This document shows positions 1-64,000 of a stretch of DNA of 64,000 bases, one piece after another (within the stretch, counting starts at the first letter, position 1; every line of letters starts with the position of its first letter). Origin of the DNA: a virus. The translations under genes were made by a program, and so were the position numbers. The notes below the pieces were generated by a model. That model saw only the letters and a program-made list of their open reading frames with translations. It did no database searches and was not told where the DNA came from. The DNA lies in IMG/VR virus record IMGVR_UViG_3300032308_002010, positions 96,001 through 160,000 of that record, one strand, 5' to 3'.

Positions 1-463
1 GGTTCCAATTGTAGCGAATTTCGTCGCGCAGTTGTACAAGGCTTCGGGGCGGCAGCTCTACGGAAAACGCACGCTGCTCTAGTGTAAACACCATCGTGGC
101 CGGCGTAAGCAGGCTTAATACGGTAATTACAGCGCCGCCTTCGGGGAGATCAACGTGGGGTTTGATCACCTGTTTTTCCAGATATTGATTGAGTGTGATC
201 GAGTCCGGGCGCTGTTCCACCAGTTTTTGCGTCACAAGCCGGTCTAGCAAAAACTGAAAATGTTCTGGAATCTTGTCCGACAAAATATCATTGGGGTACG
301 GAACTGAAGAACCCCAGCGCTGAATAACATTTCGCGTCTTGGCGTGTCGGCGGGCGTGGCCTGTTGGAATACCCGCTTCGATGTGGGCGAGTAGCGTGCG
401 CTCTTCAACGGGCGATAAAAACTCATCCAATAGCGTAAGCGTACGGACATCAGGTGGAGTCAT
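1..463 (-). CDS. AlkB/ALKBH-like 2OG-Fe(II) dioxygenase (3' end runs off window)
   Basis: Not in the ORF track. Manual translation from ATG at 463: MTPPDVRTLTLLDEFLSPVEERTLL...PDSITLNQYLEKQVIKPHVD...ITVLSLLTPATMVF...LPPRSLVQLRDEIRYNW. This has the N-x-Y, H-x-D, SL and LPPRSL..RY.W motifs of ALKBH proteins. Confidence 0.8.
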   Translation of the reverse strand, partial: MTPPDVRTLTLLDEFLSPVEERTLLAHIEAGIPTGHARRHAKTRNVIQRWGSSVPYPNDILSDKIPEHFQFLLDRLVTQKLVEQRPDSITLNQYLEKQVIKPHVDLPEGGAVITVLSLLTPATMVFTLEQRAFSVELPPRSLVQLRDEIRYNWN

Positions 464-477
464 GCCGGACGCTCATT

Positions 478-852
478 TTATTTAGTGTAGTTTGTAGGGC
501 ACCGCCGATTGTCGCGCATTTCTCGGCGAAACGCTGCCGCCATTTTGCGCACATTACGGTTGTAGCAATGATAGTTTAAAAAATGCCCGAACATGAAATG
601 ACACGATGTTTCGCACAGCGTGATGAGATTACTTTCGGTGAGTTCGAGTTCTGGCGCGATGCTCACCGGAAAAATATGATGCACGGCTAGGTTTTGCGCG
701 CGGCCGCAGACCTCACACGCCGGATGCTTGGCTAAGTGCGCGGCTCGGACTCGTCGCCACTCACTTGCGCGCTGCCGCTGGCCGAGGATGTAGCGCGGCC
801 GGAGCCAGTATGGGAGATATTTTGTGATTGTTGCAACAAGCGTTGAAAGCAC
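478..852 (-). CDS. HNH endonuclease
   Basis: CEVC...VHHI..V...L...NLITLC...CH zinc/HNH pattern; start uncertain. Confidence 0.8.
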   Translation of the reverse strand: MLSTLVATITKYLPYWLRPRYILGQRQRASEWRRVRAAHLAKHPACEVCGRAQNLAVHHIFPVSIAPELELTESNLITLCETSCHFMFGHFLNYHCYNRNVRKMAAAFRREMRDNRRCPTNYTK

Positions 853-971
853 GATTGCACCTCACGACTTCCGCACACATGTTTTGGCTCATAAGGACAG
901 TTTTGGCAGCGACGCCCACAACACATTTCTTGCTGCAATAAAAATTGCCACGACAACGGCTGGCGGCTCAT
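732..971 (-). CDS. small Cys-rich protein, DUF5522-like
   Basis: LLQQEMCCGRRCQNCPY matches the CCGxxCxxCPY signature; ATGA overlap with the upstream gene's stop; overlaps the 5' end of the HNH ORF. Confidence 0.5.
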   Translation of the reverse strand: MSRQPLSWQFLLQQEMCCGRRCQNCPYEPKHVCGSREVQSCFQRLLQQSQNISHTGSGRATSSASGSAQVSGDESEPRT

Positions 972-1321
972 AGCACAGCGGAGGCGTGTGTGAACTTCTT
1001 CTCGTAATGCGAGTAGATCTCAGCAAACGCCACACCCCACGCAGCGTCGTGGGCGAGCTTGTTAAACGCCTCGTCTGTCTTAGCTTCGTCCAGACGATGG
1101 TTCCACGCCCGCGCATGCGCCCACTCGTGGATTAAGACGTCCATAGCGCGCGATTCGTCCAGACCTTTGTCGATCTGGATGTGGAACTTCTTGCCCTGTT
1201 TCCAGCAGCGGCCCTCTAGTTTAGATAGCTTTACCCGGCGCGCGCTCACGGGAAAAGCCGCAGGACACTCGTCTTTGAGCATCCGCAGGAGGGCATGATA
1301 GTACTTAAAACGAGCCGCCAT
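968..1321 (-). CDS. SprT-like zinc metallopeptidase
   Basis: LIHEWAH (HExxH) followed by H-D-x-x-W; GGAGG SD upstream of ATG 1321. Confidence 0.7.
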   Translation of the reverse strand: MAARFKYYHALLRMLKDECPAAFPVSARRVKLSKLEGRCWKQGKKFHIQIDKGLDESRAMDVLIHEWAHARAWNHRLDEAKTDEAFNKLAHDAAWGVAFAEIYSHYEKKFTHASAVL

Positions 1322-1396
1322 GCTCAGTCCTCCTGCCGGGCGTCCTTGCCACAACAGGGTGATTATACTTGAGCTGGCTAGTTTTGGCGGCAGTGA

Positions 1397-2311
1397 TTAT
1401 TCAGCGTTTTTCTGCAGCTGCGCTAATACCCGGGCAGCGCTTTCTTTCACTTCCTCGTCACCCGAGTCTTCCGACTTTTCTTCGGACTTCTCTTCTTTCT
1501 CTTCGCTTTCGGGCTTTTCTTTCTTCTTGCTAAAACTAGCGCCGATGTTCGCGCCGATGTTACCGCCCATGTGAGCGCCAGCGCCCAGACCAGCAGCGCC
1601 GCCAGCCAGTAAACCCAATCCAGCGCCCGGGCCGCCACCAAGGGCGCCGCCACCCAGCGCGCCCAGAATCCCGCCACCAGCGCCGCCAGCAAGGCCGCCG
1701 AGACCGCCGCCGGCCAAGCCGCCGAGCACAGAGAGCACAGAAGCTTTCTTACCTTCCCACGAGGGCTTGCCGAGAGCTGCGTCAGCTGCGGCATAGCCGC
1801 CGACGCCGCCCAACACCGCTCCGGGGACACCCCCGCGAACAACAGAATTACCGAAGTGACTCACTGCGTTTTGCACGCCGGCTCGCGTCGGGCCCATAAC
1901 GCGTGGCGGGCGGGGTCGAAACTTGCCGCGTGTCGCTAACATAGCGAGCAGCGTGCCAAGCATCATGCCGCCGGTCGAGCCAGCACCTGTGCTCAAGCCT
2001 TTTACAGCTCCGCGGCCAGTACTCTCCATGCGCATTTTGATATCGTCGGCGCCAGACACACTACCAGTTGGCGCTGTAACGGCGCCCAAGCCCGCGCCAA
2101 TACCGGCAGCTGCTGGTAGTGTAAAGAATGCTTTCTTCATTTGCTGGCCCATCTGCATCCCAAACTGCTGCGGCGTAATAGTCATTCGGTCACCTGTGGC
2201 TTGCATGGAGTTTTGAATCTTGCGGGTGGCAACGTGCTGCATGATCTTCTCAAACAGCTTGCGCCGCGACAACGCCAGTTCCGTGAGTTTACTTACTGGA
2301 ATCGGCGGCAT
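1397..2311 (-). CDS. Gly-zipper-rich putative internal virion protein
   Basis: Long hydrophobic GxxxG runs; modules begin after KKA motifs; acidic/Lys tail. Confidence 0.55.
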   Translation of the reverse strand: MPPIPVSKLTELALSRRKLFEKIMQHVATRKIQNSMQATGDRMTITPQQFGMQMGQQMKKAFFTLPAAAGIGAGLGAVTAPTGSVSGADDIKMRMESTGRGAVKGLSTGAGSTGGMMLGTLLAMLATRGKFRPRPPRVMGPTRAGVQNAVSHFGNSVVRGGVPGAVLGGVGGYAAADAALGKPSWEGKKASVLSVLGGLAGGGLGGLAGGAGGGILGALGGGALGGGPGAGLGLLAGGAAGLGAGAHMGGNIGANIGASFSKKKEKPESEEKEEKSEEKSEDSGDEEVKESAARVLAQLQKNAE

Positions 2312-4550
2312 TGTCTTCGTCCAGAATACTCTTGCTGGGTTGTTCTTTGGCGTCTGGATATTTTAACAGCCGGCGCTTCTTCTTTGAAAGCGGGCGTTTC
2401 GGCACGTCTGGCGTGAGTTTGAGCGAACGAAACACTGCGCTGGCTTTCTCTTCTTGCGGCGCCTCTTTTGTTAATAACCGGTTGCGGCGCTTGAGATACT
2501 TTTGTAACTCCTGCTCCTGATACGCCTCCAGCATCGTTTTCACTTTGTCTGCCTTGGTGGGGGCGACTAGTTTCGCGGGGTCAATCGCCCAGTTTCGCAG
2601 CGCCCAGCCTCTGCGCGGCGTGGGCTTCGTCGAGAACGGCCCGCCATGGCGCGCTTTGAAGCTCGCCCACCGCTTGATCTGCCGCGTATCTTCGTCGGGG
2701 ATTCTGCGGCCGGAGTTATAGTTCTGGTACCACTCCAGCCAGCCCTTGGGGTCATGCTCCGTGACCCATTCTGGTTTCCATTCTCCTAAACTAGCGAGCC
2801 GCGGGCCTTCTTTTTCGTACAGCGATTTATACACACCCATGCGATGTAACTGGCCGGGTGTGAAGTCCGGCTGGAAGTCTGGTAGCTCAGCCTCCGCGTG
2901 TTTAAAAAGCGCAGGCACAACGCACACCACCTGACCCGGTTCTGCTTCGGTGGTGTGTTTGGGGTCAGAAACCGGAAAAAGTACCCCTCGTTGTGCCTGC
3001 GCAGTTTTATTATTTGCTTGCTGTTCTTGCTCTTTTTGTTTGCGATACTTGTCGCCCTCGTCTTTCAAGATCTTACGGAAGATCTCGTTGAGCTGTTCTT
3101 TTTCGGCCGTGAGGTGTTCGAGCACTTCGTCGCCGGTGCGCTCGCGCTTGTACCCCATGAGCTTACCAATCATGCTCGGGTCTTGGCTGGCGCTTAGATA
3201 TCTTTGGACTTGGACGTTCTTGAGTTCTTCAGGGAGATCTCGATGCGAGTCAAAACGTAAGCCACGACCGCGAGCTTGCTGGCTACGCGACTCATGCCAG
3301 TGCGGGTCTAAGAGCTGAATAAGACTCGTGCCCTTCGTTGACAAGCCTTCGGCGCCAGCAGGGCCAATTAAGAGCGCCCGCAGCTTACCTGTGTTGTATG
3401 CGTCCACGGCAGCTTGGCGCGCTTTTGGTGTGACGCCGCCGTGAAAGAACGCATGCGGGATCTTGGCTTTCTCTAGGCCAGCTGCATAAGGCGCCAAGCC
3501 AGAGTCAATGAAGTTTGAGTAAATGATGGCTTTCTTGCGCTTGTCTTCACCCAGTGTCTTCTGCAAATTCTGGAACGCCGTCTGTAACTTGGCGCTCTGC
3601 TGAAACGCCTTGCCCGGGTCTTTGTCGGCCCGAAACGGCTGTGTACTAAGACTTACTTGGCGCAAGCCAGTTAAGAAGCTATTTAACTTCGCTAGCTCGT
3701 CTTTACTTAACGGAAACTCTTGATCCAGCTTCCACAAGAACCCCGGCGGAATCTTCGTACGAATAGCCTTCTGAATCTTGTCCTGCGCTGGCGATAACGG
3801 CACACGCACGACTTCTTCTTTGACGTCGACGCCTTCAGGAGTCTTGCTGGGCTGATAGTCAACTTTGCCCTGCAGCAACTGGCGTAGCTCTTGCTCGTTC
3901 TTGACGACTGGCTTGACGCCGGGCTTCACGCCACGCAGCCAGCCAAACAAGCCGGGCCGCACAGTCTTATAATCTATGTAGCGCTTCTCAAACTCTTCGG
4001 GTGAGATCTGTTTATTGTTCAGCATCGATAACAAACTCGCCAAGTCCGTGGGCGAGTTTGTGATCGGCGAGCCTGTTAATAACATCAGCCGTTTAGCTTG
4101 CGCGGCGGCTTCAGCAGCGCCCGCAGAACTGGCGCTTCCCGGATTACGAAGTCTGTGCGCCTCGTCCATGATCAGCGTGCCGGGCTGCTGCTGGAACTTC
4201 TTGCCCAGCGCCAGCCCCGTGTAGCTCATGATCTCAGGGTTCGAGTTGCGCGTGAACTTCTTGATCTCTTTGTCAAAGTTGCCGCGTAAGCTCGCCGGGA
4301 CTACCACGCCATACTCTTCGCCGTCTTGCTCTTTGGCAGCTTCGGCGGCAGCGAGCGACGAGAGCGACTTGCCCGACCCTAAGCCGTGATAGACCAGCAA
4401 TCTGGGGTCAGGGCCGGCAATGCGATCGGCGATGCGTTGCTGATGCTCTTGCAGCTGGATCTCAGGCAAAAGCTCAGCGATTTTGTGCCACAGCCCAGCC
4501 GGCAACGCAGATTTTTTCATCGGCTGGTCATCGTCGAGAATGCTGTTCAT
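2289..4550 (-). CDS. SNF2/D6-D11-like SF2 helicase fused to a C-terminal GWxxWY/RQIxRW domain
   Basis: LLVYHGLGSGKS (I), DEAH (II), LTGSP (III), GAEGLS (V), QARGRG (VI); extra domain FQPDFTP...DPKGWLEWY...GRR..DEDTRQIKRW...ALRNWAID. Confidence 0.85.
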   Translation of the reverse strand: MNSILDDDQPMKKSALPAGLWHKIAELLPEIQLQEHQQRIADRIAGPDPRLLVYHGLGSGKSLSSLAAAEAAKEQDGEEYGVVVPASLRGNFDKEIKKFTRNSNPEIMSYTGLALGKKFQQQPGTLIMDEAHRLRNPGSASSAGAAEAAAQAKRLMLLTGSPITNSPTDLASLLSMLNNKQISPEEFEKRYIDYKTVRPGLFGWLRGVKPGVKPVVKNEQELRQLLQGKVDYQPSKTPEGVDVKEEVVRVPLSPAQDKIQKAIRTKIPPGFLWKLDQEFPLSKDELAKLNSFLTGLRQVSLSTQPFRADKDPGKAFQQSAKLQTAFQNLQKTLGEDKRKKAIIYSNFIDSGLAPYAAGLEKAKIPHAFFHGGVTPKARQAAVDAYNTGKLRALLIGPAGAEGLSTKGTSLIQLLDPHWHESRSQQARGRGLRFDSHRDLPEELKNVQVQRYLSASQDPSMIGKLMGYKRERTGDEVLEHLTAEKEQLNEIFRKILKDEGDKYRKQKEQEQQANNKTAQAQRGVLFPVSDPKHTTEAEPGQVVCVVPALFKHAEAELPDFQPDFTPGQLHRMGVYKSLYEKEGPRLASLGEWKPEWVTEHDPKGWLEWYQNYNSGRRIPDEDTRQIKRWASFKARHGGPFSTKPTPRRGWALRNWAIDPAKLVAPTKADKVKTMLEAYQEQELQKYLKRRNRLLTKEAPQEEKASAVFRSLKLTPDVPKRPLSKKKRRLLKYPDAKEQPSKSILDEDNAADSSK

Positions 4551-4564
4551 AGCGGACCGGTGAC

Positions 4565-5413
4565 CTATTTTGACGCATTAATATCTAAATCAGCCACGGG
4601 GTTCGGCCCCAATGTGGCCTGCGCCGCCAACTCACGCTCGTGCTTCTGAATTTCAGATTCTACCCAATCTTTGTACAAACTCACACGGGTAAACGCGCTG
4701 TCGTCGCCGTACGTGCCGTCTGGTTTCCCGTCGGCGTGCGCTAAAAATGAGTTAATTCCCGCTAATTGATTGCCAATGAACATTCCGCCGCCAGAATCTC
4801 CGGGGGCAATCATGAACTCTAGCGGAAACCGCCCTTCTTTTCTGGGCGAGCACAAAACTGTTGCCAGATGCGCGGACAAAAGCTTGTTGTGTCCCGCCCG
4901 GCGTTGATTATCTGTTTTTGTGGCGCCCGTAATAAAGTTTCCAGTTGAGCCCCAGCCCGCAATCGTCACGGCTTGGCCTATTTCATCTGTGTTGCTGTAC
5001 AGCGGCACATAGAACGCTAGTTTGAAGTCTTCGGCTACGTAGCACAGCGCAATATCGTGCAGCCCGATTTTGTCTGCGTTGTAATCTTTGTGGTGCACCT
5101 TATAGACAACGCGATGTTTCTTCTCGCCCACATGGATTACGTTGTTATTCGATCCATTGATGACGTGTGCGGCGGTTAACGCCCAGTGCGGCCGGATGAT
5201 CACAGCCGAGGCAAGCTGTTCGTGGTGTTCGTCGCACTTCGTGCAGTCAATGTCGTTGGTGATCCGCACGACAAAGGGAAACTGCTTGCCAAACTCGACA
5301 TACTTGGCGTCTGGTGTGCTGGGGTCGATCGTGCCGGCCATCGCAGCGCGCGAAGCCGCCAGAAGAATGATCACAAAGCGTAGCAGGCGGGCGCACAGTT
5401 CTTGCACGTTCAT
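4565..5413 (-). CDS. exported trypsin-like (S1) serine protease
   Basis: LTAAHV, DIAL and GDSGG catalytic triad motifs; N-terminal signal peptide ending AMA. Confidence 0.9.
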   Translation of the reverse strand: MNVQELCARLLRFVIILLAASRAAMAGTIDPSTPDAKYVEFGKQFPFVVRITNDIDCTKCDEHHEQLASAVIIRPHWALTAAHVINGSNNNVIHVGEKKHRVVYKVHHKDYNADKIGLHDIALCYVAEDFKLAFYVPLYSNTDEIGQAVTIAGWGSTGNFITGATKTDNQRRAGHNKLLSAHLATVLCSPRKEGRFPLEFMIAPGDSGGGMFIGNQLAGINSFLAHADGKPDGTYGDDSAFTRVSLYKDWVESEIQKHERELAAQATLGPNPVADLDINASK

Positions 5414-5455
5414 GGCAAGCCCCCAGTCTTAGATATGTAAATGTGTCGTGCTATC

Positions 5456-7267
5456 TCATGCTCGTTGTTGTGGCTGTAAGAGTTTCATCGCGTTGGCAAA
5501 CATGTGCGGATCGAGTTTGGGCGGCAGTGGCTTGGCCGGCGGCGCTTTGAGTGCGTTCCCCAGTGCGCCGGCACCGTAGCCCGCCGCACCCATTAATCCC
5601 GTAGCCCCCAAACCCAGCAGCGTACGATTGCGGGCCATTAAGTTTAAGCCTTTTTGCACAATCGGCTTATTCGTAATGCCGAGTATTTTAACACCCGGCT
5701 GCGTCAGGAGCGTGCTGGGTAAGACATCCATGTGCGAAAGCTGCGGTTTGACAGCGCCGACATCGCTGAGCACGGCGGACGGCATCGAGCCGCAGTGATT
5801 GCCCCAGCAGCGCGTACCCTGACCCCGACCGCCAATAAATGGGAGCTTCTGCAGCCACGGAAACCGCCGCCGCAGCATGTTCAGCCCCATGACTTCTTTT
5901 GTTCCGGCGCCGATCGCGGCAGAACTTGCGTAGCCCTTATTTGTCTCGACGTTCAGCGACTTCGCGAGCTGGCTTTCATCAATATGGTCTGCGGCGCGAG
6001 CATAGATCGTGCCGCGGGGCTTTTTGTCGTAATAGCCTTCTGGAAAGAACTGCGAACGATCTTTCACGGCGTCGTCATAGACGTTGTCAATGCCTATGGA
6101 GTCGCTGGTATTAAACTTCCACGGACGTTTCTTGGCGTCAAGGCGGCCACGAGCAATTTCTTTGGCGTTCTCTCGTGACCGTTGCCGCAGAATGTTCAGG
6201 CTCACGCCATTGCGCTCAGCAATCTCGCGCTGCGCGGCTTCCGGCAGTGTCTCGAACAGCTGAAACAACGGATCATGCACTTTATCAAGCGCTGCGCCGC
6301 CGTGATGCAGCGTGGGAATTAAGCGCTCAAACGCCTTGGGTTTAAATAACTTTGAGCGCGCCAGCTGCCCCTGCGGCATACCCACGTCATCAATAGCTTT
6401 CGTGATTTCTTTCGCTAGCGCCGGGGAGGCTTTTGTACCGCGGCGCCGAAATAAGTCTGCGAGCGCTGTGAGCCGTTCTTTCTTAGCGAGGCTCGTGGGC
6501 GAGGCAGGATTATCAGCCAGCGCACGAACATCTGCCTCAAGACTGCGCATCTTGGCCTGCGGCGTGCCTTCAAAGAACTCACGCAGACCGCCTTTGGCTG
6601 CGTAGGTCCCGCCTGTAGGTGTCGTGCGCTCGGTCGTGAGGAAGTTCTTGAAGTTCTTGACTAACTTATCGCGCTGGGCAACAAGCTGGCTGGCGTCAGA
6701 ACCCGTGACTTTGGCCTGTTGAATCTGCCGAGACAAAGCATTTAAGCGCGCCTTCAGCAGGCCGTATTTATCGCCGCCGCCTTCAAACGCCATGTAGCGA
6801 GAAGCGTTTCGGGCGTTACGAATAAAACGTTTGCGGTTCGTCGCGAGTGCGGGGTTGTACACCTCTCCGGCGTCGTTCACTAAGAATGAAAGCGGCGGAG
6901 GTTTGCCGCCCGGGGGTGTGTTTGTGAGCTTGTGCGGCGCTTGGATATACGGCCCCACCATCTGGCCGTGCATGCCCGGGCCGCCTGATGCTGAGCCTGA
7001 GCCCTGAATAAGAAAATTAACAAGTGCGCCGTCCGGGCTGCGCTGCAAACCAGATACGCCGAGATCCCCCGGCTTGAGAGTTCTCAGCATCCGTGCCACA
7101 TCGACATTGCCGTTTGCCAGCGTCCAGTCCGGGGCGTCATTGACCAGCTTGCGATACTTGGGCAGCGTGACGAGGAGATATTCCAGTAAGCTCGCCGCCG
7201 GAAGAGCTGCGCCCGCGGTTGCGCCGATTGGGCGTAAATCTACGCCGTTGTCTTCAGGTGCGGGCAT
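5456..7267 (-). CDS. permuted papain-like (NlpC/P60 YiiX/YaeF-type) enzyme with a large insertion
   Basis: LKPGDLG...GSGSASGGPGMHG near the N-terminus; KGY..AAI.AG...C.GNHCGSMPSAVL..VG...VLPSTLL near the C-terminus. Confidence 0.5.
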   Translation of the reverse strand: MPAPEDNGVDLRPIGATAGAALPAASLLEYLLVTLPKYRKLVNDAPDWTLANGNVDVARMLRTLKPGDLGVSGLQRSPDGALVNFLIQGSGSASGGPGMHGQMVGPYIQAPHKLTNTPPGGKPPPLSFLVNDAGEVYNPALATNRKRFIRNARNASRYMAFEGGGDKYGLLKARLNALSRQIQQAKVTGSDASQLVAQRDKLVKNFKNFLTTERTTPTGGTYAAKGGLREFFEGTPQAKMRSLEADVRALADNPASPTSLAKKERLTALADLFRRRGTKASPALAKEITKAIDDVGMPQGQLARSKLFKPKAFERLIPTLHHGGAALDKVHDPLFQLFETLPEAAQREIAERNGVSLNILRQRSRENAKEIARGRLDAKKRPWKFNTSDSIGIDNVYDDAVKDRSQFFPEGYYDKKPRGTIYARAADHIDESQLAKSLNVETNKGYASSAAIGAGTKEVMGLNMLRRRFPWLQKLPFIGGRGQGTRCWGNHCGSMPSAVLSDVGAVKPQLSHMDVLPSTLLTQPGVKILGITNKPIVQKGLNLMARNRTLLGLGATGLMGAAGYGAGALGNALKAPPAKPLPPKLDPHMFANAMKLLQPQQRA

Positions 7268-7330
7268 AGTGCGGCTGCCGGTTTTGCTAACAATATTTAG
7301 ATATTCTACTGAGCCTTATTGTATTACAAA

Positions 7331-7356
7331 AGCGCTGATAGCTAAACAAAAGCCTG
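7331..7356. repeat. left 26-bp inverted repeat (AGCGCTGATAGCTAAACAAAAGCCTG)
   Basis: 25/26 identical to the reverse complement of 9691-9716. Confidence 0.85.
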
Positions 7357-7400
7357 CAGCCCCGGGGCTTGGGCAGCACCCGGGGATCTGCAGGACTTTG
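7344..7400 (-). terminator. intrinsic terminator after the 236-aa gene
   Basis: CCTGCAG-CCCCGGG / CCCGGGG-CTGCAGG stem followed on minus strand by CTTTTGTTTAGCTATC. Confidence 0.65.
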
Positions 7401-7408
7401 TTACTGCA

Positions 7409-8119
7409 CTAGGCAGCGGCCACGGCGGCCGTACCGCCGCGCATCGCCTTCACCTTCGCCTCAACGGCGGGGAGGATCCGGGCCAGCGTGCTCTTCTCCA
7501 CACCGCCCTCGAACAGCGCGTAGAGCGCCGACGAGGTGCAGAGCGTCGTAGACGCGGCGAACAGCATGCCAGTGGCCTGAATGACAATGTTGGTAGCACC
7601 AAGCTTCGCGGCGACTGCCGCTGCCGTGATGCCAACCACACCGCCGACCGTGAAGCCCACGCCAATCGCAGCAGCAGCCGCGACCAGCTTGAGCATGCCG
7701 GCGTTGATGTCACTCACGTTCATGGAGCTGACCAGCTCGTGAACGGCGGTCAGCGCCTTCTTGGCCTGACCATAGGCAGCGGTCGCCGTCTCCTTCAGCC
7801 AGCCGACCAGCGCCGTGACAGCCTCCTCGAACGCGTTGTACACGCGGCCGAGGAACGACCAGACACCGCTGGCGATCCGCTTGATCGCATCAGCAATGGT
7901 CTCGATCACCGTCAGCACGCCCGACCCGAGGGCCGAGAGCGTGTCGACCACCAGCGAGTTGGTGCGACTTAGCAAGCTCTCATCGGCGAGAGCGCGCTGG
8001 ACAGCGGCGTCGATCTCAGCATCGGTCAGCTCAGGCTTCTTGGCCCGGTTGACCTTACCGACCTTGACCTTCGCCTTCACGCCACGGGTCTTTGCGGGGA
8101 TCTTCTTCGTTGCACTCAT
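7409..8119 (-). CDS. hypothetical membrane protein
   Basis: Basic N-terminus, amphipathic helices, two C-terminal hydrophobic segments; has its own promoter motif and terminator. Confidence 0.65.
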   Translation of the reverse strand: MSATKKIPAKTRGVKAKVKVGKVNRAKKPELTDAEIDAAVQRALADESLLSRTNSLVVDTLSALGSGVLTVIETIADAIKRIASGVWSFLGRVYNAFEEAVTALVGWLKETATAAYGQAKKALTAVHELVSSMNVSDINAGMLKLVAAAAAIGVGFTVGGVVGITAAAVAAKLGATNIVIQATGMLFAASTTLCTSSALYALFEGGVEKSTLARILPAVEAKVKAMRGGTAAVAAA

Positions 8120-8211
8120 CTGAACAGTTCCTTAAACATGAGGACACGATTACACCGAAACCCATGTAATCTATATGGGGGTACCGGCTACACACCGATA
8201 CCAAGGGGGGA

Positions 8212-8251
8212 TCATTAGATATACCCGGCTTTTTGGCTTTATTTAGCTATC
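8212..8251 (-). promoter_or_regulatory. phage-specific promoter-like motif TAGCTAAA-N13-CCGGKYATATYYADTGA, copy 1
   Basis: Forward tcattagATATACCCGG-13nt-TTTAGCTATC; fixed spacing in six intergenic copies. Confidence 0.75.
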
Positions 8252-9335
8252 AGCCATTTTGCCGGGTTTTCACCACCATCTGCGAGCGGCCGGGCCACAA
8301 TACCATCTGTTGCATTGTGTCCTCGTCCGTTACGTCTTTCAGTAACTGCAGAGCTGTTACTGGTCGCTGCGCAATACTATCTTTACGCTCGTCGGTCAGA
8401 CTGTTGCGCAGCACAGCCTGAAGCGCGGTATATCGGGGATACGTCACCCACTCATTCTCATCATCGTTCTCTGGGTTGTACTCAGCGTACGGCCCAGCCA
8501 CGTAATGATTCGTTTGCACAAGGCCATGCGGCTTGGTGCGAATGGTTGATTTCTCTCCAACATGCGTTACTACAGTGTGTTCACGGGCTTTGGTGCCAAC
8601 CACGTGCGCAAAGAACGGCACGATGGTTTCATAGCTCCGTAACCCAAGAATCAGACTGTTGTAACTTTTTGGAAATCGGTCGCAGACGGCTCGGACCCGC
8701 TGTAACACGGGCCACCTAAAGAGCAGCGCCGGCGCCGATAACCAGCCAAGCAAGCTATTCAGTTTGTTAACAACTGGAGCCTGATTGACAGTGACAGCCC
8801 ACGAATCACCCATAGCCGATATCACGCCCACCATGCCCGCCACGCCTACAGATGTATAAGCGCTGCGCCCACGGTGAAAGCGAAAGATCCGCGTGTGCCT
8901 GCCTGTACTGCGAGGCACAACCCAGTCCATGTTACGGACCAGCACGGGAGACTTCTCGACCTCAAAGCTGACGCTAGAGCAGCCACAACCATACATCTCA
9001 GAAAGAGAAGTAAAGTCGTAGATGAGGTTTCCCAACATGAGCTTACCCACAGGAACTTCGGCGTGCCGGGCTATGCACGCTAACTCCTGTGTGTAATCTT
9101 CGCCAAACATGCCGACCATTTGGCGAAGTAACCAGCCGCCACCGGACGCCATCGCATGCACAGCCGTGATAAGCGGACTGGGCAGGTGTGGCGCCAATGT
9201 CTCTTCGATCTCTTCTTCGACATCGGAGAGAATGGACTGAATGGCGTCTCCGTTTTGGATAGCAAAATCAGTCCAGCGTTCGTCAGCGGGTGCGTCCAGA
9301 TCAATGTCATGGACTTTCCCGGTGAAGAGCTTCAT
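8250..9335 (-). CDS. acid ceramidase/NAAA-like Ntn-hydrolase
   Basis: DLDAPADERW (cf. DLPPxxRW), nucleophile C in GCSSV, RNMDW, GVAGMVGV, VQTNHY and downstream Arg all present. Confidence 0.8.
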   Translation of the reverse strand: MKLFTGKVHDIDLDAPADERWTDFAIQNGDAIQSILSDVEEEIEETLAPHLPSPLITAVHAMASGGGWLLRQMVGMFGEDYTQELACIARHAEVPVGKLMLGNLIYDFTSLSEMYGCGCSSVSFEVEKSPVLVRNMDWVVPRSTGRHTRIFRFHRGRSAYTSVGVAGMVGVISAMGDSWAVTVNQAPVVNKLNSLLGWLSAPALLFRWPVLQRVRAVCDRFPKSYNSLILGLRSYETIVPFFAHVVGTKAREHTVVTHVGEKSTIRTKPHGLVQTNHYVAGPYAEYNPENDDENEWVTYPRYTALQAVLRNSLTDERKDSIAQRPVTALQLLKDVTDEDTMQQMVLWPGRSQMVVKTRQNG

Positions 9336-9601
9336 GACGTTTTCCTTTCCAGTCGCGAGTTTAGTCGCGAGACCTGTTCACGCAGCAGATCGAACGCCTG
9401 CGCTCTGACCTTGTCTCCCTCGACCATCTGCTCTATCAGGGTGAGGAGACGCAGCTGGTTTTCCTCCAGCGCCGTGATACGGGCGTTGGTGTCAGCAAAC
9501 ATGATCTGAACGCCGCGGTTTACGGAAAGATCGTTCTTGTCCGTCTGCGGGAGCGCGGCAGGAAACAGGGACCCGATATCGGTTTCAAACAGATTACTCA
9601 T
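9332..9601 (-). CDS. hypothetical coiled-coil protein
   Basis: ATGA overlap with the next gene; downstream of promoter motif copy 2. Confidence 0.65.
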   Translation of the reverse strand: MSNLFETDIGSLFPAALPQTDKNDLSVNRGVQIMFADTNARITALEENQLRLLTLIEQMVEGDKVRAQAFDLLREQVSRLNSRLERKTS

Positions 9602-9670
9602 CGGTCATTCTCCTTAGCCGCACAGCAGCGGCAGAAAGATATCAGAACAACCCAGTGCACTACTGGGGTA

Positions 9671-9710
9671 TCACTGAATATGACCGGAATCAGGCTTTTA
9701 TTTAGCTATC
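9671..9710 (-). promoter_or_regulatory. promoter-like motif copy 2, overlapping the right 26-bp inverted repeat (9691-9716)
   Basis: tcactgaATATGACCGG-13nt-TTTAGCTATC. Confidence 0.75.
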
Positions 9711-9720
9711 AGCGCTGGGC

Positions 9721-11373
9721 TTAATCTAGCGAGCTAAGATCGAGGCCGCCCTGCCATTGAGGAGGCTTAGCGGCAGGTGTAATACCCTGCAACTGCCCCC
9801 ATGTCCGCGCGTTCGTTGTCGGGCCGCCCCACGCGGTGAGCTGGGACCGAATCTTCTCGCCAGTCTGGGTATCACTCATGTTGCGGCGGCCCATGCCAGC
9901 CATCACGCGCTCGAATCTGGCTTGGGCATCAGACATGGCAACTCGCGCCTGTTGCGTATCGCCAAAGCGGGGAAAACCACCGGGAACGGCGCCGGGCATC
10001 CGCATGCGAGACTGCGGCGGCTGAGCTGGGCGCTTACTGGCACGCATGAGATAATTATTTACGTTTTCCATGATGTCTGGGTGGCGCATCAAGCTTTCGC
10101 CACGAGCTGCAGCGAGCGGGCCAGCCACAGACGGATGCACGTTGGCGATGTTTAACTTGGGGGCTACAGCCTTGGCCGCCGTATTAGCTACGGCCTTTGC
10201 GCCACCACCAAATAACCGACCAAGGCCGCCAAAATTGAGCCCGGCTTCTTTGCCAAACTCATACGCGCTGGAGCACTTGCAGTTCCATTTGCGCAAGGAT
10301 TTATTAATGCGTGAGTCAGGGTCTTTCTTTGTATCAGCGCCAGTGTTTACACGTTTCATACCGCACATCCTTGAGCAAAAAGAGTTCTGACGCTTGGCCC
10401 GGTCACCTTTGGGTTTGCTCTCAGTTACGGGAGCTTTTAAGTTTCCACCTGTCTCGCGTTCGTAGCTTTTGCGGCCCTTTTCATTGAGCCCGCCCTCTTC
10501 ATTTTTACCAGCAGAACGTTGCCACGCAGGAGTACCGGATTGCTTTTCGGCGCTAATACTGGTGACCTTTTTCCAGCTTTTGCTATCTGGATAGTCTTTG
10601 TCGCCGGGCTTAGCTTTTTTCCCGCCGCGTTCGCGCTTCATGCGAATTCGGTCCCATAACCCAAGCGCGCCGGCTATCTTTTCGCTGCCTACTGAGTTAG
10701 CCGTCCCAAAAGCCGCGTTCCCTGTGATGTCGCCAGATGAAGAGAGCGCGCCATAGGAGTTAATAGGGTTGGCATTGGGAGAGGAACCGCCGCCTACTGG
10801 GGGAAGCTGGCCAGACGGCGCGGGAGATCCCATATTCGCCGGTTGGGCTGCAGGAGCTTGCGGTTGGCCCTGTGGCGCCGCTGCCTGCATACCCATCGGT
10901 AGGGGCGTACCAGCCGCCGGCATGGCATAGTGCTTTAAATTAGCGTTTGCAGGCATGCGGGCGGCCTCTCGGGCCTCCATTTCAGCTCTTTCGTTCTCTA
11001 ACGCCTGCATGATGGGCTGCGACAAGACAGCAGAAAGCTTCGCCATGAGCGGGTTTACTGCACTTTTTGGCTTTATTTCTGAGTTACACCGTTCGCCCTT
11101 GGTTTTGACAACAGTAGGTGGGTTTTCGCCTGCTTCTGTTGGCTTATCACTGGCCGGCTGTTCGATATAGACCTCTTTTGTGTCCGCTTTCTTGGATAAT
11201 TTTCTGTAAATATCGACAGCGACTGTATTTACGGCAGATTGTTTATGAGTTGTTTTTTTATTGGCGTACATAGGGAGTTTCTTTTTGGTTGGATACTCGT
11301 GCGCCCAGCGTTTTGCGATGTCTGGATGCTCTGCCCAAAGAAATCTACGCTGTTTTTCGGACTTAAAGGGCAT
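9721..11373 (-). CDS. modular putative virion polyprotein (contains a DUF6321-like module)
   Basis: N-terminal MPFKSEKQRRFLWA module, GLWDRIRMKRERG module and AWQRSAGKN..GGLN..GR...FC.RM...DSRINKSLRKWNC module, each starting after a K-x-A/S motif. Confidence 0.7.
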   Translation of the reverse strand: MPFKSEKQRRFLWAEHPDIAKRWAHEYPTKKKLPMYANKKTTHKQSAVNTVAVDIYRKLSKKADTKEVYIEQPASDKPTEAGENPPTVVKTKGERCNSEIKPKSAVNPLMAKLSAVLSQPIMQALENERAEMEAREAARMPANANLKHYAMPAAGTPLPMGMQAAAPQGQPQAPAAQPANMGSPAPSGQLPPVGGGSSPNANPINSYGALSSSGDITGNAAFGTANSVGSEKIAGALGLWDRIRMKRERGGKKAKPGDKDYPDSKSWKKVTSISAEKQSGTPAWQRSAGKNEEGGLNEKGRKSYERETGGNLKAPVTESKPKGDRAKRQNSFCSRMCGMKRVNTGADTKKDPDSRINKSLRKWNCKCSSAYEFGKEAGLNFGGLGRLFGGGAKAVANTAAKAVAPKLNIANVHPSVAGPLAAARGESLMRHPDIMENVNNYLMRASKRPAQPPQSRMRMPGAVPGGFPRFGDTQQARVAMSDAQARFERVMAGMGRRNMSDTQTGEKIRSQLTAWGGPTTNARTWGQLQGITPAAKPPQWQGGLDLSSLD

Positions 11374-11609
11374 CGCGTAGCTCGTGCGAAATGATGCGCG
11401 GCTGTTCCCAAGCTGAATACGCCCATTTTGTCATAAGCGGGTCAAGAAGAAAAGGAGCAATACATTTTGTTAGAATAATGTGAGGACGGCGGGAACAATA
11501 GTATGTTAAAACCACCACATAACTTTTGGATATACGTGTTGCTGGCTGCGTGGAGTACATTCTTATTGTGGTACGGGCCGCATTTTTGAAACACGAGGGG
11601 CGGACACAT

Positions 11610-11936
11610 ATGCGCACACTATTTTTAATCGTTGGAATGCTCTGCGTGATGGGTATGGGAAAAGCCTGCGCCGATACCGTGCTAATGTTCTCTGCAGACT
11701 GGTGTAAGTACTGCAAACTGGCCAAGAATGATTTACTGGCGAATAAAGACGAAGTGGCGGCGTGGGGCGTGACAGTTATTGATGCCGATGTGAGCAAAGA
11801 TCTGGTTCGCAACTATGGCGTGAAGACGCTGCCGACGTTTATCTATCTAAATGACGCCGGGGAAGAACTGGATAGAGTGGCAGGCTATAAGGGATATAAC
11901 CGGCTACGGCGTTGGGTTGAAAAGAGCGCGCGCTGA
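11610..11936 (+). CDS. exported thioredoxin-family protein
   Basis: FSADWCKYC active site, cis-Pro loop VKTLPT, N-terminal signal peptide. Confidence 0.85.
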   Translation: MRTLFLIVGMLCVMGMGKACADTVLMFSADWCKYCKLAKNDLLANKDEVAAWGVTVIDADVSKDLVRNYGVKTLPTFIYLNDAGEELDRVAGYKGYNRLRRWVEKSAR

Positions 11937-11965
11937 TAGCTAAAGAAAAGACGCAGCTTTTCCTG

Positions 11966-12163
11966 TTATAGGGTCTTTACGGCGCTGAACTGTTTTATCA
12001 TCTGCATCACATAACTGAGCAGCGCCGAGTTATCTCCCGGAAGCTCAGTTATGACGTGGTGCATGATTCCGAGCACGAGTACAAGAGCCTGTCGGTCATG
12101 CTCTTTTGACGCGTGCTGTACCGCTTGAAACATCATGACTGTGATGATATCCGCAGGGGTCAT
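11966..12163 (-). CDS. hypothetical protein
   Basis: ORF with SD (AAAGGA) upstream. Confidence 0.55.
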   Translation of the reverse strand: MTPADIITVMMFQAVQHASKEHDRQALVLVLGIMHHVITELPGDNSALLSYVMQMIKQFSAVKTL

Positions 12164-12173
12164 TAGGTTCCTT

Positions 12174-12222
12174 TAGTTAAAAAAAAGCGCATGCAGGGTC
12201 AGGGTGTGATACCTGCATGCGC
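12174..12222 (-). terminator. intrinsic terminator
   Basis: 11-bp stem GCGCATGCAGG/CCTGCATGCGC plus T8 and the variant tail TTTAACTA. Confidence 0.85.
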
Positions 12223-12227
12223 TCCGC

Positions 12228-12449
12228 CTACTGGGCTGAGAGTGTTGTCCACTCGCCAATGTAGGTCTGTTCCAACGGATTGATGATCCGAGGCTTGGGC
12301 ACCGGGGCAGGGCGTGGAGCCGGGGGAGCTATACCGACGGGCTGTTGCCAGCGCGCCGTAAACTCGTCCCAGCCTTTCGGGGCCTTGGCTTGATCCGAAA
12401 CCCACCCAATGAGCGCCAGACTACCAAGGATCATAAGCAGCGTGGTCAT
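12228..12449 (-). CDS. small membrane-anchored protein
   Basis: N-terminal hydrophobic helix, Pro-rich linker, SD. Confidence 0.6.
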   Translation of the reverse strand: MTTLLMILGSLALIGWVSDQAKAPKGWDEFTARWQQPVGIAPPAPRPAPVPKPRIINPLEQTYIGEWTTLSAQ

Positions 12450-12509
12450 GCTATTTCCTTTCTTTCAATCGTGACGGGCAAGACGTAATTTTTGGCTTAC
12501 GCCTATCCG

Positions 12510-12546
12510 TCACTAAATATGACCGGAAATAGCAGGTTATTTAGCC
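12510..12546 (-). promoter_or_regulatory. promoter-like motif copy 3
   Basis: tcactaaATATGACCGG-13nt-TTTAGCC. Confidence 0.75.
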
Positions 12547-12648
12547 CGCAAGAAAACCACCAGATCGAGGTCGTCTTCTTCGTCATCGTCAAAGCTTTCG
12601 ATGTAGATCGGCTCAAAGCTGGGGCGCATATACGTACCTACCGACGAC
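12537..12648 (-). CDS. possible 37-aa acidic peptide
   Basis: MSSVGTYMRPSFEPIYIESFDDDEEDDLDLVVFLRAK; the stop codon lies inside the promoter motif; boundaries approximate. Confidence 0.35.
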
Positions 12649-12739
12649 ATGGGGCGTGTACCGTGTCGCAATTATACGGTTTTGATAACATGTCCCCTAT
12701 TCGGTAAGGATTAGGCACGCAAGTTTCTTACAACTAATC

Positions 12740-12824
12740 GACGTAACGTATTGATACGTAAGTACTTAGGACGCGCAGGTTTTTCCTGTTTGCCGTAAGT
12801 CTTTGCGCGCCAATATGTTACGTC
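12740..12824. repeat. imperfect palindrome with CGTAAGT cores
   Basis: GACGTAACGTATTG (12740-53) vs CAATATGTTACGTC (12811-24), 13/14 inverted match; two internal CGTAAGT. Confidence 0.6.
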
Positions 12825-12826
12825 TA

Positions 12827-12866
12827 ATAGCTAAAAAAAAGCGCGCCGCGGCGGCTTCGCCGCGGG
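12827..12866 (-). terminator. intrinsic terminator ending TTTAGCTAT
   Basis: CCGCGGCG/CGCCGCGG stem plus T8 then AGCTATT. Confidence 0.8.
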
Positions 12867-13196
12867 CATTATGGGCGCGTGACAAGGCTCGCGTCTCCCA
12901 TAAGCAGCTGTATGGGTAGTTGCGTACCCACCCGGTCCGAACACACCAGCCGCAACGCCGGCGTGTTCAGACGCGCTTTTTTTCCGGGCTATTCGCAATT
13001 ACCCGGCGTTCAATACTCTCTTGCGATTGAGAGGAGGAGCATCGAAGACATCCTCAAAATGAAACACCTCGCTGGGAATTGCACCCAGCCTACTAGCTAC
13101 GTAACACCCGCTTTTAAGGCTTCGGTCCGTAGCGGCGATCCGTGATCAGCGGATTGCCGGCAGTGTCTCTAGTGAGGTGGTAGTCGCGAGTTGCGA

Positions 13197-13478
13197 CTAC
13201 GAAACAGGCTCGAACTCGGCGTCGATCACCGTGTAGCTGTCGTAGTCGTCGTTCAGGATTGCTGCCTCTGCCGGGATGCACTCGCAGACGCCCAGCGAGT
13301 GGTGGCAGTAGCAGCAGCGCTCGGTGTCGGTATCGGGCACCGGCAGCACGAACACAACCATCACGTCCCGGTAGTCGTCCACGTTGACATTCACAGCCGG
13401 GTTGTTGCGCAATTGACTAATCATCTCATCGTCCTCCTTGAAGAGAGAAATAAAACTGCCGTCGTCTCGTGACGGCAC
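13197..13478 (-). CDS. hypothetical protein with CCxCxxxxGxCxC motif
   Basis: ORF downstream of promoter motif copy 4; start uncertain. Confidence 0.55.
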   Translation of the reverse strand: MPSRDDGSFISLFKEDDEMISQLRNNPAVNVNVDDYRDVMVVFVLPVPDTDTERCCYCHHSLGVCECIPAEAAILNDDYDSYTVIDAEFEPVS

Positions 13479-13606
13479 ACGCTAATGGTCTCTCGCCATT
13501 AGACGGCCCTAACATGTCGCCGGTTAGGGGGTGCGGCTGAGGGTACGTATAACTTCACGCGTAAGGCCAGTGGCTATACCACTGCCGCGGCGAGAGCTAT
13601 AGGTCC

Positions 13607-13645
13607 TCAATAGATATGCCCGGATTTTTGGGTTTATTTAGCTGC
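13607..13645 (-). promoter_or_regulatory. promoter-like motif copy 4
   Basis: tcaatagATATGCCCGG-13nt-TTTAGCTG. Confidence 0.75.
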
Positions 13646-13650
13646 GGGCC

Positions 13651-13692
13651 GATAGCTAAAAAAAAAGCCGGCAGGGGAGCGCACCCCTGCCG
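13651..13692 (-). terminator. intrinsic terminator ending TTTAGCTATC
   Basis: GGCAGGGG/CCCCTGCC stem plus T9. Confidence 0.85.
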
Positions 13693-13701
13693 ACTCTTGG
13701 C

Positions 13702-14127
13702 GAATTAACGAGTCGCCACCCGTGCCGAAGCGACCAATCGGTCGCCAAGAAAGCGTTAGCACAAGAAACGCTCGCGAGGACAGGTATCACTACCCGCCTA
13801 CGCCCTGCAGCCGTTTGTTAGGTTACAGACAAGTTCGCACTGTACGGGCGCAAACTTTGATTACTGAAAATCCGTCTGGCAGGTCTTTCACCTGCACCAC
13901 TCGCTCCCCTAGTCATATGTAGTGTAGTCGAGTGGAGCCACTTGGAATAGCCACGAGGCCCGGGCAGGGCTTGCCCGCTATTCCGCCATCTACCCTAACG
14001 GTTCCTGCAAAACATTTCACAAAAACCGCTCGTCACAGCCCTCTGCATGCACCTAGAGATAGGTTCATACACATGCTTCTCGCGAGCGCTTCTTGTGCCA
14101 ACGTCTGGATTCTAGCATCCATGTTGG
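13702..14127 (-). ncRNA. candidate large structured ncRNA (~430 nt)
   Basis: 25-bp closing helix 13754-78/14079-103 and at least 8 nested hairpins; mismatches become G.U on the minus strand; no credible ORF. Confidence 0.65.
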
Positions 14128-14415
14128 CTACGTCAACGTATCAATATAGTGCTGCGTCACGCACACATAACGCGTAACGATTTCTTCGGCTTCACTTCCG
14201 GGGCAGCGCTGGTCTAACTTTTGGGCCAGCGCGTCCATTGCCTTGCGGATATTTAACAGCGCACGGCGAAGTTGTTTCACTTCGATCTCCGCGTCTGTTT
14301 TATACCTCGTCCCGCTCTTCGTGTTCACCTGCGGTTCCAACGCTGTTTTCTCCTTGTGTACTACTTCCGTCCACCATTGGTTGTTCCAGTTCACTGCCGT
14401 CCTCGTCGCTGGCAT
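14128..14415 (-). CDS. hypothetical protein (true start probably ~14326)
   Basis: Helical, coding-like ORF in an operon. Confidence 0.5.
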   Translation of the reverse strand: MPATRTAVNWNNQWWTEVVHKEKTALEPQVNTKSGTRYKTDAEIEVKQLRRALLNIRKAMDALAQKLDQRCPGSEAEEIVTRYVCVTQHYIDTLT

Positions 14416-14599
14416 CTTGATTCACTACTATTAGTAGCGCTTCCTTGAGGGTGTCGATCAGGGTGTTCGCACAATCATCCACGACTTTACGCAGATGCTC
14501 CATCCTGTCAATCGTCTGGCGCATCTCGTCTCTCGTTTTTACCAGCGTTTCGGCGAGCTTGAGCAACGCCTGCGCCATCGCTATCGACAAGTTATCCAC
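14300..14599 (-). CDS. hypothetical coiled-coil protein
   Basis: SD AGGAG, operon context. Confidence 0.65.
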   Translation of the reverse strand: MDNLSIAMAQALLKLAETLVKTRDEMRQTIDRMEHLRKVVDDCANTLIDTLKEALLIVVNQDASDEDGSELEQPMVDGSSTQGENSVGTAGEHEERDEV

Positions 14600-14611
14600 A
14601 CGGTTCTCCTT

Positions 14612-15097
14612 TCACAAATGAGCTTTCTTTTGCCGCTGACACTTTCGCGCGTATGTCAGCGATTCTTCGTCCGTCGTCGCCACGATCAACCCACGCAGTT
14701 GATCGTCCGGTTTCGTGACAAGGATTTCTTCCTGCCATTCACCCGCCATCGTTGCTTTGACGTCTAATTCCGTCTTGTCAGGCCGCCAAAGCAATAGCGT
14801 ACAGGCAATGACGTAACCCGCCGGAACTTCGAGCAAAACCGGCTGCACGTCCTTCGACAGGTCTAAGGTTCCGCTTTTGTAGACTGGAATATCAAAACCA
14901 GCGGCGTCCTCGGCGTCTCCGTGGATGTACACCGTTACAAAACCAACACCGTCAGGCGGATTCACGAACTGCGCAGTTTTTCTGGCGCGAAAGTAAATCT
15001 TTTTATTGCCAGAATAAACTTCTGCAATCTGATTCTCTGTGTCGTGCCAATCGGGAATTACCGTCAGCATTACGCTACTCCTTTTTACGAAGGTCAT
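14612..15097 (-). CDS. hypothetical protein
   Basis: Operon context; coding-like composition. Confidence 0.65.
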   Translation of the reverse strand: MTFVKRSSVMLTVIPDWHDTENQIAEVYSGNKKIYFRARKTAQFVNPPDGVGFVTVYIHGDAEDAAGFDIPVYKSGTLDLSKDVQPVLLEVPAGYVIACTLLLWRPDKTELDVKATMAGEWQEEILVTKPDDQLRGLIVATTDEESLTYARKCQRQKKAHL

Positions 15098-15413
15098 CGA
15101 ACGATTCTTTCAAACCCACGGCCCGGTCTGCCAAGTACTGAGCGATAAGCGTCATCACTTGGATAATGCCTTGGTCTTCGTACACCCGCCGGCATTCAGT
15201 TGGGCTGTACGCGCCCCAGCACGTCACTCGAAGCGAGATAGGGCGAACCTTTTCTAGCGCCTTTACATCTGTCAGATCTGCCGGCGAGAAACCAGCGTCG
15301 GTCACTTCAATTTTTTCGATGTGATCCGTCTGGTCACCAATCATGCCGTCTTCCAGCGCGTGATTACAGGCGTCACGCAGCGCCTCCACGAACCAGCGGC
15401 AGTTCTGGTTCAT
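15075..15413 (-). CDS. hypothetical protein
   Basis: ATGA overlap, operon context. Confidence 0.65.
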   Translation of the reverse strand: MNQNCRWFVEALRDACNHALEDGMIGDQTDHIEKIEVTDAGFSPADLTDVKALEKVRPISLRVTCWGAYSPTECRRVYEDQGIIQVMTLIAQYLADRAVGLKESFDDLRKKE

Positions 15414-15721
15414 GATGCCACCTTTTCAACGGGCTTGGCGCTATCAGCAATCTGGTCGCGAAGTTGGCCTTCAGCCTCAGCCCATTTGTCGAGGATGAGG
15501 TTCGCAAGCGGGGTGTTGACCTTCTGCAAAAACTCCTCGATCTCAGGGGCCAACGCCGCTAGCGCCAGCAGCTTCGGCTCACACTCACAGGTGTTGCCGA
15601 TCTCCAGCACGTAGTGTCCGACCTCGTCCGCAATGGAGCCGCGGACGTGGTGATGGCTGGGCATCGAACCCAGCGCGCGCAGTACAGCAAAAAGCATACT
15701 GTTCTCCTTTGTTAATCCCAC
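15410..15721 (-). CDS. hypothetical protein
   Basis: Overlapping operon gene. Confidence 0.6.
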   Translation of the reverse strand: MGLTKENSMLFAVLRALGSMPSHHHVRGSIADEVGHYVLEIGNTCECEPKLLALAALAPEIEEFLQKVNTPLANLILDKWAEAEGQLRDQIADSAKPVEKVAS

Positions 15722-16326
15722 AGGGCTTGGTAGTACTTACCGAACAGAGTCGTTCCACGGCGGATACGCTCCTCGTGTGCGCTCAATCCATCGAAATCGC
15801 ACTTCACCCGCTTGATGTGCTCGGTGATGTTATCAATATCAGCGAGATCGTCCCGACCTTGCCAGAATTGGTCGTCATGATCGGGGTCGTTCAACTGCTC
15901 GAACGCCCAGATCATCTCGTTCATGATCCATTCCCAGCGCTTTTCATGAAACTGGTCAGGGGCGCTGCAGTTCTTTTCTTCTTCGGTCAACGCCGGCGCA
16001 GCGCTTGACCGAAGCTCTTCCGGTACATCCTCGTCATCAGTAAAAGGATACCCGTGCTGGGTCGCCTTTAGCTGCTTGAGCAAGGGCAGGATGATCGGCG
16101 CCAAGGTGCCATCGACGCTCCACGTGTCGTAGTCATGCACCTTGACGACAACCTTCCGCTCGCGAAACCGGCCGTGGAACCACTCACAAAACGGGCCAAA
16201 CCATGTTTTGTTCAGCCACTCGCCAATCTTTTGGCAGCGGTCTTCAGAGACACCAACCCGCTGAAGCAGGTCTGCGATCTGATATGGACCCCACCACTTG
16301 GGCGACTTACCGATGTAAACTTTCAT
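15712..16326 (-). CDS. conserved large-myovirus hypothetical protein
   Basis: DYDTWSVD.TLA.IILPLLKQLK...HGYP...WEWIMNEMIWAFEQ...LFGKYYQALWD pattern; GGAGG SD, ATGA overlap. Confidence 0.7.
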   Translation of the reverse strand: MKVYIGKSPKWWGPYQIADLLQRVGVSEDRCQKIGEWLNKTWFGPFCEWFHGRFRERKVVVKVHDYDTWSVDGTLAPIILPLLKQLKATQHGYPFTDDEDVPEELRSSAAPALTEEEKNCSAPDQFHEKRWEWIMNEMIWAFEQLNDPDHDDQFWQGRDDLADIDNITEHIKRVKCDFDGLSAHEERIRRGTTLFGKYYQALWD

Positions 16327-16617
16327 CCTTCCTCCTTGAAACGGGACCACTGTCGTCTGCAATACGGACACTGCCAATAACTCACGCCGTCGTAGTGATT
16401 TGGGTGCGTATATGGCAACTGAACGCCGACGATATAACTAAACTTGTAGGGCGGCGAGTAATGTTGCCGCACATATTCGCGCAGTTCTTCGTCAGTCTTG
16501 TCTTTAGACCAGTCTTGCTTGCGCAAAACGGTAAAGATATCTCCGGCGTCCCAACTAGCGTTACACGTGGGGCACCTTCCATAGTGGTCAAGCTTTGCTG
16601 TTTCTTCATTCAGCAGC
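16323..16617 (-). CDS. zinc-ribbon phage protein
   Basis: CPTC...YDGVSYWQCPYC; GTG start after GGAGG. Confidence 0.7.
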
Positions 16618-16878
16618 ACTGATCGCCTCCTCTGGTTGGGGTAACAGCGCGTAAGAATCCACGTGCGGCAACAACGCGAGAGATCTGCCGTTATCCCAGC
16701 GGACATGAATCTGGTGCCAATCTTTAGGGCCGTCAAAGTTTACGAGGATAACAGTCCCCTCTAAACCAGCCGGCATACCCTCTTCCACCGGCATCCACTT
16801 TGAATCTGGATTTGTCATCGGCGCTGTCAGCCGTATACGCCGGCCAATTAGCGGATGATTTTCACCATCGAGTGTCAT
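16606..16878 (-). CDS. DUF4314-like protein
   Basis: GRRIRL..M..PD...P.G..GTV..V....QIHVRWDNGRSLALL...D. Confidence 0.75.
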   Translation of the reverse strand: MTLDGENHPLIGRRIRLTAPMTNPDSKWMPVEEGMPAGLEGTVILVNFDGPKDWHQIHVRWDNGRSLALLPHVDSYALLPQPEEAISAAE

Positions 16879-16980
16879 TGCCACCTCACAAAAGTGTTTC
16901 CAAAGCAAAAAGAAAAGCGACGTACCGGGCTGGGTTACGGCACACCATAACCCAGCCCGGCAGCGTCTTACAACACATTA

Positions 16981-17589
16981 CTAGCCAGCCATCAGTTCGG
17001 CCAGCCGCTTGATCCCGCCGTGACGAAGGACAAGCCGCGTCACCGGCGCACGCTTCCGCTTGGGGGCGCGACGCGTCACAATCGTCGTCACAACCTTGGC
17101 AGCCGCGCGCTTGCGCTTCCGTTTCTTACCGTTCGGCTCGGCCTCTTCACGCCAGCTGACCGGCATCGGGTGCAGCCGGTACAGGCCCGGCGGCAGCTTC
17201 CACCGCCCGTTCGGCTTGTCGAACACACGGATCTGGCTCTTCAGACAGCCGGGCGTCGCGAACCGCACCTCGATCTTCTTTTTGATATCAAAGATCTTGG
17301 TGATCCCAGCCCCAATCTGGTAGTCGAACATCCCACCCGTTGCGTCATCAAGCGCAAGCGCAACGACACAGTAGCGCGGATCGCCGGGCTCTGCCTTGGC
17401 AATATGCTTCGTGGAGATGTTGAACCAGAACGGCTCACGGGCCAACACGATCGTCCAGCTCGGGTCAGCCTCGTCCTTAAACGAGTCACCCATCGACTTC
17501 AGCGGCGAGGACTTATAGCAGTGCCTCTTGTGCACGCCGTCTTCGCTCTTCTTCTGTTTCACACACGAACCGGTCTTTTGACGAGACAT
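16981..17589 (-). CDS. hypothetical protein with basic C-terminal tail
   Basis: Long ORF downstream of terminator; Arg/Lys-rich tail. Confidence 0.65.
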   Translation of the reverse strand: MSRQKTGSCVKQKKSEDGVHKRHCYKSSPLKSMGDSFKDEADPSWTIVLAREPFWFNISTKHIAKAEPGDPRYCVVALALDDATGGMFDYQIGAGITKIFDIKKKIEVRFATPGCLKSQIRVFDKPNGRWKLPPGLYRLHPMPVSWREEAEPNGKKRKRKRAAAKVVTTIVTRRAPKRKRAPVTRLVLRHGGIKRLAELMAG

Positions 17590-17645
17590 CGTAAAACGAT
17601 TCCCTTCGTTACGAACCACTGAACAACCCGCGACAACGTGCCACG

Positions 17646-17692
17646 GGCAAAAAGAAAAAACCGGGCGGGTCGATTTACGCCCCCGACCCTAT
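17646..17692 (-). terminator. terminator at the end of the tmRNA/ncRNA unit
   Basis: GGGTCG/CGACCC hairpin followed by TTTTTTCTTTTT. Confidence 0.6.
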
Positions 17693-17908
17693 AATCCAAG
17701 ACGAGTTGCAACTCTTCTTGGAACCCCTCCACGTCGGCACTTGCTGCGAGATTCCCCGCAGCTGTTACCGCTAGTAAGGAGTACCCGGTTAGACAACGGT
17801 GCGCTCAGGTATGCTAGCTGGCGCTGGATATAGGACTTTGGGATCGGGCATACCAATCCACCCTAGTTTCCCAGCTATCCCTTTTGAGGCGCCTTCGTCC
17901 CCGTTGTT
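17690..17908 (-). ncRNA. candidate structured ncRNA downstream of tmRNA
   Basis: Nested helices CAACGG/CCGTTG, GCG-CTCA/TGAG-CGC, TAGCTGG/CCAGCTA, GGATTGG/CCGATCC, plus hairpins GCTGCG/CGCAGC and CCAAGA/TCTTGG. Confidence 0.5.
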
Positions 17909-17911
17909 GTA

Positions 17912-18256
17912 TGGAGGCGGCGGGAATCGAACCCGCGTCCAGAGATATCTCCAGAAAGAACGTCTACGTGTGTAGGCAGTTGTTGTTTACACTCCTGCCA
18001 AAGTTAGCCGATTATCGGCGTCAGGTGGGCTACCACCATCTTGCCCTTTCTTACTGGGCCAGATCAGCCGATTATCGGCGTCAACCTGATTGGGCAATAA
18101 GGCTCAGGTCGCCTCACTCACTGGCCTATTAACTAGGCAGCGAGGGCCGGAGCATAAGCGCCAGCTAGAAACGTAATCGGCTTTTAACGTGGCCCACCGA
18201 TCAACCACGACACGCAGTCCTAACCTTCCTTATCCTGTCGAAACCAGTACGCCCCC
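17912..18256 (-). ncRNA. ssrA: tmRNA; tag (A)GAYAPALAA
   Basis: 5' GGGGGCGTACTGGTTTCGACAGG; 3' GGACGCGGGTTCGATTCCCGCCGCCTCCA with G3.U acceptor pair; pk1 CGTGG/CCACG x GATCGG/CCGATT; TAG-CT-GGC resume context and ALAA-stop. Confidence 0.95.
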
Positions 18257-18257
18257 G

Positions 18258-18475
18258 AAGTTGTTGGCTGTGTTCCCATTGTGAGCTTACGGCAGGTAGA
18301 CCTGCCTTCATTTACCGCTGGCTCTTTTGTACGTAATTTATCCAGCAGCACCAACAACAAATCAAAGCTCTCGCCGCAAGGATGTGGTGATCACACGTAG
18401 TTTATACGCTCCCACGCACATTAAGGCTCGTAACTTCCCCTAGCATTTCGCAGCGCTGTACACACGCTGCCGAGA
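18258..18475 (-). ncRNA. candidate pseudoknotted ncRNA between tRNA-Leu and tmRNA
   Basis: Crossing helices GTTGTTGG/CCAACAAC and GAGCTT/AAGCTC, plus three hairpins; no ORF. Confidence 0.4.
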
Positions 18476-18478
18476 TAA

Positions 18479-18552
18479 TAACCCGGGTGGGAATCGAACC
18501 CACAACAAGTAGATCCTAAGTCTACCGCCTCTGCCAATTGGGCTACCGAGTT
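18479..18552 (-). tRNA. tRNA-Leu(UAG), short variable loop, no encoded CCA
   Basis: Full cloverleaf; GTAGA-CT TAG GA-TCTAC. Confidence 0.9.
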
Positions 18553-18642
18553 GAAACATGGTTTGTCGGGTTTAGTGCTGCTTCTCTATCCCGACACGGC
18601 TTAGTATGAAGTTATCTCTGGCACTTCACCGCCACGTTTTAT

Positions 18643-18714
18643 TGACCCCACGGGGATTCGAACCCCGGTTACAGCCTTGAAAGGGCCGTGTCCTAACCGC
18701 TAGACGATGGGGCC
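18643..18714 (-). tRNA. tRNA-Glu(UUC)
   Basis: Cloverleaf; CGGCC-CT TTC AA-GGCTG. Confidence 0.95.
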
Positions 18715-18722
18715 GCCGCGAC

Positions 18723-18863
18723 CTAAGTATTGTTCGCGCATTCTTTCTTTTCAAGCTGCCGTTCCTTCTTCCAGAAAAGGCGTTTGCCGAACGGCTTCAT
18801 GTGCTTATTGCAGTCCATCGTCTTTGGGCGTACGTGAAGCAGTCCGCGTTTCTTTGTGGTCAT
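18723..18863 (-). CDS. small basic protein
   Basis: MTTKKRGLL...KPFGKRLFWKKER; SD AAAGGA. Confidence 0.5.
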   Translation of the reverse strand: MTTKKRGLLHVRPKTMDCNKHMKPFGKRLFWKKERQLEKKECANNT

Positions 18864-18888
18864 GTTGTTCCTTTGATAACAAAACCAA

Positions 18889-18908
18889 TGGGCCACCGGA
18901 GAGTCGAA
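18889..18908 (-). pseudogene. tRNA 3' remnant (T-loop to discriminator)
   Basis: TTCGACT-CTCCG-GTGGCCC-A with no matching 5' half; cut at the HNH insertion boundary. Confidence 0.7.
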
Positions 18909-18910
18909 TC

Positions 18911-18939
18911 TTGCGTTTTTGTTGTCTTCCAACTACACT
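18911..18939 (+). promoter_or_regulatory. sigma70-like promoter of the HNH gene
   Basis: TTGCGT-N17-TACACT, then GGAGG (18954-58) and ATG at 18963. Confidence 0.65.
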
Positions 18940-18962
18940 GCGTTATTCCAAACGGAGGTTTT

Positions 18963-19457
18963 ATGCGCTGCGTCAATTGCAACATAGAGACAACAAATCC
19001 GCGTTTTTGTGGCCGCTCGTGTTCGGTTAGTTACAACAATCGCCGCGCGCCAAAAAGAAAAAAACAAACACAAGCGTGTCCGAATTGTTTAACCCAATTT
19101 TTTAAACGCGTAAACAGCAATCAAACGTTCTGCAGCGTTCAATGCCGCAAAACAAATTACTGCGCAAAAATTACTGCGGCTGGTCGTTTTGATATTAACG
19201 GTCAACCCAGCAGCGTAACTGTGCGCAAGTTTTTAATTGTTACGTCCGGCAATATCTGCGCTGTTTGCGGTCAAACCGGTAACAACTGGCGCGGCCAACC
19301 ATTGACGCTAATTGTTGACCACATAGACGGAAACGCCCGCAACTGGAAAATTGAAAACATTCAACTTGTGTGTCCAAACTGCGACAGCCAGCTACCAACG
19401 TTTAAAGGTAGAAACAAAGGTAAAAGCACACGCAAATACACAATCATTCAACGCTAG
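18963..19457 (+). CDS. HNH homing endonuclease inserted antisense in the tRNA array
   Basis: Two CxxC..FCxxxC zinc repeats and C..CG..W.G.PL.L.VDHIDG...N..CPNC. Confidence 0.9.
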   Translation: MRCVNCNIETTNPRFCGRSCSVSYNNRRAPKRKKQTQACPNCLTQFFKRVNSNQTFCSVQCRKTNYCAKITAAGRFDINGQPSSVTVRKFLIVTSGNICAVCGQTGNNWRGQPLTLIVDHIDGNARNWKIENIQLVCPNCDSQLPTFKGRNKGKSTRKYTIIQR

Positions 19458-19558
19458 TACGCCCGCAGGGAATCGAACCCCGACCTACAGGTAATCAGCC
19501 TGTATCCTTTCGGACCGAGAATATAAGTCTCGTGTGCTAACCGTTACACCACGGGCGC
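19458..19558 (-). tRNA. atypical 101-nt tRNA-Ile carrying two anticodon-like arms (UAU and GAU)
   Basis: Acceptor GCGCCCG/CGGGCGT+A; D arm GTGT/GCAC; CGAGA-CT TAT AT-TCTCG; GTCC-GAAA-GGAT; ACAGG-CT GAT TA-CCTGT; AGGT; T arm CGGGG-TTCGATT-CCCTG. Confidence 0.85.
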
Positions 19559-19628
19559 ATATCTCGCGTGGGCGGGGCGCCAGCAGCTTGGGCTACTGCC
19601 AGCGCCCCGCCGTCAGCGAGTCTACGCT

Positions 19629-19991
19629 TCAGCGGTAGCGCTTGCACGCATACCACCGGCCATCCCTGCCACGCGCGACCCCTTGGTCTACAACCGCTCT
19701 GCCGCTATTGCTATAGCAGCAGTTTCCCAGCGCCTGCTCGGGCGTTGAGCCCATGCCGACGCCTTCATAACCGGCGTTGCCACCGTGATGTCCCATGCGG
19801 CCATTGCTAGCCTGCAGCTCGGCTACGCCCTGTGCCGTGGACGTATGCCCGGCATAAGAACTAGCGTAGGAATAGGACTTCACTGGAACCTGCGCCTGAG
19901 ACGGCGTGTAAGACCGACGGTGCCGCGGGGCAGCATGCGCAACGCTGACCAGCGAAAGAGCGACGGCTACACACACGAGAAAACGGAACAT
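19629..19991 (-). CDS. exported protein of a planctomycete-like family
   Basis: Signal peptide ending AHA; C-terminal YEGVG...A..NCCY.......GVARG..G.WYACKRYR. Confidence 0.7.
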   Translation of the reverse strand: MFRFLVCVAVALSLVSVAHAAPRHRRSYTPSQAQVPVKSYSYASSYAGHTSTAQGVAELQASNGRMGHHGGNAGYEGVGMGSTPEQALGNCCYSNSGRAVVDQGVARGRDGRWYACKRYR

Positions 19992-20053
19992 AACGATCCT
20001 CCGTGACCATGCCGCGGGTGTGCGCGACATCAAAAAACCAACCCCACACCGGG

Positions 20054-20422
20054 TTATAAGCATTCGGCGTTTTTAGTCGCCAGAAAAACTGTGTCGGCAG
20101 TTTCTGTATCGTCGAGATATTCGACTATCTCGCGCATGTAGCTTACGGGCGGCATAGGCGACCAGCTTTTGGCGCGCTCGGCGTCGTACGGCTGCCAATG
20201 GGGCGCGTCGCAAGCGTCGACGAGGCCCCAATGATTGTTGTGAAAAAGGTGCGGACACAGCTCGATGTCTGGGTTGCCTTTTTCGCTTTTAATCGAGTTA
20301 GGCGTGAAGCTGTACTTGCCTATTCCAACGCCGATGTTGGGACCGAAGTAGTAAACTTCTTGTCCTTCCTGCGGCGGGTCTTTGTGAGACGACCGCCAAC
20401 CAAACCGATCTGGTTCTGACAT
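20054..20422 (-). CDS. hypothetical protein
   Basis: GGAGG SD; coding-like ORF. Confidence 0.7.
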   Translation of the reverse strand: MSEPDRFGWRSSHKDPPQEGQEVYYFGPNIGVGIGKYSFTPNSIKSEKGNPDIELCPHLFHNNHWGLVDACDAPHWQPYDAERAKSWSPMPPVSYMREIVEYLDDTETADTVFLATKNAECL

Positions 20423-20438
20423 ATAACCTCCGAGACAA

Positions 20439-20512
20439 TAGCCGCAAAGGGACTCGAACCCCTAACCCCCTGCGTGTAAAGCAGGTGCTCTAACCAATTG
20501 AGCTATGCGGCT
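20439..20512 (-). tRNA. tRNA-Val(UAC)
   Basis: Cloverleaf; CCTGC-TT TAC AC-GCAGG. Confidence 0.95.
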
Positions 20513-20537
20513 ACTCGCAAAAGAAAACATGCAGAGC

Positions 20538-20611
20538 TAGGGCCGGTGGGACTCGAACCCACAACACAGGGATTTTAAGTCCCTTGACTCTGCCAATTGG
20601 TCTACGACCCC
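20538..20611 (-). tRNA. tRNA-Leu(UAA), short variable loop
   Basis: Cloverleaf; AGGGA-CT TAA AA-TCCCT. Confidence 0.9.
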
Positions 20612-20625
20612 GGGTGCGCCAATCG

Positions 20626-20931
20626 TCAGACTGGCGTTGGGGCGTTTACCTCCTCCAGCCCCGCGGGCTTCGGGTGCTTGTTGGGATGCGCGACCCAACG
20701 ATACAGCTCGCGCTCTGTCGCGCTGTGCGAGCCCATGGCGTCGCGCAGCACCATCGACTCCCGAAGCTGATCAAAAATTCGCTGAACGTCCAGAAACTCA
20801 CGATACGTAAGTCCCTGTTCCAGTTCACGTTTACGCGCGAGAAAAACGCGCAATTCTTCGAGATGCACGTTTATCCGCTTGTTGTAGTACCCGGCCAACC
20901 GGGCCAGTTCGTCATCGTATGCTGCTGCCAT
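20626..20931 (-). CDS. hypothetical protein
   Basis: Helical ORF; start inferred at MAAAYDD. Confidence 0.55.
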   Translation of the reverse strand: MAAAYDDELARLAGYYNKRINVHLEELRVFLARKRELEQGLTYREFLDVQRIFDQLRESMVLRDAMGSHSATERELYRWVAHPNKHPKPAGLEEVNAPTPV

Positions 20932-21142
20932 TCCAAACGTACCTCTTGTCTCCAATCTGGCACCACCAACGCTGCCCATCGTTCCAGTAGATGGGTGTAG
21001 CAGACGCAGATGGCGGTTGCAACGTCGTCGGCTGCGGATGGGCTTTTTGGTATTCGTCATAGCCTTGCCATGCGAGACCGGCAAGCATCAGCAGCGCCGT
21101 GATCAAGCCGATTACGTTACCTTTGATCTCAATCCCCGTCAT
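20912..21142 (-). CDS. small membrane protein
   Basis: AAGGAGG SD; one TM helix. Confidence 0.7.
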   Translation of the reverse strand: MTGIEIKGNVIGLITALLMLAGLAWQGYDEYQKAHPQPTTLQPPSASATPIYWNDGQRWWCQIGDKRYVWNGSSIR

Positions 21143-21196
21143 TTCAAACCTCCTTGTTTAGAAATGAAACCTCCCCCCAACAAAACAAAACCCCAT

Positions 21197-21270
21197 TACC
21201 CCCTCTAGGATTCGAACCTAGGACCCACGGATTAAAAGTCCGATGCTCTAACCAGCTGAGCTAAGGGGGC
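21197..21270 (-). tRNA. tRNA-Lys(UUU)
   Basis: Cloverleaf; CT TTT AA loop. Confidence 0.95.
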
Positions 21271-21302
21271 TCACGTTTAACCACTGTGAGTGTGGTGACC
21301 AC

Positions 21303-21992
21303 TTACTTCATCGTGGTCATGCGCGGACGCGCCAAGTTAGGCGTGTTCGGCCACTGACAGTTCCCGTTTGGGCAATCTTCTTCCGGCGGCGCGGCTTTAC
21401 GCTTTGCCGGCGAAGAGGATTTTGCTGGGCGGACCACAGCTTGCTCGCGTGCCGGCGCTTTGCCGTTGGGCCATATCGCCTCAGATGGCGGCCCGTTAAT
21501 CACGTGAGCTTTCCATTGGCCCTTCTCAACCCGCGCATACAACTGATATTCGCACAGCTCCCAGCGCGGCAGCAACCCAGACCGATGCCGATACTCCGTG
21601 TAGTCGACATCTTCGTCCTTGGGCATAGTCCACTGCGTTATCTGCACAGCGGCCCACAGACCCTTGGTATCGCGCCAGCTTGTGATCCACCGGCAATCCA
21701 CAAGCCTGATGTAGACGTCTGTGTCGTCAAACATCTGCTGGCACTCCTGCACGAAGTTCTCGCGGTCTGGACAGTTCGAGGTCATCGTGCTCATTAGCGT
21801 TTTGAGATCTTCCGCGGTGTGAGCTTGGAAGTTCTGCTCCATCACCTCACGAATCGCGGCAGTGGCCGCTTCGACGTATCGCGCCTCGCCGGGGTCGGAC
21901 ACGCTGTTCCACTTGCCTGTCTTTTTATTTGCTTGCGCAAAGACTGGCATACACAAAACAGAAAACATAAGAGCGTAAACAAACCTATTCAT
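21303..21992 (-). CDS. exported protein, possible NTF2/SnoaL-like fold
   Basis: Signal peptide ending VFA; helix-then-strands pattern; C-terminal CPNGNC. Confidence 0.6.
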   Translation of the reverse strand: MNRFVYALMFSVLCMPVFAQANKKTGKWNSVSDPGEARYVEAATAAIREVMEQNFQAHTAEDLKTLMSTMTSNCPDRENFVQECQQMFDDTDVYIRLVDCRWITSWRDTKGLWAAVQITQWTMPKDEDVDYTEYRHRSGLLPRWELCEYQLYARVEKGQWKAHVINGPPSEAIWPNGKAPAREQAVVRPAKSSSPAKRKAAPPEEDCPNGNCQWPNTPNLARPRMTTMK

Positions 21993-22173
21993 CTCGCTGA
22001 CTCCTTGTTAAGCACACGTGGGCAAAGCCGCCTAAAAGCGCCCAGCCCGCACATGCACCTATTACGGTTACCTCTTCTCCTAGGTGGAGTGACTTCGCCG
22101 CTGAGAACCCAATAGCGGCGCCGGCCAAGGTACACATAACAATCAAGACTTCACGCACAATCGGGTATGGCAT
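21985..22173 (-). CDS. small two-TM membrane protein
   Basis: Two hydrophobic helices; GGAGG SD; promoter motif upstream. Confidence 0.6.
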   Translation of the reverse strand: MPYPIVREVLIVMCTLAGAAIGFSAAKSLHLGEEVTVIGACAGWALLGGFAHVCLTRSQRDE

Positions 22174-22240
22174 GGTATCCTCCCTGCGTGTCCCGAAAGC
22201 GTGCCATGTTCCGCGAAAACATATTCGCGGGGCACAAGGA

Positions 22241-22269
22241 ATATGCCCGAATATTGCCCAAAATTTAGG
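22241..22269 (-). promoter_or_regulatory. promoter-like motif copy 5
   Basis: ATATGCCCGA-13nt-TTTAGG, intergenic. Confidence 0.6.
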
Positions 22270-22272
22270 CGG

Positions 22273-23412
22273 TTAGGCCGGGGCGCAAGCAGGCCCAAAA
22301 CAACGCTTTTCCGCGCCCAAATCTGGCGGCAGCGTGTACCAGCCTTTGTCGTACAGCTGGTAAATTTTTTGAAACGCTTCATCGTACATAGCCCCACACG
22401 CTTCGAGGCTGTAGGTTTGTCTAGCGGCTTTTGCAATTGCTGCGCGATTTAGGGAATGTACCTGTTTTAAGGCCAGCAGCCAGTCCGCCAGCGTCTTGCA
22501 GCGAAAACCGTTGAAACCGCGCTGCACTGTTTCTGTGAATGCGCCGTAATCAGTAGCGACAAGCGGCGTTCCACATAAAAGACCCTCAACACCAGACCCC
22601 CCGAAAGGCTCGATAAAATTGGTTGGCATTAAAGAGCAGATAGCGTTGCGTAAAAACTCACTTCGCGCCGTTCCGGTCAATGGCCCGTTGTAGATGATAT
22701 TTGGGTGAGTCCATTTCGTATGATCGCCTTGTCCGCTCAACACAATTTTCGGGCCGTCTGCTGGAAGATGTTTAGCGATTTCATGCAGCGTGTCCAAACC
22801 TTTGCAGCCGTCGATACGCCCGAGAAACGCGTAATATTTTCCCGGCTTGAAACTTGGTGTCCACTCTGTGATATCAAAATAGTTTGGAATCACGAACTCA
22901 TAGTGCGTACCGCCGCGACCGTCTTTACCCGCGTGGTAGTGTCGCCACGCGTAGCTTTCAAATATCTTTATCGTGCCGTCTACGAGCGTTGGATAACCTA
23001 TACCCGTTTCAACGTGAATGTTGTTTGGGAAATCTTGCAGCAGCCTAGAATGCGCGTGACCAAATGGGTGACAAATAATATCTCTTGGTTTGACACGTTG
23101 CTGAATAGCTGTAACAAGCCGCGTTTCAAACAAATTGTGCTGCGGTGTTCCTACCGCAGCGTCGTCGCCGTGAAATGATTTTTTGTCGCGCTTGCCAAGT
23201 ATGTTTTCAAATTCGTCTGCCGTGAGCATTTCGACCTGCTCGTCAGCTAGGCTTTCGCTGCCGGCGTTTGCATATTCAATTACGCGATAACCGCACATGC
23301 GCATCATTTTGGAAAAGCGCAGAGCCTTTCCAGTGAATGCGCAATGCGAGTAGGCCGCTGTGTGTTGCGTGTGAAAAATACCAACAAGATGTAGCGTCGG
23401 CTTTTCTGCCAC
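22273..23412 (-). CDS. GT4-family glycosyltransferase
   Basis: FLGRI...KG, EPFGGSGVEGLLCGTPLVATDYGAFTE (ExFG..xE GT-B signature). Confidence 0.9.
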   Translation of the reverse strand: MAEKPTLHLVGIFHTQHTAAYSHCAFTGKALRFSKMMRMCGYRVIEYANAGSESLADEQVEMLTADEFENILGKRDKKSFHGDDAAVGTPQHNLFETRLVTAIQQRVKPRDIICHPFGHAHSRLLQDFPNNIHVETGIGYPTLVDGTIKIFESYAWRHYHAGKDGRGGTHYEFVIPNYFDITEWTPSFKPGKYYAFLGRIDGCKGLDTLHEIAKHLPADGPKIVLSGQGDHTKWTHPNIIYNGPLTGTARSEFLRNAICSLMPTNFIEPFGGSGVEGLLCGTPLVATDYGAFTETVQRGFNGFRCKTLADWLLALKQVHSLNRAAIAKAARQTYSLEACGAMYDEAFQKIYQLYDKGWYTLPPDLGAEKRCFGPACAPA

Positions 23413-23428
23413 GGATGACTCCTTAAAA

Positions 23429-23866
23429 TTAAGCGCAGTCAGAAAACGGTAGCGATTTTTGTTCTGACCAATTAGGTTGAGTTTTTTTTAACGTTTCCGC
23501 TGCGTTTATAAGACTGTCAGCTAGCGCTGTCCGACTTTTTTGGGTCGGCGTGGCGATAAACAAACTGTATTCATTGCGCGGACCAAACCAAATAGTCATT
23601 CCTGTTTCGTCTGTTTTGGTTGTTGCGTCGTCGCCCAGCTTTAGCAAATTTTTAAGGTAGTTATTTTCATTCACAATAGCAGCGATGGTTGCGGCAAGTT
23701 CATTTACGTGATCGTTTTTGAAGCCGACAAAGCGAATGCCGTTCTTTGCAATTTCCAGCAGTTTTGTAATTGCCCACGAGCTTTCCTCCAGCGCCGCTAA
23801 TAACGTCGCCGAACTCGTCATCTCCTCTTTTGGCCGATCGCAGTTTTTTTTCCCGCAGCATCCCAT
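23429..23866 (-). CDS. hypothetical protein
   Basis: SD AAAGGA; coding-like. Confidence 0.6.
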   Translation of the reverse strand: MGCCGKKNCDRPKEEMTSSATLLAALEESSWAITKLLEIAKNGIRFVGFKNDHVNELAATIAAIVNENNYLKNLLKLGDDATTKTDETGMTIWFGPRNEYSLFIATPTQKSRTALADSLINAAETLKKTQPNWSEQKSLPFSDCA

Positions 23867-23970
23867 AGTGTTTCCTTTTGTAGTGGTAGGTGTCTCGGTA
23901 GGCGACGTAAAGAATCAATCCGCCCCATACCAGTATTACGCTGACAAAAATAAGCCATTTCGCAAGCATG

Positions 23971-24180
23971 TCAATCTAATCGCATAAGTTTTCGCGCCGA
24001 ACGAAACTCAGTCTGGCAAATTGCGCGGTCTGTTAGACACTCGTCGGCGACGGGAATATACACGACTTTTGTTTTATACACGTAACGCCGCTCAGTTTCT
24101 TTGGGCGACCAGCCACGACGTATTTCAAGTGCTCGGGCTGCGATTTCTTCTGGGCTTGGCGGCGGTACACGAAGAGCCAT
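23971..24180 (-). CDS. hypothetical protein
   Basis: P..EEI..RA.EIR..WS..E...R pattern; GGAG SD. Confidence 0.6.
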   Translation of the reverse strand: MALRVPPPSPEEIAARALEIRRGWSPKETERRYVYKTKVVYIPVADECLTDRAICQTEFRSARKLMRLD

Positions 24181-24189
24181 GTTGTCTCC

Positions 24190-24543
24190 TTAGCCGTACA
24201 GTTTAAAAATTTTGCGCTTTTTTGGCGCGGCGTCTATCTGTGCTTGGGCGTCGGGCTGTGGTGTTTCTGGCGCGCGTATCCGCACAACATGGGTCGCCAA
24301 GCGTTCGCGCAAATTGATTGCCGCCAACTCTTCATGGCGGCGGCGGGCTTCTTGGCGAAAGTGATCCATGCGGCGTTTTCGTTCTGCGAACCACTGTCGC
24401 TCGCGCTGCAGATCGCGCCACAGCCAATATAAAAACAACCCAGCCACAGCTGTCGCCGATGTAACACCAGCGTAACCGGCAACAGGTACATTATGCGGCT
24501 GCTCAACGCGTTCGGCTGTTGTTGAGTCCGTGTTTGATTGCAT
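24190..24543 (-). CDS. membrane-anchored hypothetical protein
   Basis: One TM segment then a charged helix. Confidence 0.55.
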   Translation of the reverse strand: MQSNTDSTTAERVEQPHNVPVAGYAGVTSATAVAGLFLYWLWRDLQRERQWFAERKRRMDHFRQEARRRHEELAAINLRERLATHVVRIRAPETPQPDAQAQIDAAPKKRKIFKLYG

Positions 24544-25111
24544 AACACGCTGCGCACGCCGGCAAGTATTTTTCTTCGCAACCTAACTCTACGGACGGCC
24601 CGGCTAACGTGGGTTGACCGTCGCACAGCTTAAGGTTGAACACAGCTTTGCGCAAGCAGAATGTACAGATTGTTTTGATTTCTTCAATAGCGTCCGCCAA
24701 CTCTAATAGCCGCTGTGAAGCTGGGAAAAGTTGGCGGCGAAAATCGGTCCGCAACCCGTAGCAGATGACTGGAATTCCATCTCTGTTATATGGCGGATAC
24801 GTGCAGGCGTGCGCTACATTATGCAGCTGATCAACTGCTTCTACGGACAGGAACTGCGCCTCGTCGACGAGAAGGCACACAACGTCATTGAGATCTGGAA
24901 GCTGGCAGGCGCCTGTTGCTGGCACTAATACATCTGCGGGCGCTTCAAGGCCAGCCCGAGTTTTAATGATATCTTTACCGAATCGAACATCTAGCGCGGG
25001 CTTCAGCAACAATACCTTTTTGTTTTGCTGGCGGTAGTTGTGCGCCACCGCCAGCAAATTCATTGTTTTTGCGCTGCCGACCGTGCCGTAGCGAAAATAG
25101 AGTTTAGCCAT
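24503..25111 (-). CDS. tdk: thymidine kinase
   Basis: KLYFRYGTVGSAKT P-loop, VDEAQFL, YGLRTDF, zinc-binding CxxC...CxxC. Confidence 0.95.
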   Translation of the reverse strand: MAKLYFRYGTVGSAKTMNLLAVAHNYRQQNKKVLLLKPALDVRFGKDIIKTRAGLEAPADVLVPATGACQLPDLNDVVCLLVDEAQFLSVEAVDQLHNVAHACTYPPYNRDGIPVICYGLRTDFRRQLFPASQRLLELADAIEEIKTICTFCLRKAVFNLKLCDGQPTLAGPSVELGCEEKYLPACAACYAIKHGLNNSRTR

Positions 25112-25640
25112 TTGCTGTTTTGGCTTTTTCCTTTTCCTTTTTCTTTTCAGCTTTTTCAGCGAGCGCTATGGCGCGTTTAACAAGCAACTTACCGGCCATA
25201 TCTACAAACGGCAAATTACGTTTTGTGGCTTCTTCGCGCAACCAGCCGACGATCATGTCAATATTTTCTTTGCACCACTGAATACCTTTATCGTCCATGA
25301 TGCGAGCGCGCGCGTTGCAGCTACATGTTGGCGAAGCTTTGATACCAATTTTTGACAACAACTTTTTAAGTTCCGCGCCGGCGCCTTCAGACGGGGGCGG
25401 CGGTGGCACATTGACGGCTTGCGCTTGTTCTTGGCGTTTGAGCAATTCTCTTTGTCGCTGGATTGCGATGGCGCGCATCTCTTCGTTAATAGATCTTTTT
25501 TTGGGGTATTTTGCGTGATCCGTGTCGATGGTCCATGTGGCGCCATTTTGATTTACGACGCACGGCATAACTTCGTGCAGCTTGTAACCGCGTTCGGTGC
25601 AACGATCTATTAGCGCTTTTTTATGGCATGTGATAAGCAT
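25104..25640 (-). CDS. conserved phage protein (CSC...WC...IVGWLREEA..R.LPF)
   Basis: Motif recalled from planctomycete prophage-like proteins; adjacent to the Cys-rich giant gene. Confidence 0.7.
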   Translation of the reverse strand: MLITCHKKALIDRCTERGYKLHEVMPCVVNQNGATWTIDTDHAKYPKKRSINEEMRAIAIQRQRELLKRQEQAQAVNVPPPPPSEGAGAELKKLLSKIGIKASPTCSCNARARIMDDKGIQWCKENIDMIVGWLREEATKRNLPFVDMAGKLLVKRAIALAEKAEKKKEKEKAKTANG

Positions 25641-25743
25641 GACAAATTTTAATCCTTGTCAGTTGAACATGGTTATCAGACTTGTTTGCGAAACCGCGGC
25701 CGCAGTCAGACAATAACAATTTTGACTTTTTTTGCAAGGTTGT

Positions 25744-28700
25744 CTATGGCAGCGGATTTGTTTTCAGATCTTCAAGCAGCGTAAACGCTTCGGCGCACGT
25801 AACCGGAAGTTCGCCCGGCCAGTCTATGTTTGGAAGCGAACACACCGATTTTGTTGGGTTGCAGAAAGAACTCGGCCCATCAGTGCCGCCGTTTTTGAGC
25901 GCTTCAGCAGTTACGTCTTCAAATTTGTTATCTACGCACATGTACAATTTAATTTCTGATTGCCCGCCCTCGACGGGGCGATTGCCAAAAAGACTAGCGC
26001 AAAGACAGCAAGTATTGACGCAATATTTAATCCGCACGATATACGCATAGACCGCACCCGCAACCGGATGACAGTTTTTCCAGTTGTTGTTCCCTAAGGC
26101 CGCCACACCAAGTCTTATAGAAGTTATGCCAGCTATACCGCCCTCACGGCCACTGCTTCCGGGCGGGGTTGAAAAAGAACCGTCGGGACAATTTCCGGCG
26201 CACGGATGCGTAACAGAGCTTAAACAAGGATACGTGCCGTTTTCGCAACGCGCGGCGTCTGTCGCGCAGCCGTTACCTTCGCACGGGCACTCTCTGCAAC
26301 CGCCCGCACACACGTTTTTACAAGTCAGCCCAGTAACTTGGCAGTTTTGACACCCGTTATTGGTTGTGCAACTCGGATCGTTCGTGCAGGCGGCCCAACT
26401 ATGCGTTGGCGCCTGTGTCGGGCAGGTGCATTTAAAACCGTTTTTTCCGCAGCAGTCAGTTTTTGTTGCGCAAAAAGTATTACCAGTGGCGAGTTCTGTA
26501 CACACACCTTTGCACGGATCACATTTTGTATTAAACGGAACTAGCTCACACGCAGCCGTGTTGTTGTCTGCGTTCTCTTTACAGCACGGTTTATTGCCGC
26601 AATTGATTGAATCACACGTTTCAAACGGTTGCCAGCCCGTCTGACGATCTGGCGGATCTTGTGCTGCCGCTGCAAGACAATCTTCGTAGTTGGTGCCGAT
26701 GCACTCGCCGTTTATGATATTTCCGCCGCCATCAAAAGTAATCTGACAGCACGCGCCGCACTTAGTGCCGTCGCCGCACTGATCGCTCCACGAGTTTTTT
26801 CCCGGGCCACAATTGCTGCCGTCGTCGCCACAGCAGTTTTGTTTTGTATTGCAGAGTTTGGCGCCAGTTGTGTCTGTGCAGATTCCGTGGCAGTAGTTGC
26901 AGTCGTCATTAAAATCTATGTCGGCGCACGTCACACCGATGCACTGCGAATCTTGACAGCATTTTTTTGTCGCGCATTTAACGGTGTCGCATGTTTCAAA
27001 CGGATGCCACGTTGCAACAAAAAATGGCGGAGCATTTTGGGTTGTGCAATCTTCTTGAGTACCGTTAACGCAGTTTGCCGAAACTACGTTGCCGTCTTCA
27101 TACTCAACAACGCAGCAAACGCCACATTTAGACCCGTCTGCGCAATCGGGCGCCCACGAATGTGTTTGGTCTTGCCCGCACACGCCGCCGCATTTGCCCC
27201 CGTCAGAGCCGCAACAGCTCTCTTTTGACGAACATGATTTCTTGCCGGTTTCAATATCGGTGCAGATGCCTTTACACGGATCGCACTCTTTATTGAAATC
27301 AACATCGACGCATCCGACCTTTTTAGCGCAATCTTCTCCGCAACATTTTTTTGTTGCGCATTTAATAGATCCGCACGTTTCAAATTCGTGCCAAGACGTT
27401 ACTTTATCTGGCGGGTCAGACGCGGCGGTACATGATTTATTCGTGCCTTTTGCGCAACTCGTGCTTTTCAGTTCGCCGTCTTCATAATTAAGCGTGCAAC
27501 ATACGCCACATTTTGAGCCGTCACCGCAAGCGCCGCTCCAGCTGTGTGTCGCAACTTTTTCGCAGGCGCCGCAATTTTCGCCGTTAACTCCGCAGCAATC
27601 TTGTTTTGTTTTGCAAGACGTTTCACCGGTAGCGAGTTCTGTGCATATGCTGCTGCACGGATCACACGTCTCGTTAAAATCGATTTGTATGCAGGTAAAT
27701 ACTGTGCTGCCCGGACATTTTGGTCCGCAGCACGTTTTTGTCGCACATTTTACGGACGCGCATGTTTCAAACGGCCGCCAACTCGCGACGATGTCATCGC
27801 CATTGTCTAACGCTAGGCACGCGTCTTTTGCTATCTTTTGACAGTCTGCAGATTTTATTTCGCCGTCGTCGTCTAGCACTATTTTGCAACAGACGCCGCA
27901 CTCGTTCGCATCTGCGCACGCAGCTGACCATGACTTAGTGGCCACACCACCGCCGCAATCTGTCTGATCTTCGCAGGCTTTACCGTCACCGCCGCAACAC
28001 GATTGTTTTGTTTTGCACGTCTTTGCGCCGCTTGCGATATCCGTGCAAAGACCTTTGCACGGATCACACTCTTTATTGAAGTCAACCTCGACACACGCAT
28101 CTTCGCCGGCGCAGTTTTTATCGCAGCATGTTTTTGTTGCGCACTTTGCCGACTCGCATGTGGCGTTGTCAACCCAGCTGTGCGTAACATTCGGCGCCTG
28201 CCCGAGAGCCTGACATTCTTGTTTTGTTTTTTGTATGCACTCGGCCGCGGTTGTTTTAGTGCCGTCTGTGGTGACTTTACAGCAGACGCCACATTTTTCA
28301 TCGCTGCCGCACGGGCCAGCCCAGCCGGCTTTTTTGGGTATTTTTGTTCCGTCGCTTTTTGTGCATTCTTCGCAATTGTAATTATTGTCGCCGCAACACT
28401 CGGCTTTTGTTTTGCACGTAATTTCACCGGGATTGCCGGCAGCGTCATATGCCGTACATAACCCAGCGCATTCGTCGCAGTCTTTGTTGAAATCAACGTC
28501 AATGCAGGCGTTCTTCCCTGTGCACTCGTCTACATCACAGCACTTCTTTGTTGCACATCGCGCGTTTTCACAATTTGTAAACGGTTTCCACGTCCAAAAC
28601 ACATTTGCGTTTACATTGCCGGCTTCGTTAGCGCACTGATCTTGATCTAACTCTTTGCACTCAACTTTGATAGTTTTGCCGTTGGTATCCGTTGTCACGC

Positions 28701-30966
28701 CGCAACAGACGCCGCATTTCTTAGCATCAGCACACGAGGCGTCCCACGCGAATTTTGCGTGATCGCCGGGGTTGCACGGTTCACACTTTTTACCGTCGGC
28801 GCCGCAGCAATCGTCTTTTGTCTTGCATTTAACGTCTGTTTCATTTCCGTCTTCGTCGTATTCAGTACACAGACCTTTGCATTCGTCGCATTCTTCGTCG
28901 TAGTCGACGTCGATACACTGAGACTTGCCGCATGACGTTTCTTTGCAGCATTTTTTAGCTCGGCATATGACCGAGTCGCATGTTTCGTATTGATGCCATG
29001 TCCCAGTTTTGTTTGGATCTTCATTTATTTCGGCGCATTCTTTGTACGTAATTTCTTGGCACGAGGAATCTACAATTTCTCCATCTTCATAAGTAAGTTC
29101 GCAACATACACCGCATTTTTCGTTTTCGTCGCCAATGTTTGTGCAGATAGGCGACCAGCTGTGTGTCTTACAATCTGCCGGGCCGTTACATTTTTGTCCG
29201 TCGTCGCCGCAGCATGAAGTTTTTGTCGCGCACGATTCCTCGTCTGTTTCAAGCTCAACACACCGCCCTTCGCACTCATCGCAGTCGTCTTCGAAGTCGA
29301 CTGTTTTGCAACCTATTTTACCGGTCTCTTCGCAAATGACCCCGCAGCATTGTTTTGTCGCGCATTTTGTACTTTCGCACGTTTCGAATGCACGCCAACT
29401 TGCCACAATGTTGTCGCCGTTATCTTGAGCTTCGCATTCTGTTTTTGTGGTATCGGATTGGCATTCAGTATCCTCTACACCTGTCCCATCTTCTTTTAAA
29501 GTGATGATGCAACATACACCACATTTTTCTGGGTCAGCGCACGCAGAATTCCAAGAAAACTCTGCAGTGTTTCCTTCTTTGCACGGATCGCCTACACATT
29601 TTGTTCCGTCTTCTCCGCAGCAATCTGACTTTGTTGCGCACCGTTTTTCATTGTCTGCGTTTTTAACACAAAATCCGCGGCATTTATCCTCGCAGTTGTC
29701 TTTGCTAACTTTAACGCAAACAACCTGTTTTGATTCTTCGCATTCAACCTCACGACAACAATTTACGCCATCGCAAACAGAACAGGTCTCGAACGGAAAC
29801 CACGAGCCTTTGCTTTTGCCCATCGGGGTTTTTAAATCTTCACATTCGTCTCGTGTCTTCGGACCTTCGTCGCACTCTTTGCCTATTTCTTTGGTTTCAT
29901 CTTCGTTGTAAACGGTTACGCAGCAAATTCCGCACTCGTCTGGGTTACTTCCGCAGTTGGTTTCTTCCCACAAAAATTTTGCGCCTTCTGGGCACAAAAT
30001 ATTGATACATTTTTCTTCGCCTTCTCCGCAGCAATCTTGTTTTGTTTTACAGCTAGACTGTGGGCATTTGTGATTAACGTCTTGACCTTTTGGCGGACGG
30101 CTAAAAGACAAGTCAGTGCATACGCCAATGCACGGATCACACGTCGCTTTATCGCCGTGCCGGCAGACGGCCCGCGTTTCGTCGCCTAACTCGGCTTCGT
30201 AGCAACAAACAGGATTGCAAATATCTTCGTTGTCTGTATTAGCGTGCCATACGCCGCCGACACCTGCGCCAACCCCAACCGCCGCCTCGCACGTTTCTTT
30301 GGTAATAGGGTCGCCATTTGCGTCTTCTTTCCACGCGCGACCGTTGCGACAGCAAATTCCACAATTAGTGCAGCTAATCGCCTCCCATGCTTGCGGAATT
30401 GTGTGTTTGGGTTCTTCGCCTTCTTCGCCGTTTTTGCAATGCGCAATGCAGCGTGAATTGTCGTCGAGGCAGCACTGCGTTAGTGTGGCGCAATTTACGT
30501 CACGATCATCAATTATTTCTTCGCCGTTTTCGTCATAGGCAAATGTTGTGCACTTACCGGCACAGCGATCGCAATCTTCCGGTTCTGGATAACAACGAAC
30601 TTGCTGACAATCTTTTACTTTTTTGCAGCAAGGTTTATCGCCGCAACAGCATTTGTCGGGGTCTTGCTGCGGCGAACGAGATAAACCGCCGCCAACTTTG
30701 ACAAGCTTTCCGTTTTGAACAATGAATACTGGGTCGCTGTCTTCGCAGTCGGAGCAGCACTCGGCAACGCGCCCGTAAGGCACATTTATCTTGTTGCCGT
30801 TTTTTGGCAGCGTAATTTCTTTATTTCTCGTGCAGTCGGCGGCGCTAATTTTGTTGACGTCATTTTCGCCGGCTTTGAGAATAGGTACGCACGCATTCCC
30901 GCCTTTAACGGGAAATCCCTCGTTGTCGTAGAGGTAGATGCAACAGACTTGTGAGTCGGCGGGCAT
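25744..30966 (-). CDS. 1740-aa cysteine-rich tandem repeat protein (putative fibre/surface protein)
   Basis: Ten CG[VIA]CC-anchored units of ~125-135 aa with ~20 Cys each, plus an incomplete 11th. Confidence 0.9.
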   Translation of the reverse strand: MPADSQVCCIYLYDNEGFPVKGGNACVPILKAGENDVNKISAADCTRNKEITLPKNGNKINVPYGRVAECCSDCEDSDPVFIVQNGKLVKVGGGLSRSPQQDPDKCCCGDKPCCKKVKDCQQVRCYPEPEDCDRCAGKCTTFAYDENGEEIIDDRDVNCATLTQCCLDDNSRCIAHCKNGEEGEEPKHTIPQAWEAISCTNCGICCRNGRAWKEDANGDPITKETCEAAVGVGAGVGGVWHANTDNEDICNPVCCYEAELGDETRAVCRHGDKATCDPCIGVCTDLSFSRPPKGQDVNHKCPQSSCKTKQDCCGEGEEKCINILCPEGAKFLWEETNCGSNPDECGICCVTVYNEDETKEIGKECDEGPKTRDECEDLKTPMGKSKGSWFPFETCSVCDGVNCCREVECEESKQVVCVKVSKDNCEDKCRGFCVKNADNEKRCATKSDCCGEDGTKCVGDPCKEGNTAEFSWNSACADPEKCGVCCIITLKEDGTGVEDTECQSDTTKTECEAQDNGDNIVASWRAFETCESTKCATKQCCGVICEETGKIGCKTVDFEDDCDECEGRCVELETDEESCATKTSCCGDDGQKCNGPADCKTHSWSPICTNIGDENEKCGVCCELTYEDGEIVDSSCQEITYKECAEINEDPNKTGTWHQYETCDSVICRAKKCCKETSCGKSQCIDVDYDEECDECKGLCTEYDEDGNETDVKCKTKDDCCGADGKKCEPCNPGDHAKFAWDASCADAKKCGVCCGVTTDTNGKTIKVECKELDQDQCANEAGNVNANVFWTWKPFTNCENARCATKKCCDVDECTGKNACIDVDFNKDCDECAGLCTAYDAAGNPGEITCKTKAECCGDNNYNCEECTKSDGTKIPKKAGWAGPCGSDEKCGVCCKVTTDGTKTTAAECIQKTKQECQALGQAPNVTHSWVDNATCESAKCATKTCCDKNCAGEDACVEVDFNKECDPCKGLCTDIASGAKTCKTKQSCCGGDGKACEDQTDCGGGVATKSWSAACADANECGVCCKIVLDDDGEIKSADCQKIAKDACLALDNGDDIVASWRPFETCASVKCATKTCCGPKCPGSTVFTCIQIDFNETCDPCSSICTELATGETSCKTKQDCCGVNGENCGACEKVATHSWSGACGDGSKCGVCCTLNYEDGELKSTSCAKGTNKSCTAASDPPDKVTSWHEFETCGSIKCATKKCCGEDCAKKVGCVDVDFNKECDPCKGICTDIETGKKSCSSKESCCGSDGGKCGGVCGQDQTHSWAPDCADGSKCGVCCVVEYEDGNVVSANCVNGTQEDCTTQNAPPFFVATWHPFETCDTVKCATKKCCQDSQCIGVTCADIDFNDDCNYCHGICTDTTGAKLCNTKQNCCGDDGSNCGPGKNSWSDQCGDGTKCGACCQITFDGGGNIINGECIGTNYEDCLAAAAQDPPDRQTGWQPFETCDSINCGNKPCCKENADNNTAACELVPFNTKCDPCKGVCTELATGNTFCATKTDCCGKNGFKCTCPTQAPTHSWAACTNDPSCTTNNGCQNCQVTGLTCKNVCAGGCRECPCEGNGCATDAARCENGTYPCLSSVTHPCAGNCPDGSFSTPPGSSGREGGIAGITSIRLGVAALGNNNWKNCHPVAGAVYAYIVRIKYCVNTCCLCASLFGNRPVEGGQSEIKLYMCVDNKFEDVTAEALKNGGTDGPSSFCNPTKSVCSLPNIDWPGELPVTCAEAFTLLEDLKTNPLP

Positions 30967-30972
30967 GATAGC

Positions 30973-33303
30973 TTAGATATAAAAGCCCGTAATAATCACT
31001 GTCGCGGAATAGTTATCATAACGTGTACCGGGATCTGTTACCCGCAACACAACGTTTTTAATTCCGCTAACAGTATTTGTGAGCGCGGCTGCCGAGTAAA
31101 GACACAATACGCCGCCGGGTGTGTTTAAACTTGAATTGATTGCAACAGGCGTTGGCATAAGGTTTTGATTGTCTGTTGCGTTATAGACAACAATTGTTGG
31201 CCCGGTTAGAGAAGATCCGCCAAGCGTAGTTTGCGCTGTTTCACACAAAACAAACACAGATGTCAGCACAAATGTACCGCCGGCTGTAGTAAATAATAGC
31301 GCGTCTGCGGTGGCGTTTCCTGATGTTTGTAACGCTACGTTTGATAGTTTCTTAGTGACGAGTGCGCTTAGTGTCGCGCTATACGCTTGTACGTCGGCGC
31401 CAATAACTAATTGCGGCCCTGTCGCTCCGCGTGGGCCTGTCGAACCGGTTGAGCCGGTGGGGCCAGCTATTCCTTGTACGCCTGTCGCGCCGCGTGGGCC
31501 TGTTGCGCCTGTTTGCCCGCGCAGCCCTGTAGCGCCTGTAGGTCCGTTGATACCAATATCACCAGTTGAGCCAACGGGACCAGTAGCGCCAACGTCACCA
31601 GCGGGTCCGGTTGCGCCCGTAGGGCCGATCGGCCCGGTTGAGCCCTGCGGACCAGTTACGCCCATAAGCCCCGAAATACCAGATACGCCAGTTGCGCCCG
31701 CGGGCCCACTAGGACCTGTCGGGCCGGACGCGCCAATAACGCCGGTGGGGCCTATTACACCTGTCGCGCCCGTTGCCCCAGCCGCGCCCGTCGCGCCCGT
31801 TAAACCACTTAAACCAGTTGCACCAAGTGCGCCTGTGACTCCTTGGGTTCCGGTTGGACCTGTAACGCCAGTCGATCCGCTGGGTCCAGTAGCGCCCCCC
31901 GGCCCGATTAAAACACCGATGTTGCGCCATGTTGTACCGGTCCAATATAACCCTGTACCGGTTGTCGCATTTAAGGGCAGCTCTAAAGACGTAAGAGCCC
32001 CGGAACCAACAATCCAAATGTCGCCAATTTGCGGTGTTCCTGTTGGCGGCCATACATCAGACGTGCCGCGCATAACAACGCCAACACCTGTCGCGCCTGT
32101 CGCGCCCCGCGGACCTGTTGCGCCGGATAAACCAGTTTCGCCGGTCTGCCCTATTGCGCCGGAAACGCCTGTAGCGCCTGTAGCGCCATTAGGCCCCGTT
32201 GCGCCGTTAACGCCCGTAGCGCCCTGTGATCCAGTTAATCCGGTCGCGCCTGTCGGGCCGGCTACGCCAGTGGCGCCTGCGGGACCTGTTATGCCTGTCT
32301 GACCTGTTGAACCTGTTGCGCCTGTTGGGCCAGCTATACCTGTCGCGCCAGTAACTCCGGCACTACCTGTTGTTCCGGGAATGCCTTGCGCCCCGGTAGC
32401 GCCAGTTGCACCGATATCTCCATTTAAACCAGCAACGCCAGTTGCGCCGGCGACACCAGTGGCACCGACCGGGCCGATTGAGCCCGTGGGACCAGCTGGT
32501 CCGGCGGCGCCTGAAACACCTGCAGGCCCTGTCGCGCCGATGACGCCTGTGGGACCAGCTATACCTGTCGGCCCTGTGGCGCCTTGAATACCCTGCAAAC
32601 CAGCAGGCCCAGAAATACCCTGTAAGCCCTGCGGACCTTGTTGACCGGCAGAACCTTGTAAACCCTGTGGACCGGCAACGCCTGTTGCGCCGGTTGCTCC
32701 TGCTGTACCTGCCGCCCCTGTAGCGCCGTTAATACCCGTGGCGCCTACTGGCCCGGCAATTCCGGTTGCGCCCGTAGCGCCAGACACGCCCGCCGGCCCC
32801 ACACCACCTATTAAACCAGTTGGACCTGCGATACCGGTGGCGCCAGCAAAGCCGCGCGGGCCGGTCGGGCCCGCCGCACCAGCGGCACCTGTAGCGCCCG
32901 TAACACCCCGTACTCCACTCGAACCGGTCGCGCCCGTTACACCGGGCATACCTGACGCGCCAGTAGCGCCTGTGACGCCAGATAAACCAGTTGGACCTGT
33001 AGCGCCAGCTAATCCTGTTTGACCAGTTAAACCGGTCGCGCCACTTGTACCGTGAGATCCCTGCAAACCAGTTGCGCCGGTTTCGCCACGCGGACCTGTT
33101 ACGCCAGTCGCGCCACGAGAACCAGTCGGGCCCATAGCGCCGACAACGCCAGTAGCGCCCCGCGGCCCTGTCGCGCCTGTTGCGCCAAGCGGGCCCTCTG
33201 TTACGCGTAAAGTTGGAAGGGCCGCACCATTTACTTTTTTTTCGACGCTCGACGTTTCTGAATTTTGATTGCCGTCGAAGTTAGTTGGGCGCGTGTCGGT
33301 CAT
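30973..33303 (-). CDS. collagen-like (GXT-rich) fibre protein
   Basis: Hundreds of G-X-Y triplets (GAT/GPT) in two blocks; central WPP...GD.W domain; C-terminal beta domain. Confidence 0.9.
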
Positions 33304-33462
33304 TGTGCTATACCCGCAGACAGAATGCCTGCCCTATAAAATAGCATAATTCACGCGGCCGGCCTAAACGCTGCCGCGACGAGTTTAAATTCTAAATAAA
33401 TACGTGCGCGGCGTTATTGCGCAGTTTACTGGGCAGCGCTAAAGACACCACACGACGCTCTT

Positions 33463-33630
33463 TTAGTTTTCGCGCCGGGTAGTGGCTAGTTCCGCAATTT
33501 TAGCTTGCACTTCTTCCGGCGAGCCGTCAAAAGTTTCAAATATTGTCCAAGTGATCATGTCAGGGTGTACGTCGTCAATAACTGAAATTACTTCGCCGGT
33601 CGCGGAATTGTAAACAAGTCTTTGCATCAT
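33463..33630 (-). CDS. 55-aa protein, possible fibre assembly chaperone (missed by ORF track)
   Basis: MMQRLVYNSATGEVISVIDD...; ATGA overlap with the stop of the tail-fibre gene. Confidence 0.65.
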   Translation of the reverse strand: MMQRLVYNSATGEVISVIDDVHPDMITWTIFETFDGSPEEVQAKIAELATTRREN

Positions 33631-35570
33631 AGATTCACCGATACCGTCACGCCACGAGTGACAAGTGTCTTTAAAGAGTTATTTGCTTTGAGAATAGTCG
33701 CGGTGCCGGTGCCGGCGGCTGTTTGCGATGTGATTGTATATGTAAACTGATTCGCGTTGACCACAGTGATGATCGCAATTCTGTTTGCGTTGGTCGCGGT
33801 TTGAACATTGGCTATACGCAGCACGTCACCTGTTACATATCCGTGATTTGTCATATTGACCGTGCAGGTTGTTCCAGAACAGGAGAGGTTGGGAAGCGTT
33901 GGCGAAGTTTGTAGCGTCACGTTGGTGGTAGAACCACTGGGCGGCGAATTGCCGTGAATCACGACAGCAACCTGACCAGCCACGTAGTTCGTGCCGCCGT
34001 TGGTGATTGTAAACGAAGATACAGCGTTACCGGTGAGGATTGCTGCAGCGCCAGCATTAGTTCCTGAACTCGCCCCGTTCAGTCGTATGATTGTGACGGT
34101 TGGAGCGCTAGTGTATCGCTGTCCGCCGTTGGTGACTGTGATTCCCGTGATCACACCACCAGACACAGTAGCGGTTGCCGTCGCCCCCCAGCCGTTAGAA
34201 GTGTTTGATAAGTTTACATTTCTTCCTGTTCCGTAAGTCATCGTGCCGTTTGTGCCGTCAAGCGCCGCGAGTTTGTCTAAAATGTGATTGACGGCTGTTT
34301 GTGTTAGCGCGGTATTTGTAGCAGAAATGTCACCAATTGCTTTTAAATTGCCGACCGTAAAATTTTGCAAACCATTGGGAAGCGTTATGTTATTGCTGAG
34401 GTGTTCCAGCGCTGGCAAATTTAGTGTCTGCAGCGCACTGGTAATGTTTATGCTTGACGCACTTTTAAGTGCTGGGGCCGACAGGGCGTTCATGTACGAG
34501 CCAGCGACTTGAATGCCGTTTCCTCCGACATACGTCAGCACAGGGAGCGACAGCGAACTGTAAGACGTCAAGCTCGACGTGCTGATCCCGCCCTGCGCCC
34601 ACTCTAACGCAGGAAACGATAGTGCGCCGCTTTGCAAAGTTGACGTACTAATTGTGCTTATTGTAAAACCTACCTGCCCTAGCGCGCGGAGAACTGGGAG
34701 ACTGATTGAACCAAGCCCCATAGGAAAAGCACCGTAACTTAAATTAATGCCACCGGCATATATCAACGCCGGACAAGATACGGCGGTGCCGACGGTATTA
34801 GTGTTGTAGTTAGGCAATAAAGACAGCGTGCCGACAACGCCCTCCAAATCCCCAAAGGTCAAGCTTGCGGTGGAGTTTGCGGCGGTTTGCACACTAAGCG
34901 CAGACACCCATTTCCCAGTGTAGGCTACCGCGCCGGAAGACAGCAGTAAAGTTAGCGGCTGCGAAAACGCATAAAAAATTTCTGGCATCGCGCCGGTTGC
35001 GGTGATTTGTAACGCGGATGTGGCCGCGGCGGGGGACGCACCGAGCGTTGTTAACATAGCCGCTGCTGTAGTGTCGTCCAGCAGGTTTCGCGCGGCGGCA
35101 GTACATGTAATTTCTTCAACTACGCCAGCGCCAGCAGTAGACCGCCCCAGCAACCTATCTGTAGCCGACACATTTTGCATCTTGGCGTACGTAACACCGG
35201 CGTCGGCAATATCGGCCGTCACAACAGCGCCCGCATTAATCGTCCACGTTTCGCCCGCAGCAGAAACGGTGATGTCGCCTTTGTTGCCGTTTGTTACGTT
35301 ACCGGAACCATAGGCAAGTGAGTTCCACGCAGTCGTGCCGTCACCGATCTTCCAGCGGCGAGTGTCTGTTTCGTATGCAACCTCACCTGCCGCTAGCACA
35401 GGATTTGTAACGGCAATATTGGCGGCTGTATCGCGCCTATTTTGAATTGTCGGCAGCGGTGACGACGAAGACGCAATAACGCCGCAGTTGATGACAAGCG
35501 CGTTGTTAATTTTTGCCGTCGTAATCGCAGCGTCGGCGATGCCGTCTGATTGTATGCGTTGTCGTGTCAT
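33627..35570 (-). CDS. tail fibre/receptor-binding protein with Mtd-N-like domain and LRR-like repeats
   Basis: IQNRRDTAAN....NPVLAAGEVAYETDT..WKIGDG..AWNSL; repeated LSLPxL units. Confidence 0.8.
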   Translation of the reverse strand: MTRQRIQSDGIADAAITTAKINNALVINCGVIASSSSPLPTIQNRRDTAANIAVTNPVLAAGEVAYETDTRRWKIGDGTTAWNSLAYGSGNVTNGNKGDITVSAAGETWTINAGAVVTADIADAGVTYAKMQNVSATDRLLGRSTAGAGVVEEITCTAAARNLLDDTTAAAMLTTLGASPAAATSALQITATGAMPEIFYAFSQPLTLLLSSGAVAYTGKWVSALSVQTAANSTASLTFGDLEGVVGTLSLLPNYNTNTVGTAVSCPALIYAGGINLSYGAFPMGLGSISLPVLRALGQVGFTISTISTSTLQSGALSFPALEWAQGGISTSSLTSYSSLSLPVLTYVGGNGIQVAGSYMNALSAPALKSASSINITSALQTLNLPALEHLSNNITLPNGLQNFTVGNLKAIGDISATNTALTQTAVNHILDKLAALDGTNGTMTYGTGRNVNLSNTSNGWGATATATVSGGVITGITVTNGGQRYTSAPTVTIIRLNGASSGTNAGAAAILTGNAVSSFTITNGGTNYVAGQVAVVIHGNSPPSGSTTNVTLQTSPTLPNLSCSGTTCTVNMTNHGYVTGDVLRIANVQTATNANRIAIITVVNANQFTYTITSQTAAGTGTATILKANNSLKTLVTRGVTVSVNL

Positions 35571-35716
35571 GCAAGTATTTTACCTATTAAGCGGCGTATC
35601 GCAACACGGTATTTTAGTGGCAAAACAAGTAAACATCGAGCCCAAAGGCTGTAGCGGCGTACGCCAAAATAACGTATCATTTCTCGGGCTGTTTTACGCT
35701 AACAAATCGGAGAGGT

Positions 35717-36616
35717 GTGATGCTAAACAACAAGCTCGTCTACTACGGCTATGACCACCCGCAAATAAACCCTATGGTTGAGGCGCTGTGCGCGCAATTA
35801 GGGCTTGAATTTCATTTTGAAGAGATCGTGCGTATATCCGCGCCAGATGAGCCGCAAGAACCAACGCGCCGAAGCCCGTACCGCGTATTTTTGAAAACTT
35901 CTAGTTGCGCCAACATGGTCTGTATGTGGAACGGCATGCACCGTTACGGGCCGCTATTAACAGACCTGTGCAACGCCAAAGCCATACCGAAATTTTACAT
36001 TGAATACGGATTATTCCCACACCGCGAAAACATCTTTGTCGACCCCGTAGGTTCGTGCGGGCGCTCTATTTTGAATAATGATTTGTCTTGGGTTACGCCG
36101 GCAGATATGACCGCGCTGCAAAACAAGCGTGAAGAAATGCAAGGTTGGTATGAAGTCAGCGACGATGACTACATTATGGTTCCGCTGCAAAATGAAAGCG
36201 ACCCGCAAGTTCTGTATTACACAAAATACAAAACAATGCACGAATTTGTATCAGACGTGGTCGCTATGTACCCCAACAATAGAATTGTCGTTAAAGAGCA
36301 CCCAACAGAAGAAGCATCATTTCAGCAGGAGTGGATGCGAAATAACCCAGACTCGTCAATTGAGTTTGTGGCGGGACCAGTAGATTTTTTACGTGTTGCC
36401 GCGAAAGCTTCTGTTGTTGTTGGACTCACGTCGACCACGCTGTACGAGGCTGGCGTACTTGGCAAGACTGTCGTAGCGCTTGGAAATCACCCGCTAGCCG
36501 GAGCCGACGAAACAGATAAAGAAAAAATTCTTGCTGGCGCGCTGGCGTTGAACGTCAATATGGAAACTGGAAACATAAAGTCTGTATTAGATCGCTTCGG
36601 CATACAGCCGTTATGA
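35717..36616 (+). CDS. KpsS/KpsC-like capsule-synthesis (beta-Kdo transferase-like) protein 1
   Basis: YIEYGLFP..IFVDPVG, VPLQNESDPQV, VVKEHP, STTLYEAGVLGK. Confidence 0.75.
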   Translation: MMLNNKLVYYGYDHPQINPMVEALCAQLGLEFHFEEIVRISAPDEPQEPTRRSPYRVFLKTSSCANMVCMWNGMHRYGPLLTDLCNAKAIPKFYIEYGLFPHRENIFVDPVGSCGRSILNNDLSWVTPADMTALQNKREEMQGWYEVSDDDYIMVPLQNESDPQVLYYTKYKTMHEFVSDVVAMYPNNRIVVKEHPTEEASFQQEWMRNNPDSSIEFVAGPVDFLRVAAKASVVVGLTSTTLYEAGVLGKTVVALGNHPLAGADETDKEKILAGALALNVNMETGNIKSVLDRFGIQPL

Positions 36617-37491
36617 CGAACAAAAAACTTTTTCACTACGGCGGCAACAGTATTTCCCGCAAAGCGTTTGAAGAAGCGCTTTTAAGAAAATTGGCTGACG
36701 ATTACGGCTTAGAGTTAGAAATAGTTTGGCCTGCGTGCCCACATGTCGCTTTTGTAGAAGCGGCTAAGACAGCCAAATACGCAAATTTAATTACTCTGTG
36801 GAACGGGTCTTTGTGTTGCGGGCCATTGTTCACCCGTCTATGCAAAGCAAAAAAAATTCCACACTGTTATCTAGAGTGGGGAATGCTGCCGCAAGAGACA
36901 CACATCTTTTTTGACCCGCGCGGGTTTGCAGGCGATTCGATCATGAACTATGACGTGTCGTGGGTAGGGCAGGAAGATTTAGATAACTTGGCGCGCAAAC
37001 GACAAGAATTGCAAAGCTGGTATCCGCGTAAAGACGAGGGCTACATACTTGTACCCCTGCAAAAAGAAAACGATACGCAGATTTTGTATCACACGCCATA
37101 TTTATCTATGAACGAATTTGTTGAAGATGTGATTCGCCGCTACCCAAAAAACAAAATTATGGTCAAGCCGCACCCGAAAGACGACAACGTGCAGCTTTTT
37201 ATGTCGCGCTGGCGGGCTGAAAAAAGAATTGAAATTGTGCCGGCACCAGCAGATTTTTTACGTTTGGCGGCAAAAGCAACACTGGTTGTCGGCCTAACTT
37301 CTACAACGCTATACGAGGCGGGCGTATTAGGCGTACCAGTCGTATCATTAGCGCGGCACCCAATGTCAATCCACAGCCCACACGACAAAGAACGCGTGCT
37401 TGCCGCGGCTGTTGCGCTTAACTTAGATAGTAAAACCGGCGATTTAAAGCCGCTGCTAGACCGCTTTGGTATAGTGCCTCGCGCCTATTGA
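36613..37491 (+). CDS. KpsS/KpsC-like capsule-synthesis protein 2 (tandem paralog)
   Basis: YLEWGMLP..FFDPRG, VPLQKENDTQI, VKPHP, STTLYEAGVLG; ATGA overlap. Confidence 0.75.
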   Translation: MTNKKLFHYGGNSISRKAFEEALLRKLADDYGLELEIVWPACPHVAFVEAAKTAKYANLITLWNGSLCCGPLFTRLCKAKKIPHCYLEWGMLPQETHIFFDPRGFAGDSIMNYDVSWVGQEDLDNLARKRQELQSWYPRKDEGYILVPLQKENDTQILYHTPYLSMNEFVEDVIRRYPKNKIMVKPHPKDDNVQLFMSRWRAEKRIEIVPAPADFLRLAAKATLVVGLTSTTLYEAGVLGVPVVSLARHPMSIHSPHDKERVLAAAVALNLDSKTGDLKPLLDRFGIVPRAY

Positions 37492-38798
37492 CCGCCAATT
37501 ATTGGCACACATTTGTAGTAGCGGCCGTCGGCTGCCAGTGTGCAACCCGTGTACGGCGCCTGACACTCCTGAATCATTGAACTAGCACATCTAAAAATGC
37601 AGGTAAGTCTAGAGTTTGTGGAATTATAGGTAAAAACAGAGCGCGCGTTGCCGTTCCCGTCGTATAAAAACACACTCTCAGAATATGTTTGCACGGTCGA
37701 TCCGTTTAAAATTTGGTACCATTCACCGACAAACGGGAGGCCAGAAAACGAGTATACAGTGATATTTGTTGGCGTAAATACTGTAGAAAAACTTGCCGGC
37801 CCGACGGAGGCGCCAGTAATAAAATAAGCTATTGGGGGCGTGTTCAAACGCAATACCCCGCCCGTGATAGATGTTGAACCGGTGTAAGACACCGCACCAG
37901 AAAATATTTGCGTGTTTGTACCTTGCTTCACGATGCTGAGGGCGCCACTGATAAAGCCGCCGTAGTCGTGTTCGTACGTCCCGTCGCCGCCAAGTGTGAG
38001 TGTCGCGGCAGTCGAGCTAAGCACTCTGCCGCGAGCAGGCGGCGCGCCGTATTCCAAATCTTGCCCGCCGGTCAACGAATGCACTGATTGGTTGTATCCG
38101 TTTAGATCAAATACCGAGTCCGACGGGTCCCAATCTGTGAGAAAGCCAAAAACAAATGTGTTGTTAAAAACGTTGGCGGCGTTTGCCCGAATTTTGCAAC
38201 CGTAGAAGTCCAAATTTGAACCCGGTTGATCCGGGTTCATCGTCATTGTGTTCGTGCCGCCAAAACCAAAAACGGATAAATTGTTGTTGTCAGCCGACGA
38301 GATAAAAATAGAGGTTGGCGCGCCGCTTAGCGCTGAATTGATATTACACGTTCCTCTCAAATCCACTGTGCTGATAGAGCAGGCGGACGAATCAAAATTT
38401 ATCTGTCCGCCGGTAATCGTGCGGGTAAATGATGGCGCGCCCGTCGTATAATTGACGCCGCCCGCGAAACTCAGCGAACCTACATTAACGGTACCTGAAA
38501 CGTTTATGGTGATATCTGCTGCAGAGCCGCTAAAATACGCATCAACATAGCGGCCAGAAGTCGCGCTTTTGCTGTTTGTCCACGCGCGATAAACGCCGGC
38601 AGCATTTAACGTTGGTGAACTAATTCCAGAATAACTCGCTGCATCTATTTCGCCGGTCCACCAGTTTTGGCCAGCGCTTGCAGACCACGTACCGCCACTT
38701 GTAGTAAACGGCGGCGGCCCGGCGTCGGAATCCCAACTCAGCGTTGTTACGTCAGCCGGTTTTCTAGTAGCTGCGATGCTGTTGCCGTGAAAACTCAT
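37485..38798 (-). CDS. beta-rich adhesin-like protein with autotransporter-associated beta-strand repeat
   Basis: FDLNG.NQSV.SL.G...ISGALSIVKQGTNTQIFSGAVSYTGST.ITGGVL. Confidence 0.75.
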   Translation of the reverse strand: MSFHGNSIAATRKPADVTTLSWDSDAGPPPFTTSGGTWSASAGQNWWTGEIDAASYSGISSPTLNAAGVYRAWTNSKSATSGRYVDAYFSGSAADITINVSGTVNVGSLSFAGGVNYTTGAPSFTRTITGGQINFDSSACSISTVDLRGTCNINSALSGAPTSIFISSADNNNLSVFGFGGTNTMTMNPDQPGSNLDFYGCKIRANAANVFNNTFVFGFLTDWDPSDSVFDLNGYNQSVHSLTGGQDLEYGAPPARGRVLSSTAATLTLGGDGTYEHDYGGFISGALSIVKQGTNTQIFSGAVSYTGSTSITGGVLRLNTPPIAYFITGASVGPASFSTVFTPTNITVYSFSGLPFVGEWYQILNGSTVQTYSESVFLYDGNGNARSVFTYNSTNSRLTCIFRCASSMIQECQAPYTGCTLAADGRYYKCVPIIGGQ

Positions 38799-38816
38799 AC
38801 TGCACCCGGCAAATAT

Positions 38817-39698
38817 TTAGTTGGTTTTAGCGCCGATGTAGTGGCCCTCTACAATAGACGACCCAACTGCGCGCAACAAAAACAGATGGGTCCCAATCGC
38901 GAGCGGGGCGGCAGGCGGCTGGTTAAACCAGTCAGTCACAATAGTCCACGTTACAGTAGTCGCAGTGGATACTGTGATTCGCAAAACTACGTCGGCTGTA
39001 ATGCTTGTCGTCGGCCATCCGGTGCCTTTTGTAAACGTAGTCGCCGCACCGCTAAGTGTAAGTGTTTGAAAAATACGATCGGAGCCAAAGTTAATCGCGT
39101 TGGAGCCTGAAATAGTCCCGAGCGCGAACACCGCATTGTTTATCGTACTGACGCCAGATGGTCCTGTCGGACCTAATGGGCCGGTTGCGCCAACAGGCCC
39201 GGTTGCACCACCGGGGCTGCCCGCGACGCCAGTGGGTCCAAGTGGCCCCGTCGGTCCGGTTACGCCAGTAGCACCCAGCGGGCCGGTTGCGCCAACAGGC
39301 CCGGTTGCACCACCTGCGCTGCCAGTTATGTGTACGCCAAAAAAAGTATCCGTGCTTGCCGGGGCAACACTAAATGTAATTTGCGCGCCAGATACTGTGT
39401 AACTAACGCCCGGTTCCTGAATCACGCCGTTCAAAGATATTAATAAACTGTTGGCGTTTTTCGGCGTGACTGCGGTTGAGTTACTTGTCAGATTAAACGT
39501 CGTCGTGCTGCCGTTAAACGTAGGCGCGTCAAGTTTCGCGTTTAAGCTGGATTTGATCGTCAGCGGTTCGATGTCTCCCGCTGCGTTTTTGTAGTACAGA
39601 AGGCCGTCGGCGTAATTGATCGCTAATTCGCCGTGGTTTAGCGTCGGCGGCGCAGCACTTGCAGTGCCGCTTTTTTTTATCAGAATAGTGTTTGGCAT
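38817..39698 (-). CDS. tail-fibre-associated protein with a short collagen segment
   Basis: [11 protein letters not shown]...[15 protein letters not shown]-terminus; [11 protein letters not shown]; GAT/GPT repeats. Confidence 0.8.
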
Positions 39699-39761
39699 TT
39701 TAGTGCTGAGCGCTACGGGTAGAGGGCAGATATTATGCCCGCAGCCGACAAAACACGCAAA

Positions 39762-40130
39762 TCATTCGGCCGCACTGACGTTGAATTGCGTATGCGGCTG
39801 CCATTTGAGCGTTGATTCTTTTTCGGGCGTGTTCGGGTCGTCGCCGATGTAGCGCCCATTTGAGCCGCGGGGCTGGTCATAAATCCACTCGCTTTCGTCC
39901 GGGGCGAGCCAGACGTCAAAACGCGCGGGGTTTTGCGGCGCGACTTCAGCCCATTGGTCAAATGGATCGATTATTGGACTAGACAATGTAACGCTATGCG
40001 GTTGCGTCGGGTCAAAGTCTGGCACAAGATTGTCGGCAATATCTTGTATAACCTGCGCAAGCGCCGCGTTTGTATTGCTAGCCGTTATGCGCTTGTAAAA
40101 AACGCCCTGTACTGTTACGTCAAATTTCAT
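39762..40130 (-). CDS. hypothetical protein
   Basis: In fibre operon. Confidence 0.65.
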   Translation of the reverse strand: MKFDVTVQGVFYKRITASNTNAALAQVIQDIADNLVPDFDPTQPHSVTLSSPIIDPFDQWAEVAPQNPARFDVWLAPDESEWIYDQPRGSNGRYIGDDPNTPEKESTLKWQPHTQFNVSAAE

Positions 40131-40138
40131 AGCGACAC

Positions 40139-43100
40139 CTAGAAGCTACCGCCGTCGATTACGCAATCAGCGACCGCGTTGCACAATTCATTGGCGGCGA
40201 ATTTAGCCGCTGTTAACGTACCGTCTGCAACCTTGGCGTTTGTCACCGCGCTGTCGGCAATGCCGGCCGTGGCAATTGTGCCGAAACCGAGCGTCGTACC
40301 GGACAGGCGCAAAACTTGGCCATCAGCAGTAGCTGCGATATCAGCGGGGACGCCGGAACTATTGGCGCTGCGGCCAATAACAGACGTCGCAGAACTATTT
40401 CGCAACTTTGCGTTCGTAACTGCCCCGTCGGCAAGCTTAGCGGTTGTTATTTCGCCGTCGGCTACGCCGGCCGATGCAATGGAGCTATCAACGTACGCCT
40501 TGGTTGCCGCGTCTGTATTGTTTGTCGGCGTTGCGAGGCTGGTGATGCGTTTTGACGCTACGTCGACTGTTCCCGTGCCGTTGGGCACAAGATTGACGTT
40601 CGTGTCCGTCCCGCCGGCAGTAAATGTGAGCGCGCCAGTACCGGTAATAGACCCGTTATTTGTACCCGTACCGCCGTTTGCCACAGCGATCGTCGTGCCG
40701 TTCCAAACGCCCGCTGTAATCGTGCCGACACTTGTCAGGCTCGAACTTGTAACTCCCGAACCAAGAGCAGTGGCTGAAAGAACAGACGTGCCAGCAACGC
40801 GATAAACTTTGCCGGTGGCGACGTCGAAGTCTTCGCTGCTCGTCCAAGCGTTTGTTGCGCTGATCCAGTTGAGAGTCTTGTCTGTCGTGCCTTTCAGCGT
40901 GATGCCACCGCCGTCGGCTGAGACGTCAGACGCACCCGCAATGTTAAATGTGGTTGCACCAGCAGTTGCCGCCGAAGGCGTCGTGATCGTGAGGGAATTA
41001 TTCGTCGAGCTTGCGACAATACTGGCGATTACAGAACCCGCAGGTATCCCGGTGCCAGTTACGGCTTGCCCGACAACTACACCCGCAAGTTGTGCTATTC
41101 CGAATCCAAGGGCTATCACAGCAGTAGTGGAATTTGTTACAGATATGGTTCCCGTGTAGGGTCCAGACGCGACAACGCTTCCAAGTTCGATATTTTTATC
41201 GTCAACAGTGACCGTTCGCGTATTTAACGTGGTTGTCGTTCCGTTTACTGTTAAATCACCAGCAACAACTAAATTTCCAGAAACATTGGCTGTAGAGAGG
41301 TTGGTTGTGCCGTTGAGGTTGTTTGTATAGCCCGACGCGCCAAGATTAATAACTGCGGAACCGCCATTCATATTTCCTGTGGCAATATTAACTGTTCTTA
41401 AACCACCAAAGACGCCGCCGTTCGCTAAATTCAACGTCGTCGCCGCGCCAAACGCATTCACGGTCGTGGCTGTGGTGTTGAATACATTAAACGACGTGCT
41501 ATCTGTTGTGACGCTCGTCGTGAACTGCGGGCTGGTTGAGAAGACAACTGTGTTAGAACCCGTCTCGTCTGTCAGCGCCGCCGCAAGGTTTGCACTGCTG
41601 GGCGTGGCCAAGAACGTCGCGACGCCAGTTCCGAGGCCAGACACGTCAGTCGCAATAGCAACCTGCGCGCTACCCGAAGTTACGCGGCCATAGGCGTCCG
41701 TCGTAACCTTGGCGTACGTACCCGCGGTGCCTACTGTGGCAAGGTTAACCGAGTCTGCCGTGACAGACAGCGCGCCGTTGCCTGTTGAAACAACGTCGAG
41801 CGTGGCGCCTGTTTTCGTAAGACCAGCGCCGGCGACAATGTTTGTGTTTGCCGCCGCATACGTGTAAAAGTCGCCGTACGTAACATTCGTGGTGCCGACG
41901 GTGATGCTGCCGGTATTCGTGTTGACGAACGTTTTGCGGGCGTTCACCTGCCCGTCTAGCACATAAACATTTGCGCCTAAAAGTTCGGCGCCTGTGTCGG
42001 AGTCGATGGCGCGGTTAAGAAAGCCATTGCCACCCCTAACATAAATACCGTTTTGGGTTGCATTCGTTTGATTCTTTAAAAGAACGCGATCTCCAGTTTT
42101 AAGCGAAACTTGGTCAATATAACCGGGAGCGGGGGATAAGGAGACGTTTTCCGTACTCGCGGCTGTTACAGCGTCTTTAGTTGTAGTAGATAAGCCAAAC
42201 GTGGAAATGATGGCGGTATTGATGTCGTCCGCCAGCGCGAGATTGCCTGTTTTATGCGGCAAGAAAAGTTTGTAATCACCCGAGGCCCAAGTTGTTTGCG
42301 CGTAACTGTTTGTAATAAGCCACGTGCAGTCGTTGTCGGCGTCATAATTGTTATCAACAGCAAAATTGATTTGCGCGTACTGACTATTTGGGTTACGGAT
42401 ACTCAGAAAAATGTCAGGGTTCTGTGTGCTTGCATCGAAAAAAGCGCGCATCGTGTTGAAAATATAAGAGTCGCCTTGGACGTCACTCGGGTCGCTGCTA
42501 TTGGGAGAGAAGGTTGCTCCGCCTGTCGCGCTTAACGTGCCACCGAACGTGCCGGTGCCACTCGCCGTGATGTTGCCGAGGCCGTCAACAAAGAATTTTT
42601 CGTCGGCCGCGCCCAAGGTGCCATACGCCGTGACGTTGCCTTCCGTCACGACGTTGCCGACGTTGTCAACAGCGAAAAAACCGGCCGCCGCGCTCAGATC
42701 GCCGAACGTGCCGGAGCCAGCAGTCGTAACGTTGCCGCTGCCGCCGTCAACAGTGAACTTGCCAACCGCCGCGCTCAGGCCGGAGCCGAACGAGCCGCTG
42801 GCCGCCGATAGCGAGCCAGCCGTCGTGACGTTGGCGCCGCTGTCGACATTAAAATAATTTTCACCGCTGCCACCAGCACTGATGGTGTTGGCAGAGATGT
42901 AGCCGCTCGCCGTGACGTTGCCGCCCGCAGAGACGTTGCCGCCCGCAGAGACGTTGGCCATCGTCTCAAGGCCGGTGCTTGCGTAGAGTGTGCTGCCTAC
43001 GTTGACGGCGCCGCTGCTGTTAACAGTGAACGCGCCGCCCGCAGTGCTCAGGGTGCCGGTCGTCGAGACGTTGCCGCTGGTGTCAACGATGAAGGCGCCG

Positions 43101-43939
43101 CTCGCCGCGCTTAGGATGCCGAGCGTGGCGATGCCACTCGCCGCGATGTTGCCGCTGGCGTCAACGGCGAAGTTGCCGTCCGCCGCGCTCAGGGTGCCTT
43201 CCGTTGCAACGTTGCCGTCTTCGTCGATAGCGCAGTCAGACACAGCCAAACTGCCTGCAATAATCGCGCCGTTAGTTCCGTAAATAACCGCTTTGCCGTT
43301 AACGATCGTGTTCGCCACGGAACCGTCGAGCAGGTTGAGTTCGTCGGCGGTGGACGTGACGTCTGTTCCGTTAAGTCGCAGCGACCCGAGGTAGCCAGCG
43401 GTTGCTTCAATACGAGCAGCGCCGCTAATTATGCCTACGTTGTTTAAAGATAAGTCGCCGAGGTCGCTGACAACGAAATAACCGTCGGCAATGTTCAGCG
43501 ACTTTGCTTTGACCTCGCCCGCCGAACCGTAAATCACCGCCTTGCCATTAACGACAGTATTCGCGACAGAGCCGTCCACAAGGTTGAGTTCTGCTGCGCT
43601 GGACGTGACACCCGTGCCGCCAATCTGGAATGTGCCGACTAAATTTGTCGTGCCGTTAAACGTGTTCGTAAACCCAGCCGACCACGTATTGCTGGCGCCG
43701 AGTTTGGCGTAACTCGACAGGTCGGCGCTGGCAATGGCGCTGTCTACATAGCTCTTGGTCGCAAACGTGCCATCACCGCCGATAGCAATAACGCTAGTGG
43801 CTACGCCAGAACCGTTATTGCCTTTGCCGTAATACAGCGTGTTATTGACTTCATTGAAGGCTAATTCGGCGTTGGCGAGCGTGCTAGGCGCTCCGGTGGC
43901 TCCTGAGCCGCGCCGTTTGATGCGCAGTGTATTCGGCAT
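40139..43939 (-). CDS. long tail fibre protein
   Basis: MPNTLRIKRR..AELAFNE..LYYG; GNVxAxG repeats; RVLLKNQT.ATQNGIYV; TTTLNT..VTVDDKNIELG; DGxxTxAKL repeats. Confidence 0.85.
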   Translation of the reverse strand: MPNTLRIKRRGSGATGAPSTLANAELAFNEVNNTLYYGKGNNGSGVATSVIAIGGDGTFATKSYVDSAIASADLSSYAKLGASNTWSAGFTNTFNGTTNLVGTFQIGGTGVTSSAAELNLVDGSVANTVVNGKAVIYGSAGEVKAKSLNIADGYFVVSDLGDLSLNNVGIISGAARIEATAGYLGSLRLNGTDVTSTADELNLLDGSVANTIVNGKAVIYGTNGAIIAGSLAVSDCAIDEDGNVATEGTLSAADGNFAVDASGNIAASGIATLGILSAASGAFIVDTSGNVSTTGTLSTAGGAFTVNSSGAVNVGSTLYASTGLETMANVSAGGNVSAGGNVTASGYISANTISAGGSGENYFNVDSGANVTTAGSLSAASGSFGSGLSAAVGKFTVDGGSGNVTTAGSGTFGDLSAAAGFFAVDNVGNVVTEGNVTAYGTLGAADEKFFVDGLGNITASGTGTFGGTLSATGGATFSPNSSDPSDVQGDSYIFNTMRAFFDASTQNPDIFLSIRNPNSQYAQINFAVDNNYDADNDCTWLITNSYAQTTWASGDYKLFLPHKTGNLALADDINTAIISTFGLSTTTKDAVTAASTENVSLSPAPGYIDQVSLKTGDRVLLKNQTNATQNGIYVRGGNGFLNRAIDSDTGAELLGANVYVLDGQVNARKTFVNTNTGSITVGTTNVTYGDFYTYAAANTNIVAGAGLTKTGATLDVVSTGNGALSVTADSVNLATVGTAGTYAKVTTDAYGRVTSGSAQVAIATDVSGLGTGVATFLATPSSANLAAALTDETGSNTVVFSTSPQFTTSVTTDSTSFNVFNTTATTVNAFGAATTLNLANGGVFGGLRTVNIATGNMNGGSAVINLGASGYTNNLNGTTNLSTANVSGNLVVAGDLTVNGTTTTLNTRTVTVDDKNIELGSVVASGPYTGTISVTNSTTAVIALGFGIAQLAGVVVGQAVTGTGIPAGSVIASIVASSTNNSLTITTPSAATAGATTFNIAGASDVSADGGGITLKGTTDKTLNWISATNAWTSSEDFDVATGKVYRVAGTSVLSATALGSGVTSSSLTSVGTITAGVWNGTTIAVANGGTGTNNGSITGTGALTFTAGGTDTNVNLVPNGTGTVDVASKRITSLATPTNNTDAATKAYVDSSIASAGVADGEITTAKLADGAVTNAKLRNSSATSVIGRSANSSGVPADIAATADGQVLRLSGTTLGFGTIATAGIADSAVTNAKVADGTLTAAKFAANELCNAVADCVIDGGSF

Positions 43940-43986
43940 TTTTGAACTCCGCGTAGGTATGGCAGTAGGTGCAGTATATCAAATCG

Positions 43987-44253
43987 CTAAAAAGTCCCGC
44001 CATCCAATTGTTCTTCTACCCAGTCAGCATTTGTTAAATTTTCCGTTAGTGTCCAGTTTACGTTTGTATCGAGCGTGCGCACGATCATGCCTATACTGCG
44101 CCGGGCTATAGGAATAGCGTCGCGGGCGGCGATATTGGCCACGGCGCGGTAACCGCCTTTGCCGTATTTCTCGTCATGCGTGGGGTATTCGTCGGTGTCC
44201 GCGAACGGGACAACCGGAGCAATAATATTTGTTCCCGGTATGTTCGTCATCAC
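43987..44253 (-). CDS. fibre-associated small protein
   Basis: APVVP...D.YPTH...YGKGGYRAV...ARDAIP..RR..GM.V. Confidence 0.7.
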
Positions 44254-46442
44254 GTCACCTGAACGCTAACACCCGTACCGCTCGTTTTGTTTTCGCTGCG
44301 GTAAATAATGTAGTTAGATGTATACCCGGACGCGTTGGTAAATGATAATGGCGTTTTCACCCAGCCGCTAGTGGGAAGACCGCCCACAAGGAAGGAACTC
44401 GCGTCGCCTAAATCTGCAGACCACGCAAAATAAATGTATTCGTTATTGGGGTCCAATGCGCGGGTCTGCTGCCGAGTTGTTCCGAAATCAGACCCAGACC
44501 GCGGCGAATCAGAGGCAGGTAAACCCAGAATACCCGCGCTGTTTAATGTTCCTGAAGAACTGCAGCCCCAATAGCGTTTATGCCGAGGAGTAAACACAAC
44601 GCTGTTTGACGTATTTACTGTGTTGGCTGGAATGGGCGTGCCAGACAGGTCTCCAAAGTTATCATATTTTTGCGGCCCGGCGGCGTACGTAACGTTACCG
44701 GTAAACGTCGTCGCAGCATTCAAGACAAAACTTTGCGCGAGAGAATCTGCTGTCGGCCCGGGGTCTGTGTTGACTACTGCACCGTTACGCAGGTATTGAA
44801 ACTGTGCAGCTGTACCGCCGTCGTTCTGAGACCATGAAAGATTTACAGAGACGGCAATGCTTTCACCAAACTCGTATGTAGTCGTATTGGGCGTAGCTAT
44901 TGTCAGGACTGGATTCACATACGTCGCGGGTATTCGTTTCTGGAGCATTTTTCTGATGATGCTTGTTAAAGTAGTTCCGGCTGTCACAACGCTGCCATTA
45001 GTGTAATCTCCCTGCTCAACCGCCAACACAGTGATATTTGTATCCAGAACAATGTCGTCAGCCTGTAGAACAACGGGACCTGTTTGCCCGTTTACGCTCA
45101 AAACAAAGTTTGTGGCGTCATTGCCGGCAGGACCTGTTGCTCCAGTAGCGCCACGAATACCTTGAATGCCTTGCGGCCCTGTTGGACCAGTAACGCCTAC
45201 AGGCCCGCGCCACGGCCCAAAATTAACCCACTCGCCAGACGCGCCAGACTCAATCCACGCTACCGCGTCGCCCGGCTGGATATCTAAAGCTACGGGGGCA
45301 GCGGCGGGCACTGTATCTACAGCAATCCACATGTCTCCAAAATTAGGTGCAAAGCTAGGTGGCCAGTTCACTAACTCGCCAAGTATTTTTAACGAGCCGC
45401 CTGTTAACCCGGTGGCACCTATCGGCCCCGTGGCGCCAGTTAAACCGGTAGCGCCTGTAGCGCCCGTTACGCCTGTAGCTCCAGCAACGCCTGTAGCTCC
45501 TGTAACGCCTGTAGCTCCAGCAACGCCTGTAGCTCCTGTAACGCCAACGCCAGTTGCTCCGGTAGCGCCATCTGTGCCAGTTCCGCCGCCACCAGAACCG
45601 GGAGGTCCTTGCGGCCCCTGTGGGCCTTGCGGGCCGACGGGCCCTGTAGCGCCGACCGGCCCAGCAGCGCCTGTTACGCCAACACCGGTCGCGCCCTGTA
45701 AACCAGTGGCGCCCGTGGCGCCGACAGCGCCAGCAACACCAGTAGCGCCCTGTACGCCTGTTGAACCCGGAGCGCCGCTGGCTCCTGTAAATCCTTGCGG
45801 ACCAGTAGCGCCTTGAAAGCCGATGGAACCTTGAGGGCCGGTCGCGCCCGTTACACCAACACTGCCAGTAGGCCCAGTTTGTCCCGCCGGACCTGTAGCG
45901 CCTCTGGGGCCTGTTGCTCCCGGAGATCCACCACCGCCGCCGCCAGAATCTGGCGCGCGCGTGTACATGAAACGCGCGATGATGTCAGCTGAAAAGTATG
46001 GCGGCAGTGTGCCCGCTAAGGCATCAGGAAGCGGATGCAGTATTGGCCACCCATTTTTAACTGCAAAAAGCAAACCTTCCGTATTGGTAGACGGGATTAA
46101 ACCATCACCGTCAGAGTTTTCATTTAGAAAAGCGTTGTATTGCTGCTCATCTTCGAGCGTGCAGTTAATAGACGTGTTTGTTGCCGTTACAAGATCTACG
46201 GCAATAATTTTAAGAATCAAACCGCGGCCACTAGTTACCACGTAATCGCCAAGTTCGATGTCGTGCGCTGTGTAGTAAAAAGCAGTCGGGGAATCCGGGT
46301 AGCCGTGCTGCTGCGGATTGATGTACAGCGTGGCCGTCCAGCGATACGCGTTATTGTTCCAATAACTGGCTGGCAAACGGTCTGGTAATTCGACTACGTT
46401 TGTCAGCTGTATCTGCAGAATTTTTGGCGGGGCGAGAGTCAT
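44250..46442 (-). CDS. collagen-like virion protein with Ig-like/beta C-terminal region
   Basis: Central GAT/GVT collagen block; [11 protein letters not shown] motif. Confidence 0.85.
45469..45545. repeat. tandem 18-bp (36-bp dimer) repeat inside the collagen block
   Basis: acgcctgtagctccagca / acgcctgtagctcctgta alternating, 4.3 units. Confidence 0.9.
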
Positions 46443-46460
46443 AGCTCAACAACACCCCCG

Positions 46461-47234
46461 TTAAAAGAAACAAACTATTCGCGCAGTTCCGCCGCTATCA
46501 CAAGACACAACTGTGTTGGATATGCGAATTCTAAACGCGCTTGATTTTGTTCCTTCTGTCATCGTTAACTCGTTACTCGCTGTCGGGTAACGGGCGTGCC
46601 ACAAACCCGAAGACGCCGTGTAACCCCAGTACGTGACGTCTTTTACTTGCTTGCCAACAGTGTGCGTAATTGTGACGTCATTAGATGAAATGCTAGAACC
46701 CCACCCAGTCGGCAAATTAGAAATTGTTTGCGGCGCAGATCCGTTAAAAGTGACAGTAAATTCAAACGTATCTGCTGTGCCCGTACCTGCGGGACCGCTC
46801 GGGCCTTGGACACCTGTAGCGCCAGCCGGGCCGGCGATACCTGTAGCGCCCGATACGCCAGTTTGGCCTGTGAGCCCAGTCGCGCCCGTGACGCCCGGCT
46901 GGCCGGTTGAGCCAGCTGGGCCAGTAGCGCCAATAACACTAACTCCGGTAGCGCCTACTGGCCCCGTCACGCCTGTCGGGCCATTTTGTCCCGAAGAACC
47001 AACCGGCCCGACCGGACCGGTTTGCCCGCGCGGCCCTGTGGCGCCTTGCGGGCCCGTAGCTCCCGGACCACCTCCACCGCCTCCGCCGCCAAGAGATAGC
47101 AGCGCACCAATTGTTGTACGTTTTGTACTAAGAGCGTTAGGGTTAGCAGTGTCAACAATAGGAATTAAATCTGCGGTTGCCGGAGTTGTTTTTTCGGGCA
47201 ACGCAGAAATTCTTTTATTCGACATAGCCGGCAC
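46461..47234 (-). CDS. collagen-like protein
   Basis: N-terminal KRISALP....ADLIPIVD module, GXY block, beta C-terminus. Confidence 0.85.
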
Positions 47235-47238
47235 CTAA

Positions 47239-47538
47239 TCAGTAGAGTTCGTCATCTTCCTCATGCCGCGGGCGGTGCTTACGAGTTTTAGTTGGCTTTA
47301 CACCTTCAATGTCGTCTGCAGCGCGTACCAACCATTTAGCTAGTTTGCGCGCGTCGCCCGGCGATAAAAGCGGCAGTTGAGAGCCAAAAACATCGACAAC
47401 AATTCCTGCTTCGGCGTGATTTTCGGCGGCCCACTCACCGGCTTGAAAACTGACAGTGGGTGAGTCAGCCGGTAATTTAGTCGCGGTTATATTGCTAAAT
47501 TCTATGTGATCGGGCTTATTAACAACAACTGTAGCCAC
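47239..47538 (-). CDS. hypothetical protein
   Basis: Operon context. Confidence 0.65.
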   Translation of the reverse strand: MATVVVNKPDHIEFSNITATKLPADSPTVSFQAGEWAAENHAEAGIVVDVFGSQLPLLSPGDARKLAKWLVRAADDIEGVKPTKTRKHRPRHEEDDELY

Positions 47539-47543
47539 TTAAA

Positions 47544-47816
47544 TTATTCCTCCTGACAATCATCAATAATTACGGGCGTTAACGTACCTACCCGCAAAGC
47601 GACAAATTTTCCGGCGTAATATTCCTCCGCGTCTTCGCGCGAAAAGCCGTCAGAAAGAAGTTTGTCATAAATTTTTGTCCGACTGTACACGGCGACAGGC
47701 CCGTCGTTTGCGATATAACCAAGCCCGATTAACGCGCAATCCATGTTGTCAAACAGCACAGCTTCTGGGTTTAAATCCGCCAGCTGCGCCAGTATTTGAG
47801 AAGTTTGTGTGTTCAT
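47544..47816 (-). CDS. conserved phage hypothetical protein
   Basis: A.LFD..D.ALIG....VAVY...I...L...G....DA.EY....VG..TP pattern. Confidence 0.7.
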   Translation of the reverse strand: MNTQTSQILAQLADLNPEAVLFDNMDCALIGLGYIANDGPVAVYSRTKIYDKLLSDGFSREDAEEYYAGKFVALRVGTLTPVIIDDCQEE

Positions 47817-48310
47817 TGTTTTGTTCCGGCGTGGAGATCTTCTAGAAATAAGATAGCAATATCGCTTGCACGACGGTAGCCCTCGCGAACACCTTTTTGA
47901 TATTCAGGGTGCCCGGGCGGTGTATTTTTTTCGGTCATATCGGCGATGGTGGCAAGGGCGGCCACAAAGCGATTGTGCAATCTGCGATATTCTGGCGAGT
48001 TTAAAACAATCGACGTTTCAATCGCGGCAGTTGGCGCTGAAACGTCTGAAACCACCTGCGGTTTCAACCCCATTTTTTGTAAAACACGTGTAGCTCGGGC
48101 TAGCGAATCAAAGTCACGAAACGTTTGCGCTGTACGCGGCACATACTTTTGCGCAAGTTGATGCAACGTTAGACATAGATACGCTAACTCATCGCCAGCT
48201 GTTTTTTGTTTAGACTCGCGCCGTGCAGCTGTTTCTCGCGTTTCGCGAATAAATTTTTCGCGATTAGATTTTTTTTGCGTAACTTCTGAGGGCAAAACTA
48301 ACAACTCCAT
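47813..48310 (-). CDS. hypothetical protein
   Basis: ATGA overlap. Confidence 0.65.
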   Translation of the reverse strand: MELLVLPSEVTQKKSNREKFIRETRETAARRESKQKTAGDELAYLCLTLHQLAQKYVPRTAQTFRDFDSLARATRVLQKMGLKPQVVSDVSAPTAAIETSIVLNSPEYRRLHNRFVAALATIADMTEKNTPPGHPEYQKGVREGYRRASDIAILFLEDLHAGTKQ

Positions 48311-48320
48311 TTGCGTCCTT

Positions 48321-48944
48321 TCATGTGTGTAAAACAGGTTTACGCAGACCAGCGGAAATCAGGCGATAAATTTTTTCGTGGGTATCGTCAACGGGTGACT
48401 CGGCGTTAATGTGGTGCACAATACCGGCATGCGCGCGATGCTCAGCGTGGTGCGCATAAGCAGCGCGCATTCTATTCTGATCTTCTAGGCAGAGTCTTTC
48501 GTACCTGTCTGACGGCCCATTTGGTCGCCGCTCACGAACGCGTTCCGGCGCGATATCCATAAGAAAAAGAACGTCGGGGCAGACGTACGACGTTTCCCGA
48601 AAAATGTTAACAATCAGATCAGTCGATATGTTATTTATTTCGCCCTGATACACGAGCGTGGACAGCAGCCAACGATCGCATATGACGACGTGGCCCTGTG
48701 CGATTAACGAACGAATGTGCGCTGACAGTTCGGCGCGCGCGGCTGAGAACAAGAGCATTTGCGCCGTAGCAGAAATTGGCGCGTCGTTGTGCAGAAGAAT
48801 CTGCCGAATTGCAGTTCCAATACTCGTCGTTCCCGGATCTGCCACCAAGGTCGCAGATACACCTTCTTTTTGAAGCCGCTGCAACAGCATGCGCGCCTGC
48901 GTTGTTTTGCCGGCGCCGTCGATTCCTTCGAAACAAACGAACAC
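48321..48944 (-). CDS. tmk: thymidylate kinase
   Basis: FEGIDGAGKTTQ, EPG-like ADPG, LLFSAAR, VICDRW..S..YQG, PD. Confidence 0.95.
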   Translation of the reverse strand: MFVCFEGIDGAGKTTQARMLLQRLQKEGVSATLVADPGTTSIGTAIRQILLHNDAPISATAQMLLFSAARAELSAHIRSLIAQGHVVICDRWLLSTLVYQGEINNISTDLIVNIFRETSYVCPDVLFLMDIAPERVRERRPNGPSDRYERLCLEDQNRMRAAYAHHAEHRAHAGIVHHINAESPVDDTHEKIYRLISAGLRKPVLHT

Positions 48945-48958
48945 TGGGTTCCTTTCTT

Positions 48959-49273
48959 TTAACGACCTGTAATTTGAAAGCTAGGAGAGTCGCCGCCAAC
49001 TGGTTTTGAAATTTTGCTTTGACTGCCCGTAATACTTACATCGCCGGGCAGTTGAATTAACACTTCTTCAGCTGGTTCAAACAAAATCAGTTCACGCCCG
49101 TCGGAAAAACGAAGCGATAAACCATTCTGTGTATGACCGACACCAACAATGTTATTTGTAGCTAACCACGTAGCGGCGTAGTCACAAAAAGCTTTTAATT
49201 CGGTACTGACGAGTTCTGGTTTTTTTGCTGTGAAATCGTCAAGAATGTTATTCAACACTTCGCTTACGGGCAT
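48959..49273 (-). CDS. hypothetical protein
   Basis: GGAGG SD. Confidence 0.65.
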   Translation of the reverse strand: MPVSEVLNNILDDFTAKKPELVSTELKAFCDYAATWLATNNIVGVGHTQNGLSLRFSDGRELILFEPAEEVLIQLPGDVSITGSQSKISKPVGGDSPSFQITGR

Positions 49274-50003
49274 ATCGAACCTCCTTTTTTTTCTTTGTCG
49301 GCGCGGGTGTTTCTGTTTCTACCTGTTTGGCGCGTATCCCGGTTGTATGTTGTGCGACGAGTTTGTCAAGTTTAGCTTTTTGCCGGCACTCTTTTATTGT
49401 GCGACTGACATCACCCAGAAGATTTCGGGCGGCGTGCGAAAACAGCCTAAGCACGTAAAAACGCTCTGCGGCACGTAAAGCCAAAAGGTCGCCGTCTAGT
49501 TGCGTAAGTATTTTTTTAGCTTTTGGGATCGCCGCTGTGCCGTTTTCACTGACAAGAGTAAGCAAGTCTTTGGCAGTACAAATAATGTCAGAAAGAACAA
49601 TGATCTGTGCACCGACGGGGCTACCACTCACACGGCCACGAAACTCCATATCACGTTTTGTTTCAACCATGCGAAAATCTCGACTAATATCGGCAACCAT
49701 AGCGGCCACCTGTACCGTAGAGATTTCAGCAATGTTTTCAAACGCGCAGGCGCTGACATTTAAAACATCGTGCAGCAGTGCACCCTGAATAATTGACAGA
49801 ATGCTGTCTTTTGTGTCGTCCGGCAAATAGTCCGCACGAACATCTTGATAAAGTTTGTGCGCTATTGTTTCTGCTTGTCTAGCTACTTGTTTGCTGTGCT
49901 CGACAAGACTGATACCGGCGTTTGTGCGTAAATCTCTATATTGCTGTGCGGCAAATAACAATACGTGACGCAACGGCACATTTGGCGTATCTGATTTTTT
50001 CAT
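49248..50003 (-). CDS. HD-domain protein, degenerate RelA/SpoT-hydrolase (Mesh1)-like
   Basis: R...G...VEH..QVA...ALLHDV...VAAMVADIS...AQIIVLSD; canonical HDxxED and KLAD altered. Confidence 0.6.
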   Translation of the reverse strand: MKKSDTPNVPLRHVLLFAAQQYRDLRTNAGISLVEHSKQVARQAETIAHKLYQDVRADYLPDDTKDSILSIIQGALLHDVLNVSACAFENIAEISTVQVAAMVADISRDFRMVETKRDMEFRGRVSGSPVGAQIIVLSDIICTAKDLLTLVSENGTAAIPKAKKILTQLDGDLLALRAAERFYVLRLFSHAARNLLGDVSRTIKECRQKAKLDKLVAQHTTGIRAKQVETETPAPTKKKKEVRYARKRSVE

Positions 50004-50020
50004 GGCATCTCCATATGCCG

Positions 50021-51064
50021 TCACACAAGTTTGAGCAGCGTTTGCCAGCCTAACTCAAATGATTTGCGACGCGTAGCTAAGTTGTAATTTACTCGGCGGT
50101 TAAGGTTATCAATGTGGACGGGTTCAGCAATAAGTGTCTGCAGCACCGTAATTAAACGTTCGTAATCTGGGGCGGCGTGAGGGACACCGTTTTCGTCGTA
50201 GTCTATCTGCGTTTTAACAAGCACGCCATTCGCATCCTGATACACAAAGTCAGTCTGCGGCGACAACGCAAAAGACAGTACCGGCGTGCCGCAATTGATA
50301 GACATCAGGCTGCAAAACCCGTAGTTATCGCACTCTGCCGGAAACAGTGTGATATCATGTGCCGTGTACATCGCCGGGCGTTTTGCAAGCGGTGTGTTAC
50401 GGATAATTTTTACGCGCCCGTTTGTTTTACGCCCCAACGTCTGAAAGAATTTGGCTACAGACGGCGCAAAACGGCACGAAGTAATTGCAACGTTAAGCTG
50501 CGCGTCCGGCATACGTTCAAGCAAATAACCCAGCAAACCCAAAAACTGGCTGTGGGCGCAACGGGCATTCCGATCAAACCACGGTAAAAATATCTTTACC
50601 TGACGCCCATTAACCGGTTTTGTTTTTTTTGTAGCCGGTAACCCAACGTCAAACGGTATGTACGTTACGTTCTTAAACTTGTAGACCTTTAAAAAAAGCT
50701 CGCGCGCTTCTGCGTTCATTGCGATAACGTGATCGGCACGCTGCATTACTTTGCGAAACGGCCGCATTAGTTCTTGCCACATCGGCACGACTATCGATCG
50801 CACGTTAATCCGGCGAGTAAAATTTAGCGTGTCAAGCTTGGGCGGTTGCGTGTAAATAATTGTGTGGCACGTTTTGGCCCAGTGCGTGAACGGCCATTTC
50901 TTTTTATGCAATACAGCGCGATCATGGTGTGTGCACAGTTTAGCCGGCGGCGCGTCTGAATAAATGCTGCACTCTACGCCATGCGTGCGTAAAAAATCAG
51001 CTAGCCGCACAGCAAAGTACGCTTCGTCGCAGTGTGCGTAATGTGTGTAGATGCCAATACGCAT
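50021..51064 (-). CDS. GT-B (GT4-like) glycosyltransferase
   Basis: ADHVIA, HDITLFPAECDNYG...SINCGTPVLS. Confidence 0.75.
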   Translation of the reverse strand: MRIGIYTHYAHCDEAYFAVRLADFLRTHGVECSIYSDAPPAKLCTHHDRAVLHKKKWPFTHWAKTCHTIIYTQPPKLDTLNFTRRINVRSIVVPMWQELMRPFRKVMQRADHVIAMNAEARELFLKVYKFKNVTYIPFDVGLPATKKTKPVNGRQVKIFLPWFDRNARCAHSQFLGLLGYLLERMPDAQLNVAITSCRFAPSVAKFFQTLGRKTNGRVKIIRNTPLAKRPAMYTAHDITLFPAECDNYGFCSLMSINCGTPVLSFALSPQTDFVYQDANGVLVKTQIDYDENGVPHAAPDYERLITVLQTLIAEPVHIDNLNRRVNYNLATRRKSFELGWQTLLKLV

Positions 51065-51070
51065 AGATGC

Positions 51071-52990
51071 TTATGCAGGAGCGCCTTGGCCAAACTGCTG
51101 CGCCATAACCATTGCACCGCCCTGAGAACGGGCTTGCTGTCGAATGTCGTCTATGATGCTGGTCACAAGCGCGTGCATAGTTGAGTCGGAACGCTTGAGT
51201 TTAATTAGCTCAGAATCTTTCACAGATTCAGGCATAGATAACAACTGATTTGCGATAAGCTGCGCTTGTTGCTGCAGCTCTTCTGGCGTCCTCGGCACGT
51301 TTGGCGAGTTCTGCCGTTGCATAAGAAACTGATCGACGGGGCTGGGCGCTTGACCCGGCATACCGCCAGCCGGAACTGGAGCCGGCGCGCCGCCTCCTTG
51401 CGGCATACCCGTAGCGCCGGCACCCGTGTTGCCGACACCTGACATCATGTCTGGCGCCTGACTCATGTCCTTCATCTGCTGCGCTTGTTGCATCTCGGCC
51501 TGCATGCGCTCTTGCTCTTCCGCGTAAATCTTTTCTTCTTCGAGCATCTGTTTGATCTCGTCGCGATAGTCCAAACCAACGCTCGACAAGCCGGTGCTCT
51601 TGCTGATCTGCTGACCCTGCATGAGCTGAAGCTTGGCCATTTGGCGGTTGAGATCGTCGGCGTGCGTGACGCGCATTAGTTTCGCGCTGACGGGTTCCCA
51701 CGACATTACGCGAGAAATAGAAGACGTCAACTCATTCAGGAACAAGTTCATGTTGTGCGGGAGGTGACTCCAGTTCGCCTCAAAAAGGCGCAAAGCAGCC
51801 GGTGCAGCTTGGAGCGTTAGCGTGCCGTTAAATAACTCAACGGGCATGCCAATGCACTTTAACAATGTCTCTAACCCCTGATCTAACAACTCGCGCGGCG
51901 CCAATTGAGAAGCGTCGCCGCCAAGCGCCTGATACTGCACCGGAAACGGAAGAATGTTCCAGCGCGCCGGGTCGGTTCGCCGGGCCCGGATCATCGAGTT
52001 TACGCGAGCCGTAAAGCTAGACAGGTTAATTGTATGAACAGGGTCAGATGATTGTGAATCGCCGCCGCGAGGCATCGGCGTGATAACGCGAAACGGAATA
52101 ACATAGTCGAGCGCTACGGCTTCGTTGTAGCGCTTGAGAATCTGGTAGTACCACGCCTCACGAAAATTCGACAGTACGCGCGAAATTCCCCATCCGCGAT
52201 TACGCATACCAGACAGCGCGTCTTCCTTGAGATGAAAAATCACGCCCTTATCAAACATCAAGTTTTGGCCGTTTTTGATTGCCTGAATAACTTCCCAGCT
52301 TGCGCGCTCAAGATGGTGAAGATGGCCTTGCTTGATCAGCGTGCGATAGTCTTCAGGAATCTTCCACACATACGAACATTCGCCTGTGTACGGATCCCAC
52401 AAGATATCAATTTCGTGGGGGCTCCAGCGCTTGACTGTAATATGACTTGTGTCGCCGCTGCGCCGGTCTACGTGCTTCCACGGGCCAACGTATTTACAGT
52501 GTGGGCAGCTTGCGTGAAACTGAAAGTTCTGCCACGAGAAAGCGCACTGGTCTGAGTTGACTACCCGGTCGAGCGGCATTTCTAATCCGCATTTTGGGCA
52601 GAACAAATACCGTCGAAACGGTACGAGCAGGCTGGTAAAAGAGTTGCCGTAGGTCATGTAGTCCATACCTACAGAGTGCAACACGTTTTTTATGCTAAGC
52701 GTATCAGCTAAAAACGTTTCGTATTTTTCTTTCTCCTCACGACCAGTCTTGTTTTCACCGACGTCCTGAATTTCAACGTCTGTAATAAAGTAAGACACAA
52801 CGCGATCAATGGCCTGCCTATAAGGGCCGTTCGCGTTCATGATGTATTCCGTCCAACGTAGCGCCGTCTGGATGCTCTCAGGCATCGACAGGCTAGCTAC
52901 ATCGCAAAACGGGTCGGGGAAGCGCTCGTCGGCCTGTACGCCGCGGCCGAGCGAGTTGTACCCCATAGAAGCAGATGGTTGCAGCGACAC
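51071..52990 (-). CDS. putative portal protein
   Basis: 639 aa; CxxC/CxxC insertion; RYNEAVALDY.IPFRVI and GMPVELF..L motifs; Gln-rich C-terminus. Assignment is recall-based. Confidence 0.45.
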   Translation of the reverse strand: MSLQPSASMGYNSLGRGVQADERFPDPFCDVASLSMPESIQTALRWTEYIMNANGPYRQAIDRVVSYFITDVEIQDVGENKTGREEKEKYETFLADTLSIKNVLHSVGMDYMTYGNSFTSLLVPFRRYLFCPKCGLEMPLDRVVNSDQCAFSWQNFQFHASCPHCKYVGPWKHVDRRSGDTSHITVKRWSPHEIDILWDPYTGECSYVWKIPEDYRTLIKQGHLHHLERASWEVIQAIKNGQNLMFDKGVIFHLKEDALSGMRNRGWGISRVLSNFREAWYYQILKRYNEAVALDYVIPFRVITPMPRGGDSQSSDPVHTINLSSFTARVNSMIRARRTDPARWNILPFPVQYQALGGDASQLAPRELLDQGLETLLKCIGMPVELFNGTLTLQAAPAALRLFEANWSHLPHNMNLFLNELTSSISRVMSWEPVSAKLMRVTHADDLNRQMAKLQLMQGQQISKSTGLSSVGLDYRDEIKQMLEEEKIYAEEQERMQAEMQQAQQMKDMSQAPDMMSGVGNTGAGATGMPQGGGAPAPVPAGGMPGQAPSPVDQFLMQRQNSPNVPRTPEELQQQAQLIANQLLSMPESVKDSELIKLKRSDSTMHALVTSIIDDIRQQARSQGGAMVMAQQFGQGAPA

Positions 52991-53155
52991 AGGCGCCTCG
53001 TGCTATTTGGTCGTTGTTTGCACAGTGTCCGCAACGCGTTTGCGAAAATCACTATCAAGCGCCTGAACCTGCGCTTTCTTTTCTGTGGGCTGCTGGGCGT
53101 CTTCGTGTTCTGGGGGCGTGACGCCGGCCTTTATAACTCCACATTTTTCCATGGT

Positions 53156-54070
53156 TTAAATCTCGTCGTAATTTGCACGAAGGGCGCGCTCAACGAGTAA
53201 AACACAGTACTCGCGGTTATCATAAACATACTGAAATCCCGTCGTATGGACAAGGTACAAACGGCGATCGTCGTTAATTTGTACGGCCCAAGGACGCTGG
53301 TAGGGATCGTTTGACGGCGGAAACCAGCGCGCTGCGTTTTGCTCAAAACGTAGGTCGTAAATCAACACGATAAAACCGTTCTCTTCTGCGCTATCAGGAG
53401 AAACCTGCGCTACAGATACAATTACGTCGTGGAAAAATGCCGGAACTGTGCCGATCCCCTCTTTTTCGAAATACAGCAGTTTCTGCGGCGGGCCGGCTTT
53501 ATGAGTTGTCGCTGCGGCGGTCGGCACAGGATTGTTGGACTGCTTTTTTAGCCCGAACGCCGCCATCGGACTGTAGCTGCGGTCAATTTTTTCAAGCGGC
53601 GGCAGGACCGGCTGGGGATCCATTGCCGCCACTAAATTTGCCTCTAACTGCTCTTCACTGTCATCGGCTGCTTGGGTTATTTGAGACACGACCTTTTTTG
53701 TGCGCACAACAGGTACGCGCTGCACGCCAGCTTTTTCCATTTTTGCCAATTCTTCAAATACCATTGCAGCGCGCTCCCTGATTGAATTGATATCATTGCC
53801 GGAAATGGCCGCCTTCGCCGCGGCCAGAGCTTGATCAACAGCTGGACCAGTCATTTGGTCTAGTGTTAGCCCGCCAACATTTGAACCGTTTGGATCAATC
53901 ACATTAATTTTGATTTTTGTGCGGTCGTGCGGATTGAAGTTAACTGGGACGCCGCCCGGAGTAGACGGCGCGACAATTACACCTTTAAGCCCTTTGTTAC
54001 CGCGCATGACATCGAGCATGGTGCGGCCGTTTTCCATTCGCTCGCTGGCTGGGTCTCGGTAGTCGGACAT
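53156..54070 (-). CDS. hypothetical protein
   Basis: GGAG SD; long coding-like ORF. Confidence 0.75.
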   Translation of the reverse strand: MSDYRDPASERMENGRTMLDVMRGNKGLKGVIVAPSTPGGVPVNFNPHDRTKIKINVIDPNGSNVGGLTLDQMTGPAVDQALAAAKAAISGNDINSIRERAAMVFEELAKMEKAGVQRVPVVRTKKVVSQITQAADDSEEQLEANLVAAMDPQPVLPPLEKIDRSYSPMAAFGLKKQSNNPVPTAAATTHKAGPPQKLLYFEKEGIGTVPAFFHDVIVSVAQVSPDSAEENGFIVLIYDLRFEQNAARWFPPSNDPYQRPWAVQINDDRRLYLVHTTGFQYVYDNREYCVLLVERALRANYDEI

Positions 54071-54079
54071 AGAAGCTCC

Positions 54080-54130
54080 AATAGCTAAAAAAAGGGGGCA
54101 ACGAACGGCCGAAGCCTAGACGTTGCCCCC
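54080..54130 (-). terminator. intrinsic terminator ending TTTAGCTAT
   Basis: GGGGGCAACG/CGTTGCCCCC 10-bp stem plus T7 then AGCTATT. Confidence 0.85.
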
Positions 54131-54451
54131 AAAAGATTCTGAACTCAACTCAGGGCACACTGAATACAACTGCGTTTTCGGGATATGGAAATACAGCCGA
54201 CCCAGCGGAACCCCTCCTCCGCAAACCAGCCTAACATGCTCTTCTGTAGGCAACACTTCTGCAAGTATTTTGCCTGAGAGAAGCTGCGCTACCACCAAAC
54301 CCATGGCGCTATCGTCCGGGAAGAACGGTAACGTACTCGGCGTGGCGTCGATGTTTAACAACCACGTTAACGCCGAATCTTCGGGTTTGACGAAATAACG
54401 CATGTTAGTAATTACGCACCAGCGATACGCGTACGAACACTCTCTGCGCAT
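54116..54451 (-). CDS. hypothetical protein (start probably ~54403)
   Basis: Operon context. Confidence 0.55.
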   Translation of the reverse strand: MRRECSYAYRWCVITNMRYFVKPEDSALTWLLNIDATPSTLPFFPDDSAMGLVVAQLLSGKILAEVLPTEEHVRLVCGGGVPLGRLYFHIPKTQLYSVCPELSSESFGGNV

Positions 54452-55647
54452 TCAACTGATACTGCGGAAACCTTTTCCGAAAAAGAGTTGTAATTCTTCT
54501 TCGGAACAAACTCTACCGGCGCGAGCAATTCACCGCGATACGGAAATGGCGTGTTCTGCCATTCCGCCGCCCAGTTCACCTGAATAGCGCTGAGGCGACT
54601 CAACACTAAAGGTTTAGCCGGATTCATCGCGGCTGTAAATAGCTCCTCGTCGGTTGCCTCTCTCTGCGCCCGCTTCGGGGCATTAAACCGCAAATAATTT
54701 GCGGCCTCAGACGGCATCTGTTCAATAGCCGTCTTGACATCAATCGTTACAGCCAGCGGCTGATCAGGCGACAACAGCGCATCACACATTTCGCTTTCGG
54801 TGGGCTTAATATCGCCTACCTCGGCGTACATTCCGCGCAGAATGTCGTCCAAAATCCACTGGGGCATTCCCTCGGCCGTGTCCAGCCCATGCCGAGCCAG
54901 AATCTTACCGGCTGGGTTTGGCAGCGATACAGTCATATCACTAACCGAACCAAAGGGATTTCGATCCATATCGCCTAGAACAGGCGAGAAATCTTCAATC
55001 GCAGCGTCATGCTTGATCGCCTTGGTGACATCCTTAGCCGACTCCTCGGTGAGCGCAGCAACGTTGATATACGCTTTGTTGCTGAATTCCCGAATCATGC
55101 TGTCGCGCAGCCTGCGCCGGTAAGTCTCCACCAACTCCGCCGGAGCGTTCTGTACGGCCAGCGCGGTCAACTTATCCTCGTCGATCCGCATGTGGTCGCG
55201 TACAGGAACATACACCGTCGGCCAACGGCAGGGCTCGAACGCTACCGTCTCGCCCCGTTTATCGGCATACCCGTAGTTGCAGATGTTATGAAGCATGTCG
55301 CAGCCGCGCTTTGCATTAAGGCGGTGCTTCTGCTTATTCATACTCAACTGCGACCCGAAACCCCTAGACGAAATTGGGGCGCGAAAGTCCCATTTGCCAA
55401 GAGTTTCCAGCCATACGTTGCCCGACCTGTCTGCAAGCGCCATCGCCGCGGACAGGTTGAGGCCGGCATGCTCCGTTACTTCAAGCACTAACGCTGACGG
55501 TCGAACGTTATCGCCGAATCGCCGCGAGGGCGAATCGAATTTTTTACCTTCACCGGCTAGCCAGCTTACCGCTACGAATTCTTCGCAACGTGCCGCCACC
55601 CGATCGAAGGCCGCGATAATTTTCTCCTGTGTCTTTGCGATATCCAC
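54412..55647 (-). CDS. hypothetical protein
   Basis: 411-aa ORF, GGAG SD. Confidence 0.75.
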   Translation of the reverse strand: MDIAKTQEKIIAAFDRVAARCEEFVAVSWLAGEGKKFDSPSRRFGDNVRPSALVLEVTEHAGLNLSAAMALADRSGNVWLETLGKWDFRAPISSRGFGSQLSMNKQKHRLNAKRGCDMLHNICNYGYADKRGETVAFEPCRWPTVYVPVRDHMRIDEDKLTALAVQNAPAELVETYRRRLRDSMIREFSNKAYINVAALTEESAKDVTKAIKHDAAIEDFSPVLGDMDRNPFGSVSDMTVSLPNPAGKILARHGLDTAEGMPQWILDDILRGMYAEVGDIKPTESEMCDALLSPDQPLAVTIDVKTAIEQMPSEAANYLRFNAPKRAQREATDEELFTAAMNPAKPLVLSRLSAIQVNWAAEWQNTPFPYRGELLAPVEFVPKKNYNSFSEKVSAVSVECAESVRTRIAGA

Positions 55648-55924
55648 TACCTACTCCTTTATTCAAGTTACCGTCCTTGTCGGATTCAAAGTGTTTCGAC
55701 GAATATAGGGCCCAATCATTCGGCGTCACGACAATTTCTTCATAGTCTCCACTTGAAGTCTTGTCATAAAACTGAACGACCGTCCGAGTTACATCGAGAA
55801 CTTCCTGTCTGCGAACAGGTCGTCCTTTGAACCGTACAACGTTACGCAAAACCCACAAGATCCCCCTTACAGCAATAAAGCTGCGGCTTTTAGTGCGGGC
55901 CGCGTTTAACAACAAAACGCGGTA

Positions 55925-55958
55925 CAATAAATATGCCAGCTTATGCTGAAAAATTTAG
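55925..55958 (-). promoter_or_regulatory. promoter-like motif copy 6
   Basis: acaataaATATGCCAGC-13nt-TTTAG, intergenic. Confidence 0.6.
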
Positions 55959-55959
55959 T

Positions 55960-56412
55960 TCAGCTGTCGGGGTCTGGGAGCACACTGTCAAAGACGTTTA
56001 AAGAGCCGTCGTCTTCGTCAGAAAAGAAGTCGCCGGAGTTGACCGACGATTTTGGCGCTGATGGTGTTTTAATTTCAGGCGGCGATTCAAGATGTACAGG
56101 GTCAACGCCAAGGTAGCCGGTCTCGTCTGGCTCTAGGCTGTCCGCAGAGATATCAAAAAGCGGCATGTTGCCCCACGGCGTCAATAGGTGGCGAAAAGGC
56201 GGTTTAGATATGTTTAAACGCACGCCGGCAAAACTAAACACACTCACGTCGCGGTTGACCAGCTCTTTCAACCGAGCAGATAATTTTTCTAGCGTGTCAA
56301 ACTCCTCGACACGGAAATCGCCTTCTGGGCTAAGAATAACAGCGTAATAATGGTCGGGAGACTTGGTTTCGTCTGGTGTTATTTTTACTTCTGGATTCTG
56401 TGTGTCTTCCAT
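55960..56412 (-). CDS. hypothetical acidic protein
   Basis: Operon context. Confidence 0.7.
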   Translation of the reverse strand: MEDTQNPEVKITPDETKSPDHYYAVILSPEGDFRVEEFDTLEKLSARLKELVNRDVSVFSFAGVRLNISKPPFRHLLTPWGNMPLFDISADSLEPDETGYLGVDPVHLESPPEIKTPSAPKSSVNSGDFFSDEDDGSLNVFDSVLPDPDS

Positions 56413-56413
56413 G

Positions 56414-57055
56414 TCAGTCTTTCGTGTCTAGCGGGTCAACGCCGTTAAATCCACTCATAGCCCCGGCGCGATATACGGCACGCGGCAACATGTGCAATTG
56501 GTTAGTGCTTAGCTGCCGAACAACTGCTGGCGCATTCGGCTGTTCGTCTACGTATAAGACGAACTTGTTTGACATGATTCCGACAACGTGTATTTCAAGA
56601 ACCTGCCCTGTTTTTGATGTCGGGTCTGGGGTGGTAACGGCGTGCAAAAATGAGTTTGCAAACCACTGCGCTTTTGGATTGGAATACGCGATACCGCCTA
56701 AGAATTCAAAACACTCTTCTTGCCGCCGATAATCGATGGCGTAAATGCGCTTATCCCAGTTCACGACACGTTGCCGACCGGGAGCAGGCATAACTCCAAA
56801 GCCGCTAAAAAAACGCTCGTGGTCGCGCGCTAGGTCAACCGCGAAGGGCCGCATGTCACTAGACGCCGCAGGAAATCGCGCGTCGAACTCAATGACAGGG
56901 TCTCGATCAAAACCACCGCGCGTAAACAGCAGCGCCGGCGTAAACAACACAAGCGGGTTATCGCGCTGATTGAATGCGTCTGCGCAAGAAAGGTGGGCTA
57001 ACGCGTCTGCGCCAGTTATTGAATCAACTTTTACAAACGTGTCCGGCTGATCCAT
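56414..57055 (-). CDS. hypothetical protein
   Basis: Operon context. Confidence 0.7.
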   Translation of the reverse strand: MDQPDTFVKVDSITGADALAHLSCADAFNQRDNPLVLFTPALLFTRGGFDRDPVIEFDARFPAASSDMRPFAVDLARDHERFFSGFGVMPAPGRQRVVNWDKRIYAIDYRRQEECFEFLGGIAYSNPKAQWFANSFLHAVTTPDPTSKTGQVLEIHVVGIMSNKFVLYVDEQPNAPAVVRQLSTNQLHMLPRAVYRAGAMSGFNGVDPLDTKD

Positions 57056-57064
57056 ACCACATCA

Positions 57065-57703
57065 TTATTTTTTAGCGTGGGTAAGCCCGGCGTTTGTTGT
57101 CTGAATAAGCAGCAGCAACACAAACGCGGCGTCTACGACGTTGTCTATTCCGGTTGACTTATATTTAACTGCGTCAAACGCGGCGCCCAGTGATTTATTT
57201 GCCGCTGCAATCATGTCTTCTTTGCTAGATTTGCCGTTACCAGTTGCAAACTTTTTGATGGTACTGATAGCAAAACCGCTGGAGATAAGATCTGCCTCTT
57301 CCGCCCACGTGGCAACAGTGACTTTCATACCGCCAAGCACTTCAGAGGCTGTAGCAACGCGAGACAGCACAGCCGGAATACCAAACTTTTTATTGACGAA
57401 AAACTCTCTGGGCGGCGTGTATTTTACATCCTCGTAGCCGATGACGTCAGGAGCAACGGTGTTTAAAAACGCGCGAAGCCTGACAAAACGAGCCGCGCCA
57501 GATTCAAGGCCCTGCACTGACAAATCCCACTGAAACAGCTGCAGCTTTTCTTGCAGCATTTTCTTGCCGGGAATAAAGTCGTAAACAGCGACGCCGCAGT
57601 TGCTACCTAAATCAAGCCCAAGGAACCGAATTGCGTCAACCGGCTTTTTATCCAGCTTGGCCCCAAATTGCTTGGGGTCTTTGTACATCCTGTACTTGGG
57701 CAC
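57065..57703 (-). CDS. ruvC: RuvC-like Holliday junction resolvase
   Basis: LGLDLG (D), IGYEDV (E), IKKFATGNGKSSKEDM, DNVVDA; GTG start after AGGAG. Confidence 0.85.
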   Translation of the reverse strand: MPKYRMYKDPKQFGAKLDKKPVDAIRFLGLDLGSNCGVAVYDFIPGKKMLQEKLQLFQWDLSVQGLESGAARFVRLRAFLNTVAPDVIGYEDVKYTPPREFFVNKKFGIPAVLSRVATASEVLGGMKVTVATWAEEADLISSGFAISTIKKFATGNGKSSKEDMIAAANKSLGAAFDAVKYKSTGIDNVVDAAFVLLLLIQTTNAGLTHAKK

Positions 57704-57716
57704 GCAACGCTCCTGA

Positions 57717-58391
57717 CTATTTTGGACCGGGGTAGTCGGTTTCTTTAGACGACCAAGCAACAAACCGCTGCCACAGTGACGGCTTAGTTTGTTTAGCTGT
57801 CGCAAGTGCCGTAGAACACTCGCTGAGTTTTGCCTGCGTGTCTTGCAGCTCCTTATACACCACGTTGAGCCGGGTCTGCAATACGTCGTTCATCATTTTC
57901 AAATGCTCGGCCATAAAATTCGCATTATACGTGGGCGCGCCGTTTCGCGCCGCGAACTCAATAACCGCAGACGCAAAGCGAGCCATGTTACCGGCGACCG
58001 GGGACTCCTCGCCAATAACAGATACCTCGCGCACGCCTTTAAACCAAGCCGCGCAAAAAACCTCGCCGATAGCCGCAAACAAAGCTAAACGCACCGGATA
58101 TCTAAACGCAAAAAACTCACGACGATTCAAAGCTTGCTCAAAACTACTGACAGGATCTGCGCCATTGACAAAGTCTCGCTGTGCGGCCGCTAACGCTTCA
58201 GCGATTTTGACAATCTCATCCTGAGAGATGTTGTGTTCTTCGTACCAATTTGCAGCGTCACCGGTACGCGCAGCTGGATCAAGATTTTCGATTGCGCGAA
58301 CCATAAGCGTAGGCGTGATGTACGCATAATCGCGCTCAGGGTTGTAAAGCGGGCCGTTGTCTCCCTTTTGTCGGTAACCGATGCTACCCAT
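57717..58391 (-). CDS. hypothetical protein with C-terminal coiled coil
   Basis: AAAGGA SD. Confidence 0.7.
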   Translation of the reverse strand: MGSIGYRQKGDNGPLYNPERDYAYITPTLMVRAIENLDPAARTGDAANWYEEHNISQDEIVKIAEALAAAQRDFVNGADPVSSFEQALNRREFFAFRYPVRLALFAAIGEVFCAAWFKGVREVSVIGEESPVAGNMARFASAVIEFAARNGAPTYNANFMAEHLKMMNDVLQTRLNVVYKELQDTQAKLSECSTALATAKQTKPSLWQRFVAWSSKETDYPGPK

Positions 58392-58403
58392 AGCCGTCCT
58401 TTC

Positions 58404-59258
58404 TTAGCTGGCAGATTCAATGTGACGCGACGCATTGTTTTTGCATCGAACACACAAAAACCCATTATCACTGGGATCAAAAAACGCGTCTGTTTGACAG
58501 GCGTCACAATACCGCGTTACGTATGTGCGCCGATGCGTAGCAAACATGCAGTCGTCGGCGCCCAGCCAACAATGTACGCAAGAATGTTCGTAGCCATCTG
58601 GGCACGGCCGGGCGCGTGTGCGTACCTCTATCAGTCCGCGATTGTCTCGAAACATACTGCTGCTGACACTAACCGTAGAAAACGACGGCTGCTCGCGGCT
58701 GCGTTCTGCGTCGATATGTGCGAAGAACAGCAGGTTCAAAAAGTGCATAGCCGTGGTATACGGATATGCACCCCACGGCGCAGAAAACCCAAGCGTTTGC
58801 GAGATAGCCCGGCAGCTGTTTTGCGAGAAAAATTGCGTAAAAGACATAGGACACGGAGAACCACCAACTGCGCGGCAAGTCAGAATATAGCCAGAAGTTG
58901 TTTTCCGCTTGTACGGCCTGACACCCTCTACGCATACCGGCACTAGCTCGTCTTCTAGTTGCCGCGTCCACGGCAAAACAGGCGCGCCGTCCTTTAGTTT
59001 TTCAATGTTGCCAGCCAAGCGCCACGCCAACGTGTGTGCTGCACTCCGCGTTAACGTGGTGCCGGCCAACGCACGAATTGAATCAAAAACTGCCGCGCTC
59101 ACTACTGAGTTTGGCAGTTCGTTTAAAACGTCACGGCAAATGTCGCGAAGAGTTTCACCGCCAACCATTGCGTCTATGTAAGGACGCAGCGCGCGGTCGG
59201 CGAGTCGATCGCGGTATTGACGTAGCCGCGTATAACTAAACGGTGGGCGTTTCATCAC
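58404..59258 (-). CDS. hypothetical protein with C-terminal zinc-binding motifs
   Basis: CP...HSCVHC...C and CDAC...CVRC. Confidence 0.7.
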   Translation of the reverse strand: MMKRPPFSYTRLRQYRDRLADRALRPYIDAMVGGETLRDICRDVLNELPNSVVSAAVFDSIRALAGTTLTRSAAHTLAWRLAGNIEKLKDGAPVLPWTRQLEDELVPVCVEGVRPYKRKTTSGYILTCRAVGGSPCPMSFTQFFSQNSCRAISQTLGFSAPWGAYPYTTAMHFLNLLFFAHIDAERSREQPSFSTVSVSSSMFRDNRGLIEVRTRARPCPDGYEHSCVHCWLGADDCMFATHRRTYVTRYCDACQTDAFFDPSDNGFLCVRCKNNASRHIESAS

Positions 59259-59886
59259 TGCCTCGCAACGTAACAGACGCCGCTGTCGAAGCTGTTTGAG
59301 CGGCAGTCGTAACTGTTACGGGCGCAGAAGAGTCGTCCACTGGACGGGCCACAATTTTGCGATCTGGATTGCTGGCCTCCCACTGCTGCCGTGCTTTACC
59401 GCACGTCTCTTCCGCAGACGTAGCCGTTTCTTTAACCGCAGCGGCTTCCTGCTCAAGCGCCAAAATGATCGTGCCCAGCTCGCTAGACAAGAGATTTGAG
59501 ATATCGCCAACGCACACAACATTTTTAACGTGCGCAACAATCGGGTCAGACTCCTTGCCCGCCTTCACAGACCGAAAGCTAATAGCAATGTCCTCAATTT
59601 TGAGCGTGTCAGGAAGCGGGTCGGAGAGAGATTTCCCGTTTAGTTCGGCGCCAATGATCCGAAGAGCGCTAAAACGGGAATACAGATCTTCCATCCGCGA
59701 GGCCGCATCTTTGATCAGCTCAGACGGATTTACCTTAATTGTTTGCTGCGGTGACGCGGCAGCAGCCTGTAAAGCTTTGGCCAGCGCAGAGGCGTCCATT
59801 TTGATCGGCACTGACACGTTGGTAATACCGCACGTGTTAGGCGCTTCAGATTTTGGAGCATCAATAATCGTCGTTTTCTTTGCCAT
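59236..59886 (-). CDS. hypothetical protein
   Basis: AAGGA SD. Confidence 0.7.
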   Translation of the reverse strand: MAKKTTIIDAPKSEAPNTCGITNVSVPIKMDASALAKALQAAAASPQQTIKVNPSELIKDAASRMEDLYSRFSALRIIGAELNGKSLSDPLPDTLKIEDIAISFRSVKAGKESDPIVAHVKNVVCVGDISNLLSSELGTIILALEQEAAAVKETATSAEETCGKARQQWEASNPDRKIVARPVDDSSAPVTVTTAAQTASTAASVTLRGSDETPTV

Positions 59887-59896
59887 TTTTTTATCC

Positions 59897-60301
59897 TTAA
59901 AGGAGTTTTACAGCGAAACCAAACCAGTAGCGTAGACCGGCGTGCGCGCCTGTGTCGGCATCATACAGCAGCTCAACCGGGTTGCCAGTCGCCACGTAGA
60001 AATGCTCGACGGGTCCGGGTAAGTAGCCGGCGCAACTCAAACCAAGCTGCAGCATAAAAGCCATTGCAAGGTCGGCCGACGGGTTTAAATCATACGGAAA
60101 AAGCGGAATGCGTAAATACTCGTCGTGCTCGGAAAAAGCCCATGTCGGGGAGTCTCCCGGATTATATTGGGCGTCTAAAACACGCCAACGCGAGCTGCCG
60201 AGTTTTTCAACAGATTGAATAAACGCCGGCGCAAACGGCGTACCTTCCGGCCACCCGTCACGAGTTTTTTTCATATCTAAACGGGCAACGGAAACTTTCA
60301 T
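59897..60301 (-). CDS. hypothetical protein
   Basis: ATGA overlap. Confidence 0.7.
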   Translation of the reverse strand: MKVSVARLDMKKTRDGWPEGTPFAPAFIQSVEKLGSSRWRVLDAQYNPGDSPTWAFSEHDEYLRIPLFPYDLNPSADLAMAFMLQLGLSCAGYLPGPVEHFYVATGNPVELLYDADTGAHAGLRYWFGFAVKLL

Positions 60302-61008
60302 GTCATCATCGTCCTTGGCGCCGCGGCTTCAACACCAGAATCATTGACATTAATTTTCACGCCTTCACGAAAATGACAAAATCGAATGTCTTGGTGTTTA
60401 AACGCTGCACCAAGCACACGATCGCCATATTTTTGTTGAAAATCAACCGGCGGAAAATTGAGTTGATACAGCAACTCTGTTTTAATCGCCCACCACCCGC
60501 CGATAACATACGGCAGATAAGTCTTTTCGTATTCCGGGTTAAACCACGACTGCTGTTGCAGCCACAATAGTTGCTCATCGGGAAGTCTGGCGCGCTCTAC
60601 GGATCCAACAAGATTGCAGCCGTTTACATTGTTTATTACACGCGCAAACCAATTGTGTACGGTGTCAGTCGGCTCCAGATAAGAGTCATGATCAAACCAC
60701 ATCGTAATCGGCGCGGTAATGGGCGGCTCATAGAACATACGCCGCATCATAGGATACTTCATCAGATTTTCAGTACTGTGAAAAATCGTTGCCGAATGGA
60801 AGTGATCAGCAATTTGTTGAATTAAAAATTGTGTCGTGTCTGGCCCCACAGCGTTGCAGCCAAAACGAAAAGATACGTTTTGGTTGGCCAACTCGCGCAT
60901 CGGCTCGTTGAGCACGCGCTGCGCCAGTTTAAAATGTTTGTCTTCGTTGCCGTAGAACAGCACACAGATACAAACAGATGCGGCTCCATCCGCCATACAC
61001 GACTCCAT
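60298..61008 (-). CDS. GT-A (GT2-like) glycosyltransferase
   Basis: ICVLFY N-terminus, WFDHDS (DxD), GGWWAIK, GD..LG. Confidence 0.65.
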   Translation of the reverse strand: MESCMADGAASVCICVLFYGNEDKHFKLAQRVLNEPMRELANQNVSFRFGCNAVGPDTTQFLIQQIADHFHSATIFHSTENLMKYPMMRRMFYEPPITAPITMWFDHDSYLEPTDTVHNWFARVINNVNGCNLVGSVERARLPDEQLLWLQQQSWFNPEYEKTYLPYVIGGWWAIKTELLYQLNFPPVDFQQKYGDRVLGAAFKHQDIRFCHFREGVKINVNDSGVEAAAPRTMMT

Positions 61009-61021
61009 TCAACTAAGTAAA

Positions 61022-61570
61022 CTACAACCGTGCCGACGCCATTGACGCACGCGCCACAGCAACCGGCATGACCACCGGCGGTACTCGTGATCGGCCAAGA
61101 AGCTTCAATACCCGCATCACGTTATGCGAATCGGGTTCGATATTCTTCTTAGCATCTTTGACCATCTTATCGATCAGTTCAAGAAACGTCGTGCGTTCTT
61201 TCACAGACGCAAAATTGAATCTAACCGAAAACTGAGTTACTGTCTTGCCGGCGTGCTCGTCTGCAACGTCGCACCTATCCCACGCTGATTTTTCGTCGCC
61301 GCGGGTATAGACACAGGCAATTCGACCCAGAAAGTCATAGACCACAATTACAGCCGACTTATCGACATCGCCGACTAACGAGAAGGCATGCGGAAACTGG
61401 GTTGCCGGAATAAAAGGCAACTTTTCCACCGTCTGATCGTTAAATTCGAGGCGCTGTAGCTGCAGCGGAAATGTGCGATGTCCGCGTGCGTTATCAGTGA
61501 TATAGAACTCGGCCTCCAGCGCGCCGACGCCGGGCTCAATCACAACTGGAACATTACGTACAGAAAACAT
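61022..61570 (-). CDS. hypothetical protein
   Basis: GGAGG SD. Confidence 0.7.
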   Translation of the reverse strand: MFSVRNVPVVIEPGVGALEAEFYITDNARGHRTFPLQLQRLEFNDQTVEKLPFIPATQFPHAFSLVGDVDKSAVIVVYDFLGRIACVYTRGDEKSAWDRCDVADEHAGKTVTQFSVRFNFASVKERTTFLELIDKMVKDAKKNIEPDSHNVMRVLKLLGRSRVPPVVMPVAVARASMASARL

Positions 61571-61578
61571 AAAACCTC

Positions 61579-62466
61579 CTAACGCGTCATATTGGACCGG
61601 CGACGCGGCGAGGCTTCCTGCTCTTCCGTATCGTCATCAATCTCTTCACGCTTGTTCAGCTCTTCCCGAACCTTAGCGCACATCGCGCGGTGATCCGCCA
61701 CGATGTCAGACAGTTTCTCAAAGTTTTCAATGATCTCAGCAAAGTAGCCTTGAACAGTTGCATCAAACTTTGACGGCGCAGCATTTACGATGTCGTCGTA
61801 AATGTTGTCGCGCTTTTCGCTAAGCCATAGCGAATCAGAACGAGAAATCCAGCGCCGCTGGTGCTGCAGCAGATCATGCAACTGCTGCTTGAGCCCCTTG
61901 GGAGACTGGTGAGTGCGGCCGCTCGTCTTTTGCTTGCCGCGCATCTCCTGCAACTCAGTCGCCAACGTGCGGGCCGTGTAAGCCTCCTCAGCGCACTTCT
62001 CCTCGACAGCAGAGCGCTGCTGATCATCGGGAATCTGCGTGAGAAGCTGTACGTGCGATGTCGTCAGCCGCCACCGCGGACGGTCCGGGCAGCGCAGACT
62101 GAGCAGCCGAATGATCTCAGCCTCGCTCGGATACTTCTCAAAGAAGTTTACGGCACCACGCATCTGTTCGATGGTATAGACCGGCGCAAAAATTGACATG
62201 AGCAGCGAAGCTCCGTCAATGTGCTGCGTCTGCTGTTCCGCCGTTAGATAGCGTTCTGGATCTCCTTTTACCTCCGAAATAAGCTTTCCGATCCGCCAGT
62301 ATGCCCGCAGGCTAGCTTCCTGCGCGTCACTGAACAGACCGTCAATTTCGGAAACGACGTCCTGCAACTCAGGCGTCAAATTCTCCGTTGCTACTAAGAG
62401 CGGCGAATTACGCGACTCGACCATATCAGCCTGAATCATCGCCGCCGCCTTAGACTTCCTACCCAT
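61579..62466 (-). CDS. DUF1016 N-terminal-like DNA-binding protein
   Basis: YWRIGKLI...FF..YP...L..SH..LL...D...R......YT.R.L. Confidence 0.5.
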   Translation of the reverse strand: MGRKSKAAAMIQADMVESRNSPLLVATENLTPELQDVVSEIDGLFSDAQEASLRAYWRIGKLISEVKGDPERYLTAEQQTQHIDGASLLMSIFAPVYTIEQMRGAVNFFEKYPSEAEIIRLLSLRCPDRPRWRLTTSHVQLLTQIPDDQQRSAVEEKCAEEAYTARTLATELQEMRGKQKTSGRTHQSPKGLKQQLHDLLQHQRRWISRSDSLWLSEKRDNIYDDIVNAAPSKFDATVQGYFAEIIENFEKLSDIVADHRAMCAKVREELNKREEIDDDTEEQEASPRRRSNMTR

Positions 62467-62493
62467 TGAATCTCTCCCTATAAGTGAGGTTAA

Positions 62494-63648
62494 CTATTTT
62501 CGCTTTCTGCCTTTCGGGGCAGGAAGCAGCAATTCAAGCGCGGTTGTTTGCAATAGATCGCGCAGGGTGTGGTAATGCCCGCGCGAACACCGCAACATAG
62601 AACAAAACAAGTCATAGGCAGTACGTTGCCTAAGCACTTCTTTTGTGTAGACGTCAATGGCGTCGCGCGGCTCGATGTCCGCACCGACCATTGCCGTATT
62701 TCGAATAATCTGTTTGGCGTCTTCTCTTGTGATCTTGAACTTCATCAGGTACGAAGTCCATTTGTCGTTCGCTGCGTCCATAGTTGTCTTGTCAGGAGAA
62801 AACTCCAGAGACAAACCCATAAGCGCTGAGACGCGATTTGCTACGGCGGTCATATCAACGCTGCGCTCGGCAACCGCTGACGCCAAAATCGACACGCGAC
62901 CAACAAGATCAGCGCCCGTGTGATTTAGCCGCCCGCCCTTGCCGGCAGGAGACAGCGCCGCGCCAAACTTTGTGTACAAGCACGTAGACGCGCGGATAGC
63001 GTTGCCAGTGTCTTCCCGGTTTGAGAAATACCACCCCGCCGCAAACGTGTGCCGCGGATCTGTATAAATATCTGTACGCCGTGATTTGGGGTCTATGAAA
63101 TACAGCCGCAACTCTCGCCCCAGCAGCTCCGCCCGAAAAAACTCGGCCTGCGGTTGCTTGTCGTATAGCTCGTTGCTGACGGTTTCCATAAACAAACTGT
63201 TATCCAGCATGCGGTGATCGAGACCCAAAAAGCCCTCGACAGACCGCTCGCGATGGTTCACAAGCAGAGTACGCTCGCGCAACGCATCAAACCTAACACG
63301 CAGCGTAGCGTTGTAAATACTGACTGCCGCGGCAATGTCAGTAGCCCGCGTTGTTGTGCGCACCTGACGGACGTTCTCGCCAGACAGCTCGTTAAACAGC
63401 TGCGCTAGCCCGACGGACAAAACAGACGACAACGCCCGAAAACCGATAGCGTTAAACCGGTAGCCGTTTTCTACGATGCTGCCGTCGGGTCCCATAATTA
63501 ACTGGGACTCCTCGACGACCGGGACAGACTCCGTACTCGCGGATCGCATCTCCAGAAATTTTCGGCACTCTTCTAGCTGGCTTGCCGAAAACGAGAACGC
63601 CGGCACGGGCGCAAATACACTGCGCACAGTTGTAGTTGCCGACAACAT
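62494..63648 (-). CDS. hypothetical protein, weakly DUF932-like
   Basis: G.....MLDN..FM..V pattern; GGAG SD. Confidence 0.55.
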   Translation of the reverse strand: MLSATTTVRSVFAPVPAFSFSASQLEECRKFLEMRSASTESVPVVEESQLIMGPDGSIVENGYRFNAIGFRALSSVLSVGLAQLFNELSGENVRQVRTTTRATDIAAAVSIYNATLRVRFDALRERTLLVNHRERSVEGFLGLDHRMLDNSLFMETVSNELYDKQPQAEFFRAELLGRELRLYFIDPKSRRTDIYTDPRHTFAAGWYFSNREDTGNAIRASTCLYTKFGAALSPAGKGGRLNHTGADLVGRVSILASAVAERSVDMTAVANRVSALMGLSLEFSPDKTTMDAANDKWTSYLMKFKITREDAKQIIRNTAMVGADIEPRDAIDVYTKEVLRQRTAYDLFCSMLRCSRGHYHTLRDLLQTTALELLLPAPKGRKRK

Positions 63649-63666
63649 CCGGGCCTCCGTGCCGAA

Positions 63667-63987
63667 CTAATCGTAATACCAGTCTGCGCCTATGGCATTA
63701 AAAAGCGTCGCAGTGTGCTCGACTGTAAACATATTCTTGACAGTTGGCGGAAAACTGCAGACCCACTGGACTCGCGGAATTCCGGTGTCGTCGGTTATGT
63801 GGTTGTGCGCACATAGCATCGTTCGCACCACGGGAAAACACATAATGAACCGACGTTCTGTGTTTATTTCCAACCGGTGCAGGTTTTTGGCCACCGCAGC
63901 GAGTAACCTGTTTTTACCGTCTTTCGGAATTTTGAACAGATCAGCCATCGTCAGTTCGTGCAGCCGCGGGATGCGCCGCCCGCACAA
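63667..63987 (-). CDS. hypothetical protein (may extend beyond window)
   Basis: ORF at window edge. Confidence 0.5.
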   Translation of the reverse strand: MCGRRIPRLHELTMADLFKIPKDGKNRLLAAVAKNLHRLEINTERRFIMCFPVVRTMLCAHNHITDDTGIPRVQWVCSFPPTVKNMFTVEHTATLFNAIGADWYYD

Positions 63988-64000
63988 GACACCCGGGAAA

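What the first reader, a model, noticed from the sequence alone, without database searches (positions are those of the whole stretch)
13702..14127. ~430-nt ORF-free, heavily paired RNA closed by a 25-bp helix
Seen: 13754-13778 and 14079-14103 form a 25-bp helix whose two mismatches are G.U only on the minus strand. Inside are a 14-bp G.U-rich hairpin (13998-14029), a 10-bp hairpin (13831-13857), GGAAUAG/CUAUUCC (13944-13984) with a nested CGGGCA/UGCCCG, CCACUCG/CGAGUGG, a GAAA-containing hairpin (13879-13895) and CAGAC/GUCUG. Further hairpins follow just before a strong terminator (13651-13692). I could not find RNase P, SRP, 6S, group II D5 or tmRNA signatures. Inference: a large phage ncRNA in the size class of GOLLD/ROOL/OLE-type RNAs, possibly a new class.
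Basis: partly seen in the sequence, partly recalled or inferred. Interest (0 to 1): 0.82.

Follow-up and report, generated by a model that had tools for sequence, protein, structure and literature searches.

The report
New structured RNA gene, jumbo phage
This stretch of an uncultured ~194-kb phage is a real, stand-alone gene for a roughly 445-base, intricately folded non-coding RNA that matches no catalogued RNA family. Its job is unknown; one conserved loop hints, on a single evolutionary event, that two copies may stick together.

Summary
Verdict: the finding is real. On the minus strand, a conserved sigma70-type promoter (14136..14109) leads straight into a 25-bp closing helix. An intrinsic terminator (13697..13664 plus a U-tract) ends a transcript of about 445 nt.

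I collected 18 distinct copies, all from related ~200-kb phage contigs.
- In 17 close copies, 117 core pairs are 99.2% paired, and 31 pairs changed on both sides (1-6 in slid controls).
- A 57%-identical copy (L189) keeps 97 of 97 hand-registered helix positions paired, 31 of them changed on both sides.
- Many invariant G.U pairs fix the strand and the RNA level.
- No ORF is conserved.
- Rfam 15 gives nothing except noise on the terminator.

One claimed element fails. The 14-bp G.U-rich hairpin is specific to this window. The conserved fold has a short hairpin plus a long-range helix there instead.

Function is unknown. The most variable hairpin carries an invariant loop whose GUAC palindrome becomes GAUC in L189. 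GOLLD and OLE show this pattern at intermolecular kissing loops. It rests on one event, so it is weak evidence.

An S4-domain gene sits nearby in some relatives but not in this genome. Expression could not be tested.

This scan has already reported the same family from other genomes (e1-5403770, e1-5403778, e1-5340462).

The parts
14109..14136 (-). Sigma70-type promoter: -35 TTGACG, 16-nt spacer, TGn-extended -10 TAGAAT. The predicted start is at about 14103-14101, the first bases of P1.
   Evidence: Consensus scan, 10 of 12 matches. Both hexamers are invariant or nearly so in 7 copies, while the spacer and the bases after the -10 vary. The match alone is not above chance genome-wide: 3 found, 3.0 expected.
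13754..14103 (-). Structured core of 350 nt closed by the 25-bp helix P1 (14103..14079 with 13778..13754).
   Evidence: 117 pairs are 99.2% paired in 17 copies, and 31 pairs changed on both sides against 1-6 in slid controls. In L189, 97 of 97 registered positions stay paired.
14045..14076 (-). P2 (14076..14071 / 14050..14045) with a conserved 6-nt bulge and inner stem P2a (14064..14060 / 14055..14051), capped by an invariant UCUC loop.
   Evidence: One covarying pair in P2. P2a never varies in the 17 close copies and is imperfect in L189.
14021..14043 (-). P3 hairpin. The stem is hypervariable. The loop keeps RCGAG in the 17 close copies and GAGC in all 18. L189 carries an extra GCAA-capped extension here.
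Evidence: 4 covarying pairs in 17 copies and 5 in L189.
14005..14015 (-). P4 5' strand, pairing with 13810..13800. This long-range helix, with four U.G pairs, closes the inner domain.
   Evidence: 98.9% paired in 17 copies with only one-sided changes. L189 has 3 double changes and all 8 compared pairs kept.
13800..13810 (-). P4 3' strand.
   Evidence: As for the P4 5' strand.
13990..14001 (-). P5 5' strand region. It pairs with about 13811..13823 in one of two registers: A = 13999..13994 / 13822..13817, or B = two short helices either side of a small internal loop.
   Evidence: Invariant in 17 copies. L189 favours register B, with one U-A to C-G double change, whereas register A needs a bulge.
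13944..13984 (-). P6 (13984..13977 / 13951..13944) with a G+C-rich apex containing an 8-nt palindrome.
   Evidence: 3 covarying pairs. 6 of 8 pairs are replaced in L189. The apex pairing is ambiguous, and the palindrome is not kept in L189.
13897..13935 (-). P7, a long irregular hairpin with a 3x3 internal loop whose middle pair covaries.
   Evidence: 3 covarying pairs. In L189 the middle pair of the loop goes from C-G to U-A.
13879..13895 (-). P8 hairpin with loop UGAAAGA. The loop core GUGAAAG is conserved in L189.
   Evidence: One covarying pair, in L200. The loop differs in L200.
13826..13878 (-). P9 (13878..13874 / 13830..13826) enclosing P9a and P9b.
   Evidence: 2 covarying pairs. All 5 pairs are replaced in L189.
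13831..13857 (-). P9b, the most variable stem of the RNA. Its invariant 7-nt loop CCGUACA (13847..13841) holds the palindrome GUAC and is the candidate dimerisation loop.
   Evidence: 7 covarying pairs, with the loop invariant in 17 copies. In L189 the loop is CUGAUCA, with palindrome GAUC or UGAUCA.
13779..13798 (-). P10 hairpin stacked directly on P1. The loop is GUGA, or GACA in three copies and GUAG in L189.
   Evidence: 100% paired, with only one-sided changes.
13699..13753 (-). 3' tail outside P1: hairpin P11 (13746..13729) and hairpin P12 (13717..13699). The P12 loop is invariant in the 9 whole-gene copies.
   Evidence: The P12 stem has 3 covarying pairs among 9 copies. An 11-nt stretch of the tail is also kept in L189, although the rest of the tail differs.
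13655..13697 (-). Intrinsic terminator: a 14-bp G+C-rich stem and a run of 9 U, followed by a TAGCTA element.
   Evidence: Terminator scan. One covarying pair and 5 one-sided changes. Homology with L107 and L112 ends right after the U-tract.
14128..14415 (-). Upstream gene p95 (95 aa, no known family). It lies upstream of the RNA in every copy: directly before it in the close copies, and with a small S4-domain ORF in between in L189.
   Evidence: tblastn and locus tables. No Pfam, PHROG or Atlas match.

Best explanation
What it is. This is an independent gene for a new family of highly structured, trans-acting non-coding RNA, carried by one clade of ~200-kb phages.

Shown:
- Two nested multi-helix domains are clamped by a 25-bp terminal helix, followed by a short hairpin tail and an intrinsic terminator.
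- Selection acts on the RNA fold of the minus strand.
- The promoter hexamers are conserved and placed so that transcription would start at the first base pairs of the clamp.

Inferred:
- The host sigma70 polymerase makes a transcript of about 445 nt early in infection.
- Its 5' end is buried in helix P1, as in other stable RNAs.
- It acts as a folded particle rather than by antisense pairing.

Mechanism I think most likely (about 0.3-0.35). The RNA self-associates through the palindromic loop of hairpin P9b. It then works as an RNA-only or RNA-protein scaffold or decoy, in the manner proposed for ROOL, GOLLD and OLE.

The confidence of 0.8 is for the gene-and-fold claim. It does not cover the mechanism.
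For: Fold:
- 144 pairs over the whole gene are 99.0% paired in 9 copies, with 30 double changes against 2-7 in slid controls and 0 of 500 shuffles reaching that.
- 117 core pairs are 99.2% paired in 17 copies, with 31 double changes against 1-6.
- L189 is 57% identical over aligned positions. It folds on its own into the same architecture and keeps 97 of 97 registered pairs, 31 of them changed on both sides.

Strand and RNA level:
- Invariant G.U and U.G pairs occur in P1, P4 and P10.
- The fold z-score is -6.35 on the minus strand against -3.9 on the plus strand.

Gene boundaries:
- Promoter and terminator were found by scan. The hexamers are conserved around a variable spacer.
- Homology with two relatives stops at the U-tract.

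Non-coding: no ORF is conserved.

Selection:
- The core is 80-98% identical where p95 DNA is 72-96% and p221 DNA is 72-92%.
- A copy whose p95 is only 50% identical still scores 263.6 bits against the domain model, compared with 262.5 for the window itself.

Not a known family: Rfam 15 finds nothing.

Not antisense: conserved loops have no complementary sites in the genome beyond chance.

Dimer hint: the P9b loop is invariant on the most variable stem in 17 copies. In L189 it switches from GUAC to GAUC. That is the adjacent-nucleotide palindrome switch that marks symmetric intermolecular kissing loops in OLE and GOLLD (PMC12286853).
Against:
- The promoter match by itself is at chance level in this genome. 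L189 has no obvious sigma70 promoter, and there the RNA may be co-transcribed with the preceding ORF.
- Sequence diversity is small: one tight group plus one divergent copy. Many double changes therefore trace back to a few lineages.
- My registration of L189 helices was done by hand.
- The palindrome switch is a single event with roughly a 0.07-0.2 chance probability, and a 4-bp kissing contact is weak.
- Loop-loop complementarity inside the RNA is not above a shuffle null.
- Nothing here points to a specific cellular target.
Confidence: 0.8

Rival explanations
1. The RNA is the RNA half of a ribonucleoprotein. It works by binding a phage or host RNA-binding protein, for instance the small S4-domain protein encoded next to it in some relatives, or a ribosomal or stress protein that it sequesters.
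For: - In L189 a 63-aa S4-domain ORF (Pfam PF01479, 28 bits against a cut-off of 22.8) lies between p95 and the RNA, with no terminator in between.
- S4-like ~72-81-aa ORFs lie 1-1.5 kb upstream on the same strand in the genomes of L107, L003, L007 and L006, and in L200, L204 and L206.
- The same annotation appears on two further contigs.
- Junctions and several loops are sequence-invariant.
Against: - No S4 match at E up to 1 exists in the window's own 95%-complete genome, nor in the near-complete genomes of L004 and L005. The protein therefore cannot be an obligate partner.
- Most S4 hits are below Pfam's cut-off.
- The genomes are close kin, so the linkage may reflect one ancestral arrangement.
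- p95 and p93 have no recognisable RNA-binding family.
Confidence: 0.25
2. The RNA is a ribozyme: either a divergent member of a known catalytic class, such as RNase P or a group I-like intron, or a new one, perhaps serving the phage's tRNA and tmRNA cluster 4 kb away.
For: - Its size and complexity are ribozyme-like: two nested multi-way junctions and invariant junction nucleotides.
- The phage carries a tmRNA and six tRNA genes nearby.
Against: - No hit to any RNase P, group I, group II or small-ribozyme model, even at E = 10 on a 501-nt query.
- The fold found is fully nested, with no P3/P7-type or P4/P6-type pseudoknot supported.
- A hairpin (P10) sits between P4 and P1, where RNase P has none.
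- The element has no exons. It has its own promoter and terminator.
Confidence: 0.08
3. It is a cis-acting part of the p95 message, acting as a 3' UTR stabiliser or a processing cassette. The 25-bp P1 would serve as an RNase III site, rather than the RNA having a function of its own.
For: - p95 lies upstream of the RNA on the same strand in every copy.
- A near-perfect 25-27-bp helix is long enough for RNase III (established knowledge of the enzyme).
- In L189 the RNA appears to be co-transcribed with upstream ORFs.
Against: - A conserved promoter lies between p95 and the RNA.
- The RNA evolves far more slowly than p95.
- About 120 conserved base pairs and invariant junctions are far more than a stabiliser needs.
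- The P1 sequence is not reused elsewhere in the genome.
Confidence: 0.07
4. It is a DNA-level element, such as an origin, a packaging or recombination site, or a cassette boundary, and the apparent RNA fold is a by-product of inverted repeats.
For:
- p161 next door is an insertion unique to this genome.
Against: - Many conserved pairs are G.U on the minus strand only. They would be mismatches in DNA cruciforms and on the other strand.
- Covariation extends to short irregular helices and to a helix whose arms are about 200 nt apart.
Confidence: 0.02

Closest known systems
ROOL and GOLLD RNAs (Rfam families; cryo-EM structures in PMC12286853)
   Same: - Large, ornate, protein-free-looking RNAs of unknown function, encoded by phages and prophages, often near tRNA islands.
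- Here a tmRNA and six tRNA genes lie 4-7 kb away.
- Conserved loops sit on variable stems.
- The palindrome-to-palindrome loop switch resembles GOLLD loop L21a.
   Different: - No sequence or structure match to either model.
- This RNA is much smaller: 350-445 nt against about 580 and over 800 nt.
- It has one long terminal clamp helix.
- No supported pseudoknots.
- It is confined to one narrow phage clade.
- Multimerisation is not shown.
OLE RNA (dimer with a symmetric kissing loop, L9.3)
   Same: A candidate symmetric kissing loop whose central tetranucleotide stays palindromic when it changes.
   Different: OLE is about 610 nt, bacterial, and tied to the OapA/B/C proteins. There is no model match here and no such proteins nearby.
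Housekeeping stable RNAs of similar size (RNase P RNA, tmRNA)
   Same: - 350-450 nt.
- The 5' and 3' ends are paired in a terminal helix.
- Multi-domain fold with long-range helices.
- Own promoter and terminator.
   Different: - No match to RF00010, RF00011, RF00023 or related models.
- The phage's real tmRNA is elsewhere, at 17909-18256.
- The helix order does not fit RNase P.
Stable RNAs of unknown function in phage tRNA regions (T4 species 1 and 2; T5 stable RNAs). From my own knowledge and earlier notes e1-5380192 and e1-5698094, not checked here.
   Same: Phage-encoded, abundant-type structured RNAs without a known role, lying in accessory or tRNA regions.
   Different: Those are about 100-140 nt and are processed out of tRNA precursors. 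This one is three times larger and has its own promoter.

Membership tests
GOLLD (Rfam) | Match to the family covariance model (conserved 3' domain). | tested here: not met
   No hit at the gathering score or at E up to 10. The divergent copy also gives none.
ROOL (Rfam) | Match to the family covariance model, with its multi-pseudoknot fold of about 580 nt. | tested here: not met
   No hit. The length is 350-445 nt, and no pseudoknot is supported.
GOLLD/ROOL/OLE as a functional kind (ornate RNAs that form RNA-only multimers) | Homo-oligomerisation through intermolecular kissing loops and A-minor contacts. | tested here: inconclusive
   One palindromic loop switches from GUAC to GAUC in the one divergent copy. 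This is a single event.
OLE RNA | Model match and association with oapA/oapB/oapC. | tested here: not met
   No model hit. The neighbours have no such families.
RNase P RNA (bacterial A/B, archaeal and minimal types) | Model match, conserved regions CR-I to CR-V, and P4 directly flanked by P2/P1. | tested here: not met
   No hit at E up to 10. Hairpin P10 lies between P4 and P1.
tmRNA | tRNA-like domain, tag reading frame, model match. | tested here: not met
   The only tmRNA in the window is at 17909-18256.
Group I / group II introns | Interrupts a host gene, has the P3-P7 pseudoknot or domain V, and matches the model. | tested here: not met
   No model hit. It has its own promoter and terminator and no flanking exons. 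The fold is nested.
6S RNA and SRP RNA | Model match (a long irregular hairpin with a central bubble for 6S; an SRP domain IV motif for SRP RNA). | tested here: not met
   No hit. The architecture is multi-branched.
CsrB/RsmZ-type CsrA sponge (considered because an earlier unchecked note reports a phage csrA) | Many GGA or ANGGA motifs exposed in hairpin loops. | tested here: not met
   By eye I find only about three GGA triplets in the sequence read, and none in a hairpin loop of the conserved fold.
Riboswitch or transcription-attenuating leader | A structured 5' leader followed by a regulated ORF in the same transcript. | tested here: not met
   The terminator comes with no ORF between it and the promoter, and the next unit has its own promoter box.
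Retron, DRT or guide RNAs (bridge RNA, omega RNA, tracrRNA) | An adjacent reverse transcriptase, recombinase or nuclease gene. | tested here: not met
   The neighbours are small proteins without such domains. No Rfam hit.

The most novel reading that the evidence does not exclude
This is a new, compact (about 350-nt core) class of phage RNA that assembles with itself through the palindromic P9b loop into an RNA-only dimer or larger particle. That would be a small cousin of the ROOL, GOLLD and OLE assemblies, made from the first minutes of infection by the host polymerase.
Probability: 0.3. Interest if true: 0.8.

Novelty: new variant of a known kind. Interest (0 to 1): 0.62.

Why it matters
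Large RNAs with this much conserved structure are rare. Nearly all characterised ones turned out to be ribozymes, ribonucleoprotein cores or, most recently, self-assembling RNA cages.

This one is short enough for routine in-vitro transcription, chemical probing and cryo-EM. It has a well-defined gene (promoter, clamp helix, terminator). It also comes with a secondary-structure model backed by more than 30 compensatory pairs in the close copies and 31 in a 57%-identical copy.

If the palindromic loop really mediates self-association, it would extend RNA-only quaternary structure to a much smaller RNA and to another phage lineage. If instead it binds a protein or catalyses a reaction, it marks an unknown step in how jumbo phages handle their hosts.

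Its reach is limited for now. The family is seen in only about 19 contigs of one uncultured phage clade, with no host and no expression data.

Tried and rejected
- **Known families.** Rfam 15 at the gathering score over the whole window, and at E up to 10 on 2 kb, on 501 nt and on the divergent copy, gave only terminator noise.
- **Cultured phages.** No GenBank phage match, even in distant blastn mode.
- **More distant phages.** Phages sharing the p221 gene (L008-L020) showed no copy by nhmmer, by covariance model R1, or in five whole records including one 98% complete.
- **Pattern scans.** One IMG/VR scan was wasted on a mistyped register. The extra 18- to 19-mer hits in L111, L118, L119, L121 and L122 are chance matches.
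- **'Empty hairpin' lead.** I searched for the outer P1 arms 8-38 nt apart and found 59 loci, all from unrelated sequence families. The lead was not reproduced.
- **Reused clamp stem.** P1 does not recur in the genome, so it is not a reused 'standard clamp' stem.
- **Antisense targets.** Conserved loops have no complementary sites in the phage genome beyond chance.
- **Intramolecular loop-loop contacts.**
  - The count of complementary unpaired-segment pairs of 5 nt or more, and of 6 nt or more, is not above a shuffle null.
  - My P2-bulge with P9b-loop idea fails in L189.
  - P3 loop with P12 loop gives 6-7 bp in the 9 whole-gene copies but has no clean equivalent in L189, so I leave it as unproven.
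  - A 10-bp complementarity between the P7 3' strand and the terminator 3' arm was not pursued.
- **More divergent copies.** Two contigs found through p95 (P0030, P0031) came back without DNA.
- **Neighbour p95.** It has no Pfam, PHROG or Atlas relatives.
- **Published catalogue.** A catalogue of more than 10,000 candidate viral RNA motifs (PMC10690425) could not be cross-checked by sequence.

Full report
**Where it is.** The window is bases 96001-160000 of a 193.8-kb IMG/VR virus record, estimated 95% complete. Genes around the finding run on the minus strand. The region is an accessory block of small ORFs without known families. A tmRNA and six tRNA genes lie 4-7 kb away.

**The gene.**
- On the minus strand, a sigma70-type promoter (TTGACG, 16 nt, TGn TAGAAT; 14136..14109) ends six bases before the first base of a 25-bp helix.
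- A 14-bp G+C-rich stem followed by nine U (13697..13655) lies 445 nt downstream.
- Such a promoter match is no more frequent in this genome than in shuffles: 3 found against 3.0 expected.
- Its reality therefore rests on conservation. In seven aligned copies both hexamers are fixed, while the spacer and the bases between the -10 and P1 vary freely.
- Two relatives (L107, L112) lose all similarity to the other seven copies immediately after the U-tract, which marks the 3' border of the unit.
- The gene is single-copy in its genome.

**Homologues.**
- blastn and nhmmer on loci fetched through the flanking p221 gene, exact-word scans of IMG/VR, JGI metagenomes and GTDB genomes, and look-ups through the upstream p95 protein gave 17 distinct close copies of the core. 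These are at least about 79.5% identical among the first nine.
- They also gave one divergent copy, L189, from a complete 203-kb phage. It is 57% identical over aligned positions. It was found only because p95 led to it, and the P4-domain covariance model R1 then scored it at 31 bits, E = 3.7e-8.
- Every contig that extends far enough past p95 has the RNA.
- More distant phages that still share p221 do not have it.
- No cultured phage in GenBank matches.
- One copy sits on a 5-kb contig binned into a bacterial MAG (L120). One p95 homologue is labelled Betaproteobacteria MAG. These are weak hints at the host and nothing more.

**The fold.**
- RNAalifold on the copies gives P1 closing a five-way junction (P2, P3, P4, P10). 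P4-P5 then closes a second five-way junction (P6, P7, P8, P9 with P9a and P9b).
- Over the whole gene in nine copies, 144 pairs are 99.0% paired with 30 pairs changed on both sides. Sliding the partners by 1-3 columns leaves 36-44% paired and 2-7 such pairs, and no shuffle out of 500 reaches the observed values.
- For the core in 17 copies the figures are 117 pairs, 99.2% paired and 31 double-changed pairs, against 1-6 in the slid controls.
- Most of that signal comes from a few lineages. P4, P5, P8 and P10 hardly vary in this set.
- L189 fills the gap. Folded alone, it adopts the same architecture.
- After I registered its helices by hand against the window, all 97 compared positions are standard pairs and 31 differ on both sides. 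These include 7 in P1, 5 in P3, 3 in P4, 6 in P6 and all 5 in P9.
- The hand registration is a weakness, but the result leaves little room for doubt.
- Invariant G.U and U.G pairs occur in P1, P4 and P10 (four in P4 alone). Together with the stronger minus-strand z-score (-6.35 against -3.9), they show that selection acts on an RNA of the minus strand and not on DNA.

- The 14-bp G.U-rich hairpin at 13998-14029 exists in this sequence, and the single-sequence MFE fold contains it.
- It is only 78.6% paired across nine copies, with no compensation.
- Its two halves belong to P3 and to the long-range P4.
- P5 has two possible registers. L189 favours the one made of two short helices.
- The apex of P6 is unresolved.

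**Coding potential.** The longest ORFs on either strand differ in place, frame and length from copy to copy. Single-base indels are scattered through the alignment.

**Selection strength.**
- Against six relatives, the core is 80-98% identical where p95 DNA is 72-96% and p221 DNA is 72-92%.
- A contig whose p95 is 50% identical carries an RNA domain scoring as high as the window's own.
- Unpaired columns of the core are 73% invariant and paired columns 69%. So both junction sequence and pairing are constrained.

**Identity.** Rfam 15 has no match at the curated thresholds. At E up to 10, on ever shorter queries and on the divergent copy, only the terminator hairpin draws weak chance hits. That excludes, as far as models can, RNase P, tmRNA, SRP, 6S, group I and II introns, small ribozymes, OLE, ROOL, GOLLD, HEARO, raiA and the riboswitches. 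There is no reverse transcriptase, recombinase or nuclease gene beside it.

**Function.** Nothing identifies a target.
- Conserved loops have no complementary sites in the phage genome beyond chance.
- Internal loop-loop complementarity is not above a shuffle null.

Two leads remain.
1. *The P9b loop.*
   - P9b is the most variable stem (7 of 10 pairs covary), yet its 7-nt loop CCGUACA is identical in all 17 close copies. In L189 it is CUGAUCA.
   - The central GUAC becomes GAUC, and the palindrome lengthens to six bases.
   - Two adjacent bases cannot pair with each other within one chain. The cryo-EM study of OLE, ROOL and GOLLD used exactly this kind of palindrome-to-palindrome switch as evidence for symmetric intermolecular kissing loops (PMC12286853, section 8).
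   - It is one event, with a naive chance probability of about 0.07-0.2. I rate self-association at roughly 0.3.
2. *The S4-domain gene.*
   - L189 has a 63-aa S4-domain (RNA-binding) ORF between p95 and the RNA.
   - Weaker S4-like ORFs lie 1-1.5 kb upstream in many relatives.
   - The window's genome and two other near-complete genomes have none. It can therefore only be an optional partner.

The 25-bp P1 is long enough to be an RNase III substrate, but the predicted start at its first pair means no processing is needed to define the 5' end.

**Relation to earlier work in this scan.**
- The same family was reported from other genomes as a new folded RNA of lake jumbo phages (e1-5403770, e1-5403778, e1-5340462). 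I reach the same verdict independently.
- This report adds the divergent copy, support for P4, P5, P6 and P9, the rejection of the 14-bp hairpin, the palindromic-loop observation and the S4 linkage.
- I could not reproduce the 'empty hairpin in relatives' statement, nor test the claim of reads in RNA libraries.

**Verdict.**
- This is a real gene for a new family of structured phage RNA. Function is unknown and the distribution is narrow.
- By kind it stands beside ROOL and GOLLD without being a member of either.
- Confidence is 0.8 that it is a stand-alone structured ncRNA gene of a new family.
- The self-association mechanism stands at about 0.3, a protein-bound scaffold or decoy at 0.25, and a ribozyme below 0.1.

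Noticed in passing
window 13440-13650 (-): The next unit downstream starts with a TAGCTAAATA...GGCATAT box. It holds three hairpins whose stems covary among six or seven relatives and ends in a terminator-like hairpin (13477..13457). An AAGGAGG site and an ATG follow directly, and that ATG opens p93 at its residue 19. It looks like a structured attenuator-type leader or a separate ~150-nt sRNA in front of a 75-aa Cys-rich protein.
   Followed up: partly
L189 3372-3563 (+); also L207, L192, L193, L194, L200 625-843: A small (63-94 aa) S4-domain or S4-like ORF recurs in the same accessory block as the RNA in many relatives, and lies directly next to the RNA in L189. It is absent from the window's own genome.
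   Followed up: partly
window 19458-19558 (-): Rfam's tRNA model matches a 101-nt stretch end to end (53.9 bits), yet ARAGORN does not call it. This would be a tRNA with about 30 extra bases. Another first-stage note reads it as a tRNA-Ile with two anticodon arms.
   Followed up: no
window 14612-15097 (-): The 161-aa ORF has no counterpart in any of the related loci, whereas the genes on both sides do. It is a cassette insertion private to this genome.
   Followed up: partly
window 11813-12499: This stretch has only short ORFs (65-73 aa) yet is 75-95% identical to relatives, as conserved as the neighbouring genes. It could hold small proteins or further RNAs.
   Followed up: no
window 14128-14599 (-): Two overlapping ORFs in different frames (95 aa and 99 aa, 116-nt overlap) both give protein-level matches in relatives. 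Gene callers elsewhere start p95 at an internal Met (66-70 aa, or 78 in L189-type contigs), so the true start is uncertain.
   Followed up: no
L124, L126 and about 25 further IMG/VR loci (for example L124 3496-3528): A 33-nt inverted-repeat element with TGGCAC-containing arms recurs nearly unchanged in many ~35-kb viral contigs. A second 56-nt family recurs in others. Both are unrelated to this RNA and turned up only through a pattern scan.
   Followed up: no
window 13897-13906 and 13668-13677 (-): Ten bases of the P7 3' strand are complementary to the 3' arm of the terminator in all nine whole-gene copies. This is a possible alternative pairing that could affect termination, or it may be coincidence.
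   Followed up: no

Follow-up and report, generated by a model that had tools for sequence, protein, structure and literature searches.

The question raised by this locus is whether one short gene that displays two isoleucine anticodons, UAU and GAU, encodes a genuine tRNA, and, if so, which anticodon is read on the ribosome and what the other arm is for. The window, namely the whole stretch of 64,000 nucleotides that was analysed, comprises bases 96001-160000 of an IMG/VR phage record (193.8 kb, about 95% complete), and all coordinates refer to it. The original prediction, made from the sequence alone, described a tRNA-Ile in which a normal acceptor, D and T arm frame encloses a UAU arm (arm 1), a spacer hairpin with a GAAA tetraloop and a GAU arm (arm 2), followed by AGGU and ending in a discriminator A. 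This anatomy was borne out by the sequence, by folding and by Rfam (Table 1).

Table 1. Positions of the structural elements of the tRNA-Ile(UAU) gene and of its immediate flanks in the window
Feature	Position	Strand	Basis or remark
Whole tRNA-Ile(UAU) gene, 101 nt	19458-19558	-	Rfam RF00005, fold, sequence
Acceptor 5′ strand GCGCCCG	19552-19558	-	Partner 19459-19465 CGGGCGU; G1.U72 wobble
D arm GUGU-AACGGUUA-GCAC	19534-19549	-	G18 G19 present; sequence, fold, covariation
Arm 1, decoding anticodon arm CGAGA-CUUAUAU-UCUCG	19516-19532	-	Anticodon-arm slot in Rfam alignment; UAU = 19523-19525
Spacer hairpin GUCC-GAAA-GGAU	19504-19515	-	Minimum-energy fold; 4 bp including G.U, GNRA tetraloop
Arm 2, GAU-display arm ACAGG-CUGAUUA-CCUGU	19487-19503	-	GAU = 19494-19496
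AGGU linker, arm 2 to T stem	19483-19486	-	Resembles 3′ part of ordinary short variable loop
T arm CGGGG-UUCGAUU-CCCUG	19466-19482	-	Rfam alignment, fold, covariation
Discriminator A73	19458	-	Sequence
Perfect 17-bp G+C-rich hairpin	19571-19611	-	12 nt upstream of tRNA 5′ end; fold
Convergent ORF, HNH-endonuclease-like C-terminus	18801-19457	+	Stop codon abuts tRNA 3′ end

The gene was matched by Rfam RF00005 with 53.9 bits (gathering score, 29) over all of model positions 1-71; in the alignment, arm 1 occupied the anticodon slot, and the next 30 nt were treated as an insertion in the variable region, which comprises 33 nt. All six helices were recovered in the minimum-energy fold (-39.3 kcal/mol, z = -2.5). 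The frame carries the canonical U8, A14, G18G19, T loop, U33/A37 and A73, and its D arm has a 4-bp stem and an 8-nt loop. C32 and U33 accompany the UAU of arm 1, and A37 was assigned in this analysis. CCA is not encoded (CUA directly follows A73). In secondary-structure terms, arm 2 fills the region of the long variable arm (positions 45-48) of class II tRNAs, and no complementarity of its loop to the arm 1, D or T loops was found on inspection by eye. The original prediction had proposed that covariance models and tRNA callers be run; besides the Rfam match, this revealed that ARAGORN missed the gene in default mode and, in intron mode, called it Ile(GAU) with a 30-nt "intron".

On the 3′ side, the convergent ORF gave Pfam matches to HNH_3 (22.5 bits) and HNH (18.2 bits) that were weak and below cut-off, and Pfam searches of the neighbouring ORFs yielded nothing more than this weak HNH match. 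The sequence 3′ of the tRNA differs in the related contig L004, which points to the insertion of a homing endonuclease in this phage and in G001. On the 5′ side, the 17-bp hairpin lies between the tRNA and an upstream ORF (19629-20063, minus strand); the 82-nt leader including it was predicted to fold with about -50 kcal/mol, no T-run follows it, and the portion of it visible in contigs L003 and L004 is conserved. The hairpin may act in termination or in processing. No sigma-70-like promoter was found next to the tRNA gene by a consensus scan. Farther away in the window, a minus-strand block (25744-46442) consists of very large structural genes. Two of them encode collagen-repeat proteins (776 and 730 aa), one a protein carrying the tropism-determinant domain Mtd_N, and two further products, 1740 and 1266 aa long, gave no Pfam match; the block is 71-77% identical to a 198-kb relative, as against 83-98% in the upstream tRNA-cluster region.

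Independent copies of the gene were then considered. The identical 101 nt were present in the separately assembled 198-kb phage, which came from another metagenome and has flanks about 98% identical, and 100 of the 101 bases were shared by a 44-kb contig with flanks about 86% identical; the gene is therefore more conserved than its surroundings. The sole mismatch of the L004 copy falls in the linker (AAGU instead of AGGU). BLASTN of the locus against 50,697 GenBank phage records gave no match. The checks named by the original prediction, a search for homologues with a covariation test of both arms, were performed on an alignment (A1) of 22 two-hairpin homologues, and covariation was strong in both arms. 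Base pairs were formed in 95.6% of cells as compared with 63% after shuffling (0/500 shuffles reached this value), double-sided changes numbered 178 versus 49 in shuffles, and no measure was reached by any of the 500 shuffles; when the pairing partners were slid, pairing fell to 36-45%. All seven acceptor pairs covaried and were 100% paired, and all five pairs of arm 1 covaried. The inner 4 bp of arm 2 were paired in all 22 homologues, with three or four pair types each and compensatory changes, and the outermost pair, which is formed in the window gene, was formed in only 8 of them. To judge from these substitutions, structural selection acts on both arms. An assembly chimera or a pseudogene in decay, to which the odd length and the miss by default ARAGORN might point, has practically no chance of being correct and is already refuted by the homologue data, given identical or near-identical copies in independent assemblies that are conserved beyond their flanks, compensatory changes in every helix and 138 distinct homologues.

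These 138 unique sequences, from phages, metagenomes and bacteria, were collected by pattern scans that differed in what was held fixed. A pattern fixing both loops retrieved only the near-identical relative and one chance match. In scan (a), the D arm and the UAU loop were fixed and everything downstream was left free; the matches included ordinary-length tRNA(UAU) and two new long forms with a single extra hairpin carrying the loop CAGAUUA. In scan (b), which was viral, CTTATA, a 26-52-nt gap and the T loop were fixed, pairing was required in the acceptor, arm 1 and T stem, and the extra region was unconstrained; GAU was found in the extra hairpin loop of 31 of 33 unique phage sequences, on stems unrelated to one another, and the two exceptions had UUCG or GGACGA loops. 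Many matches to loose patterns were ordinary tRNA-Ile(GAU) with CTTATAG in the acceptor stem, or coding sequence, and were removed by the pairing filter. In scan (c), CAGATTA and the T loop were fixed and the anticodon was left free; UAU was recovered in 92 of 95 unique tRNA frames (87 parsed directly and 5 more on inspection), and the three remaining frames were Leu-like tRNAs of class II in which the motif occupied a different place. Taken together, scans (b) and (c) indicate that GAU display and the UAU anticodon are coupled in both directions. GGAC or UUCG replaces GAU in a few relatives (L083, L060, G239); GGAC was seen in the extra loop of L083 and in the two copies (L542 and L548) of one alphaproteobacterial genome, G239.

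Further members were obtained from metagenomes (46 additional framed matches) and from one genome per prokaryotic species (77 matches), with GATTA fixed in both scans. The bacterial carriers belong to Acidobacteriota, Rhodobacteraceae (Ruegeria, Sulfitobacter, Roseovarius), Saccharibacteria and others; CCA is encoded in many of the bacterial copies, and in acidobacterial MAGs the gene lies within arrays of 10-21 tRNA genes. Over the 138 sequences, part of which came from the GATTA-fixed scans, the arm 2 loop was CAGAUUA in 99 and CUGAUUA in 17, and the stem closing this 7-nt loop was mostly 4-6 bp as called. The arm 1 loop was CUUAUA followed by A, C or U, its UAU with U33/A37 being invariant by construction of the scans and free in scan (c) only. 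A73 was found in 134/138 members and G1.U72, which is unusual for elongator tRNAs, in 81/138; G1.U72 also occurs in the Leu(UAA) (20538-20611) and Lys (21197-21270) tRNAs of this phage, all on the minus strand. About 20 distinct members make up the two-hairpin subfamily, whose arms are separated by a GNRA hairpin; in these, the spacer stem changes in a compensatory way (GCC/GGU, CCU/AGG, UGC/GCA, CCGC/GCGG, GCUC/GAGU) and the spacer loop is mostly GAAA, GUAA or GACA. Most members of the wider family lack the GAAA hairpin, and arm 2 forms a plain variable arm in them. The statement of the original prediction that long variable arms are foreign to Ile tRNAs thus fails, because a large natural class of tRNA(UAU) in phages and bacteria has one, and by sequence and predicted structure the window gene is a member of this large, conserved class, in which the variable hairpin has the size of an anticodon arm and displays GAU.

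Which arm decodes was judged from the loop positions. In arm 2, position 33 is occupied in most relatives by A, or else by C or G, and position 37 by U; the window gene has C32/U33 there, its U33 being the minority state in the family. A nucleotide other than U33 is unsuited to the U-turn, and U37 is unsuited to t6A modification. The family-wide state of positions 33 and 37 therefore argues against a second working anticodon and for display only. The best reading of the sequences is that arm 1 decodes AUA and that arm 2 is a non-decoding GAU display, and we consider it highly probable that the gene encodes a real AUA-reading tRNA-Ile with a conserved, non-decoding GAU arm. Among the roles that had been suggested for arm 2, a non-decoding aid to recognition by isoleucyl-tRNA synthetase (IleRS) is thus favoured, and a bifunctional tRNA with two working anticodons is disfavoured by positions 33 and 37. 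A fusion of two isoacceptors gained no support, the two arms being unrelated in sequence, and the notion of a decoy for anticodon nucleases found no support.

The opposite assignment, in which arm 2 is the true anticodon arm, arm 1 and the GAAA hairpin are an insertion or short intron, and the tRNA reads AUC/AUU or two codon families, is very improbable. It would agree with the call of ARAGORN in intron mode and with the C32/U33 of the window arm 2 and the AGGUC-like variable loop that follows. The hybrid stem of the intron model (5′ strand of arm 1 with 3′ strand of arm 2) was paired in only 41.8% on the homologues, a value reached by 264 of 500 shuffles, so that the conserved, flank-formed anticodon stem of an intron-containing tRNA is lacking and the suggested alternative processing gains no support. 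The states of positions 33 and 37 across the family, the return of UAU in scan (c) with the anticodon left free and the assignment of the anticodon slot to arm 1 by Rfam also count against it.

The meaning of AUA was examined by calling ORFs in this phage and in the 198-kb relative (median protein identity, 87%) and comparing the aligned codons. Changed ATA codons (n = 217) faced ATC/ATT in 110 cases, Val in 45, Leu in 16, Thr in 16 and Met in 10; ATT and ATC showed the same partner profile, and over 80% of the partners of CTA and TTA, unlike those of ATA, were Leu codons. The agreement of the ATA profile with those of ATT and ATC indicates that AUA is isoleucine in this phage lineage, the profile speaking to the meaning of the codon in the lineage and not being a charging assay of the window tRNA. 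ATA is used 371 times in the phage (6.3 per 1000 codons, 13% of Ile codons), and no second Ile tRNA was found in its genome. The minus-strand cluster that contains the window gene also holds a tmRNA and tRNAs for Leu(UAG), Glu(UUC), Val(UAC), Leu(UAA) and Lys(UUU), and Thr(UGU), Asn(GUU) and Gln(UUG) tRNAs were found genome-wide; all of these other tRNAs but one read A-ending codons. The tmRNA (17909-18256, minus strand; Rfam, 127.7 bits; tag peptide GAYAPALAA) stands at the end of the cluster. Bacterial tRNA-Leu normally has a long variable arm. The two tRNA-Leu genes here (UAG and UAA; 18479-18552 and 20538-20611, minus strand) are only 74 nt long with a 5-nt variable loop, so that in one phage the Leu tRNAs are without the long variable arm and the Ile tRNA has gained one.

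The behaviour of AUA as an Ile codon counts against recoding to Leu, Ser or Tyr via the long arm. We regard it as very unlikely that this arm makes the tRNA a substrate of LeuRS, SerRS or TyrRS, as in the nematode nev-tRNA-Ile(UAU), a class II tRNA that is charged with Leu (PMC3333845). The class II-like length, A73 (the discriminator of Leu and Tyr as well) and precedents in PMC3333845 and PMC5389517 would be in keeping with recoding. It is opposed by the exchange of ATA with ATC/ATT and Val in the manner of other Ile codons, with Leu in only 16 of 217 cases, by the preference of SerRS for G73 in view of the prevalence of A73, and by the 4-bp, type I-like D arm, and it leaves the conservation of GAU unexplained.

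More probable than recoding, though still improbable, is a tRNA-like RNA with a role outside translation, be it in regulation or in connection with toxin-antitoxin or mobile elements. Such roles were proposed for the abundant acidobacterial allo-tRNA-UAU, with "possible five-stem-junction structures" and no Ser suppression, by Mukai et al. 2017 (PMC5389517), according to whom the variants lacked Ser suppressor activity in E. coli, toxicity was seen with some of them, and their genes lay near toxin-antitoxin genes or transposons. The assay scored Ser/Ala insertion only, so that Ile charging would have escaped it. The HNH-like gene abutting the window tRNA might also fit such a role. The complete canonical tRNA frame with U33/A37 and A73, the location in a phage tRNA/tmRNA cluster reading A-ending codons, the large tRNA arrays around bacterial copies and the CCA encoded in many of these all speak for translation.

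For an AUA-reading tRNA-Ile with a GAU display arm, the charging enzyme was considered. Neither PF00133 (IleRS family) nor PF01171 (TilS) was matched in the phage, which would therefore rely on the host enzyme. E. coli IleRS charges tRNA-Ile(UAU) inefficiently; Trp905 in the zinc-binding domain is responsible, and W905R/K restores charging (Taniguchi et al. 2013, PMC3575796). Cyanothece PCC 7424 and Ferrimonas balearica, both with a tRNA-Ile(TAT) gene, are listed in that paper as having a Trp-type IleRS together with tilS; a surrogate identity role of the GAU arm would predict such an arm in their tRNA-Ile(TAT). All seven bacterial carriers of the armed form that were tested have Trp at the position of E. 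coli W905 (C-x-R-C-W) and possess TilS. In a sample of 301 alphaproteobacterial genomes, bona fide ordinary-length tRNA(UAU) was found only in two genomes of 0.5-0.6 Mb, both with a C-x-R-C-K IleRS and without TilS. The contrast between Trp and Lys runs in the direction predicted if the GAU arm stands in for the missing identity element, although it compares seven with two phylogenetically clustered genomes, few and related, and Trp is the common bacterial state. A sample of 201 genomes, taken from the phylum to which one Bacillota MAG belongs, contained no bona fide tRNA(UAU), ordinary or armed; the C-terminal CxRCW zinc motif was absent from IleRS in the four Bacillota genomes examined (eukaryote-type), and this sample therefore adds nothing to the IleRS correlation. 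An apparent ordinary UAU match in G184 was a tRNA 3′ fragment only.

A73 is a determinant of Ile identity. It is plausible, though we would not call it probable, that the GAU arm acts as a surrogate identity element for host IleRS. Arm 2 may present G34-A35-U36 (and A38) to a Trp-type IleRS, perhaps from the position of the anticodon arm upon binding, and the UAU arm would serve on the ribosome, where it would read AUA. We tentatively propose such a division of labour, in which the synthetase reads the display arm and the ribosome the UAU arm, as a third, portable route to AUA. In the complex of S. aureus IleRS, C32/U33 are read without base specificity (PMC11685878). In agreement with this, position 33 varies freely in arm 2, and the replacement of U33 by A, C or G and of A37 by U would prevent decoding of AUC/AUU by arm 2.

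The variable arm of a class II tRNA with the standard L shape is directed away from a class Ia synthetase. Recognition by IleRS would therefore need a rearranged or arm-swapped conformer, and it is conceivable from the dimensions of arm 2 and the AGGU(C) linker of the window gene that arm 2 takes the position of the anticodon arm. In a 105-kb phage contig (L018:1070-1370, minus strand), a two-hairpin UAU tRNA, a CAU tRNA and an ordinary-length tRNA(UAU) lie in a row within 300 nt, and ordinary tRNA(UAU) genes occur in other phages; the GAU arm is thus not universally required. All seven positions of the arm 2 loop are conserved (CAGAUUA in 99/138), including U at "37", and this conservation exceeds the known IleRS determinants and would also fit another sequence-specific partner.

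A working AUA-reading tRNA-Ile whose GAU arm serves a partner other than IleRS is somewhat unlikely in our judgement, and it is the alternative that survives best. The candidates are a host enzyme that modifies U34/U36 against misreading of AUG, a contact with the ribosome or EF-Tu, protection from nucleases and a purely architectural role. Besides the conservation of the whole heptaloop beyond GAU, the awkward geometry expected for IleRS and the coexistence of armed and ordinary tRNA(UAU) in L018 are in its favour. Mycoplasma mobile requires a special ribosome against misreading of AUG by UAU (PMC3575796), so that fidelity is a real second problem for tRNA(UAU), which counts for such a partner. 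Members of the family occur in Acidobacteriota, Alphaproteobacteria, Saccharibacteria and phages of very different kinds, and the partner must therefore be near-universal, as IleRS is. To our knowledge, no such partner is known; the loop triplet, moreover, matches the major Ile anticodon exactly and goes together with UAU, and the contrast between Trp- and Lys-type IleRS would be left unexplained.

AUA is decoded in bacteria by means of lysidine (TilS) or, rarely, by an adapted IleRS, and the GAU-armed class, if it works through IleRS as proposed, would add a third solution. A portable route to AUA, dependent neither on lysidine nor on an adapted IleRS, would then be open to phages and to many TilS-containing bacteria, and the arm would be a natural, transplantable module for synthetase recognition, bearing on the rules of tRNA identity, on phage codon usage and on the engineering of orthogonal tRNAs. 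ARAGORN overlooks the two-hairpin forms or reports them as Ile(GAU) with an intron, so that AUA decoders are under-counted in inventories of phage and MAG tRNAs.

Among known systems, the TilS-independent tRNA-Ile2(UAU) of the M. mobile type (PMC3575796) shares UAU, A37 and A73 with the window gene and reads AUA without lysidine, and it faces the same two problems, acceptance of U34 by IleRS and misreading of AUG. It has an ordinary 5-nt variable loop and a changed IleRS (Arg/Lys for Trp905), whereas here an extra GAU arm is present and the carriers tested keep Trp and TilS. Of the features by which that type is defined, UAU, a purine at 37 (A) and A73 are found in the window gene; the variable region is 33 nt instead of 4-5 nt, and none of the seven bacterial carriers of the armed form is a TilS-less host or has Arg/Lys at W905. 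The allo-tRNA-UAU (PMC5389517) shares UAU, a long extra arm and predictions of a five-stem junction. Allo-tRNAs have 8/4 or 9/3 acceptor/T stems, a long D stem with a tetraloop and mostly G73/U73 (Ser identity); the window gene has 7/5 stems, a normal 4-bp D stem and A73, and thus falls outside their definition. The acidobacterial matches with the CAGAUUA arm do have the allo-type long D stem and tetraloop, so that the allo-tRNA-UAU group is probably a branch of the GAU-arm family; in the part of PMC5389517 that is accessible, neither a function nor GAU display is assigned to it.

Class II tRNAs (Leu, Ser, Tyr, Sec) and nev-tRNA-Ile(UAU) share a helical arm between the anticodon and T arms, and nev-tRNA also has UAU. 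Their arms act through shape and have loops that are not conserved, whereas arm 2 has a conserved loop and the dimensions of an anticodon arm, and the codons say Ile. In place of the Leu, Ser or Tyr anticodon and identity and the non-conserved variable-arm loop of class II tRNAs, UAU and a conserved CAGAUUA/CUGAUUA are found. From bacterial tRNA-Ile1(GAU), arm 2 copies C32, G34-A35-U36 and A38; it differs in having U37 in place of an A that can be modified to t6A, mostly in lacking U33, and in not lying in the slot after the D arm. The AGGU(C) linker and A73 of the window gene also match the consensus of bacterial tRNA-Ile1(GAU). A 2026 paper on the C-terminal domains of IleRS mentions tRNA-Ile(UAU) only as "rare cases" (PMC13752280), and in the full-text literature open to searching without subscription, no description was found of a variable arm that bears GAU, of a second anticodon or of a mimic for IleRS. 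The GAU-armed tRNA(UAU) thus appears to be a new structural variant of tRNA-Ile(UAU) and, potentially, to embody a new mechanism of tRNA identity.
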